Shown: positions 1 through 41,233, numbered from the stretch's first letter. The stretch is 41,233 nucleotides of DNA from a virus (IMGVR_UViG_3300025451_000024:1-41233); one strand, 5' to 3'. Made by a program: numbers and translations. The notes: generated by a model not told the origin, from the sequence alone.

Positions 1-631
1 CGCCCTCCAGATGTCCCAGAAGATCAAGGCCGCCAAGTCGACCTTTGCCGACGCCGTGATCAACGGTGACGAGGCTTCTTGGCTCGACAGCTTCGACGGC
101 CTGGACAAGATCCTGACCGGCACCAGCACCGAGTTGGATTTCACCGCCGACGCGACCGCCGACGCGACCGCCGTCAACACCCGCGAGAAGGGCCTCGCCT
201 TCATGAAGGTGCTCCGGCGCCTCATCTCGCGCATGGACGGCACCCCCGACGCGTTCCTGATGAACGCCGACGCGCTGTCGGCTCTCGAGTCGGTCGCCGA
301 GTACGTGTCGGCCCTGACCACGATGGACGCGTTCGGCCAGAAGGTGTCGGCCTGGCGCGGCATCCCGTTCATCGATCTGGGCGAGAAGGCCGGTTCTGCC
401 GACCCGATCATCCCGCTCGCGACCGGCAAGACCGACATCTACGCGGTTCGCTTCGGGCTCGACGGCTTCCACGGCGTCAGCGCGATGGGTGGCGACCTGG
501 TCTGGTCGGCGCTGCCCGACTTCAACACCCCCGGCGCCGTCAAGACCGGCGAGGTCGAGATGGGACCGGTCGGTGTCGTGCTCAAGGCGACCCGCGCGGC
601 CGCTGTCGCCCGCAACGTGAAGGTTGCCTGA
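1..631 (+). CDS. Major capsid protein, C-terminal part (N-terminus at 40927-41233)
   Basis: Frame open from the window start (ALQMSQKIKAA...GEVEMGPVGVVLKATRAAAVARNVKV); resembles actinophage major capsid C-termini; followed by head-completion genes. Confidence 0.9.
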   Translation, partial: ALQMSQKIKAAKSTFADAVINGDEASWLDSFDGLDKILTGTSTELDFTADATADATAVNTREKGLAFMKVLRRLISRMDGTPDAFLMNADALSALESVAEYVSALTTMDAFGQKVSAWRGIPFIDLGEKAGSADPIIPLATGKTDIYAVRFGLDGFHGVSAMGGDLVWSALPDFNTPGAVKTGEVEMGPVGVVLKATRAAAVARNVKVA

Positions 632-673
632 GCTTAGCTCGGGCCGCCCGCACACTAGCAAGAGGAGCCAACC

Positions 674-964
674 ATGGCCAAGAACATCAAGTCCCCGATC
701 TCGACCTACACCGGCACCCAACATATCGGCGGGGTGACCCTGGACTTCCGGGACGGAAAGGCCGAGGTCGGGGTTCTCACCGCCCCGGTCGAGGCGTACC
801 TGAAGCGCCGCGGCTACGAGATCTCGGGCCGGAACGACGCCGACGCCAAGGCCGCGGCTGACGCCAAGGCCGCGGCTGACGCCAAGGCCAAGGCCAAGGC
901 CGCGGCCGACGCCAAGGCCGCGGCCGACGCCAAGGCCGCGGCTGACGCGGGTGGTGTCCTGTGA
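674..964 (+). CDS. Small virion-associated protein with DAKAAA repeats
   Basis: AGAGGAG RBS; directly after capsid gene; low-complexity C-terminus. Confidence 0.75.
   Translation: MAKNIKSPISTYTGTQHIGGVTLDFRDGKAEVGVLTAPVEAYLKRRGYEISGRNDADAKAAADAKAAADAKAKAKAAADAKAAADAKAAADAGGVL
836..948 (+). repeat. 18-bp tandem coding repeat GACGCCAAGGCCGCGGC(T/C)
   Basis: Seen directly; encodes (DAKAAA)n. Confidence 0.9.
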
Positions 965-1365
965 CCACCATCAGGGATGCCGCGGTCAACCCGCTTTCCA
1001 AGGACTTCTTGGAGCCGATCAACGCTGGCGCACCGCTCCCGCTCGGCGACCCGCACGGCCCGTTCGTCGTGAGCCCCGAGCTCCACGCGAACGAGGACGT
1101 TCGGCCGCTGGTGTCGGGTCTGGTGTCGAGCGACCCGGCCGTCCAGGAGGCCACTGAGAAGGCGAGCCTGGTCGCCGCCATGAACTTGCCGCAGGCGTTC
1201 GCCGCCACGACCGCGCTCGCCCTCGGCAAGCGCGTCGGGCTCGCCGACGGCAAGGTTCTGGAAGTCAGCGTGGCTGGCACCACCGGGGCCTCTGCCCCGG
1301 TCGGGCCGGGCTCGGTCGGCGGCACCGTCGTCAACGGCACCGCGACGTTCAAGCGGATCGCCTGA
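961..1365 (+). CDS. Putative head decoration/fibre protein, possible small carbohydrate-binding-like C-terminal module
   Basis: GTGA overlap with previous gene; C-terminal AxTTAxxxGxxV...AGTTG...NGT pattern. Confidence 0.6.
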   Translation: MTTIRDAAVNPLSKDFLEPINAGAPLPLGDPHGPFVVSPELHANEDVRPLVSGLVSSDPAVQEATEKASLVAAMNLPQAFAATTALALGKRVGLADGKVLEVSVAGTTGASAPVGPGSVGGTVVNGTATFKRIA

Positions 1366-1368
1366 GCC

Positions 1369-1830
1369 ATGCGCACCTATATCTCCCTGGAAGCATTCGC
1401 CGACGAGCTCGGTCTGGAGGTAGTCGATGACGCGATCGTCGACGACGCCACCGGGGCGCGAATGACTTCCAGGGGGATTGTGGCCGCGAGCCTCGCTGTC
1501 GACAGCTACCTCAAGAGCGCGGTCTACCGGGCCGACCCCGAGGGGTTCCCGCATGACGACTTCCTCCGGGACATCTTTGTGGAGGCCACGATGGCGCAGG
1601 CGATCGCCATCTGGGACAACGAGAAGTCCCGTCTGGCGGGGGTCGCCCTCAGTCCGCTCGGCAAGCCTCTTCAGAGCGCCAGCATCGGCGGGGCGAGCTA
1701 CACCGTCGACCGAACCGCCGCAGGGGCTCAGATCGGATACCAGATGCCCGCAGACGGGGGCCTCTGCCTGGCGGCCTCGCAAATCCTCGACTCGGCCAAC
1801 CTCACGACGTCGGTGATCGTCTATGGCTGA
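1369..1830 (+). CDS. Head-to-tail adaptor
   Basis: Position; AS..VD..L...Y and EATMAQA...SASIGGASY motifs typical of adaptors. Confidence 0.75.
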   Translation: MRTYISLEAFADELGLEVVDDAIVDDATGARMTSRGIVAASLAVDSYLKSAVYRADPEGFPHDDFLRDIFVEATMAQAIAIWDNEKSRLAGVALSPLGKPLQSASIGGASYTVDRTAAGAQIGYQMPADGGLCLAASQILDSANLTTSVIVYG

Positions 1831-2143
1831 GGTCCCCCTCGCCTTCTTGGTGCACCGGGTCGACGTGAGCACCTACTCGGGTACTGGCGCGCTCGGCGAC
1901 ACGTTCGCGGCGCCGGTCGAGATCCCGTGCCTGATCGAGCAGACCCGCAGGCTTGTGCGCAGCCTGGACGGCGAGGAAGTGGTCAGCGAGGCGTCGATCG
2001 TCATGCGCCGCGAGTGGATTCCGACGTGCACCCCGAGGTCCAAGATCTCGTTCAACGGGCGCGACACCGAAATCATCGCGGCGTCCGACCGCAGTGACGG
2101 CGGCCTCGGCGCCTGGCAGCACCTCTCGATCGCGACGGGCTAG
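1823..2143 (+). CDS. Head-to-tail stopper
   Basis: Position; RRLVRSLDGEEVVSE motif typical of actinophage stoppers. Confidence 0.75.
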   Translation: MAEVPLAFLVHRVDVSTYSGTGALGDTFAAPVEIPCLIEQTRRLVRSLDGEEVVSEASIVMRREWIPTCTPRSKISFNGRDTEIIAASDRSDGGLGAWQHLSIATG

Positions 2144-2147
2144 GGCC

Positions 2148-2504
2148 ATGGCCGGCTGGGAAGTGACCGGCATCGCGGGCCGCTTGTCGGTGTTCGAGCG
2201 GGCGTTCCAGGGCGACGCGATTGAGCAAGCCTTGCGCGAGGTCGGCGAGTACATTCTCGAAGAGTCGAGCCGTCAGGTTCCTCTCGAGGTCGGCGACTTG
2301 CAAGACAGCGGCCGGGTAACGGTCGACGGGAACACCGTCGCGGTCAGCTACGATACACCCTACGCGGTTCGGCAGCACGAAGAGATGGACTATCGCCACG
2401 ACGCGGGGCGCAAGGCCAAGTATCTCGAAGACCCCATGAACGCGGCCGCGCAAGGCCCTGCTCAGCGCATTATCGGCGAACGGCTCGGGAGGGAGTTCAA
2501 GTGA
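2148..2504 (+). CDS. Neck/tail-completion protein (HK97 gp10-like / minor capsid)
   Basis: VPLEVGDLQDSG...YDTPYAVRQHE...AKYLEDP motif; start placed at ATG 2148. Confidence 0.8.
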   Translation: MAGWEVTGIAGRLSVFERAFQGDAIEQALREVGEYILEESSRQVPLEVGDLQDSGRVTVDGNTVAVSYDTPYAVRQHEEMDYRHDAGRKAKYLEDPMNAAAQGPAQRIIGERLGREFK

Positions 2505-2923
2505 CCTACGAGATCGAGCTGGTCACGGCGATCGCCGAGCTACTCGACGCCGCGGGCGTCTCCGAGTGGCAGTCGTCGGGCGCTTATGCGCCGACGGGTG
2601 GCCCCATCACCGTAATCCGCACAGTCCCTGACGTAGCGCGTGCCGTGGTCACCCTCTCCACATATCCGGTGCTCGACGCCTGGGGCTGGGACGACCACGT
2701 CACCGGGGTTCAGGTACGCACCCGCTACCCCGGAACCAACCCGCTCGACGTGGACCAACTCGACGACGCCATCTACCAACTCTTGCACGGCAGGCACGGC
2801 GCGCAGCTGGGGCCGCACCGCATTTCCAAGATCAGCCGCCAGTCCGGCGCCTCGCTCGGACCGGACGAGAACAAGCGCTGGGCACGTAGTTCCAACTACT
2901 ATGTCCACGGGCCACGTAACTAG
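2501..2923 (+). CDS. Tail terminator
   Basis: Position before tail tube; VQVRTR...LHG...RQSGASLGPDENKRW..NYY. Confidence 0.75.
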   Translation: MTYEIELVTAIAELLDAAGVSEWQSSGAYAPTGGPITVIRTVPDVARAVVTLSTYPVLDAWGWDDHVTGVQVRTRYPGTNPLDVDQLDDAIYQLLHGRHGAQLGPHRISKISRQSGASLGPDENKRWARSSNYYVHGPRN

Positions 2924-2934
2924 CAGGAGGACAG

Positions 2935-3201
2935 ATGGCTGACACAGAGATGTACCGAGGCGACGACGAGATCTCGGTCCCCGAGGAGCTCGTCTCGGCA
3001 ATGACCGGCCGCGGCTGGTCGACCGCCGAGAAGAACGCCGGGGAGAACCACCCCCCGATTGCCCCCGACAGCACCCCCGAGGGCGCGCCCGAGGGCACCA
3101 CCACCGAGAAGAACGCCGGGGAGAACCACCCCCCGGTTGCCCCCGACAGCACCCCCGAGGGTGCGCCCGCGGGCACCACCAAGGCGCAAAGGAGCCGGTG
3201 A
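2935..3201 (+). CDS. Small acidic Pro/Thr-rich protein with 26-aa duplication
   Basis: AGGAGG RBS; internal 78-bp tandem repeat. Confidence 0.7.
   Translation: MADTEMYRGDDEISVPEELVSAMTGRGWSTAEKNAGENHPPIAPDSTPEGAPEGTTTEKNAGENHPPVAPDSTPEGAPAGTTKAQRSR
3022..3180 (+). repeat. 78-bp tandem duplication (2 copies)
   Basis: GAGAAGAACGCCGGGGAGAACCACCCCCCG at 3028 and 3106. Confidence 0.9.
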
Positions 3202-3202
3202 C

Positions 3203-3706
3203 ATGACCGTCACAAACCGCGAAACCCTCGGCGACGTAATCCTCAACGGGACCTGGTACGTCGACGTCAACACGGGAACCGTCGAAACCCCCACGTGGAC
3301 GCCCGTCAACGGCATCTACGATTTCAAGGATTCGCTCGACTCGAAGTCCATCGACGTGTCCGACTTCAGCTCCGACGGCTGGGCCGACAACCAGAACGTC
3401 GGTAAGAGCTGGGGCCTGGACTTCAAGGTGTGGCGCAAGCGCCGCGCCGCGTCGGTTGCCTACGACCCGGGTCAGGAGTTCATCCGGCTCCAGAACGGCG
3501 AGTCGATCGGCGTCCGGTTCTACGAGATGTCGGGCGACGGCACCCTCACGACCGGCGACCCCCGCACCGAGGCATACTCGGGCACGGTGTCCGTCAAGTG
3601 GAGCCCCGACGGTGGCAAGTTCGACGACGGCCGTTCGGTGTCCGTCACGCTCACGGGCAAGGGTCGGCGCACGTCGATCACGCACCCCGACCCGAACGCG
3701 GCCTAG
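3203..3706 (+). CDS. Major tail (tube) protein
   Basis: AAGGAG RBS; WYVDVNTG...DGW...YDPGQE...VTLTGKG motifs; position before chaperones and tape measure. Confidence 0.85.
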   Translation: MTVTNRETLGDVILNGTWYVDVNTGTVETPTWTPVNGIYDFKDSLDSKSIDVSDFSSDGWADNQNVGKSWGLDFKVWRKRRAASVAYDPGQEFIRLQNGESIGVRFYEMSGDGTLTTGDPRTEAYSGTVSVKWSPDGGKFDDGRSVSVTLTGKGRRTSITHPDPNAA

Positions 3707-3788
3707 GCCCGCACCAGTACTCGGGGGCACCGCGTTGGGCTGAGCGCGGTGCCTCTGGGATCAGCCCACATCAGCCGCAGGAGGAAGC

Positions 3789-4256
3789 ATGGCCTTCAAG
3801 AATGCAGACGCTTTCGGGTACTCGATCGCGCTGCCCGTACGCGGCCGCATCTACGTGATCGAGTCGCCCCCCGTCGATATCGGCCACTCGATCGTCAGCA
3901 CGACCGTGATGGCGGGTCGGCTCAACGATCTCGGCTCGGCACTCCAAAGCCTGGCGCCCGACGATCCCGACCGACCGAAACTCGAGGGCCAGATCAGGGA
4001 GCTCGCCGAGGGGCTTGAGGTGCCTGACAACCTCCAGGGCGACTACTTGCGTAGCGTGCTGGGCGCGGCCTACGACGAGATGATCGAGAACAAAGAGCCA
4101 TTCGAGCTGGTCAAGCTCGCGGCGTCGACCGTATCGGTCTGGGTCATCAACGGCCGCGAGGCCGCCGAGGACTTCTGGAACAGCGGGGGTCGGCCGCCCC
4201 GCCCTCGGAAGGCGCTGGGGGATCGGCGCCGGAAGAAGACGGGTACGTCGAAGTAA
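3789..4256 (+). CDS. Tail assembly chaperone (G-like)
   Basis: AGGAGG RBS; between tail tube and tape measure genes. Confidence 0.8.
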   Translation: MAFKNADAFGYSIALPVRGRIYVIESPPVDIGHSIVSTTVMAGRLNDLGSALQSLAPDDPDRPKLEGQIRELAEGLEVPDNLQGDYLRSVLGAAYDEMIENKEPFELVKLAASTVSVWVINGREAAEDFWNSGGRPPRPRKALGDRRRKKTGTSK

Positions 4257-4276
4257 CCGAGAACAACCCGGCAGGG

Positions 4277-4549
4277 TTGCCGCGCGTCTGGGTCCCCGAA
4301 GAGCGACGCGCGGCGGCGAGCCCGGCTAGCCGCTGGCGCGACATTCTTAGCCGGTGGTCGGCCATTAAGCTCGACATCCATGAGGTGTTCGGCGTAGACC
4401 TGGACGACCCCGACGTGCGCGCCCGCAAGAGTTGGGGCTGGGCGATCGCCAGGATAGAGGGTCTGCTGACGATGCCGTGTAGGCTGATCACGCCGGGCGG
4501 AAAGGCTCGCCCGGCCAACAGACTTCAGGCAACGTACTGGCCCGAGTAG
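4277..4549 (+). CDS. Tail assembly chaperone, second ORF (T-like; probably reached by -1 frameshift)
   Basis: In the -1 frame relative to 3789-4256, open back to at least ~4202; W..I..D....GVDL...SW.W...RI.GLL motif; no obvious RBS. Confidence 0.7.
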   Translation: MPRVWVPEERRAAASPASRWRDILSRWSAIKLDIHEVFGVDLDDPDVRARKSWGWAIARIEGLLTMPCRLITPGGKARPANRLQATYWPE

Positions 4550-4560
4550 GGGAGGCAACC

Positions 4561-7500
4561 GTGGCGCTCAACCTCGGCGAGATTTACGGCCAAGTAGGGT
4601 TGGACACCGGCCCGCTGAGCGCGGGGTTCGCCAAGGCCCGGTCGATGCTGTCCGACTGGGGCCAGCAGATGTCCAAGAAGTCGGACGACGACGGCAAAGA
4701 GGCCGGGTCGAAATGGACGACAGGCTGGCGGGGGGCCGCCCTTATCGGGGCGGGCACCGCGGGGATTGCGGTCGCCTCGGTGATCGTCGGCTCGGTCGTG
4801 CGGGGCATGAACCTGGAGCCAGCTGTCGACAAGATGCGCGCCCAGCTGGGTCTCAGCGAGGGGCAGGCCGCGCTGATCGGCAAGGCCGCGGGGCAGGCGT
4901 ACAAGAACAACTTTGGCGCGAGCCTGGAGGAAGTTACCGCGGCCGCGGGCATCGTCGTGTCCAGCATGAAGGACATGAAGAACGCGACTGTCGGCGAGAT
5001 CCAGGACATGACCGAGAAGGTCATCACGCTGAGCGACCTGTTCGAGATCGACGTGGGCCGGGCCGCGCAGGTAGCGGGCCAGATGGTGAAGTCGGGGTTC
5101 GCCAAGACGTCGACCGAGGCGATTGACCTACTGACCGCCAGCTTGCAGAAGGTACCCGCGAACGTCCGCGAGGACATCATGGACGCCATCGACGAGTACG
5201 GCCCCTTCATGAAGAACCTCGGCTTGTCGGGGCAGGAAGCGATGGAGCTCCTCGTCAAGGCTTCTGAGAAGGGCATGTACGGCATCGACAAGACGGGCGA
5301 CGCGCTGAAGGAATTCACGATCCGGGCGACCGATATGTCCAAGGCGACCGGCACCGCGTACGGCACGCTCGGGCTCAACCAAGAAAAGATGACGAACGCA
5401 CTGCTCGCCGGGGGCGACAAGGGCAAGGCCGCATTTGACAAGATCGTCGGCGGCCTGCTCGGCATGAAGGACCCCGCGGCGCAGTCCCAAGCGGCGCTCG
5501 CCTTGTTCGGTGTCCCACTCGAAGACATGAACGTCAACGAGATCCCGCAGTTCCTGAAGGGCCTGAAGACGGGTACCGGCGAGCTGAACAACTTCAAGGG
5601 CGCGACCCGCGACGCGGCCAACGTGATGGGCGATAACGCGCAGGCGAACATCAGCACCTTCATGCGAACGCTGGAGGTGTTCGCGGTCGACACCATCGGT
5701 AACAAGGTGCTGCCCAAGGTCAACGAGTTCACAGCCTGGTTCGCCCAGAATCTTCAGCCCGCGCTGGAGGGCGGCGTCAAGAATCTCGAAGGGTTCGGCA
5801 AGTGGGTCCAGGACAACACCGGATGGCTTCTCCCCCTCGGTACCGCGCTCGTGGTCGTCGCGGCCGGGCTCGGGGCGATCGCGGCCGCGCAAGCCGTGGT
5901 CGCCGGGGGCGGGCTAATCGCGTTCATCGCGAACGCGGTGAAGTCGACTCAGCTCTGGACCGCGGGGCAGTGGTTGCTCAACGCGGCACTGACGGCCAAC
6001 CCGATCGGCCTGATCGTCATTGGGATCGCGGCCCTGGTAGCCGCGTTCATCGTGGCGTACAACAGCAGCGAGGACTTTCGGAACGCGGTCAACGGCGCGC
6101 TCGAGAAGGTGCGCGGGGCCGCGCAGGCGGTCGCCGACTGGTTCACCGGCCCGTTCGCCAAGTTCTGGGTCGACCTTTGGAACGCCTGCTCGCGCAACGT
6201 GACGGGCTTCTTCGAGACCGTCAGCCGCATCTGGAACGACCTGACCGGGTTCGTCGACCGCAAGGTGAACGACCTGGCAAACGGGGTCAAGGGCGGTTTC
6301 GAGAACGCCAAGAAGTGGGGCGAGGACGCCATGAACGGCCTGTTCACGAACGGCCGCAAGGGGTGGGACGCCTTCCAGTCGTACCAGGGCCGCTGGAACG
6401 AGGCCTACGGCAAGCTTCTGCGGGGCGACTTCAAGGGGTTCGCTAAGGACGTCGAAGGTATCTGGGGCGACCTGACCAAGGGCCTCCAGAAGACCTGGGA
6501 GGGCTTCCGTAAGGGCGTCGCCGACATCTGGGACAAGCTGCCCGCCGACATCAAGGCCCCCATTCGCCAGGCCGTCTCGTGGATCAACGACACCTTCATC
6601 GGCGGCATCAACGGCATGCTCGGCAAGCTGAACATCTCATGGCGAATCCCACAGATCCCGGGTTTCGCCGAGGGCGGGTACACCGGCCACGGTGGCAAGT
6701 ATGAGGCGGCCGGGCTCGTGCACCGTGGCGAGGTCGTCTGGTCCCAGGAAGACGTAGCTGCCCACGGCGGACCGCAGGCGGTCGACGACATGCGGCGCAA
6801 GCGAGGCGACTCCCTCACGAGCGCCAAGACCGGCGATCTCGAGGACGGGTTCGCCCGGGGCGGCATCGTGCCGAACGCGCGGCAGGGCTTCCGCGGGTAC
6901 AACCCGGCCTTCCTGGCAGCCGCGAAAGCTTGGGCCGCCGCGTCGGGGCGCACGTGGCGCATGACCGGCAACGGTGGCGCCCGATCGTTCGCTGATCAGC
7001 TCCGGGCCTGGAACTTGTACAAGGCCGGCAAGGGACCGCTAGCGGCCAATCCGTACAAGGGCGGGCCGCACATGATCCCGGGCAACGCCATGGACCTCAA
7101 CCCGCACCCGCGGGGCAACCCGCTACTCCGGGCTTTTGGGCTCGGCACCCCGGTTCCGTCCGAGGGCTGGCACCTCGGGTGGGCCGGGGGCGGCCGCAGA
7201 GGCGGAGGCCCCGCGACTGGGGGCGGGGGCGGAAGCTTTGATTTCGGCCTCGGCGCCATGATCAAGGGCCTGCTACGGCGCATGAACGTGGCCGAGCCGT
7301 GGGAGTCGGTCATCGAAACCTCCCTGAAGCGGACGCCCGAGGCGATCTTCAAGAAGGCCATCGGCGGGTTCAGCATGGGAACCGACTACGCGCCCTCTGG
7401 TGTGTCGTCGGTCGCCGAGAACGGCGCGGAGCTCGTACTCGGCAAGTCCCTCCGCGCGTTCAGGGGAGGTGAGCGCGTCCTCAATGCCTCTCAGACGTCC

Positions 7501-7665
7501 AGCGTGCTCGGCGGGGGCATTACCCCGGAGGACATCCGCAAGGCCCTAGAGGGGCTCCGCGTCGATATCGCGAACGGCCGTATCTTCTTTGACGAGAACA
7601 TGGCTCGGCACGACGCTAAGCTGAACGTGGAATCGCACCTTGTCGGCGCTGGAGGGAGGGCCTAA
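4561..7665 (+). CDS. Tape measure protein with C-terminal M15-like peptidase domain
   Basis: 1034 aa; EYGPF/GDALKEF tape-measure core, hydrophobic ANPIGLIV segment, Trp repeats, GFAxGG motifs. Confidence 0.95.
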   Translation: MALNLGEIYGQVGLDTGPLSAGFAKARSMLSDWGQQMSKKSDDDGKEAGSKWTTGWRGAALIGAGTAGIAVASVIVGSVVRGMNLEPAVDKMRAQLGLSEGQAALIGKAAGQAYKNNFGASLEEVTAAAGIVVSSMKDMKNATVGEIQDMTEKVITLSDLFEIDVGRAAQVAGQMVKSGFAKTSTEAIDLLTASLQKVPANVREDIMDAIDEYGPFMKNLGLSGQEAMELLVKASEKGMYGIDKTGDALKEFTIRATDMSKATGTAYGTLGLNQEKMTNALLAGGDKGKAAFDKIVGGLLGMKDPAAQSQAALALFGVPLEDMNVNEIPQFLKGLKTGTGELNNFKGATRDAANVMGDNAQANISTFMRTLEVFAVDTIGNKVLPKVNEFTAWFAQNLQPALEGGVKNLEGFGKWVQDNTGWLLPLGTALVVVAAGLGAIAAAQAVVAGGGLIAFIANAVKSTQLWTAGQWLLNAALTANPIGLIVIGIAALVAAFIVAYNSSEDFRNAVNGALEKVRGAAQAVADWFTGPFAKFWVDLWNACSRNVTGFFETVSRIWNDLTGFVDRKVNDLANGVKGGFENAKKWGEDAMNGLFTNGRKGWDAFQSYQGRWNEAYGKLLRGDFKGFAKDVEGIWGDLTKGLQKTWEGFRKGVADIWDKLPADIKAPIRQAVSWINDTFIGGINGMLGKLNISWRIPQIPGFAEGGYTGHGGKYEAAGLVHRGEVVWSQEDVAAHGGPQAVDDMRRKRGDSLTSAKTGDLEDGFARGGIVPNARQGFRGYNPAFLAAAKAWAAASGRTWRMTGNGGARSFADQLRAWNLYKAGKGPLAANPYKGGPHMIPGNAMDLNPHPRGNPLLRAFGLGTPVPSEGWHLGWAGGGRRGGGPATGGGGGSFDFGLGAMIKGLLRRMNVAEPWESVIETSLKRTPEAIFKKAIGGFSMGTDYAPSGVSSVAENGAELVLGKSLRAFRGGERVLNASQTSSVLGGGITPEDIRKALEGLRVDIANGRIFFDENMARHDAKLNVESHLVGAGGRA

Positions 7666-9848
7666 TGCCTGGAGGTTGGGGGTCATCCAAGAACGGCATC
7701 CGGATCGGCGTCTTCTGGGACGGGGTCGAGTACAACGGTGACAAGAGCCAGGCTCGTATTACCGACGCCCGCATCACGATCGACCGCAACGTCAACATCA
7801 ACGACAGCGCCAACAACCTGTCTTGGTCGGGCGGGGCGGTAACCGACGGCAGCGACGCCAACATCAACGTGGATGGCTCGGGCGAGGAGCGCATCAAAAA
7901 CGTTTCGGCCCAGTGGCAGGATCTGTCCTACACGGCTACCACCACGGTCCATTTCGAGGCCTCGTTCTCGGGCGTCAACTACGCGGGCGGCACCCTGACC
8001 GCCGACAAGACGGTCACCTTCTCGAAACGGCCCATCAGCATCCCGGCCGCCCCGAGTGCGCTCGGGGTGTCGGGTGCCGGGTCGAGTCGCACGTTCAACT
8101 GGACGCTGACGAACACGACCGCGGCGCCGGTCGCCACCACCGAGCTCTACCGGAGCCTGAACGACGGCGCCTTCCTGAACGTCGGCAGCGTGGCCTATCC
8201 GACCGCCTCGGTCACGGTCAGCGGCCTACCCGACAACTCGAAGATCATCTACCGATTCTACACCAGGAACAGCGCGGGGCAGTCAACCACCTACGTCCAG
8301 AGCGCGGCGATCTACACGACCCCGGCCGCGCCAAGCGGGCTCGCGGCGGCCAAGCAAGGCGACGGCTCAATCAAGGTCACGGGCAGCGACAACTCAGCCT
8401 ACGAAACCGGCTTCCAGATCCAGGACAGCCCCGACGGGGCGACGTGGGAAGACGCCGTTGCTTCAACCCCGAGTCTGCCGTGGGTGCAGGTGTCCCCGAA
8501 CGCCGCGATCACGCATCGCTATCGGGCGCGCGCGCTCGGGCCGGGCGGGCTCGCCTCGGGCTGGTCGAACGTCTCGAACATCGTTCAGCTACTTGCGGCT
8601 CCGAACGCGCCGACGAACCTCGGTCCGACGTCGGCCAAGCCGCCCACCGAAGAGTTCACCCTGTCCTGGTCGCACAACCCCGTGGATTCGTCCCCCCAGA
8701 CTCAGCGGAACGTGTCGTACGTGTTCTCGACCGACGGGGGCGCGACATGGAGCGCGGCCGCGGACCTGTTCAGCGACGGGGCCTCGGTTCAGTCGTATGC
8801 AGTTGCGGCGGGTACGTTCGGCCCGGGCCTGCTCAAGTGGAAGGCACGCACCAAGGGTTTGCACGCCGACTGGAGCCCATTCTCGGCCGAGTCGGTCGTC
8901 CCGCTCACGCCGCGCCCCACGACCACCATCCTCGGCCCAGCTTCCCCGCTCAACTCGTCCCGCTTGGTGGTCGAGCTTGGCTACGCGGACGACTACTCGG
9001 CGCAATCGAGCGCCACGGTTCGGGTCTACAACGACACGACAAACGCGCTCCTGCTGAGCCGAGCCGAGTCGGGAGCCGGGTTGGAGTTCGACTTCTCGGA
9101 CACCCCGCTTCTAGAGGGAACGTACCGTATCGAGGCGTCGACGACGAACGGCGCCGGGCTCAGCTCGGCCGTGGTCACGTCGACGCTCGTTATCGAGTAC
9201 CTCCCCCCGGTGGCGCCCGAGGTCTTCTCGACCGCGTGGGACGAAGCCTCGGGGTCGCTTTCCCTCTCCACTACCAATCCCCCCGGGGATGGCGTGGTGA
9301 CGGTCGATACCGTGGCTCAGGCCCTCTATCGAGTGATCGACGGTGTGCGCGAGCTCGTGGCAACGTTCGACCCGGACGCGTCGTATCTCGACGAGACCCC
9401 GGTCACGGACGGGCCGGAGTACGTGCTCGTGGCGTGGTCGGCTGACGGCGCAACCACGGAACTGAGCTTCGTGGTCGGCCCGGAGCCACTGGTGCAGCGG
9501 TGGGTTTACCTGAACAAGCCGAGCGCTCGGGCTCGATTCCGGGCGGGGGTCCAGCGCAAGCGGTCCGCCAGTCTGGCCCAGAGCGTCGACAACTACGCCG
9601 GACGCCCCGAGGCCGTGAGCACGTACGGGGAGGCGGTTCGCGAGGGCTCGGACTTCAGCATGGTGCTGCTCCTTGCCGAGGGCACCGACTGGTCCCAAAT
9701 CCGGCGCGTGGTCCTGACCCCTGGCGACGCCGTAGTGCGCACCCCCGACGGGCTCCGGTTCTACGCTTCTATCCCTTCTTCCGACGCGACCGACTCGGAC
9801 CTGGTCTATCAGCAGGCGTCGATTACCGTCGTGCATGTGGGGCCGTGA
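7665..9848 (+). CDS. Minor tail protein with FnIII/Ig-like repeats
   Basis: PAAPS..W...Y.YR.RA...G.S.WS repeats; follows tape measure. Confidence 0.8.
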   Translation: MPGGWGSSKNGIRIGVFWDGVEYNGDKSQARITDARITIDRNVNINDSANNLSWSGGAVTDGSDANINVDGSGEERIKNVSAQWQDLSYTATTTVHFEASFSGVNYAGGTLTADKTVTFSKRPISIPAAPSALGVSGAGSSRTFNWTLTNTTAAPVATTELYRSLNDGAFLNVGSVAYPTASVTVSGLPDNSKIIYRFYTRNSAGQSTTYVQSAAIYTTPAAPSGLAAAKQGDGSIKVTGSDNSAYETGFQIQDSPDGATWEDAVASTPSLPWVQVSPNAAITHRYRARALGPGGLASGWSNVSNIVQLLAAPNAPTNLGPTSAKPPTEEFTLSWSHNPVDSSPQTQRNVSYVFSTDGGATWSAAADLFSDGASVQSYAVAAGTFGPGLLKWKARTKGLHADWSPFSAESVVPLTPRPTTTILGPASPLNSSRLVVELGYADDYSAQSSATVRVYNDTTNALLLSRAESGAGLEFDFSDTPLLEGTYRIEASTTNGAGLSSAVVTSTLVIEYLPPVAPEVFSTAWDEASGSLSLSTTNPPGDGVVTVDTVAQALYRVIDGVRELVATFDPDASYLDETPVTDGPEYVLVAWSADGATTELSFVVGPEPLVQRWVYLNKPSARARFRAGVQRKRSASLAQSVDNYAGRPEAVSTYGEAVREGSDFSMVLLLAEGTDWSQIRRVVLTPGDAVVRTPDGLRFYASIPSSDATDSDLVYQQASITVVHVGP

Positions 9849-10936
9849 TGGACTATACCGCTTCCGGCGTCCAGCACCGAGTGACGGTCGACGTGCTCGA
9901 CCGGGTGAGCCGCGCCACGCTCGGGCAACTCCCCGGGGTTTCAGGGTTCAGCATCGAGAAGAACCTCTACAACGAATACCGGTGCGGCGGGTCGATTGAC
10001 GTTGACCTCCAGACCCCCGTCGCCTGGCGCAAGTCGCTGATCAGGATCTGGCTCACGCTGGAGCTCGGAGGCGAGGTCGAACGGCACCCCCTCATCACGG
10101 GCCTGCCGACCGTGGCGGGGGACACCCAAACCGACACGGTGCTGACTCTTCAAGCCGTTCTGAAGGACACCACAGCGTTCCTCGACGACACGCTCGGCAG
10201 CACCCGGGCGTATCCGTCGGGCACCGTCGTCACGACCGCCCTGAAGGAGATCTTCACGGAGCTCGGCATCGCCGAGGCGTACGTCGAGCCGAGCGCGGGA
10301 ACGCTGAGGTCGGACGCCTCATGGCCCCCAGAAGCGACGTACCGGAAGCTCGTCAACGAGATGTCCGCCACGCTCGGGTACGCGGCCGTCTGGTCGGACA
10401 GCATGGGAGTTCTATACGTGCAGCCTTACCAAGACCCGAGCGAGCGGGCGGAGGTGTTTCAGCTCGGGTGGGGTGAGCGATCGGTCACACTGCCCTTGGT
10501 CAGCCGCGAATACCCCGACGAGATGCCTAACCATTTCGTCCTCTACACGGGTGACGAGAACCCGCTGATCGCCGAGGGCTGGAACACCGACCCCGCGAGC
10601 CCCTACAGCACCGTGAACCAGCGAGTGGTCCCGTACCCGGGCGGCCAGGTCGACGCGACGGACCAAGCCTCGCTGGACCGGCAACTCGCGGTCGTCATGG
10701 CGCAGAACCGCGACGGCGCCCACACGTACGAACTTTCGCACCGCTGGTTCCCGCTCGACCCGACTCGGGTTATCGAGCTACAGTCCGCGGGCCGACTGAG
10801 GACCCCCGAGTACCGCTGGCGGGGCGTCGCCGTGAAGGAACCTCTAGATGTGAAGGTAAGCGTCGTGCAGCAATCATTCTCGTGGTCGAAAGGGGAGCCC
10901 GTCAGCCCGGTTAGCACCAGGCTTAGGGGCGCATGA
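9848..10936 (+). CDS. Minor tail protein (hub/Tal-like)
   Basis: TGATG overlap with the previous gene; position in tail tip module. Confidence 0.75.
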   Translation: MDYTASGVQHRVTVDVLDRVSRATLGQLPGVSGFSIEKNLYNEYRCGGSIDVDLQTPVAWRKSLIRIWLTLELGGEVERHPLITGLPTVAGDTQTDTVLTLQAVLKDTTAFLDDTLGSTRAYPSGTVVTTALKEIFTELGIAEAYVEPSAGTLRSDASWPPEATYRKLVNEMSATLGYAAVWSDSMGVLYVQPYQDPSERAEVFQLGWGERSVTLPLVSREYPDEMPNHFVLYTGDENPLIAEGWNTDPASPYSTVNQRVVPYPGGQVDATDQASLDRQLAVVMAQNRDGAHTYELSHRWFPLDPTRVIELQSAGRLRTPEYRWRGVAVKEPLDVKVSVVQQSFSWSKGEPVSPVSTRLRGA

Positions 10937-10937
10937 A

Positions 10938-12407
10938 ATGAAAACTTCCACCGTTCGACGGATCGTATCGAGCATGCTTTCCGCCCTCGAAATACCGTCC
11001 CTCCGGTGGGCGGACGTAACTCAGGAATCGCCGCTTCGTGTGAAGTACGCGTCGGAGCCCGCGCTATCCATCACTCCGACTTTCTTGGGGCCGAGGCCAT
11101 CGGTTGGGTACAAAGTCCTCACGGTACGTTGGGGCACACGCATTGTTGTTCTTGGATCTAACGAGGAAGTGGGTAGTTTGGTGAAGGTAACGAACTGGGC
11201 AAAGGGCGACGGCTCGACAAACGACACGGCCGCCATCCAGTCGGCGATCACAGCCGCAAACGGCAAGAAGACGGTTTACTTCCCACCGGGAACATACATG
11301 GTCAACGGCGCGGTCGGGGTGCAGCTCAATATCGCCAACACCCGGCTTCAGCTGGCTTCTGGCGCGATCATCAAGGTGATCCCGAACAACCTGACGAACT
11401 ACAGCATCCTCAACGTGACCTCCCCTGACTGCACAATCGAGGGCGGCACGGTCGAGGGCGACGTCACCACGCACACGGGCTCCACCGGTGAGTGGGGCCA
11501 CGGCATCAACGTGCATGTGAACGCGCACCGCACGAAGATCCGCGACGTCCTGGTCAAGCGGTGCTGGGGTGACGGGATCTACATCGGGGGCGACGGCGCT
11601 GTCCAGGACGTCATGCTGTCCCGCGTCACGTGCGACGCGAACCGCCGGAACGGCTGTTCCGTGATCGGGGGTACTCGGTTCGTTGCCAACGACTGCCGGT
11701 TCATCAACACGGGCACGCTCGGCTTCACCGCCCCTGGAGCCGGTATCGACCTGGAGCCGAATAGCTCCGGGTACAACATCCTGGAGTTCCAGGTCCAGGG
11801 CTGCATTGCGAACAACAACACCGGCCCCGGAATCAGCATCGTGCGGGCCACGGGCATGACGGTGCGCGGCAAAGTGAACGACTGCACCATGACAGCCAAC
11901 CTGACCTACGGGCTCCTGATCACGGGCGGGGCGGGCTCTATCGCCGCGAGCGTGAACGGGTGCACGATGTCCTACAACACGCTCGGGGGTTCCTACCTCG
12001 GTGCCCCTGGTGGGAAGCTCCAGAGCTGCCATCTGTACTCGAACGCCCGGAACGGTGTCTGGGCCGTTGCCGCAGTTGAGATGACCGGGTGTGTGCTGGG
12101 CTTCAACTCGTGGTCTGGGGTCCTGCTCGACACGGGCTCGGACAACTCTACTATCGTCGGGAGCGTCATCGGAACCTCGGGCGGCGCGGCCGCGACCACG
12201 TACCACGAGCTGGACATCAAGAGCACAGGGCTGAGGATGGCGGGCAGTGAGCTACGGCCGTCGGCGTCGGGCAACCGGGCGATCAACGCGATCAACGTCC
12301 AGGCGACCGCGACGGGCGCCGTGTTCAACGGGGTCGGCGCGAGCGCGGGCACCGTAGGCAAGATCGCCGCGCAGGCGGACACGGTGCAGTCCCCGGATAT
12401 TACCTGA
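10938..12407 (+). CDS. Tail spike / receptor-binding protein with pectate-lyase-like right-handed beta-helix
   Basis: AKGDGSTNDTAAIQSAI...VYFPPGTY entry motif followed by GDGIY/NRRNG/GIDLEP beta-helix repeats. Confidence 0.85.
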   Translation: MKTSTVRRIVSSMLSALEIPSLRWADVTQESPLRVKYASEPALSITPTFLGPRPSVGYKVLTVRWGTRIVVLGSNEEVGSLVKVTNWAKGDGSTNDTAAIQSAITAANGKKTVYFPPGTYMVNGAVGVQLNIANTRLQLASGAIIKVIPNNLTNYSILNVTSPDCTIEGGTVEGDVTTHTGSTGEWGHGINVHVNAHRTKIRDVLVKRCWGDGIYIGGDGAVQDVMLSRVTCDANRRNGCSVIGGTRFVANDCRFINTGTLGFTAPGAGIDLEPNSSGYNILEFQVQGCIANNNTGPGISIVRATGMTVRGKVNDCTMTANLTYGLLITGGAGSIAASVNGCTMSYNTLGGSYLGAPGGKLQSCHLYSNARNGVWAVAAVEMTGCVLGFNSWSGVLLDTGSDNSTIVGSVIGTSGGAAATTYHELDIKSTGLRMAGSELRPSASGNRAINAINVQATATGAVFNGVGASAGTVGKIAAQADTVQSPDIT

Positions 12408-12414
12408 GGGTACT

Positions 12415-12870
12415 GTGGTCGATGTGTCCGACCCCCTCCTGCCCACGATGTCGCGGTGGTATTACCGGAAACCGTGGACCAGGACGCTCATGTTTCTTTA
12501 CTGCCTCATGTGCAGCGTTGTGGGTCTTATCGGGTTGTTCGACCGCCCCTCGCCCGCGATCGAGAACCAGATGGGTTACTACGCGGTTCTTCTGTACTCG
12601 TCCACCCTGCTCGTGTCGGGCCTTATCGGCTCGCTCGGCATCTTCCGAAGCATCAGGGCGACAGTCGTGTCTGTCTGGGCCATGGCAGCCGCGACGTTCT
12701 TCCACGGGGCGGCTGTTATCGCGCAGGGCAACCCGCAAACGGGCCTCCGGCTGATGATCGCCCCGCTGATGATGGTGCCGCTCGTTTGGGCGTGGGAGCA
12801 ATGGCTCACCATGATCAAGCACGTAATCCGCTTGCCGTGGCCGAAATGGCGGCGGGATCGGGATGATTGA
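12415..12870 (+). CDS. Multi-pass membrane protein in lysis cassette (possible start GTG 12424)
   Basis: About four hydrophobic segments; upstream of endolysin. Confidence 0.7.
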   Translation: MVDVSDPLLPTMSRWYYRKPWTRTLMFLYCLMCSVVGLIGLFDRPSPAIENQMGYYAVLLYSSTLLVSGLIGSLGIFRSIRATVVSVWAMAAATFFHGAAVIAQGNPQTGLRLMIAPLMMVPLVWAWEQWLTMIKHVIRLPWPKWRRDRDD

Positions 12871-13243
12871 GAACATCGGGGTTATCGTCGGGTGGGTCGG
12901 CCTGATCGCGTCTGCCTTTGGTGGCATAGTGCTGGGCATCCGAGCCCTTATCCGGGGGCCGAAGGAGGACCGCGTCCTCGAGATGGATTTGCAAGAGCGC
13001 GAATCGGCCTACGCCGACAAGGTGATCAAGCGGTTCGAGGAGCGGCTCGAACGGGCCGAGCAACGGGCCGAGCGCGCCGAGCAGCGGGCCGCCGACCTGG
13101 CGCCTCGGGTCGCCGACCTGGAGGGCAAGCTGATGCAGGCCCTGGTCACGATTGAGGAAATGGTGGCCGCTGTTCCGGCCCCGACCAACATTAAGCTCCC
13201 AGCCTGGATCTTCGACTGGGTCCACCGCGAGAAGCGCCACTAG
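12863..13243 (+). CDS. Single-TM coiled-coil membrane protein (lysis accessory)
   Basis: N-terminal hydrophobic helix then (RAEQ/RAER) coiled coil. Confidence 0.7.
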   Translation: MIENIGVIVGWVGLIASAFGGIVLGIRALIRGPKEDRVLEMDLQERESAYADKVIKRFEERLERAEQRAERAEQRAADLAPRVADLEGKLMQALVTIEEMVAAVPAPTNIKLPAWIFDWVHREKRH

Positions 13244-13263
13244 CCCGAGCTATGCTATGGGGC

Positions 13264-14544
13264 ATGCCATCAGCCACAGACCCGCGAGCTCACAGCTACT
13301 GGATTAAGGTCGACTCGGCCGGGCACCAGCTACGCGCTGACGCCGCCGCGTCGTATCTGCGCATGATCGCCGCGGGTATGCCCGCGAACGGCGTTCAGGT
13401 ATTCCGCCGCACGTGGGACGCTCAGGCCGCCCTCCGGAAGCGGTACCTCCGGGGGGTCGGCCCGATCGCCGCGGTACCGTCGTGGGGGGCGCCGCACATC
13501 CAGGGGGTCGCTTGCGACTTCTACACCCCCTCCGGAGCCGCGTTCCTGTGGGCCATGGGCGGCATGAAGGGGAACCCCGCACTCGCCCCCCGCTCGACTG
13601 ACGATTCCGGCGCTCGGGCTCGGGCGTACGGCTGGTACCGAACCGTGCCGTCCGAGCGCTGGCACCTCCAGTATGACCCCAAGAAGGACACCAAGGCGGC
13701 CGCCGACCTGGCGAGGCGGCTGAAGGTGCTCGGGTACACCGGGCTGAAGTCGTTCCAGCGCGCGAACGGTCTGGCGGCCGACGGGGTGGCAGGCAAAGCG
13801 ACGTGGTTCAAGCTGCTGACCGATCCCAAGCCCGCCACCCCGGTACCCGCCCCGGTGCCGGTGTCGCCCGACCGTGACTTCCGGTTCGTCCAGGTCAACT
13901 GGGAGGCCGACCGGTTCGGCGACGACGACAACGAGACTACCTCGGTGCAGGCCGACTGGGCGGCCAAGGAACTGAAGTTCTCGCTCAGCACCTTTCAGGA
14001 GCTGCCCGAGCGAGCCCGTAAACCGTTCTACGCTCACTACGGTGGGGAGACCAAGGCATACGTGCTGAACTACCTCGGCGTGATGGCCCGGGCCTCGCAG
14101 TGGACGTTTCAGAAGCGCGCAGTGGTCCTGTTCGACGACAAGGGCATCCACGGTGCGGTTCGGGCGACGCTTCTCGAGCCGAAGACCGGCCACGTGATCG
14201 ACGTGATCAGCGTGCACGTGCGCCCGCTCGCCTCGGCCAAGAACACCGCGGCCAAGCTGGGCGACGTGCGCAAGGCCCTCGGCCTGGTGCGCAAGGGCGT
14301 CCCCACCATCTTTGCGGGCGACCTGAACACCGCGGCCGCGCGAGCGGTAGTGCTCGGTGCCGGGCTCGGGTTCAAGATGGTCACGCCCGACGAGGACACC
14401 GTGGTCAAGTCGGGCGTGCAGAAGCTCGATATGGTCGCCGCCACCCCGGAGTTCATCACCCGCAAAGTGACCAAGGTTCGTAACCCCCACTCGGACCACT
14501 ATCTGTGGCTCTGGCAAGGCACCCTCCCCAAGAATCTCAACTGA
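13264..14544 (+). CDS. Endolysin: M15-like peptidase + peptidoglycan-binding domain + EEP domain
   Basis: R...Q, PHIQGVACD and ERWH motifs; FQRANGLAADGVAGKATW PG-binding motif; N..QE..H..GDLN..D..SDH EEP motifs; start 13264 inferred from a leaderless promoter. Confidence 0.85.
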   Translation: MPSATDPRAHSYWIKVDSAGHQLRADAAASYLRMIAAGMPANGVQVFRRTWDAQAALRKRYLRGVGPIAAVPSWGAPHIQGVACDFYTPSGAAFLWAMGGMKGNPALAPRSTDDSGARARAYGWYRTVPSERWHLQYDPKKDTKAAADLARRLKVLGYTGLKSFQRANGLAADGVAGKATWFKLLTDPKPATPVPAPVPVSPDRDFRFVQVNWEADRFGDDDNETTSVQADWAAKELKFSLSTFQELPERARKPFYAHYGGETKAYVLNYLGVMARASQWTFQKRAVVLFDDKGIHGAVRATLLEPKTGHVIDVISVHVRPLASAKNTAAKLGDVRKALGLVRKGVPTIFAGDLNTAAARAVVLGAGLGFKMVTPDEDTVVKSGVQKLDMVAATPEFITRKVTKVRNPHSDHYLWLWQGTLPKNLN

Positions 14545-14556
14545 AAGGTACTACCA

Positions 14557-14898
14557 ATGAAGAACGAACCCCTGGTGACCACGGCCACCATCACCGCGGG
14601 CACGACGGCCGTTCTGGCGCTTCTCGTCGCGTTCGGCGTCCCCCTCAGCGAGGCCCAGCAGATCGCCATCCTGGGCGTGGCAGCTGTCGCGGCCCCGCTC
14701 GCGGTCGCGGTTGTGGCTCGGCGCCTGGTCACTCCGAACGGCAGCGTCGTCGAGAGCGTCGACCCGGGCGGAACGGTCGTAGCTGGCGAGGCCAACGAAC
14801 TTCCGACCGGCACCGAGATCCGGGAGCTCGGCGACTCGATGGAGACCGAGCCCGACGCCATGATCGTGGACAACCCCTACGACACCCCCGAGGGATAG
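14557..14898 (+). CDS. Holin (2 TM, acidic C-terminal tail)
   Basis: GAAAGG RBS; EP...LLVAFGVPLSEAQQIAI...VTP pattern; directly after endolysin. Confidence 0.75.
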   Translation: MKNEPLVTTATITAGTTAVLALLVAFGVPLSEAQQIAILGVAAVAAPLAVAVVARRLVTPNGSVVESVDPGGTVVAGEANELPTGTEIRELGDSMETEPDAMIVDNPYDTPEG

Positions 14899-14914
14899 GC
14901 CCACACAAGTACAG

Positions 14915-14945
14915 CGGCCCCCGCCCATATCCCGGGCGGGGGCCG
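14915..14945. terminator. Hairpin at the convergence of + and - transcription, likely bidirectional terminator
   Basis: 12-bp perfect stem CGGCCCCCGCCC / GGGCGGGGGCCG, 7-nt loop. Confidence 0.75.
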
Positions 14946-14956
14946 TTCAGACGTTC

Positions 14957-15097
14957 TCAGCGGGTGGTGTACGACATGTACCCCAGCCAAATCAGAGCCG
15001 ACACGAGTAGGGCTACCACCAAGTGGATATGGCCCAGGCACATGACCAGGAAGCAGGCGGCCGCGAGGGCCAGGCCCTGGAGGCTGGTGCTCCTCAT
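14957..15097 (-). CDS. Small membrane protein (46 aa)
   Basis: ATGA overlap with upstream gene; hydrophobic. Confidence 0.6.
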   Translation of the reverse strand: MRSTSLQGLALAAACFLVMCLGHIHLVVALLVSALIWLGYMSYTTR

Positions 15098-15402
15098 GAC
15101 CACAACTCCTCGACCCCGGGCAGCTCCACCGTCGGGCTTTCCCAGACCCCGGCGCGGTAGGCCGCCCGCCAGCGGGCTACGTGCAGGAAGTCGTAGAACA
15201 ACCCGTCGGGCCTGCGGCACCAGCGGCCCGGGGAGACCCGGCACTTGGGGCACGGCACCATTGTTAGTCTGCCCACAACCTCAGCCCCCTCAAGGTCGGT
15301 GCTCGCGGCGGCCGGGTGGCTCTTGATCCGTTCCAGGATGTTGCGGTAGGTCACCCGCGAGGGGCAGCCGTACTGCCCCTTGCGCTGCGCGGCGGTCCTC
15401 AT
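15094..15402 (-). CDS. Zinc-finger protein (CxxC-x7-C...HxxR)
   Basis: CPKCRVSPGRWC...HVAR; GGAGG RBS; coupled to upstream gene. Confidence 0.65.
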   Translation of the reverse strand: MRTAAQRKGQYGCPSRVTYRNILERIKSHPAAASTDLEGAEVVGRLTMVPCPKCRVSPGRWCRRPDGLFYDFLHVARWRAAYRAGVWESPTVELPGVEELWS

Positions 15403-16358
15403 GCCGCCACCTCCTGCAGCATGAGGGCCATGGCCCGATCCTTGGTCGAGGGATCGAAGATCGAGCGCTCGGCGCGGGCCAAGCTCACGTCATCGTTACG
15501 CACCGGGGCGTAGTGCTCGGCCCACTCGGTGAGAGCGTTGAACCCGGCCCACACCGTTTCCCGGATGCCGCTATTGGTGTTCGACACCGAGAACAGGTCG
15601 AGGATGTCGGCGATCTTGTCGTCGGCCTTGGTGTGCGCTGCCTTGCCCGCGTCGTCGGCCGCGCCAAACTCGGCCGCCAGGATTTCTTCGAACCGGGCTT
15701 GCGTCAGCGTCGTGTCGGCCATTTTCTCGGCGATCTGGTTGAACTCGTCCAGGTAGATGAAGGTCTTGTCGAGCAGCCCGAGCACCTCCTCGCGCAGCCG
15801 GGCCACGGCGTGCCGGGTGTGCCGAACCTTGATGATGCAGGAGTTGTCGCCGAGCGCGACGTTGAGCATGTTCATGCACGCGAACCGCATCGGGGTGACC
15901 ATCAGGATGTTGGCCGCGCCGTCGTGGCTGTTGATACCGGCCACGTAGTTGTCAATCAGGTCGACCCCGCCGACCCGGTAGTGACCGGGCAGCTTCATCG
16001 TGATAAAGGTGCGGCGGCCGCCCTTAGCGATACCGGCCGTCTCGAAGGTGGCCCCGGCCTCGGTGGCGAACAGATCCATGATGGCGATCTGGTCCTCGTT
16101 CTGGATCGTGGTGTGCGCCCGGCCCACGTCGCCGAGGTAGCCGAGGCCGCCCTCGGGGCGATCGAACAGCACCGCGCGGCGGTCGGGCATCTCGACGCGA
16201 TCGCCGGTGATGGGGTCGACCGCGTACGCCGGGGCCTTGCGAATGTTCCAACCGGCGAGGCCCCCGGCCTCGAGGGCGTCGGCCGCGCTTGTCGTCGACA
16301 GGAGCGGCGTGCCGAGCGTGTTGAAGGCGTCGAGCCGGGTGATGGTGGAGCTGGTCAT
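15399..16358 (-). CDS. DUF932/DUF945 family protein
   Basis: GLAGW, IQNE, FETAG...GGRR.F, NSHDG, R..C.N.L, RHT, T.W..FNA.TEW..H motifs. Confidence 0.85.
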   Translation of the reverse strand: MTSSTITRLDAFNTLGTPLLSTTSAADALEAGGLAGWNIRKAPAYAVDPITGDRVEMPDRRAVLFDRPEGGLGYLGDVGRAHTTIQNEDQIAIMDLFATEAGATFETAGIAKGGRRTFITMKLPGHYRVGGVDLIDNYVAGINSHDGAANILMVTPMRFACMNMLNVALGDNSCIIKVRHTRHAVARLREEVLGLLDKTFIYLDEFNQIAEKMADTTLTQARFEEILAAEFGAADDAGKAAHTKADDKIADILDLFSVSNTNSGIRETVWAGFNALTEWAEHYAPVRNDDVSLARAERSIFDPSTKDRAMALMLQEVAA

Positions 16359-16425
16359 GGTGGCAACCTTTCGGGTAGGTGTTGTTGCTAAGGGCAACTA
16401 TACACGGGTGTCTGGACAAACGCAA
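16359..16425 (-). promoter_or_regulatory. Repeat copy 1: sigma-A-type promoter + palindrome + RBS
   Basis: TTGCGT-N17-TATAGT, GTTGC-N5-GCAAC, CTACCCGAAAGG; identical over 67 bp to 16647-16713. Confidence 0.9.
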
Positions 16426-16429
16426 CACC

Positions 16430-16449
16430 CCCGGCCGAACTCGGCCGGG
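16430..16449 (-). terminator. Hairpin terminator abutting promoter copy 1
   Basis: CCCGGCCG/CGGCCGGG stem followed by a T-rich run on the - strand. Confidence 0.6.
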
Positions 16450-16457
16450 TCGGGGGT

Positions 16458-16643
16458 TCAGCGGGCGACGGTGGTGGTGATGGCGGCGCAGGGATCGCAG
16501 AGCCAAGCGATGGTCGGCCAGCGCTTACCAGGCTTCTTTACCTGGACTCGGGTGGCGCCGTCGGTGGCGATGCTGTGGCTGTCACACCGAGTGCAGTTGG
16601 GGACAGCCGGGTAGCTGGTGCGGGTGACGTGGTAGCGGAGCAT
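16458..16643 (-). CDS. Small Zn-ribbon protein (61 aa)
   Basis: CTRC...CDPC; own promoter and RBS. Confidence 0.75.
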   Translation of the reverse strand: MLRYHVTRTSYPAVPNCTRCDSHSIATDGATRVQVKKPGKRWPTIAWLCDPCAAITTTVAR

Positions 16644-16646
16644 TTC

Positions 16647-16713
16647 GGTGGCAACCTTTCGGGTAGGTGTTGTTGCTAAGGGCAACTATACACGGGTGTC
16701 TGGACAAACGCAA
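16647..16713 (-). promoter_or_regulatory. Repeat copy 2: promoter + palindrome + RBS
   Basis: Identical to copy 1. Confidence 0.9.
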
Positions 16714-16714
16714 A

Positions 16715-16738
16715 CCCCCGGTCGAACTCGGCCGGGGG
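16715..16738 (-). terminator. Hairpin terminator abutting promoter copy 2
   Basis: CCCCCGG(T/C)CG stem, near-copy of 16430-16449, followed by TTTGCGTTT on - strand. Confidence 0.6.
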
Positions 16739-16753
16739 TATTTCGCGCGGGGT

Positions 16754-17215
16754 TCAGAAGAGCAGGCCGATCCACGACTCGCGGGTGACGAAGACGGTCG
16801 CCTTGCCGTCGTTCGCCACATAGAGCAGCGTGTTCATGTCGGCATCGAGCGCGGTGATCCACTTGGCACCGACCCGGCGAGCCGCGACGGTGCCCTTGAC
16901 GCCACCCTTCTTGTCCTGCAGGACGAGCCCGGGGGCCACGAAATGAGCTCCGATCTCGACCCACTCGGCGTTGATCGCCTCGGCCTCGTCCTCGGCCTCG
17001 GCCTCGGCGTACTCGCTGAACTCGTCAGCGGTCTCGGTGTCGGGCGTATCGAGCAGCGACGCGACCTCGCGAGCCTCGGCGTCCATGACGCGGATGTTGT
17101 GCGACTTGGAGGCCTTCTTGCCGGTCGCGCCGACGATGCAGGGCACGCCCGCTTCGGAGAAGCAGGCGCGGCAGACGACTGCGAGGACCTCGGGGGTGAT
17201 GTTGGTGCTTGACAT
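16754..17215 (-). CDS. Zinc-finger protein with acidic linker
   Basis: CRACFSEAGVPC...HNIR then DTPDTETADEFSEYAEAEAEDEAEA; ATG follows repeat copy 3. Confidence 0.75.
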   Translation of the reverse strand: MSSTNITPEVLAVVCRACFSEAGVPCIVGATGKKASKSHNIRVMDAEAREVASLLDTPDTETADEFSEYAEAEAEDEAEAINAEWVEIGAHFVAPGLVLQDKKGGVKGTVAARRVGAKWITALDADMNTLLYVANDGKATVFVTRESWIGLLF

Positions 17216-17282
17216 GGTGGCAACCTTTCGGGTAGGTGTTGTTGCTAAGGGCAACATTACACGGACCGTTCTTGCTTTGCAA
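17216..17282 (-). promoter_or_regulatory. Repeat copy 3: promoter + palindrome + RBS
   Basis: 40 bp identical to copies 1 and 2; TTGCAA-N17-TAATGT. Confidence 0.85.
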
Positions 17283-17628
17283 GCTTCTGCAGACGCGACT
17301 TGACAGCGGCCCACGTGCGGCCGACCTCGGCGGCCACCAACTCCAACGGCATGCCCGAGGCCCGGAGCTCGACCACCCTGATATCGTCGGCCGTGCTCCA
17401 CGGCAGGTACTTCAGCGAGGCCCCGGCGAGCGAGCGACGGTTCCGGGCTCGGGCGAGCTCCTCGACCTTGCTGGAATGGTCGGGCGGGTGCACCCGGCCG
17501 GGACAGATGGAATGGCCGTCGGAGCACCGGTGGAGTGGGGTCGGGGTAGCCGGGTCGTGCATCCTGGTGCAGGCGTGCCACCGGCCGTTCCTGGACTGCC
17601 ACGTGAAGGTACACCGCTGGCGGGTCAT
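17257..17628 (-). CDS. Myb/SANT-like helix-turn-helix DNA-binding protein
   Basis: PWSTADD..VVELRASGM....VAAEVGRTWAAVKSRLQKL. Confidence 0.7.
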   Translation of the reverse strand: MTRQRCTFTWQSRNGRWHACTRMHDPATPTPLHRCSDGHSICPGRVHPPDHSSKVEELARARNRRSLAGASLKYLPWSTADDIRVVELRASGMPLELVAAEVGRTWAAVKSRLQKLAKQERSV

Positions 17629-17726
17629 CGGCGCGCCAAGAACACGAGAAGGAGTCCCAGCATGCCAAGCGCGAGCACCAGCAGCACGGCCGCGGCCACC
17701 GCGCTGACCCGTAGCACGCGGCGCAT
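17625..17726 (-). CDS. 33-aa membrane peptide (not in ORF track)
   Basis: MRRVLRVSAVAAAVLLVLALGMLGLLLVFLARR; overlaps neighbours by TGATG and ATGA. Confidence 0.65.
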   Translation of the reverse strand: MRRVLRVSAVAAAVLLVLALGMLGLLLVFLARR

Positions 17727-18040
17727 CAGACGTGCCTCGCGGTCCCGTTGTGGGCCGCCCACGTGCGCCGCACGTTGCGGTTCATCTTGGCCTCGACGGC
17801 GTCCACCAGATCGTTCCAGTCGTACCCGAACGCCCGGACGAGCATCGTGACGACGATCACCACGTCGGCGGCCTCGGCGAGCACCTTCTCGGCCTGGATG
17901 GCTCCGCCGGTTGCCCGTACCTCGTCGACCAACTCGTCCAGCTCCTCATGGAGCTTCTCGAGTTGGGCCTCAGCGTCGAGCCGGTCGGGGTTGATTGCGT
18001 CCAGCTTGGCGGCCAGGGCGTCGAATAGGTCGTTCATCAT
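17726..18040 (-). CDS. MazG-like nucleotide pyrophosphohydrolase
   Basis: KLHEELDEL...EAADV...KMNRN.RRTW (EExxE...ExxD). Confidence 0.85.
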   Translation of the reverse strand: MMNDLFDALAAKLDAINPDRLDAEAQLEKLHEELDELVDEVRATGGAIQAEKVLAEAADVVIVVTMLVRAFGYDWNDLVDAVEAKMNRNVRRTWAAHNGTARHV

Positions 18041-18051
18041 GGTGTTCCCTT

Positions 18052-18273
18052 TCATCGTGGCTGTCCCGCGGTCGCGAGCAGGTACTTCTTGAAGGTCGGT
18101 CTCGGGTTGTGCGTCTTGTCCTCGGCTAGCTCGGGGCCGTACATCATCGTCTCGTACTCGGCAGCTTGCCACCAAGCTTGAGCCTCGGCCCAGTAGATCT
18201 CCATCCAGCGGGCGAACCTCACCCGTCGGGCGCGCTCGGCCACCGAGGTAGCCGGGCGCGCCCACCGGATCAC
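18052..18273 (-). CDS. Hypothetical protein
   Basis: Coupled to upstream gene; fills operon. Confidence 0.6.
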   Translation of the reverse strand: MIRWARPATSVAERARRVRFARWMEIYWAEAQAWWQAAEYETMMYGPELAEDKTHNPRPTFKKYLLATAGQPR

Positions 18274-18968
18274 CGGAGCTCACCCCCTGCCAGGGTGTGC
18301 GACCGGCCATCGGTGCGGCCCTCAGCGTAGCCGCTGCGCGGGGTTGTGGTGCGGCGGGTCGACCGGACCGTGTGCTCCCCGTGAATGGTGTTCTTGATCT
18401 CGACCTCGCGTGAAACCAGAACCAGCGCGCCGGGGCTTGACTGCTCGACGGCCTGCGATCGCTCGGCGATCTGGTCGGCGATGCCACGGCAGAACCCGGC
18501 CAGGTACCCGCGGTCCCACGAGAACTTGTCGCTCGATTCCCAGCTGGACCAGTCGGTTGATTTGCGCTGGCGCAGTAGCCCCGCGTACGCACCCCGCCAG
18601 ATCATGGGGACGACGCGCCCGAGGTAGTCGAGCTCCGTCTTGGGACCGTAGATCCAGAAACCATGCTCGCGGGCGTCCAGCAGCATATCGACCCGGCCGC
18701 GCATGGCCCGAACGACGGTCCAGGTCCCGACCTTGCCCAGATGGTTCCAGAAGCCCTTCGGCGCCGCGGCGGTCGAGTCGTAGTCGATATAGATTTTCTC
18801 GATCGGCTCGGCCTTCTTCCCGGTGTCGGTCGCGGCAAGCTCGGCACGGTCGATCGCGTGCCTCAGCATCAGCTCATCGGCCTTGGCGAAATACGCGGCC
18901 GCCTCGGCGTCGGTACTGGCGCCCTCGGCCTTGGCGAGCAGGGCCGAGATACGGGTGTGCATGGACAT
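18270..18968 (-). CDS. DUF2786-domain protein
   Basis: N-terminal RISALLAKAEGAST.AEA.A...KA.ELM.RHAID; follows repeat copy 4. Confidence 0.8.
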   Translation of the reverse strand: MSMHTRISALLAKAEGASTDAEAAAYFAKADELMLRHAIDRAELAATDTGKKAEPIEKIYIDYDSTAAAPKGFWNHLGKVGTWTVVRAMRGRVDMLLDAREHGFWIYGPKTELDYLGRVVPMIWRGAYAGLLRQRKSTDWSSWESSDKFSWDRGYLAGFCRGIADQIAERSQAVEQSSPGALVLVSREVEIKNTIHGEHTVRSTRRTTTPRSGYAEGRTDGRSHTLAGGELR

Positions 18969-18976
18969 GCGGTGCT

Positions 18977-19028
18977 CCTTCGGGTAGTTGCTAGGGGCAA
19001 CACTACACGGTCAGGGCTTGGTCGACAA
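18977..19028 (-). promoter_or_regulatory. Repeat copy 4: promoter + palindrome + RBS
   Basis: TTGTCG-N17-TAGTGT, GTTGCCCCTAGCAAC, CTACCCGAAGGAG. Confidence 0.8.
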
Positions 19029-19157
19029 GTGCCACTTCCCACACGGACAGCGGTACGGCCGGAACGGGGTCCCGAAGATCTTGGACTGCCCGATCGCCTG
19101 CCTGATCGCCTGTCGGTTCGACCGGTACGCCTTCTTGCCCGGGGTCGGGCAGCGCAC
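19011..19157 (-). CDS. 48-aa Zn-finger protein (not in ORF track)
   Basis: MRCPTPGKKAY...YRCPCGKWHLSTKP, a common small phage Zn-finger pattern; GTG start. Confidence 0.7.
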   Translation of the reverse strand: MRCPTPGKKAYRSNRQAIRQAIGQSKIFGTPFRPYRCPCGKWHLSTKP

Positions 19158-19160
19158 GAC

Positions 19161-20129
19161 TCACACCGCCCACGGCGCCGAACCGGTGGTCACCCGGCCG
19201 TCGCGAGCCAACCGGCGCCAGTCGAGCGAATGCCATTGCGGCCGGTCGATCAGGTCATACTTGGTCTTCACGTACGGGCCGAGGGGGTCGGCCATCAAGT
19301 GATCGTGCTCGGCCTGCCGCAGTCGCGGCGCCGACTCGGGTGTCCGAATGACCGAGTCCGTCTCGCAGTCGAGCGAGTTGCCGATGATGCTCGGCACCTT
19401 GATTACCGACCCGCCCGCGTTCAGGATCTGGACGACCGCCCCGATATCGTCGCCGTGGTCGTTCCAGCGGGCCAGGTCGAGCCCGCCAGTCGCCTCCAGG
19501 AACCGCCGCACGTGCCAGGCTTGCGCGAGTCCCGGGTTGCCCCCGAGGTTGACCTGATAGCGGGCCTCGCTCGCGGCCGGGGTGCGGTTCGCGTTCTGGT
19601 TCTGGTGGCTCGAGATCATGGCCGAGGGCACCCGCTCGAATGCCTCAAGCGAGGCGACCACGAACAGCATGAACACCCCCAGGAAGAACTCCTCCCTGCG
19701 GCCCTCGACCCGACCGGCGAATGCTCGGCTAGCCCGGCCGGGCTCGGCGCCCCACAGGACACTGAGAAGCGTGAGATCGTCATCTAGGACGATGGCGTGG
19801 TCGTGCCCCAGCACGTCGGCCGTGTCGAGCGACCATTGCCGGGCTCGGCCGACCCCGAGGTTCCGGGGTCCGAAGCTCTCCGGGATGGGCAGCAGCACCC
19901 GGCGCCCATGGTGCCTCTGGTACTCGGCCATCTCGTGCTCGGCGACTACCAGCACCCCCGGCATCTCGTTCAGCACCGGCAGCGTCTTCAGCGTCCGTAC
20001 GCGGCCCGCCCGAGCGTGGCTTATGACGTACACCGGGGGCAGCAGGTCGAGCCGCTGGGCGAGGCTGAACACCAAGTCGAACTTGGCGTCTTGGCTGTCC
20101 TCGTGAAGGTCGAGCGACGGGAGCATCAT
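19161..20129 (-). CDS. GT-A fold glycosyltransferase, TAGT/GREB1-like (putative DNA base glycosyltransferase)
   Basis: VYVISHAR, LVV...E...Y, GVGRARQW.LD, AIVLDDD, later GDD; ATGA-coupled to the thymidylate-synthase-like gene. Confidence 0.75.
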   Translation of the reverse strand: MMLPSLDLHEDSQDAKFDLVFSLAQRLDLLPPVYVISHARAGRVRTLKTLPVLNEMPGVLVVAEHEMAEYQRHHGRRVLLPIPESFGPRNLGVGRARQWSLDTADVLGHDHAIVLDDDLTLLSVLWGAEPGRASRAFAGRVEGRREEFFLGVFMLFVVASLEAFERVPSAMISSHQNQNANRTPAASEARYQVNLGGNPGLAQAWHVRRFLEATGGLDLARWNDHGDDIGAVVQILNAGGSVIKVPSIIGNSLDCETDSVIRTPESAPRLRQAEHDHLMADPLGPYVKTKYDLIDRPQWHSLDWRRLARDGRVTTGSAPWAV

Positions 20130-21640
20130 CGGTCCTGGTTCACGTAGTTGCTGGTCGGCTCGGCCCCGCCCCACAAGGCCCGCTTCATCTCGGCGTTACG
20201 CTTCTGGGTCGACTCCCACTCGTCGAGCGTAAGGTTCCAGGCCGCCCAGAGCAGCCGGGACACCAGCACGCGACGGATCTGGATATCGGGGGTGGCCAAG
20301 ATCTCCTCAAACAGAACGCGGGCCTGCCCGATCGTGTACGCCTGGTACTCGGTCTTCTCGAGCAGCGACAGCGCGCTCCTGACGACCTCGTCCTCGGTGC
20401 GCCGGTCGGTGCCGTCTTGGCGCATCCATCGCTGGTACTTGATCAGGTAGATCGTCAGGTCCATCAGGGTGTCGAGCGCGGTCTCGTCCTCGTCGCTCGC
20501 GCCGAGCCGGTCGACCTTGCGGGCGACGTTCGCCTGGATGGACACAAACTCGCCGCGCTTCTTCCAGGAGTCGCCGTAAGCCTTGTCCTTGCGCTGGTGT
20601 AGGTCGGCCATACACCGGGCGATCTCGGTGCGCAGCTGGGGCGCCGGGGGCAACGGTCGGCCTGGGCTGTTGCGAGCCCCCCACGGCAGGGCGGTGTCTT
20701 CAAGCTCGGCGAGGTAGGTTTCCCGGCCCGACCACCAATAGGCCAGGACCATGAGCCACGAGCGCAGCATGGGGTCCTTAACGCTGCCCTCGATCACGGC
20801 CGTGTGGTCGTGGTCAGGTGTCGTGCGCAGAGTGTTCTCGATCTCGAAGAACTTGATGAGTTCTCCGTCGAGCTGCCCGATGTTGTCGAGATCGAAGCGG
20901 GGCGGGGTAACGCCGATGTTGGCGGTCGGGCTGGACGCGATCGCCTCGGCCTTCTTGTAATGCCGTTCGTATAGGTGCAGCGACGTGATCGAATACGTGA
21001 TCGCCCCCATCTCGAATCCGGTTAGCCGGGCGACTACCTCGAGAAGGACAGACCACTCGAACTGATTGACGCCCGACCACCCCCAGATCAAGTCATTGCT
21101 CCTGGTCACGACGTGCAAGTGCAGCGACTCGCCTCGGGCGATGAAGTGGAGCAGATCGTTGCACGGGATGTCCTTGCCTGGTGCCGTGTCAACCGCCGGA
21201 TCGTACAGCGAGATGACGGCCCGCCTAGTTTCCGGGTCGGACTTCAGCAGGCGGACCACGTGCGCCAGCTGGTCGACACCGCTCCTTCCCAGATGTTGTA
21301 TGCCGCGGTCGACCTCGCCCCAGCGCCGTAGCCGAGGGCCGTAGCCCCCGCGCCACACCTTGCCGTCGTCGCTGAACTCGGCGGCCCGGGGCAGGTAGTT
21401 GCTCAGCCACTCGATGTCATTCCGACCGGCCAGAATCCAGGCCGACTCGGCGATCTGTGCAGGCAGCGAGGCTTTGCGCTTGGCGGCTGTGATCACCCGC
21501 TCGAGAGGATACTTGACGGTGATTCGGTTCATCAGTTGTTCTCGAGTCGTGCCGTTACGACTCGGTACCTCATCGCTCGCGAGCAGGTACCGGGCCATAC
21601 CCCGCAGAGCATCCGTCGGGGTCGTGTACGTTTCCCTCAT
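20126..21640 (-). CDS. Thymidylate synthase-like protein (probable dUMP hydroxymethylase) fused to an Nmad1/DUF1599-like domain
   Basis: YGPR, DQL, TRRAV, DIPCN, RSND..WG...N, SLHLYE; C-terminal RKDKAYGDSW...RKVDRL...DT..DL..Y. Confidence 0.85.
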   Translation of the reverse strand: MRETYTTPTDALRGMARYLLASDEVPSRNGTTREQLMNRITVKYPLERVITAAKRKASLPAQIAESAWILAGRNDIEWLSNYLPRAAEFSDDGKVWRGGYGPRLRRWGEVDRGIQHLGRSGVDQLAHVVRLLKSDPETRRAVISLYDPAVDTAPGKDIPCNDLLHFIARGESLHLHVVTRSNDLIWGWSGVNQFEWSVLLEVVARLTGFEMGAITYSITSLHLYERHYKKAEAIASSPTANIGVTPPRFDLDNIGQLDGELIKFFEIENTLRTTPDHDHTAVIEGSVKDPMLRSWLMVLAYWWSGRETYLAELEDTALPWGARNSPGRPLPPAPQLRTEIARCMADLHQRKDKAYGDSWKKRGEFVSIQANVARKVDRLGASDEDETALDTLMDLTIYLIKYQRWMRQDGTDRRTEDEVVRSALSLLEKTEYQAYTIGQARVLFEEILATPDIQIRRVLVSRLLWAAWNLTLDEWESTQKRNAEMKRALWGGAEPTSNYVNQDR

Positions 21641-22527
21641 TTCGTTCCTTTCGGTTCGGGTGTTACGTGCCAATGTACGGGCAGCATCAAGGGCGGGGGC
21701 GGCCCGTAGCTGGACACGTACGCGGCCGGGTGCTCGCCCCCCTTGCGCTGGTAGCGGTCATACTTGAAGAACTCGCAGAACGTGTTCTGCACGTCCATCA
21801 GCGATGGCGGCCGGTCGCCGAGCAGCACCGAGCGCTCGGACGCCCAGAATTCCCGGGCGTGGCGTATGCCCGCGACGTAGTCCCCGGTCCAGCCCCAAGC
21901 CCGGATGCCCTTGCGGCAGCCCGGCCCCGGCATGATGAAGTCGTTCTCGTCGTCCGAGCCGTAGGGCGAATAGCCCCAATCGGTGAGGATTTGCATGGAC
22001 AGGAAGTCGCCGACCCCGTACAGCTTGCGCAGCATCTCGAACCGATCTTGCGGCCCCGAGGCGGCCAGGTAGTCGCGAGCCACCCGGCGCCGGGCGACCC
22101 GAATCAGGTCCATCACGTGGTCGATCTTGTCGCCCCGGTGCCCCGGCTGGGGGATGATGAGGTAAGCGCCTGAGAAGACAGGCTGGCCCGTCGAGCGTAG
22201 GTCCTTGAGCAGACGCCCGACGGTTTCCAGGTCGCGCATGCCCGGCCACCGGCCGAGCTTGTCGCGCATCCAGAGCCAGGTCTCGGGCCGGTTGGTGTAC
22301 CGGTACATGAAACACCGGAAGAAGATGTCCTTCGGGCTCCCCCCGTCGTACAGCATCCGGACGAGTAGCTGACTGCCACGGTCAAGCACCCGGTACACGT
22401 TCGTGAACTTCCGGCCCGCGATGATGGGGTCGGTCGACCATGGCCCGAGCTCGCCTGCCTGCCTACGCTGCCAGGCCGCGTGCCGCTCCTCGACAAAGTC
22501 GAAGTACCGCATGTCCAAGTCGTACAC
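21637..22527 (-). CDS. Alpha-glutamyl/putrescinyl-thymine pyrophosphorylase clade 1 (aGPT-Pplase1)-like DNA modification enzyme
   Basis: ER...R..G...PWS.DPI....FTNVYR..DR; HhH-like LYGVGDFLSMQILTD; GPG...G; QN.FCEF.KY. Confidence 0.8.
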   Translation of the reverse strand: MYDLDMRYFDFVEERHAAWQRRQAGELGPWSTDPIIAGRKFTNVYRVLDRGSQLLVRMLYDGGSPKDIFFRCFMYRYTNRPETWLWMRDKLGRWPGMRDLETVGRLLKDLRSTGQPVFSGAYLIIPQPGHRGDKIDHVMDLIRVARRRVARDYLAASGPQDRFEMLRKLYGVGDFLSMQILTDWGYSPYGSDDENDFIMPGPGCRKGIRAWGWTGDYVAGIRHAREFWASERSVLLGDRPPSLMDVQNTFCEFFKYDRYQRKGGEHPAAYVSSYGPPPPLMLPVHWHVTPEPKGTK

Positions 22528-22528
22528 G

Positions 22529-24391
22529 TCATTCCTTCCGGTAGCGTCGGGTGTGGAATCCCTCCACCCGAATAGGCAAGTCCGGCGCCCAGCTGGGCGA
22601 CCGGCCCATCACCTCGGCGATCTCGTCGAACCTACCGTCCGACTCGACTACAGCCTCATCATGCACGTGCAGCACCACCCGATGCCCGCCATCGTGCAGA
22701 CGGACGAGCGCGTCGGCGAGCACGTCGCGGGCGACAGCTTGCGTGATGTTCTCGGCGAGGCGACCGCCATAGGTGTCGCTCGGCGCCCCGGTTCGGGGGT
22801 CGATGAACCTGATCACCCGCCGAGGCCCGTACGGACCGGCAACGATGGCGTGGTGCGCCTTGCGGTACACCAGCGCGCGGCCGCTCGGGAGCCTGAGAAG
22901 ACGATCCTTGCCGTCCTTCTCGACTTGCACCCGGCCCGACCCGATCGGCCGGTCGGCCGCCAAGAACCCGTCGTGCAGATCGCCCCAGAGCGAACAGATG
23001 GACGGGTTGGCCTTGCGCCACTGGTTGACCAGCATGTGAAGCTTATGGTCGCTGCCCATCGACCCGCCCCCGAGGGCCTTCAGGCTTCCGATTCCCCCGC
23101 TGTACCCGAGCGCCAGCACCGCGATCTTGCCCTCGGCCCGGCTGAGGCCGCCCATGCGCTCGGCGGTTTCGACGTACAGATCGCGGTGCGCCCTGAACGC
23201 ATCCAGAACCCACTGCTCGCCCGCGAGCCAAGCGACGACGATGGCCTCAATGCTCGCGTAGTCGAATACGTCGAACGGGCCTTCAAACAACGATCGCACC
23301 AGCGACTTGAGCACCGTCTCGCTCATGTCGACACCGGTTTTCAGCTTGGCGATCTGGGTGTCGATCTCGTCCTCGGTCATCTTTATGGTGCCCCGCTGGG
23401 GCATGTTATGGACCTGGAAGCCCTTGCCCGACCACCGGCCGGTATGCGCGCCATAGAAGCGCAGCTGGCCCCGTAGCCGGTTATCCTCGCTGATGCCCAC
23501 CAAGGCCGCTGAATACTTCTTGGCGGCCACCAGAGCCAGGTCTTGGCGGAGCCGTAGCACGTCGCCGACCGCGGTTCCGGCGTGCCGTTCGAGCGCCTTC
23601 TCGACCGTCTCTTTGCGGAGGTTCGGCAGCGGTGCGCCGTTCGCGTGCAGCCAAGTCATCATCTGTTGGATGCTGCTCGGGTTGGTTATGCCCGAGGCCG
23701 CCCAGACCTGGATCTCGCCCTCCATCCGGTTGGCCTCGCTCGCCCGTACACCCTGGATGGCCATCTTGTGGTCAACCGGTAGGCCCCGGTCGTTGATATG
23801 CTGGTCGACCTCCCAGACGCGCTGCTCGGCGTCGGACAGCGGGGCCATCTTGTTTGAGGCGTCGCGCATGGTCACGACATCCTGGCGGCAGTACTCGACG
23901 AACTGATTCCACTTCTCAGGGTGGTCCTCGGGCAACCGGCGTTTGCCGTTACGGTCAGGGACGCAGAACCAGCGAACCAGGGCCGAGCCCGCGGTGTCTT
24001 TCAGCTCGCCACCGATCGCCCGCCCGAGCCGGTCGAGCGATGCCGGGTAGCCGTTCGCCGAGGCTTGCGCCATCGTGCAGCGCCACAACTCGGGCGGCAT
24101 GAAGAAGGGCCATTCGGCCTCGCCGGACCAGTCGTGCAGATACGCGAACCGGCTGAAACAGACGCGCTCGAACATGGCATTGTGCGCAACCCGCTTCTGC
24201 ACGACGGCCGGGTCCCACAAGCCTGGTATGGCGTCGATCTCTTCGGCCCCGATCGCCACCTGAACCGGCCCGTCGTCGATCGCCCAAGCTGCCATTAAGA
24301 TCATGAAGTCGGGGTCCTCTACGTAGGCGTAGACGCCGCTGTCGATAGGGGTGGCCGAGTACGTTTCGATGTCAATCCAGAGCTCGTTCAT
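22529..24391 (-). CDS. DNA polymerase, family A, with 3'-5' exonuclease
   Basis: DIET, AHNA.FE, HTGRWSG, DYASIE, GK.A.LALGY.GG, ENITQAVARD, HVHDE. Confidence 0.95.
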   Translation of the reverse strand: MNELWIDIETYSATPIDSGVYAYVEDPDFMILMAAWAIDDGPVQVAIGAEEIDAIPGLWDPAVVQKRVAHNAMFERVCFSRFAYLHDWSGEAEWPFFMPPELWRCTMAQASANGYPASLDRLGRAIGGELKDTAGSALVRWFCVPDRNGKRRLPEDHPEKWNQFVEYCRQDVVTMRDASNKMAPLSDAEQRVWEVDQHINDRGLPVDHKMAIQGVRASEANRMEGEIQVWAASGITNPSSIQQMMTWLHANGAPLPNLRKETVEKALERHAGTAVGDVLRLRQDLALVAAKKYSAALVGISEDNRLRGQLRFYGAHTGRWSGKGFQVHNMPQRGTIKMTEDEIDTQIAKLKTGVDMSETVLKSLVRSLFEGPFDVFDYASIEAIVVAWLAGEQWVLDAFRAHRDLYVETAERMGGLSRAEGKIAVLALGYSGGIGSLKALGGGSMGSDHKLHMLVNQWRKANPSICSLWGDLHDGFLAADRPIGSGRVQVEKDGKDRLLRLPSGRALVYRKAHHAIVAGPYGPRRVIRFIDPRTGAPSDTYGGRLAENITQAVARDVLADALVRLHDGGHRVVLHVHDEAVVESDGRFDEIAEVMGRSPSWAPDLPIRVEGFHTRRYRKE

Positions 24392-24455
24392 GGTTCCTTC
24401 CGTGGGGTAGGCCGAAGAGGCGGGGGCCTCGCTGCTGAAGCCCCCGCCCGGTAGA

Positions 24456-25022
24456 TCAGAGGACGCTGTCGCCGTCCTCGTCGTCGAGCTCATCGAAGTC
24501 GTCTTCGGCTCGGGTGCGGCCGCCGAGGTAATCGCCGTCGGCGAGCTTCTGCACGTGGTTCAGGCCGAACGTGACGCCGATCTTGCCGTCGAAGTTGTAC
24601 GGGAAGCAGTTGAGCGACACCCGGGCGTAACAGCCCGAGTAGACCTCGGTGCTGTCCATGATCGGGTTGAGCGACCGGTCGACGACGCCCGGCCGGTTCT
24701 TGCTGGACACGTTCACCGTCCAGTGACCGGCGTCCTCTTCCGAGTCCGACTCGTCGCCATCGTGGATGGTGTCCCACGACTGCCCGGTGCCGGGCTCGCC
24801 CCGGAGCTTCTTGCCGTTGAACTTCCCCTGCTCGCCTTGGGCGATCGCCATCTTCTGGGCGGCGCGCATCTTGGCCATCGTCGCCCGGTCGGACTTCGGG
24901 ATCAGCAGCTTGCACTGATACTTGGGGTTGTTGCCGTCCTTGTCGAGCCGCGGCTCGAACAGGTTGACGTAGGAAAGTCGCGCCTTGCCGGTGACGACCT
25001 TGGTCTGTGATGCGGTGGGCAT
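24456..25022 (-). CDS. DUF2815 single-stranded DNA-binding protein
   Basis: RLSY..LFEP, KY...LIPK.D, VYSGCY.R, G...GLN.VQKL.DG, acidic tail. Confidence 0.9.
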   Translation of the reverse strand: MPTASQTKVVTGKARLSYVNLFEPRLDKDGNNPKYQCKLLIPKSDRATMAKMRAAQKMAIAQGEQGKFNGKKLRGEPGTGQSWDTIHDGDESDSEEDAGHWTVNVSSKNRPGVVDRSLNPIMDSTEVYSGCYARVSLNCFPYNFDGKIGVTFGLNHVQKLADGDYLGGRTRAEDDFDELDDEDGDSVL

Positions 25023-25074
25023 TCGTGCCTCCTGGTTGGTGTTGGTTTGGGCCGGGCTCGGCCCGCCCCTCGGC

Positions 25075-25536
25075 TCAGGCCGGGGGGAGTTCTTGGTGGG
25101 TCAGCCAGTCGGCGACCGGCTTGACAGGCATGCGCAGCACGCCAGCGACAGTGACCTCATTGCGAGCGCCGGTCGAGAATTCCCACCCGGGGAGGATGGC
25201 GACGCCATCGCACTCCAGCAGGCCCTTCAGATCGTCCCTCAGTAGGTCGACGTAGTGCCGGGTCATATGGCTGTCGACTCGCTCGGCCGGGTCCCACACT
25301 CGGAACCCGGCGTTGCGCAGTTGCCGCGCGGCACCGTTGAACGCGGGATAGTTGCACTCGGGGTAACCGGTCATGGGACCGGCGACGTACAGCATCCGGA
25401 TGGGCCGTACGCCAGTGGCGTACGGGGCGTGGAAACCCGACTCGACGCACTCGAAGATGAACCCCTCGCCGCCGACGAACTTCTCGACGGCGCCCCCACA
25501 CCAGCAGGGCTTGAGGAGTGTTTCGGATTGCTTCAT
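25075..25536 (-). CDS. DUF4406 / nucleoside 2-deoxyribosyltransferase-like protein
   Basis: YVAGPMTG..CNYPAF...DPAE...LLECD....LPGWE.S.GAR.E. Confidence 0.8.
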   Translation of the reverse strand: MKQSETLLKPCWCGGAVEKFVGGEGFIFECVESGFHAPYATGVRPIRMLYVAGPMTGYPECNYPAFNGAARQLRNAGFRVWDPAERVDSHMTRHYVDLLRDDLKGLLECDGVAILPGWEFSTGARNEVTVAGVLRMPVKPVADWLTHQELPPA

Positions 25537-25584
25537 GCGGGTAGCCCTCTCGTGGGTTCGGTTTGGTCGGTGTAGCAATGGCAA

Positions 25585-25615
25585 CCCTACCCCCGGCGCT
25601 CGGCCGGGGGTAGGG
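25585..25615 (-). terminator. Hairpin after Cas4-like gene
   Basis: CCCTACCCCCGGC / GCCGGGGGTAGGG stem. Confidence 0.6.
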
Positions 25616-25616
25616 G

Positions 25617-26783
25617 TTAGACGTCTGCCTGGAAGTCGGCGGCCGCGTCGGCGGTCCGGTCGATCGGCGGCCGCTTGTCGCTCTCGGGGACCAGGCTCGG
25701 GGCGCCATCGGGCTTGACGATGAACGAGCCGAGCACGTCCTGGAAGTTCTTGCCGAGGGCCTTCTCGAGCTCCCCGAGGGCCTTCAGCTTAAAGGTGGCG
25801 ACCTCCTCGGCGTTATACCCCTTGTCGATCGCGGTCTGGATAGCGTGCACGTGCTCGGCCGCTGGAATCGAACGCCGCCCAGCTGCCCGGACCACCTTCC
25901 AGCCCGGGATGACCTCGCCCTCCACGTATGCCTTGCGCATCGCTGTCTCGTGTACCGAGTCGGCCCACGTTCGGATGCCCTTCAGGTCCTTGAGGATCTC
26001 GGCGAGCTCCTGGACCGTGAGCAGGTCGGGGTCGGAGGCAAAGTCGTGCGCGGTCGCCCATTCCATCCGGGCTCGGCACTCGCCCGCCAGGGGGCACCAC
26101 CGGCATGCCTTGTCTGACGGCCCAAACGCCGGAGAGGGCGCATGTAGGGCCTCCTCGACGATTGGTAGCAGGCTGTCGCGCCAGGCCCTGAGATCGTCGG
26201 CTCGCATCGTGAACCGTGACGTGCTGTTCAGCCGGGGCTGGTACACGATCATGACGACCTCATCGACCTCGACCAGTAGGTCGGCGATCGTTTCGAGTGC
26301 CCCGACCCCGTACAGCATCAGCTGAGGATTCTCGTAGGCGTCGACCGGCACACCCTGCCCGTACTTCAGGTCCACAATGATCAGCTTGCTCGCGCCGACG
26401 ATGGCGGTATCAGCCGTGCCCCAGCACAGCTGGACGCCAGTGTTCACCCGCTGCTCGAGAAGGAGCACGGCGCCCGGGCCTGCCTCGGCGAGCAGGTCGC
26501 GCAGCAGGTCGACATAGCCGTCCGTGTGGATGTTCATCTCGTCGGCGTCGTACCCGGCCGACTGCACCTTCCGGTTCAGCGCCATCATGGCCTTCATGTC
26601 GGGCTTGCCGAGCAGCACCGACCGCGCCTTGAGCTCGGCCATCGCGTGCGCCGTGGTGCCCTCCTCGGCGTAGACAGACGTGCGGTTGTCTCGGGGCAGC
26701 TTCTCGATCAGCCGAACCGAGGCCGGGCACGAGATCCAGCGGTCGCTCGACGATGGGCTGAGCCGAGCGTGCTCGTCAGGCAT
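25617..26783 (-). CDS. Cas4-like PD-(D/E)XK exonuclease (DUF2800)
   Basis: HARLSPS...W..CP.S, EGT.AH, EQRV, GTAD, DLKYG.G, QL.LY, C.WC....C. Confidence 0.9.
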   Translation of the reverse strand: MPDEHARLSPSSSDRWISCPASVRLIEKLPRDNRTSVYAEEGTTAHAMAELKARSVLLGKPDMKAMMALNRKVQSAGYDADEMNIHTDGYVDLLRDLLAEAGPGAVLLLEQRVNTGVQLCWGTADTAIVGASKLIIVDLKYGQGVPVDAYENPQLMLYGVGALETIADLLVEVDEVVMIVYQPRLNSTSRFTMRADDLRAWRDSLLPIVEEALHAPSPAFGPSDKACRWCPLAGECRARMEWATAHDFASDPDLLTVQELAEILKDLKGIRTWADSVHETAMRKAYVEGEVIPGWKVVRAAGRRSIPAAEHVHAIQTAIDKGYNAEEVATFKLKALGELEKALGKNFQDVLGSFIVKPDGAPSLVPESDKRPPIDRTADAAADFQADV

Positions 26784-27040
26784 TACGGTGTCTCCTTGGT
26801 GTTGGTCTCTGGAAGAATGCCGAGCAGCACCTGAGCCATCTCGGTGATGGCTTGGGCGTTCGACTCGACGGCACCGGTTGAGAACCCGGCGAACAGAACG
26901 GTAACCTCGCCCGGGTCTTGGTCGGCGGTGACCCGTACGATCACCTCCACGCACCCGGCCGTGCCGAGCACGGTCGGCAGGAGTTGCCCGCGTGGCAGAA
27001 AAGCCACGCGGGCAACCGCTTCGGTCGGAGGGATGGTCAC
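26783..27040 (-). CDS. Hypothetical protein
   Basis: Overlap-coupled on both sides. Confidence 0.6.
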   Translation of the reverse strand: MTIPPTEAVARVAFLPRGQLLPTVLGTAGCVEVIVRVTADQDPGEVTVLFAGFSTGAVESNAQAITEMAQVLLGILPETNTKETP

Positions 27041-27456
27041 CCGAGGGCCTTCATGAAGGCCGCAACCTGCCCGGGGGCAAGCTCGCCGACCCGCTTGACG
27101 CCGACGGCGTCCAGGGCCTTGCGCACCACCGACGTCTTGCCGTCGCCGACCAACTCCCGGGCGCGGGCCTGAGCCTCGTCCAGCGAGGGGCCATCGCCCA
27201 TCACGTCATCGGCGGGCTCGTCGACCGGCTCCGGCTCGAGCTCGGGCTCGGGCTCGGGCTTGGGCCGGGGTTTCGGGCCGGGCTTGCGCCGAACCGGTGC
27301 GGCGGGTGCCTCGGGCTCGGCGGCCTGGGCCTCGGGCTCGGACTTGATGACCGCGACGGCCGGCTCCTCGGCTACCAGCGAGTCAATGAAAGCCCGGACG
27401 GCCTTCAATTCCTCGGCGGTCGTTCCCACCGTGTCGAATGAAACATGTACGCCCAT
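27037..27456 (-). CDS. Pro/Glu-rich protein typical of DUF2800-DUF2815 modules
   Basis: AAAGGAAAGG RBS; PEPE linker and C-terminal helical domain. Confidence 0.7.
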   Translation of the reverse strand: MGVHVSFDTVGTTAEELKAVRAFIDSLVAEEPAVAVIKSEPEAQAAEPEAPAAPVRRKPGPKPRPKPEPEPELEPEPVDEPADDVMGDGPSLDEAQARARELVGDGKTSVVRKALDAVGVKRVGELAPGQVAAFMKALG

Positions 27457-27500
27457 GTTGGTTTCCTTTCCTTTGGGCTGATTTACTGCCTGCACCGAGC

Positions 27501-29774
27501 CTATAGCAACTCGGCGAGATCTTGATCGACGTTGCTCGTCCTGATAAACAACAGCTGTGGACCGTAATGCGGAATCCGGCGCCTGCCCTCGATCGTCTTC
27601 CACCCCGGCATATCATGCATCACTTTCGCCAGGTCGATCAGTTCGCGGCGGGTGTGGTCGCCTCGGCGCCGGGCCATGGCCTCGCACCACAGCTGGAGGG
27701 TACAGACCTCATTCTGCTTGCGCACGCCCGGCGTGAAGTTCTCGTCGTCGCCGAGGGCGAGCCACCCGGCCCGGCGCTCGGGCGACCACGACTCCCACTC
27801 CAGCGGCACGTCGCGCTCCAGGTACTCGGCGACGATGCCGCGCAGCACGTCCTCCTCCGTGTACGTTTCCCGGTTCACTTTCGCCAGCGCCGATTCCGCC
27901 TCGTCCAGGAATAGCTTCTCGCCCGCCCGGTACCGGTAAACCGCTTCGGCCCACACTTGCTCCACGTAATCGTCGGTAAGGGCGTCGAAATCCACCCGCT
28001 TCTCGCAATGCACAATCAGGAATCGACGATTGCCCTCCATCCGGTTCAGGAAGATCTTGTCGTTCGTCGACCCCCAGATGACACAATGCCTCGGGTGTGG
28101 CGCGGCCTCGCGGTCGTACGGCATTCGGAACACGTCTTTGGTTCTGGTGAGGAATTCCTTCTGAGCGTCGGCATCCGCCTTGCTAATGGTGTGGCCCTCA
28201 TCGCTGACCATGATCCAGGAGCGTTGCATCGCGATCAGGGTGTCCTTGTCACCGATGCGGCCGAGGCTCGCCGAGTAGCCGCGCGACAGCTTGTCGATCC
28301 AGAAGGTCTTGCCGAGGCCCTCGTCCCCGTACAGAATCAGGGTGTGGTCCCACTTACACCCGGGGTCGAGCATGCGGGCGGCAGCCGCCACGAAACACTT
28401 CCGGGCTACGGTGCGGGTGTACAGGGTCGGGGTTACCCCGGGCAGGCACGTCTCGAGCCGGTCGGTACCGTCCCACCTGAGCCGGAGCAGCCACTCGGCG
28501 ACCGGGTTACGGCGCCGACGGTGCGCGGCCGTTGAGACCGCCTCCTTGACGCGCTCACGGCTGACTGTGGGCAGCTGATACGTGCGCTCGACGTGCTGGG
28601 CAAGCTCGGACGTGTCGACGGCCGTGAACGTTTCGAGCCCTTCGGCCATTTCCCGCCAGGGTAGGTCGCCGTCGGCCTCAACCGACAGCGTCAGCTCATT
28701 GAAGTACAGCTTGCGCAGCACCGGGTCGTTGTCGCGCAGCAGGTCCCAGTTCTGGATGGTGTTCTTTACCCGGTTGTGCCGGTCGCGGTCGAGTTGCGCG
28801 AGCCACGCTTCATCGTCGCCGAGGTTCTCGAAGTCGACGCCGAGCATGTCCGTCATGACGCGCGGGTTGGTGCGGGCCTCGTCCTCGAATGCCAGATGCG
28901 ACGGGAGTTTGTTGATGGGGGTGTTCGGGTCGGACTGCTCGTCTAGGTGGCCGTACCGGTGCAGCCGTACCAAGTCGAACGCCGAGCATGTTCGGCCGTG
29001 CGCCGGGTCGGTGACGTGATGGCTGAACACGAACCCGTCGGCGATCTGGTTGAGCCCGGCGATCGCTTTGGCCCCGGCCAGATGCCAGCGTCCTTCGGAC
29101 ACCTTCTCGTACGGAAGTTCGTATAGCTCGATCGCCTCATCGAACGTGAACACCCGGTTGAACGCGCCCGGCACCCCGGCGAGCTCTTGCGGGTCTCGCT
29201 TGCGGGTGCGAGGCGTCGGCAGCTTGGTGAGGTCTGGGTCCCATTCGTCGAGCAGCGCGGCCGACGGTAGCGGCACCCCCTCGAGATGGTGGAACTGGAA
29301 CCAGTCGGGGTGTTGGGCGCTCGGCCAGTACATGAACCGCTCGGGCTGAACGGTGGTCGGGTCGAACGATGCCTCGCCGAGGGTGTGCACCAACTGAGTA
29401 GCGATCGCGTGATATTCGTCGGGGGCTACCGACCGGTCAAGCGGCAGCAGTATGCGCACCCGTACGGCGTCGGGGGCCGACTGCCAGGTAGTGTGCACGA
29501 CGGCCTCATAGCCGAGGGCGTCGAGCCGGTCGAGTATGTCGGGCAGGTCGACATCTGTGTCTGCGTCCAGGGCGACGGTGTTCCGGTCCAGAATGGTCGT
29601 CTTCGACCTTCGGGCGCCGCGTAGGGTGCCGAGCACGTACCCCCCGCACTCCTTCTCGGTGGCCGGGGTGCGCAGCCGGTCGAGCAGGTCGGGCCACGAT
29701 ATGGTTTCGGCTCGCCAGGTCTTGGCGTCGGTGCGTTGTGCGGTAGCGATGGGCAGGGCTGACGGGTAGGTCAT
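27501..29774 (-). CDS. Primase-helicase with VirE/VapE P-loop domain
   Basis: N-terminal ALDAD...HTT..S...R.R...PL primase-like region; Walker A GDEGLGKT; K.FL....D.FR.PY; GSTN; GNRRF. Confidence 0.9.
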   Translation of the reverse strand: MTYPSALPIATAQRTDAKTWRAETISWPDLLDRLRTPATEKECGGYVLGTLRGARRSKTTILDRNTVALDADTDVDLPDILDRLDALGYEAVVHTTWQSAPDAVRVRILLPLDRSVAPDEYHAIATQLVHTLGEASFDPTTVQPERFMYWPSAQHPDWFQFHHLEGVPLPSAALLDEWDPDLTKLPTPRTRKRDPQELAGVPGAFNRVFTFDEAIELYELPYEKVSEGRWHLAGAKAIAGLNQIADGFVFSHHVTDPAHGRTCSAFDLVRLHRYGHLDEQSDPNTPINKLPSHLAFEDEARTNPRVMTDMLGVDFENLGDDEAWLAQLDRDRHNRVKNTIQNWDLLRDNDPVLRKLYFNELTLSVEADGDLPWREMAEGLETFTAVDTSELAQHVERTYQLPTVSRERVKEAVSTAAHRRRRNPVAEWLLRLRWDGTDRLETCLPGVTPTLYTRTVARKCFVAAAARMLDPGCKWDHTLILYGDEGLGKTFWIDKLSRGYSASLGRIGDKDTLIAMQRSWIMVSDEGHTISKADADAQKEFLTRTKDVFRMPYDREAAPHPRHCVIWGSTNDKIFLNRMEGNRRFLIVHCEKRVDFDALTDDYVEQVWAEAVYRYRAGEKLFLDEAESALAKVNRETYTEEDVLRGIVAEYLERDVPLEWESWSPERRAGWLALGDDENFTPGVRKQNEVCTLQLWCEAMARRRGDHTRRELIDLAKVMHDMPGWKTIEGRRRIPHYGPQLLFIRTSNVDQDLAELL

Positions 29775-31192
29775 AGCACTCCTTCTAGGTGATCGAGTAG
29801 ACCATCCTGTACTGACACCTTACCGTCGAGCGTGGCCCTGATGACGTAGTCGACGGTGTCTGGAGACATGAGGGTGTGCACCACGACCGGGCTCGTCTGG
29901 CCCGACCGGTGCAGGCGCTTGTTCCCTTGCTGCCAGTGCTCGCTAGGCCAGGGCGGGCTCATCCAGATGATGGTGTGGCCCCCTGATTGCATGTTCATGC
30001 CGTGGCCGATGCTGGCGGGGTGCGACAGCAGCACCGGGATTTCACCCTGGTTCCACCGGGGGTACCAGCCGGGGTCCTTCACGGTCTGGGCGACGGTGCC
30101 CCCGAGCGACCGCGAGGCACGGATGGCCTCCTGGATGCGCTTGGCTTCCTCGACGAACCGATAGAAGATCAGGAGGGGCTGGCCCTGGGCCTCCTCGATC
30201 ATTTCGAGCAGCACGTCCAGCTTGGCGTTGTGCACGTGGGTCGACACGCCGGTGTCCCGGTCCTCCGGGTACAGGAAGCCCGACACCAGCTGGGACAGCC
30301 GGGAGCTGAGGGCGGCCGCGTTCGTGACCGAGTGAGTTACCTCGCGGCCGAGGCCGATATCGAGCACGTCGGCCCACAGCTCGCGGCGCAACTTGCGGTA
30401 GGTGCGCATAACGCCATCGGACAGCGGCACCTTCACCTCATTGTAGGTAACCTCGGGTAGGTGCACCCGGCCCTCTGTCTTCATGCTGAGACAGAGGTCT
30501 TCAAGTTTGGTGTAGATGGCCTTCTCGGCGCCGGGGCGGGGTTCGAGGCCGACCGGGATGCCGTTCGGCAGTCGGCGGGTCGTCGTGAAGTAGCGGTCGC
30601 GGTAGCCGGTGATGGCGCGGCCGAGCCGGGCTCCGTCGTCGAGCAGGAAGATCTCGGCCCACAGGTCGAGCAGGCCGTTAGATGCGGGGGTGCCGGTAAG
30701 GCCCCATACGCGCCGGGTGCGCATGCTTTGGCGTACGGCTCGGGCGGCCTTGGTTCGTTTCGACGAACGGGACTTGAAGGAGCTCAGTTCGTCCAGAATC
30801 AGTAGGTTGTATGGGGTGGTCGAGTCGGGGTCGAAGTCCCGGCCAGACTTGGTGTAGAAGTCGCTGGCGATGACGTCGCGCGTGATGACGGTGATGTCGG
30901 GGGTGCGCCCGGATCGTAGCTCGGCGCGCCGGGCCGCGGCGGGGCCGGTTATGAGCCGGAGCGTGAGGTCGGGCCGCCAGCGCCGCTGCTCTTCGGGCCA
31001 TACTTCTTCGGCTACCCGCTTGGGCGCGATGACGAGTACCGGTAGGTGCTCGGGCTTGAGGGCAGACAGGCAGATGGCGGTCTTGCCGAGGCCCATGTCC
31101 AGAAAGAGGCCCGCGCTTTCGCGCTGGTGGAGGAAACTGATGGCCTCATGCTGGTAGGGCCTCAGATCGTCCTGAGGAGTCCAGGCCGTCAT
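29771..31192 (-). CDS. SNF2-family helicase
   Basis: LRPYQ, DMGLGKT, DELS, LTGTP, GHG.N.Q, RLHRSGQ. Confidence 0.92.
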   Translation of the reverse strand: MTAWTPQDDLRPYQHEAISFLHQRESAGLFLDMGLGKTAICLSALKPEHLPVLVIAPKRVAEEVWPEEQRRWRPDLTLRLITGPAAARRAELRSGRTPDITVITRDVIASDFYTKSGRDFDPDSTTPYNLLILDELSSFKSRSSKRTKAARAVRQSMRTRRVWGLTGTPASNGLLDLWAEIFLLDDGARLGRAITGYRDRYFTTTRRLPNGIPVGLEPRPGAEKAIYTKLEDLCLSMKTEGRVHLPEVTYNEVKVPLSDGVMRTYRKLRRELWADVLDIGLGREVTHSVTNAAALSSRLSQLVSGFLYPEDRDTGVSTHVHNAKLDVLLEMIEEAQGQPLLIFYRFVEEAKRIQEAIRASRSLGGTVAQTVKDPGWYPRWNQGEIPVLLSHPASIGHGMNMQSGGHTIIWMSPPWPSEHWQQGNKRLHRSGQTSPVVVHTLMSPDTVDYVIRATLDGKVSVQDGLLDHLEGVL

Positions 31193-31197
31193 GGCGC

Positions 31198-31455
31198 TCA
31201 CAGCACGCCACAGAGGGGGCATAGGGCGCCCTCGGAGGTTGCCGTCCAGCCCTTCTCGTGCAGCTGGGCGGCCGCGAGCATGCCGTGAGGGGTCGTGAGT
31301 ACCTCCTCGGCGGCGTGGCACTCGGCGCACTCGATCGACCACCGGAGAGTCATGGTGTGCAGCAAGTCGTTGATGCGCTCCTTCTCGGCGAGCAGGGCCT
31401 TCAGGTCGACGTCTTTGGCGGGGGCGCCGAGGGCGGGGCGGGCGCTCGCCATCAC
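31198..31455 (-). CDS. Small Zn-binding protein
   Basis: CAEC...GW...LCPLC. Confidence 0.65.
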   Translation of the reverse strand: MMASARPALGAPAKDVDLKALLAEKERINDLLHTMTLRWSIECAECHAAEEVLTTPHGMLAAAQLHEKGWTATSEGALCPLCGVL

Positions 31456-31649
31456 AGGTCCTCGGGCCGGTCGACGAGTCCGACCGAGTAGGTGAGCGTG
31501 ACCTGGATGCCGTCCCGCACGGCTCGGCTCCGCACCGACAGGAGGACCAAGGTGCGGGTGGTCGCGGTTAGGGCCATCGCGGTCGCCCGCTTTCCGGCTT
31601 CATCGCGGGTGGCCGCGGTCGCGGTGACCACCAGGTCAATCGTGTTCAT
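31452..31649 (-). CDS. Hypothetical protein
   Basis: GAAGGG RBS; ATGA overlap with VRR-NUC gene. Confidence 0.55.
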   Translation of the reverse strand: MNTIDLVVTATAATRDEAGKRATAMALTATTRTLVLLSVRSRAVRDGIQVTLTYSVGLVDRPEDL

Positions 31650-32047
31650 TTCGTTCCCTTCGGGCAGTCGGGGCACACCCGGCGACCTGATCGAGCGATC
31701 GTCCACCGGTTGTCGTGTCGGTTCGGGCAGAACCGAGGTAGGACACCACTGTAGCCGAGGGCGCGGCTCATGGAGTGGAGCCAGGCGTCTACCTCGGCGA
31801 GCCCGGCAAGGACCTGGACGGGGAAGCCGAGTTGGGCGGCCTGGTGGTGCCAGATGACCTGTCGCCCGCGGGGCTTCTCGCCTTCCTGCTTCAGCTCGAC
31901 GAACGCGGCGTGCCCGCCAGGCAAGAGAACGATGCGGTCGGGGGCTCCGGCCTCGATCGGCGCGAGCTTGATGGGTTTGCCTCCGAGGCCGCGCTTGACG
32001 CCGAGGCTGAAGCGGGCCTCGACGGAGGACTCAAGGGTGGTGTTCAT
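31646..32047 (-). CDS. VRR-NUC nuclease
   Basis: E..VE, G.PDRIVLLPGG...FVELK, Q...H. Confidence 0.9.
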   Translation of the reverse strand: MNTTLESSVEARFSLGVKRGLGGKPIKLAPIEAGAPDRIVLLPGGHAAFVELKQEGEKPRGRQVIWHHQAAQLGFPVQVLAGLAEVDAWLHSMSRALGYSGVLPRFCPNRHDNRWTIARSGRRVCPDCPKGTK

Positions 32048-32182
32048 GCGGCAAGCCTAGGCGGTCGGTGAGCTCGGCAGCGGTCGGTAGGGAGGACGCG
32101 GGGGGCCTTGTGTGGGTGCTGGGGGTCGCCTATACTCGCGCGTCGCGCGCGCTTTTAGAACTACAGCAGATGTTCAAGATAC

Positions 32183-32524
32183 ATCTCGAGATAGCACTGG
32201 TGTTATTTGTTACCAAAAAACCTTCTCTCTCTTTGTGCAGGCGGCGATTAGGGAGCCATCCCCTAGTGGGATGAGCCAAAGGGGTCGAAAATGAGCCAGA
32301 GCGGCCGTCGAGTTACCGCTCAGAGCGTTACCGAGTGCATCTCGAGATATCCAAATAACATCCAAATAACGGTCCAAATAACGTTACGGGGTCAGATCCA
32401 AATAACGGGCAAATAACGGGCTGGTGTTGCTAAGGTAACTATCGGCTCGGGTGATGGTGACGTCTGACTAGGGGTTTGGCGCTTTGCACCATAAACCGAG
32501 GTCTGGGTTGAATATCCAAATAAC
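32183..32524. repeat. AT-rich non-coding region with CAAATAAC repeats (origin candidate)
   Basis: Six direct copies at 32351, 32362, 32374, 32398, 32410, 32516; one inverted at 32202; ATCTCGAGAT palindromes at 32183 and 32339. Confidence 0.7.
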
Positions 32525-32620
32525 AGGTAACGCGGGAGGCGGTCTAGAAACCGGGGCTTCCCTCAGCCGGGCGGGGTGCGATGCTTGGGGCCTCATCGCC
32601 AAACGGAAGGTCCAGTCCCG

Positions 32621-32923
32621 ATGAAGCTCACCAGCATCGCCCTCGCCCTCGGGTTCGCCCTCGCGGGTTGCGCACCCTCGGCTCCCGCCAACACCAGCCC
32701 GGCTCCGGTCCCGGCCGTCTGCCTCGCGGCGCTCGACGAGGCCGACCGAATGAACGCCTTGTTCGTCGACATCATGGGGATCGTGAGTCGCTCCTACGAC
32801 GCGATCGCCGAGAACGATTGGTCCGAGGTCGACAAGCTGGCCAAGGAGCTCAAGGCCAAGAACGCCGAGCTCAGGGCTCTCGAGTACTCGGCCAAACGCG
32901 ATCGGTGCAGGGCCGAGGGATGA
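32621..32923 (+). CDS. Lipoprotein
   Basis: MKLTSIALALGFALAG-C signal peptide with LAGC lipobox; GGAAGG RBS. Confidence 0.8.
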   Translation: MKLTSIALALGFALAGCAPSAPANTSPAPVPAVCLAALDEADRMNALFVDIMGIVSRSYDAIAENDWSEVDKLAKELKAKNAELRALEYSAKRDRCRAEG

Positions 32924-33252
32924 TCGTCCGCCGGAAGTCACCCGAGGCGGAAGCCCGTCAACTGAGCGACGACCCCCACCTATGGATCAGCGTCTACCTC
33001 TGGGTGGAGAAGATCGCAGGGTCGTTCGACGTCAACGACCCCGAGGCGATGCACGTTCCCCCGGCACGGGGTGTCTCGATCGACGCTCGGACCGGTGAAA
33101 TGGTGGTCGCCACGAACCGTGGACTTCAGCCCGCGAAAGTCGGGGATTGGGTTCTTCTCGACCAGATCGAAGGCTTCTCGGTCATAACCCGAGCCTCGTT
33201 CGAGGCCGAGTATGAAGCGGCCTCGACGGGCCTCGTTCGAGGCCGAGTATGA
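32920..33252 (+). CDS. Hypothetical phage protein
   Basis: EA.Q...T..G...A.VGDWV...F...YE pattern; ATGA overlap. Confidence 0.7.
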   Translation: MIVRRKSPEAEARQLSDDPHLWISVYLWVEKIAGSFDVNDPEAMHVPPARGVSIDARTGEMVVATNRGLQPAKVGDWVLLDQIEGFSVITRASFEAEYEAASTGLVRGRV

Positions 33253-33261
33253 AGCGGCCTC
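33193..33261 (+). repeat. 32-bp perfect direct repeat (period 37)
   Basis: GCCTCGTTCGAGGCCGAGTATGAAGCGGCCTC at 33193 and 33230. Confidence 0.9.
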
Positions 33262-33468
33262 TCCGGGCCTCGGCGGGCTTCTTCTGGCGGGACAGATTTT
33301 GGCGCGGGCGTCACGCGAGAAGCCCGCTAAGCTTGCCTTGGCGGTTGGGTAGGCCGCGTTGCACCGAGGGCCGGGGTTCCGAGTGAAAGCTCCCCCGGCC
33401 CTTGCCGCTACTATGGGTGTCACCAAGCGGCCGGGTGCCGCGAGACCGGGAGTCGATAGGGGCACACG

Positions 33469-33954
33469 ATGGGCAAGAAGTACGAAGAACTACGGGGTTC
33501 GATCATCGACCTGTGGCGCGAGGGCCTGTCGAGAGGCGAGATCTCGCGCCAGCTGGGCCTGAACGATGCTGTCGTGACCAAGGTGTGCCAAGAGGAGAAG
33601 TTGGTGTTCGACCGCACCACCAGCGTCAGCAAGACCAAGGGCCGTCTCGAGCAGGCCGCCGAGCAGCGGTCGCGGATCATGCACCGCATGATGAACGCCT
33701 CCGAGGCCATGCTCGACTTGCTCGATCAGCCCATGATCGTGTTCAACTTCGGTGGCCGCGACAACACCTACGCCGAGCAAGAAGTCTCGTCGCCGCCGAT
33801 CGCCGACAAGCTCCGGCTGATGCAGGCCGCAGGGATCGGCGTCGACAAGGCTCTCGACCTGGCAGCCCACGACGCGGGCTCGGCCCGAGTGTCGATCAAC
33901 CTGATCTTGGCCACGGCCGAGAAGCTCGGGCTGGACACCAGCGATGGCGAGTGA
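33469..33954 (+). CDS. Terminase small subunit (N-terminal HTH)
   Basis: LWREGLSRGEISRQLGL HTH; upstream of terminase large subunit. Confidence 0.7.
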   Translation: MGKKYEELRGSIIDLWREGLSRGEISRQLGLNDAVVTKVCQEEKLVFDRTTSVSKTKGRLEQAAEQRSRIMHRMMNASEAMLDLLDQPMIVFNFGGRDNTYAEQEVSSPPIADKLRLMQAAGIGVDKALDLAAHDAGSARVSINLILATAEKLGLDTSDGE

Positions 33955-34072
33955 GTTCTGCCAACACTGCCACGCGGCCATCCGGTGGTCACCCATCCAT
34001 GGGGAGTGGGTGCACACCCACACCGGGCTCAGGACTTGCCTGAGCACAAACGCCGAGCCCCATGACCACTGA
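33944..34072 (+). CDS. 42-aa Cys/His-rich protein (not in ORF track)
   Basis: MASEFCQHCHAAIRW...WVH...C; fills the gap between terminase genes. Confidence 0.45.
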   Translation: MASEFCQHCHAAIRWSPIHGEWVHTHTGLRTCLSTNAEPHDH

Positions 34073-35369
34073 ACCCAAGCTCGACATCGGCCTGACGGAC
34101 AAGCAACTCGAGAGCGTACGCGAGTCGACCGCGGCATACAACATCTGGGAAGGAGCGGTGTCGTCGGGCAAGACGGTCGGCTCGCTCTACCGCTGGATCA
34201 TGTTCGTGCTCAACACGATGGACCTCGGGGGCGAGCTAGTCATGACGGGCCGCACCAGGGACTCCGTGTGGCGTAACAACGTGCTGCCCATGATGGAGCA
34301 GTACCCCGGGGTTGTGCTCGGCAACCTGGGAGCACCCACTTGCCGCATCGCCGGGCGCGTGGTGCACATCGTTGGCGCCAGCGACATCAAGGCCGAGGCC
34401 GTCATCCGAGGCATGACCATCCTGGGCGCCTACGCCGATGAAGTGACGACCCTGCCCAAAGAGTACTTCCAGATGCTGCTGTCGCGCTTGCGGGTAACCG
34501 GGCGCAAGGGGGGTCTCGCCTCCAAGCTGTTCGCCACCACCAACCCCGACCAACCGAGGCACTGGTTCAAGGTCGACTATCTCGACAACCCCCGGGCCTC
34601 GGCCGAATGGCGCCGATTCCACTTCACGATCAACGACAACCCCCGTCTGTCCAAGGAGTACATCCGCAAGCTCGACAGCCAATACACCGGGGTATGGCAC
34701 GACCGATTCATCAAGGGGTTGTGGGTCGCCGCCGAGGGCGCCATCTGGGGCAGCTTCGACCGGTCCAAGCACGTGGTCGACACCGACCTCATGCCTCCGA
34801 TGGAGCGCGTGCTCGGGGTCGGTATCGACTACGGCACCGTCCACCGAACCGCGGGGATGCTGCTCGGCTACGCCAAGAACCGGCTCTGGGTCATGGACGA
34901 ATGGGCTCCCCCGGTCGGGCTCGCCCCATCCCAGTACAGCCTCCACTTCCGTACCTGGCGCGACAAGCTCGGTGACGAACCAGAATGGGTGTGGGTCGAC
35001 CCGGCCGCGCGCGACTTCCGCGAGCAGCTGTACTACGACGGGGTCAGCAATGCGGCCAAAGCCTTCAACGCCGTGGTGCCCGGCATCCGGATCGTGAACT
35101 CCATGCTCGCCACCGACCGACTGATGATCTGCGAGAAGGCGAAAGAGCTGATCGACGAGATGCCCGGCTACGTCTGGGACAGCAAGGCCGCCGAGCGAGG
35201 CGAGGAGTCGCCTGTCAAGGAGAATGATGACTTCTGCGATGCGCTGCGCTACGTGGTGCAGTCGAGTCAGGCCTCCTGGCGGTCCCTCATCCCCATCCAT
35301 ACGCTTGTCGGCGACGCCGAGCAGGCCCTCCCCAAGACGCTCGAATATACAGACGCCTGGCGGGCCTAG
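34062..35369 (+). CDS. Terminase large subunit (PBSX-like)
   Basis: Walker A GAVSSGKT, Walker B AYADE, TTNPD.P.HW, GIDYG, VDPAA, D...DALRY. Confidence 0.95.
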   Translation: MTTEPKLDIGLTDKQLESVRESTAAYNIWEGAVSSGKTVGSLYRWIMFVLNTMDLGGELVMTGRTRDSVWRNNVLPMMEQYPGVVLGNLGAPTCRIAGRVVHIVGASDIKAEAVIRGMTILGAYADEVTTLPKEYFQMLLSRLRVTGRKGGLASKLFATTNPDQPRHWFKVDYLDNPRASAEWRRFHFTINDNPRLSKEYIRKLDSQYTGVWHDRFIKGLWVAAEGAIWGSFDRSKHVVDTDLMPPMERVLGVGIDYGTVHRTAGMLLGYAKNRLWVMDEWAPPVGLAPSQYSLHFRTWRDKLGDEPEWVWVDPAARDFREQLYYDGVSNAAKAFNAVVPGIRIVNSMLATDRLMICEKAKELIDEMPGYVWDSKAAERGEESPVKENDDFCDALRYVVQSSQASWRSLIPIHTLVGDAEQALPKTLEYTDAWRA

Positions 35370-35400
35370 CCGCGCCCTCGGGTTGGAGTACGATGGTCGC

Positions 35401-35493
35401 ATGCAACCTACCTACCTTGCCCTGGTCGAGCGGCTATCGCTGGTCACGGCGCTCGCTGCTCTGGCCCTCATGCTGGCCCTGGTGTTCCTATGA
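35401..35493 (+). CDS. 30-aa membrane peptide
   Basis: MQPTYLALVERLSLVTALAALALMLALVFL; ATGA overlap with the GT25 gene; TACGAT-N6-ATG upstream. Confidence 0.55.
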   Translation: MQPTYLALVERLSLVTALAALALMLALVFL

Positions 35494-36179
35494 TCCCCAC
35501 CTACGTCATCAACCTCGATCGCCACCCCGATCGCATGCGCCAGATGGAAGAGATCTGGGGCTCCGACATCATTCGTGTCCCCGCTGTCGACGGCTCGGCC
35601 CGCGACCCGGAAGCCATCTGGGGGTTCGCTGTCGACGCCGCGAGCACCCCCGGCCAAGACGTCGAGCGCGTCACGCTCAAGTACTGGCAGCGCACCTATG
35701 GGTGCTACTGGTCGCACATCAAGGCGCTGAACGCGGCGCTCGACGGCGGCCACGACCGGTTCATGATCCTGGAAGACGACGCCCGACCCCGGGGCAACAT
35801 GGACGACCCGAGCCGCCCTCAGGACGGCGTGCTCATCTGGGGCGGGGCGCTCAAGGGCGGCAGCTACACGACGCACCACCGACGGGCCGCGGACCCCAAC
35901 CCGCCGACCGGCTGGCACCGCATCCAGGGCTTGAAGGATGCCCGGCTCCGGTACCAGTCGCACGCCACCGAGTATCCGCGACTGCTCGCGCTCGACTGGC
36001 AGATGGTGATTCTCGAGAACCCTGAGAGCTATGACATCTCGTGGTGGCAGGCCATGGTCGCGGTCCCAACCTACGTGCCTGGGGTCGAGCAGGTCTATCA
36101 GGAGCTCGACTTGGGCAGCGCCAGGCGCCGCGCAGACAAGCAGAAGCTGATCGCCGAGGGCGTGCCCTTCCGCTGGTAG
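35490..36179 (+). CDS. Glycosyltransferase family 25
   Basis: YVINLDR..DR, AVDG, GCY.SH, ILEDDA signature motifs. Confidence 0.85.
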   Translation: MIPTYVINLDRHPDRMRQMEEIWGSDIIRVPAVDGSARDPEAIWGFAVDAASTPGQDVERVTLKYWQRTYGCYWSHIKALNAALDGGHDRFMILEDDARPRGNMDDPSRPQDGVLIWGGALKGGSYTTHHRRAADPNPPTGWHRIQGLKDARLRYQSHATEYPRLLALDWQMVILENPESYDISWWQAMVAVPTYVPGVEQVYQELDLGSARRRADKQKLIAEGVPFRW

Positions 36180-36189
36180 CCTTGCGTCC

Positions 36190-37740
36190 ATGGAGCTTAC
36201 TGACGGTATGGACTGGCCCCCGACGCCAGGCGAGGTCCAGGCGTCGCTGTCCGAGTGGGATGCGTGGTATCGGGGCAGTGCCGACCGGCTGGATGCCGTC
36301 TATGGACAGCGCACGTTCGGTGTCCGCCCCTCCCAGCTGGCGGGCGGTCTGGTCGGCGGCGTGGGCCGGTTCCTGTGGGGGAACCCGGTGCCCCAGACCA
36401 AGAAGTACCGCATGCATCTGCCCCTCGCGGCCGATATCGCCAGCGCAAGCTCGGACCTCCTGTTCGGCCAAGAGACGCCCATCGTGTTCCCCGACGCGAG
36501 CAAGGCCGCCCGCGACCGGATGCAGCTGGTCATGGAGGGCAACGGCTGGCAATCCCTTCTGGCCGAGTCGGGCGAGTTGGCCTCGGCGCTCGGGGGCACG
36601 TACCTCCGGGCCGGGTGGGACGCCGACGTGGCCGACCACGCCCTGATCACGACGATGGACGCCGACGCGGCCGTACCCGAGTTCCAGTACGGCCGACTCG
36701 TCGAGGTCACCTTCTGGACCGTCGTCGACAAGAGCGGACACGTGGTTCGGCGCTATCTCGAGACGCACCGGCCCGGCAGTGTCGAGCCGTCCTTGTGGGA
36801 GGGAACCAAGGACAAGCTCGGCCGCCGCATCCCCCTCGCCGAGTCCACCTTCAGCGCGGGCGTGGCCGCGACCGTAGACGGGGAGGGCCGGGTCGCGACC
36901 GGCATCAAGGGCCTGACCGCGGCGTACGTGCCGAACATCCGGCCCGCCCCCGTTTGGCGAGGTATCAGGGAGGCCCGGCACCTCGGCCGGAGCGACTTTG
37001 GCGCTCACGGGGTGCTCGACCTGTTCAACGCGATCGACGAGACCTGGACCTCCTGGATGCGCGACCTTCGGCACGCCCGGTCCCGCATCTTTGCCTCTCG
37101 GTCGGTGCTGGAGGGCCGCGGCTCGGGGGGCGGGGCCATGTTCGACAGCGACCGCGAGATCTATGAGTCGGTGAACCTGCCCCCCGGCGAGGACCCGGCG
37201 CTGTCCAAGATGATCCAGGCGCAGCAGTTCGCCATCCGGGTCGAGGAGCACAGCCGCACCATCAAGGAACTGACGCTCGCGGCGGTCAGTTCGTGCGGCT
37301 ACTCGGGCTCGACGTTCGGGCTCGACAATGAGGTCACCAAGACGGCCACCGAGGTAGGCGCGGTTCGGCAGCGCACCGCGTCGACGTACGAGAAGAAGAC
37401 GCGCTACTGGACGCCCGCGATCGAGCAGTTCCTCCGGACGGTCGCCGAGCTTGACGCCGTCCAGTTCCGTAGCCCCCTGGCGAGCCTGGGAGAGGTGAAG
37501 GTCGAATTCCCGCCGACGAGTACCCCGAGTCAGCTCGAGCTCGCCCAGACGGCCGTCGCCCTGAAGGGGGCCGGGGCCGCGAGCACCAAGACCCTGGTGG
37601 CCCTGGTGCACCCCGACTGGGATGGCGATCAGGTCACCGAAGAGGTCGGCCTCATCCTGTCCGAGGCCGAGCCCGCCCCGGCCGCCGAACTACCGCCCGG
37701 GGAGGACCCGGCGCTGCCCGACGATGCTCCTGAGACATGA
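36190..37740 (+). CDS. Portal protein (SPP1/A118-like)
   Basis: WPP...W.AWY.G, H.PLA.DIA..S.DLLF, G.SD, IDE..TSWMRD, Q..IRVEEH. Confidence 0.9.
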   Translation: MELTDGMDWPPTPGEVQASLSEWDAWYRGSADRLDAVYGQRTFGVRPSQLAGGLVGGVGRFLWGNPVPQTKKYRMHLPLAADIASASSDLLFGQETPIVFPDASKAARDRMQLVMEGNGWQSLLAESGELASALGGTYLRAGWDADVADHALITTMDADAAVPEFQYGRLVEVTFWTVVDKSGHVVRRYLETHRPGSVEPSLWEGTKDKLGRRIPLAESTFSAGVAATVDGEGRVATGIKGLTAAYVPNIRPAPVWRGIREARHLGRSDFGAHGVLDLFNAIDETWTSWMRDLRHARSRIFASRSVLEGRGSGGGAMFDSDREIYESVNLPPGEDPALSKMIQAQQFAIRVEEHSRTIKELTLAAVSSCGYSGSTFGLDNEVTKTATEVGAVRQRTASTYEKKTRYWTPAIEQFLRTVAELDAVQFRSPLASLGEVKVEFPPTSTPSQLELAQTAVALKGAGAASTKTLVALVHPDWDGDQVTEEVGLILSEAEPAPAAELPPGEDPALPDDAPET

Positions 37741-38777
37741 CCGTCAGGGGCCTTCTTAGTGGGAGCCTGGCGGCGCTCTACGAGCAATCGCAACTCGAGA
37801 TACTCGGCCTCATCGCGAAACGCTTGGCTCGCGGCTCGACTGCACCAGACTGGGCGCTCGACAAGCTTCTGGAGCTTGCCTACCTACAGCAGGATGCGCG
37901 AAAGGTAGTCAAGCGCACCCGGAGACAGGCTCTCGAGCAGATGGCGGCCCTCATCAGCGACACATACGGTACGGCCGCATCCAACGCCATCCTGAGCAGC
38001 CTCGGGTCGCGGTCCCTCCAGCCGGGGCGGGGCGTCGTCAGCGAGGCCCAGCGGGTTCTCGTTGACGAGGCGGGTCGGTTCATCAACCGATCGAGCGTCC
38101 AGATCTTGCGGTCGGTCGACGACATCTATCGGGAGGTCATCACTCAGGCGAGCGGGGCCGAGCTTACGGGCACGCATACCCGCGTTCAGGTGATGCAAAG
38201 GTCGCTCGACCGGTTCGCCGACCGAGGCGTAACGGGGTTCGTCGACCGGCGCGGCCGACACTGGGAGATGCAGGCCTACGTGGACATGGCGGTTCGCACC
38301 GTTACGCACCACGCCAGCACTCAGGGGCACCTGGATAGCCTGGTCGCGAACGGCAACGATCTCGTCATCGTCAGTGACCACAAGGGCGAGTGCCCGACCT
38401 GCCGGAAGTGGGAGGGCACGGTGCTCAGCATCAGTGGTGCCGACCCCGACCGGCCCTCGGTGGCGCAAGCCCGGTCCGAAGGGCTGGAACACCCGGGGTG
38501 CCGCCACCGGTACGGCATCTATCTGCCCGGCATCACGCGGCTGCCCGAGCCGCAAGGCAAGCCCGAGGACTACGAACTCATCCAGAAGCAGCGCGGCATG
38601 GAGCGCAAGGTTCGGGCTCTCAAGCGCCGCGAGGCCGTGGCAGTGACACCCGAGGCCAAGGCCGACGCCCGGCGCAAGCTGAGGGACGAGCAGGCCCGTC
38701 TGAGGGAGCACGTCGCCGCGCACGACCTGAAGCGCCGTAGCGATCGCGAGCGCGTGATGGAGGGCAGGGCAGGCTAG
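37737..38777 (+). CDS. Minor capsid protein (MuF-like)
   Basis: G.TGFVDRRGR.W...Y..MA.RT, SDH..EC..C..WEG, HP.CRH. Confidence 0.85.
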   Translation: MTVRGLLSGSLAALYEQSQLEILGLIAKRLARGSTAPDWALDKLLELAYLQQDARKVVKRTRRQALEQMAALISDTYGTAASNAILSSLGSRSLQPGRGVVSEAQRVLVDEAGRFINRSSVQILRSVDDIYREVITQASGAELTGTHTRVQVMQRSLDRFADRGVTGFVDRRGRHWEMQAYVDMAVRTVTHHASTQGHLDSLVANGNDLVIVSDHKGECPTCRKWEGTVLSISGADPDRPSVAQARSEGLEHPGCRHRYGIYLPGITRLPEPQGKPEDYELIQKQRGMERKVRALKRREAVAVTPEAKADARRKLRDEQARLREHVAAHDLKRRSDRERVMEGRAG

Positions 38778-38836
38778 GCCGGGGCGTATTGCTAAGCTGG
38801 GGGCGCCACCAAGGGCACCGAATAGAGGAGCACATC

Positions 38837-38959
38837 ATGCGCCGTAAGATCATCGCCGTCGCCGTCATCCTGCTCGCGATCGGGGGCGTCACCGCCACCA
38901 GCGCGAGCCACGCCGTCCCGCAGGCCGGAGGCCCCGGGGAGTGGCCGCTCGCCAAGTGA
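38837..38959 (+). CDS. 40-aa secreted peptide precursor (not in ORF track)
   Basis: AGAGGAG RBS; MRRKIIAVAVILLAIGGVTATSASHA signal-like sequence then VPQAGGPGEWPLAK. Confidence 0.65.
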   Translation: MRRKIIAVAVILLAIGGVTATSASHAVPQAGGPGEWPLAK

Positions 38960-39105
38960 CACTAGCCGGGTAGCTCGCGGGGGTATGCTGACTCCATGAG
39001 CTACCCGGTGCGCCCGCTGTCCTCGATAGCCGCGGCGAGCGTTGCGCTGGATGCCGGCGCGCACCACCTGCTGACGCGAGCGCTGCGCACCGCAGGAAGG
39101 AATGC

Positions 39106-39297
39106 GTGATGGTCAGGATGAAAGTCAAGCACCCGCGATGCAAGAGGCCTGAGTGCGGCGTGCTGATCCCGACGTACCGATCGAGCGGGCTCTGCTCCGT
39201 GCACACCCCGCGTCCGCCGTACCGTCGTGACCCAGCCATCGAGCGCATGAACAACATCGTGGCCGAGATGATGCTGGCGCACGCCCAGCGCCGATGA
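39106..39297 (+). CDS. Small Cys/His protein
   Basis: GGAAGG RBS; CKRPECG...LCSVH. Confidence 0.6.
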   Translation: MMVRMKVKHPRCKRPECGVLIPTYRSSGLCSVHTPRPPYRRDPAIERMNNIVAEMMLAHAQRR

Positions 39298-39370
39298 ACC
39301 AACCGCCGTGGGCAGGACGTCGAGCAGCCGGAGCGCTCAAGCGCGTACGTGAGTCATGGCGGGCAACCTT

Positions 39371-39733
39371 TCAGCGCTTGGTGAGGAACGGGCGGAGCAT
39401 GTCGCGCATCTCGTCCAGGGAGTCCAGCGGGCGAGTCATGGTCGAGTCGGTGTTCGGGTATCGGCGCGCCCGATAGGCGTCGAGTGCGGCAGACACGTCG
39501 ATGGCTTCCTTCTCCAAGAGCTTGATGGAGTAGCCGAGTGGCGCTCGGGCAGCGCTCCACGTGCCGTCCGAGCCTGCGCTCCATGGCACCTCCACGGTCT
39601 TTACGACACCCTCGCGGGTGATGCTCGTCACGCGGCCAGCAGTGACCTGGGTGCGAGTCTCGGGAGCTTCCCCGACGTAGAAGTCTCGGACAGTCTGGAC
39701 GATGACGGCCAGGTCTCCACGCTTGGCTTTCAT
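39371..39733 (-). CDS. Hypothetical protein in inverted early cassette
   Basis: GAAAGGTTGCC RBS as in early repeats; 120 aa. Confidence 0.75.
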   Translation of the reverse strand: MKAKRGDLAVIVQTVRDFYVGEAPETRTQVTAGRVTSITREGVVKTVEVPWSAGSDGTWSAARAPLGYSIKLLEKEAIDVSAALDAYRARRYPNTDSTMTRPLDSLDEMRDMLRPFLTKR

Positions 39734-39770
39734 TGGGGGCAACCTTTCGAGTCGGAGTAGAGCCGCATGC

Positions 39771-39932
39771 TCATCGCAGGGCCTCGTTCTTGGTGAAGTC
39801 GGGCGTGAGGGCGGCCAGCTGGCCCACCAGCTCGGCCAGGGTGGGGAGGCTGGCCTGGCGCTCGGCCCGCCATTCGGCGTGCTCGGTGCGGGGGTCGCGG
39901 ACCAGGATACCGGCGCGGTCGATGTTAAGCAT
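39771..39932 (-). CDS. 53-aa hypothetical protein (not in ORF track), first gene of inverted cassette
   Basis: MLNIDRAGILVRDPRTEHAEW...; follows repeat copy 5 RBS GAAAGGAG. Confidence 0.7.
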   Translation of the reverse strand: MLNIDRAGILVRDPRTEHAEWRAERQASLPTLAELVGQLAALTPDFTKNEALR

Positions 39933-39939
39933 TTCTTAG

Positions 39940-39998
39940 CTCCTTTCGGGTAGTTCGTTGCTAAGGGCAACTATGCCACTTCTTCTCCCCAAGCGCAA
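39940..39998 (-). promoter_or_regulatory. Repeat copy 5: promoter + palindrome + RBS
   Basis: TTGCGC-N17-CATAGT, GTTGCCCTTAGCAAC, CTACCCGAAAGGAG. Confidence 0.85.
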
Positions 39999-40127
39999 CC
40001 ACCCTTGGGATCACGACCGATTCCCCGCGCAAGCGGACGCCGAACATCCCGGTCCAGTGGGTTGGTGCGCCGTACCCCGTTCTGGTCCACACCGAGCTAC
40101 TCGTACGGGAGGGCTGACATACGAGCG

Positions 40128-40156
40128 AGACCCGCCGACCTTGGTTCGGCGGGTCT
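40128..40156 (+). terminator. Hairpin upstream of scaffolding gene
   Basis: 11-bp stem AGACCCGCCGA / TCGGCGGGTCT. Confidence 0.6.
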
Positions 40157-40174
40157 TAGCGCTATGCTGTTCCC

Positions 40175-40906
40175 ATGTCAGCTCAGCCATTCTTCATCCC
40201 GGGGGCTCCCGCCGAGCTCCTCAAGATCATCAACGATCGCCGCGCGACCATACCGCGCGGGATGACCATGACCGCGGGACCCGCCGAGGGTGCCCCGGCC
40301 GAGCAGCAGGGCAAGCCCGCCGAGGGCAAGCCCGCCGAGCAGCAGGGCAAGCCCGCCGAGCAGCAGGGCGGCAAGCCCGCCGACCCGCCCAAGGACGAAA
40401 CCCCCGAGCAGAAGATCGCCCGGCTGGAAGCGACCCTGGCGAGCGTGCGCGACGACAGCGCCCGGAAGCGCCTCAACGCCAAGGAGCAGGCGGCCGCCGA
40501 CCGCGAGTCCGAGGTCACGAACCGCATCCTCCAGGCCCTCGGACTCGGCAAGGATGGCGAGAAGGTCGTCAACGCCGACGAGCTTCTGGCCAAGCTAACC
40601 GCCGAGCAGGCCAAGAACAAGTCCCTCCAGATGCGCGAGGCCGTGCGCGACGCGGTCAGTGACGCCACCGAGGCGGGCCGACTGCTCAAGAACACTGACT
40701 TCCTGTCGGCGATCGAGGGCCTGGAGCCCGGCGATTCGACTGGCATCAAGAAGGCCGTCACCGATACGCTGACGGCGAATCCGTGGCTCAAGTCCGCGCC
40801 GGGTGCGCAGGGCAAGAGCGGCACCGATATGTCCGGCGGGACCGGGGATGGTGCAAAGGCCAAGGCCGCGACCTTGGAGCAAGCGATCCAGGCTCGCTAC
40901 GCCTGA
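40175..40906 (+). CDS. Head scaffolding protein
   Basis: Directly before the capsid gene; GKPAEQQ repeats, coiled coil, NPWLK, LEQAIQARY C-terminus. Confidence 0.85.
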   Translation: MSAQPFFIPGAPAELLKIINDRRATIPRGMTMTAGPAEGAPAEQQGKPAEGKPAEQQGKPAEQQGGKPADPPKDETPEQKIARLEATLASVRDDSARKRLNAKEQAAADRESEVTNRILQALGLGKDGEKVVNADELLAKLTAEQAKNKSLQMREAVRDAVSDATEAGRLLKNTDFLSAIEGLEPGDSTGIKKAVTDTLTANPWLKSAPGAQGKSGTDMSGGTGDGAKAKAATLEQAIQARYA

Positions 40907-40926
40907 CTCCCTGAAAGGACCCCGCA

Positions 40927-41233
40927 ATGCCCGTTTCCCTGGCGCAAGCCTCCCAGAACACGACCGACGATTTGGACCTCCAGGTCATCGACGAATTCCG
41001 CAAGTCGTCTTGGTTGCTCGACCGGCTCACGTTCGATGACGTCGTCAACCCGGCCGGTGGTGGCTCGTCCCTCACCTACGGCTACCGGCGCTTGTCGACT
41101 CAGCCGACCGCCGCATTCCGTGCGGTGAACAGCGAGTACGTGCCGACCGAGGTCAGCACGACCCGCCACACCGTGGACCTCAAGGTGCTCGGCGGCAGCT
41201 TCCAGATCGACCGCATCTTGGCCAAGATCGGCC
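40927..41233 (+). CDS. Major capsid protein, N-terminal part (runs off the window end)
   Basis: GAAAGGA RBS; MPVSLAQA...VIDEFRKSS.LLD.L.FDD.V.P.GGG..LTYGY.R...LGGSFQIDR, open to 41233. Confidence 0.9.
   Translation, partial: MPVSLAQASQNTTDDLDLQVIDEFRKSSWLLDRLTFDDVVNPAGGGSSLTYGYRRLSTQPTAAFRAVNSEYVPTEVSTTRHTVDLKVLGGSFQIDRILAKIG

Follow-up and report, generated by a model that had tools for sequence, protein, structure and literature searches.

Thymidine hypermodification is known from phages M6, ViI, PaMx11, PhiW-14, SP10 and 15599, in which a dUMP-type hydroxymethylase and a clade-1 aGPT-Pplase adjoin the DNA polymerase (PMC5889632, PMC8989533 and PMC13458397). T-hypermodifying phages have in addition a kinase acting on 5hmU (5-HMUDK) together with an aGPT-Pplase/AADT of clade 2. 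The activated intermediate is a monophosphate, and all four transferases in Table 1 of the same study are clade 2, whereas the clade-1 protein of M6, gp55, could be omitted from the M6 transfer reaction (PMC8989533). Virions of SP10, PhiW-14, M6 and ViI contain no 5hmU, but T and a hypermodified base (PMC8989533), and the conversion of 5hmU to T is called unknown in PMC5889632.

Sugars are found on modified pyrimidines in other systems. In base J of trypanosomes (thymine hydroxylase JBP1/2 and J-glucosyltransferase JGT), 5hmU is produced by a dioxygenase and the glycosylated base, beta-D-glucosyl-5hmU, is a regulatory mark. In T-even phages (glucosyl-5hmC) and in the TET-associated GT-A systems (PHROG 842), the sugar is transferred directly from an NDP-sugar to a hydroxymethyl-pyrimidine on DNA. 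Phages SP-15, YerA41 and Carin-5 carry glycosylated thymine derivatives with a pentyl-type linker and phosphate, and have large UDG-fused polymerases (PMC12686479). ThyS-associated GT-A contigs are already reported in bulk in bioRxiv 2023.12.21.572611. A search of mostly open-access literature returned no report of directly glycosylated 5hmU in phage DNA, although Iyer et al. 2013 may predict it.

Organization of the locus

The window, i.e. the whole 41,233-nucleotide stretch of viral DNA analysed here, carries on its minus strand a four-gene operon. Its order, confirmed by annotation, is family A DNA polymerase (Pol), PF18723 protein, thymidylate synthase (TS) homologue with a likely Nmad1 tail, and TAGT glycosyltransferase. 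The junctions are a 1-nt gap and two ATGA overlaps, as described in the first-pass annotation; an in-frame ATG one codon downstream at an ATGA junction is also possible as start. The genes of the operon and two neighbours are as follows.

22529..24391, minus strand: family A DNA polymerase, 620 aa (PF00476, 38.6 bits; PHROG 17, E 2e-104)
21637..22527, minus strand: aGPT-Pplase clade 1 / HMUDK_hel protein, 296 aa (PF18723, 183.8 bits)
20126..21640, minus strand: predicted dUMP hydroxymethylase with C-terminal helical domain, 504 aa (PF00303, 90 bits)
19161..20129, minus strand: TAGT-family GT-A glycosyltransferase, 322 aa (PF20691, 53.6 bits; PHROG 842, E 5e-15)
17726..18037, minus strand: small MazG-like nucleotide pyrophosphohydrolase (PF03819, E 4e-4, below cut-off; PHROG 2245, E 4e-6)
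25075..25536, minus strand: DUF4406 / nucleoside 2-deoxyribosyltransferase-like protein (PF14359, 72 bits; PHROG 355)

The locus thus shares its synthase and clade-1 gene beside the polymerase with the T-hypermodifying phages, but it has a TAGT gene and neither kinase nor clade-2 gene. Where the window phage has its TAGT gene, relatives have a complete set of kinase, transferase and PLP enzyme; the present cassette has no PLP or radical-SAM tailoring gene, TAGT standing in their place. As in base J, a sugar is predicted on the hydroxymethyl of 5hmU, placed by a GT-A enzyme with a JGT-like motif (compared via the published motif). Unlike in base J, the predicted source of 5hmU is a synthase acting before replication, and substitution is predicted to be widespread; Pfam and PHROG scans of the genome detected no JBP/TET dioxygenase. 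The T-even and TET-associated systems have the same glycosyltransferase family, but here the synthase signature indicates uracil, not cytosine, and a clade-1 aGPT-Pplase is present. In contrast to SP-15, YerA41 and Carin-5, the sugar is predicted to be linked to the hydroxymethyl itself, and Pol is only 620 aa long. Two cultured phages, Brevibacterium phage LuckyBarnes (gp38-41) and Ralstonia phage RSL1 (ORF230-237), combine a dUMP-type synthase, PF18723 and TAGT with no match to PF18748, PF18751 or PF18724. They differ from the window in gene order and in having two and three TAGT genes, respectively, and RSL1 also has nucleotidyltransferase, sugar-nucleotide and sulfotransferase genes.

The MazG-like protein is a possible partner for dTTP/dUTP depletion, and the DUF4406 protein, whose gene also lies upstream of Pol in three related loci (L006, L007, L010), a possible nucleotide-pool partner; their tie to the cassette we infer. 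Sugar-nucleotide genes and a dCMP deaminase were absent from the genome in Pfam and PHROG scans, which weighs against the pathway proposed below. A second glycosyltransferase gene, of family GT25, lies among the packaging genes.

A proposed kinase-free pathway

We propose, with a probability of about 0.6, that the cassette makes 5hmU as a nucleotide, that Pol inserts it for thymine and that TAGT glycosylates it on DNA, giving a base-J-like base without a DNA kinase. Conversion of dUMP to 5hmdUMP by the synthase would very probably be the first step. Host kinases would phosphorylate the product, as proposed for host dNMP kinases and 5hmdUMP in phage 15599 (PMC13458397), and dTTP/dUTP may be depleted by the Nmad1-like tail, the MazG-like protein or both; Pol is predicted to incorporate 5hmdUTP. 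TAGT would then, with fair likelihood, move a sugar from a host NDP-sugar onto the 5hmU hydroxyl. As the NDP-sugar brings its own leaving group, base activation, and hence a DNA kinase, would be unneeded. More tentatively, the clade-1 protein may turn unglycosylated 5hmU into T on DNA via a Cys-C6 methylene intermediate. The cassette likely serves to block host nucleases, and we infer protection from restriction or CRISPR. A modified uracil bearing a base-J-like sugar, one of the options first put forward for this locus, is thus the best reading, whereas the accompanying view of the aGPT-Pplase as an amine/amino-acid transferase is not upheld.

If true, viruses would have their own equivalent of base J, labelling methods would gain a small glycosyltransferase specific for 5hmU, and modification-dependent restriction would meet a new substrate. 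Where a phage has clade 1 but no kinase, T in its DNA would implicate clade 1 in the 5hmU-to-T step. The functional kit exists in LuckyBarnes, a cultured phage whose host is harmless. A wider idea is that base J, or a sugar analogue close to it, is made throughout phage genomes by a synthase-plus-TAGT route interchangeable with the kinase/amino-acid cassette, and that clade 1 is the missing enzyme reducing leftover 5hmU to thymine on the DNA polymer with no need of a kinase; in this full form it is doubtful.

The clade-1 aGPT-Pplase

The PF18723 match (183.8 bits against a cut-off of 25) covers profile positions 6-275 of 281. The AlphaFold model (pLDDT 94) has a helix-hairpin-helix glycosylase-like fold without a cofactor-binding domain. 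Its VIA-align Z scores were 10.2 with a queuine salvage enzyme, 9.9 with the clade-2 PUGT 8z2m (rmsd 4.4, 224 aligned) and 8.6 with OGG. The Cys-Glu-x-x-Lys motif is common to six reference phages, and Cys251, Glu252 and Lys255 are invariant in 76/76 aligned rows, the Cys coinciding in position with the catalytic Cys of clade 2 (PMC11472151). M6 gp55 is among its homologues (identity of 23% across 307 columns, E 4e-14; both PF18723); the window protein had no match to the clade-2/AADT profile PF18724 at E≤10, and hhalign of its family against M6 gp51 gave a probability of 0.3%. The annotation had set this gene beside characterised amine and amino-acid transferases acting on pyrophosphorylated 5hmU; the four transferases tabulated in PMC8989533 are clade 2 and the activated intermediate is a monophosphate. 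As the window gene is clade 1 and M6 gp55 is dispensable, the puzzle of the missing kinase largely dissolves.

Clade 1 is present in all six T-hypermodifying phages compared (M6, SP10, CBA120, PhiW-14, ViI, PaMx11) and in none of three SPO1-like phages (SPO1, SP8, SPO1L4; one genus), nor in T4. This distribution and the retained catalytic Cys make clade 1 a candidate for the 5hmU-to-T step, which is its single most likely role, held tentatively; with either decoration cassette, it would be a core companion of the synthase. Clade 1 beside dCMP-type synthases, seen in 8/86 loci, counts against the 5hmU-to-T role, as do the lack of a cofactor-binding domain in the model and the single genus of the SPO1-like phages. 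SP10 has a kinase/clade-1 fusion and makes glutamyl-T with no PF18724 gene, so that its clade-1 domain may be a glutamate transferase.

Exchange of cassettes among relatives

The trio recurs without a kinase in other phages, both in related loci and in whole records. Among 49 whole related records, near-duplicate and truncated ones included, TAGT was found in 14, PF18751 in 22, PF18748 in 2 and PF18724 in 17; 26 had a kinase or clade-2 transferase, none had TAGT with either, and 9 had neither. The flanks of 86 PF18723-type loci, counted with home-made HMMs seeded from the same loci, contained TAGT in 25 cases, transferase/kinase in 37, both in none and neither in 24 (19, 35, 0 and 15, respectively, for the 69 with a dUMP-type synthase). 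TAGT and the kinase plus amino-acid genes are alternatives in one slot among related phages, and none examined had both. The PF18723 tree requires six switches between the two cassettes, and the synthases of a TAGT locus (L101) and a transferase, PLP enzyme and kinase locus (L004) are 58% identical. Fisher tests treating relatives as independent gave p values of 2e-8 and 1e-6 for exclusivity; a phylogeny-aware independent-pairs test was not significant (median p 0.5), with an average of 2.1 of 9 pairs in the predicted direction, 0 opposite and 6.9 uninformative.

This exclusivity also fits two alternative activators, as would be expected if the glycosyltransferase replaced the kinase and the clade-1 Cys expelled or reworked the sugar and added another group, the final base being no simple glycoside. 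Such a two-step route is consistent with the shared fold and Cys position of the two clades (PMC11472151) and with glutamyl-T synthesis in SP10. It is nevertheless unlikely. Clade 2 goes missing along with the kinase where TAGT is present, and M6 gp55 is dispensable for transfer. The L101 locus reads Pol > TS > TAGT with a glycosyltransferase 45% identical to that of the window and no PF18723 gene in the 16.9 of 48.9 kb of contig covered, and clade 1 is likewise missing from the 18-kb record that contains L019. A sugar is, moreover, a poorer leaving group than phosphate. L101 weakens the earlier option in which base activation by the glycosyltransferase would serve the clade-1 enzyme; SP10, with clade 1 only, keeps it alive.

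The TAGT glycosyltransferase

The TAGT call was supported by PF20691 (53.6 bits against a cut-off of 27.5; profile positions 2-105 of 205, about half), while no GREB1 family matched at E≤0.1, a weak point of the original assignment. The AlphaFold model (pLDDT 92) has GT-A folds as PDB neighbours, and TAGT and beta-glucosyl-HMC-alpha-glucosyltransferase models as neighbours in BFVD. R40, DDD116-118 and Asp-Asp at 227-228 correspond to the R...DDD...ED motif of JGT-like DNA glycosyltransferases (bioRxiv 2023.12.21.572611), the last element being Glu-Asp in 14/15 other aligned sequences. The protein had no tblastn match at E≤0.01 among 50,697 phage records and no solved structure related by sequence, which, like the half-profile match, weakens the case for its acceptor. 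From fold, motifs and gene context, it is predicted to be a DNA 5hmU glycosyltransferase.

Alternatively, the DNA may contain plain 5hmU (or T derived from it), the glycosyltransferase having another target, for example proteins of the virion, the surface of the host or a free nucleotide. Its PDB neighbours are general GT-A enzymes with protein and glycan acceptors, 24/86 clade-1 loci have no recognised decoration gene within the flanks covered, and the GT25 gene, unrelated to TAGT, lies among packaging genes. This appears rather improbable, since the TAGT start overlaps the synthase stop codon, the gene sits in the slot of a known decoration cassette, its family includes DNA glycosyltransferases, and it directly follows the synthase in all four fetched loci of the closest relatives (L019, L099, L100, L101), copies of this phage left out.

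The synthase and its tail

PF00303 covers the N-terminal half (about 250 aa) of the 504-aa synthase, which has the motif RSNDLIWGWSGVN at residues 180-192. Alignment with ThyA, T4 gp42 and phage enzymes placed the catalytic Cys at 160, Asp157 at ThyA L143, Asp183 at D169 and Asn192 at N177, bearing out the dUMP-type Asn noted before. The Asp/Asn pair at L143/N177 is that of the M6, SP10, SPO1L4 and CBA120 enzymes, compared with Leu/Asn in ThyA and Asp/Asp in T4 gp42. By the diagnostic residues in PMC13326640, a dCMP hydroxymethylase needs Asp at N177, and a 5hoC synthase needs Asp at N177 and Asn at D169; Asn192 disagrees with both, and the Asp kept at D169 argues against a 5hoC synthase. Judged by this residue signature, the enzyme is very probably a dUMP hydroxymethylase.

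That the synthase makes dTMP or hydroxymethyl-dCMP, the DNA having ordinary T or T4-like glucosyl-5hmC, is quite improbable. The announcement of LuckyBarnes names its gene a dCMP hydroxymethylase, without base measurement (PMC6588365), and clade 1 with TAGT lies beside dCMP-type synthases in 5/86 loci; but in the window and LuckyBarnes synthases alike, N177 is occupied by Asn and L143 by Asp, and both proteins align with dUMP hydroxymethylases already known, and after LuckyBarnes and Montesquieu many of the best tblastn matches are M6/YuA-like, Ackermannviridae and Herelleviridae enzymes.

The fusion previously described as Nmad1 does have a C-terminal domain, but its Nmad1 identity is without Pfam support (0/29 tails matched PF07659 at E≤1, and 29/29 had no Pfam match). 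The call of a likely Nmad1 tail comes from ESM-Atlas features, which link it to an Nmad1-named cluster (0.92, 201 shared) and a PF07659 cluster (0.89).

Absence of the kinase and completeness of the genome

The absence of a 5hmU DNA kinase or dNMP kinase was borne out by profile searches. PF18748, PF18751 and PF18724 had no match in the genome at E≤10, custom kinase and transferase HMMs had none (best E 0.8), and Pfam scans of 25, 7 and 150 genome ORFs, covering ORFs below 90 aa in part, contained no kinase family; the P-loop 5hmU DNA kinase of the M6/ViI-type 5-PmdU pathway is thus not seen. As positive controls, PF18748 found M6 and PF18751 found 22/49 records. A strict Walker-A pattern, which overlooks variant P-loops such as that of the SNF2 helicase, occurred in 4/480 stop-to-stop frames, namely those of the tape measure, the VapE helicase, the terminase and ORF 40175-40906, whose PHROG matches are all of unknown function.

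The near-complete status claimed for the genome holds (CheckV 100%; record classed linear). The major capsid gene is divided between both record ends, which cover profile positions 4-99 and 109-296 of 301; with only about 10 capsid residues unaccounted for, little of the genome is missing. A conventional kinase pathway that is too divergent, or lies within a few bases absent from the assembly, is very improbable: the record is classed linear, and the profile matched by kinases in this phage family is PF18751 and not PF18748, so that a single profile can miss kinase families, but all three profiles and the custom HMMs were without match, the missing end sequence is that short, and complete genomes such as LuckyBarnes show an equal absence. 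An 8.8-kb contig from an independent run covers positions 18900-24426 with 33 differences and 0 gaps.

Gene order of the operon and the missing kinase

The four-gene run described in the first-pass annotation (DNA polymerase A, PF18723, a C-terminally extended thymidylate synthase homologue and TAGT glycosyltransferase) was borne out on the minus strand, the junctions being a 1-nt gap, ATGA and ATGA. The operon of four linked genes is real. The reported absence of a 5hmU DNA kinase and of a dNMP kinase was confirmed as well, since neither PF18748 or PF18751 nor a dNMP kinase was found in the window. The clade-2 aGPT-Pplase (transferase) PF18724 also gave no match in the window. A hidden kinase was also looked for with three Pfam six-frame searches, custom HMMs, a Walker-A scan and ORF scans, and none of these revealed one. 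The Nmad1 label on the synthase tail is plausible, although no Pfam match accompanies it.

The synthase is a predicted dUMP hydroxymethylase

The window synthase was aligned with the E. coli ThyA, T4 gp42, M6, SP10, SPO1L4 and CBA120 enzymes. Its residues include the catalytic Cys, an Asp at L143 and an Asn at N177, and D169 is retained. By the residue criteria for ThyA-type hydroxymethylases in the available text of PMC13326640, its predicted activity is that of a dUMP hydroxymethylase. The Asn had been seen in the first inspection but the Asp was missed, and it is the Asp at L143 that sets the enzyme apart from a plain dTMP synthase.

The glycosyltransferase and a proposed mechanism

Besides itself, the window glycosyltransferase (GT) has 26 homologues at E<=0.001, with identities of 43-72%; no relative was found among cultured phages by tblastn or among PDB sequences. 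The enzyme is confidently modelled as a GT-A fold, and the structural neighbours of the predicted model are named TAGT or beta-glucosyl-HMC-alpha-glucosyltransferase. The motif of phage DNA GT-A enzymes and JGT, as given in the accessible part of the Pyle preprint (bioRxiv 2023.12.21.572611), is present with Asp instead of Glu as its final element.

We propose that the GT would transfer from an NDP-sugar directly to the free hydroxyl of 5hmU. Only this hydroxyl would be required, because the NDP-sugar donor brings its own leaving group. The role of the kinase would be limited to activating the base for clade-2 transfer, which would account for the joint loss of kinase and clade 2 where TAGT is present. 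Host kinases may supply 5hmdUTP, by analogy with phage 15599, for which they were proposed and a dTTPase/dUTPase is also used (PMC13458397, in the portion available). The dTTPase/dUTPase part might be played here by the helical tail of the synthase or by a MazG-like gene.

TAGT or the kinase/clade-2 cassette in one variable slot

Relative loci were fetched with the clade-1 protein (13 loci; best 80 of 171), the synthase and the GT as queries. Polymerase, clade 1 and synthase form a fixed core in the phage family of the window, and the following slot is variable. The survey of kinase-less co-occurrence proposed in the first-pass annotation was carried out on 49 whole records, from 50 chosen of 84 candidate loci. 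TAGT was present in 14/49 (12 above the cut-off), PF18751 in 22, PF18748 in 2 and PF18724 in 17; a kinase or transferase was present in 26 records and neither kind in 9, while TAGT together with a kinase or transferase was seen in 0/49. Among the 14 TAGT records, six combine clade 1 with a synthase of the dUMP type, six have a dCMP-type synthase, one has a partial synthase only, without clade 1, and one has no synthase in the flank examined.

When the flanks of 86 clade-1 loci were scanned with home-made HMMs, TAGT was found at 25, transferase/kinase at 37, both at none and neither at 24; nine same-contig or near-identical loci had been removed from this set and the remaining near-duplicates retained. 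A quick clade-1 tree requires six switches between the cassettes. The independent-pairs test of cassette exclusivity was not significant, with too few informative pairs. PF18724 was found in 0/10 further TAGT records (controls 3/3 positive) and PF18748 had no match in five TAGT records, the positive control, M6, coming from a separate search. At one locus (L101) the order is polymerase, synthase and GT with no clade-1 gene between; this GT is 45% identical to that of the window, and the synthase 58% identical to that of L004, a carrier of the amino-acid cassette.

Cultured phages with the sugar version include LuckyBarnes and RSL1. In Ralstonia phage RSL1 (L140:1-8051), clade 1 and a dUMP-type synthase have as neighbours three TAGT genes together with nucleotidyltransferases, a sulfotransferase and a gene annotated as APS kinase; such a set might indicate that 5hmU bears a sulfated sugar.

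Other contents of the slot were also seen. A Stealth-like protein and two more glycosyltransferases follow the synthase at L015:13194-15534, and only unrecognised small genes at L008:7361-8886, in a record (100% complete) in which no TAGT, kinase or clade 2 was found. A single in-frame stop breaks the synthase frame at L137:3158-4198, for which sequencing error, pseudogene and stop recoding are the options. In Glutamicibacter phage Montesquieu (L002:16505-19621), matches were obtained to PF18751, a P-loop kinase, and to the PLP enzyme that belongs to the thymidine hypermodification cassette; the relevant text of PMC9331655 treats the genes concerned as an ABC transporter and an ACC deaminase of auxiliary metabolism. 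Cluster-EA-type Microbacterium phages (BouleyBill, L003:1357-5179; L044, L045, L048, L049, L056, L057, L059) carry clade 1 with a T4-like dCMP-type synthase. TAGT is present in five of them, and BouleyBill has a PF18751 kinase instead, without a clade-2 gene, a hint that this cultured phage may use a phospho-5hmC route not yet described.

The clade-1 protein

An aGPT-Pplase without a kinase had appeared puzzling in the first inspection. The puzzle largely falls away, because the window gene belongs to clade 1 as a homologue of M6 gp55, whereas the four transferases listed in the available part of PMC8989533 all fall in clade 2 and gp55 proved dispensable there. Naming follows PMC8989533 and our own scans (gp55, PF18723; gp51 region, PF18724); Table 3 of PMC5889632 names M6 gp51 PPlase1 and gp55 PPlase2.

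The predicted clade-1 model has a helix-hairpin-helix glycosylase-like fold, for which VIA-align gives the queuine salvage enzyme and PUGT (clade 2) as neighbours, with a Z of ~10 that is only moderate for a helical protein. The fold call rests on VIA-align, because Foldseek against the PDB gave nothing at E<=0.001 (top, PUGT, E 0.05). Cys251, Glu252 and Lys255 are invariant in 76/76 distinct clade-1 rows, under either cassette, and are also conserved across six reference phages. A weak local alignment pairs the Cys with the catalytic Cys of clade 2 that is described in the accessible text of PMC11472151. The clade-1 protein is probably an enzyme attacking C6 of a flipped pyrimidine.

Conversion of 5hmU to T is a candidate role that we put forward tentatively, at somewhat under even odds. 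According to the available text of PMC8989533, 5hmU is missing from the virions of SP10, PhiW-14, M6 and ViI, which hold T alongside the hypermodified base; that of PMC5889632 gives the route by which T arises as unknown. Clade 1 is a candidate because PF18723 was present in 6/6 hypermodifying phages tested and 0/3 SPO1-like phages; of the latter, SPO1 and SP8 figure in the same parts of both papers as phages with full 5hmU. Counting against this role, the three SPO1-like negatives belong to a single genus, a cofactor site is not evident in the predicted model, the sole aGPT-Pplase of SP10 is clade 1, and clade 1 is also found beside dCMP-type synthases.

Relation to published work

Every part of the cassette is a member of a known family. 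The window carries the cassette in minimal form, with a single GT beside synthase and clade 1. The pairing was already noticed in LuckyBarnes in 2019 and read as a cytosine system (PMC6588365), and bulk counts of ThyS-GT neighbourhoods appear in the portion of the Pyle preprint available. Glycosylated 5hmU by this route is not reported in the available sections of PMC12686479, PMC13229309, PMC9331655, PMC11955845, PMC7302621 and PMC7824862.

Genome setting

The window is a siphovirus-type, circularly permuted genome of 41.2 kb and ~66% GC, 100% complete by CheckV, with the cut point inside the major capsid gene. By operon DNA the closest cultured relatives are Brevibacterium phage LuckyBarnes and Glutamicibacter phage Montesquieu, whose replication gene order resembles that of the window. 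Among the matches listed for near-identical DNA, 20/24 were freshwater and wastewater runs, from 12 studies (one possibly the source), and none was an RNA run. One independent contig covers nearly all of the operon and is free of gaps. In one run the synthase gene lacks an in-frame stretch of 36 nt (window 21270-21307), which is apparently missing from the synthase of a relative as well (L098; 492 aa vs 504 aa in the window); it is a variable loop of the synthase. An element of ~90-120 bp, repeated at 16336-16449 and 16647-16736 upstream of several minus-strand genes, is possibly a phage promoter repeat. Three further genes were recorded:

10938-12407, plus strand, tail protein with a pectate-lyase-like beta-helix, likely a depolymerase
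13252-14544, plus strand, gene in the endolysin position, with a peptidoglycan-binding domain and a weak match to an exonuclease-endonuclease-phosphatase domain (PF03372, E 0.001, short of the cut-off)
35490-36179, plus strand, second glycosyltransferase, GT25 (PF01755, 26.9 bits), unrelated to the TAGT enzyme, between terminase and portal

The position of the GT25 gene suggests a role in virion-protein glycosylation, by analogy with actinobacteriophages; alternatively, its product could add a second sugar onto DNA.
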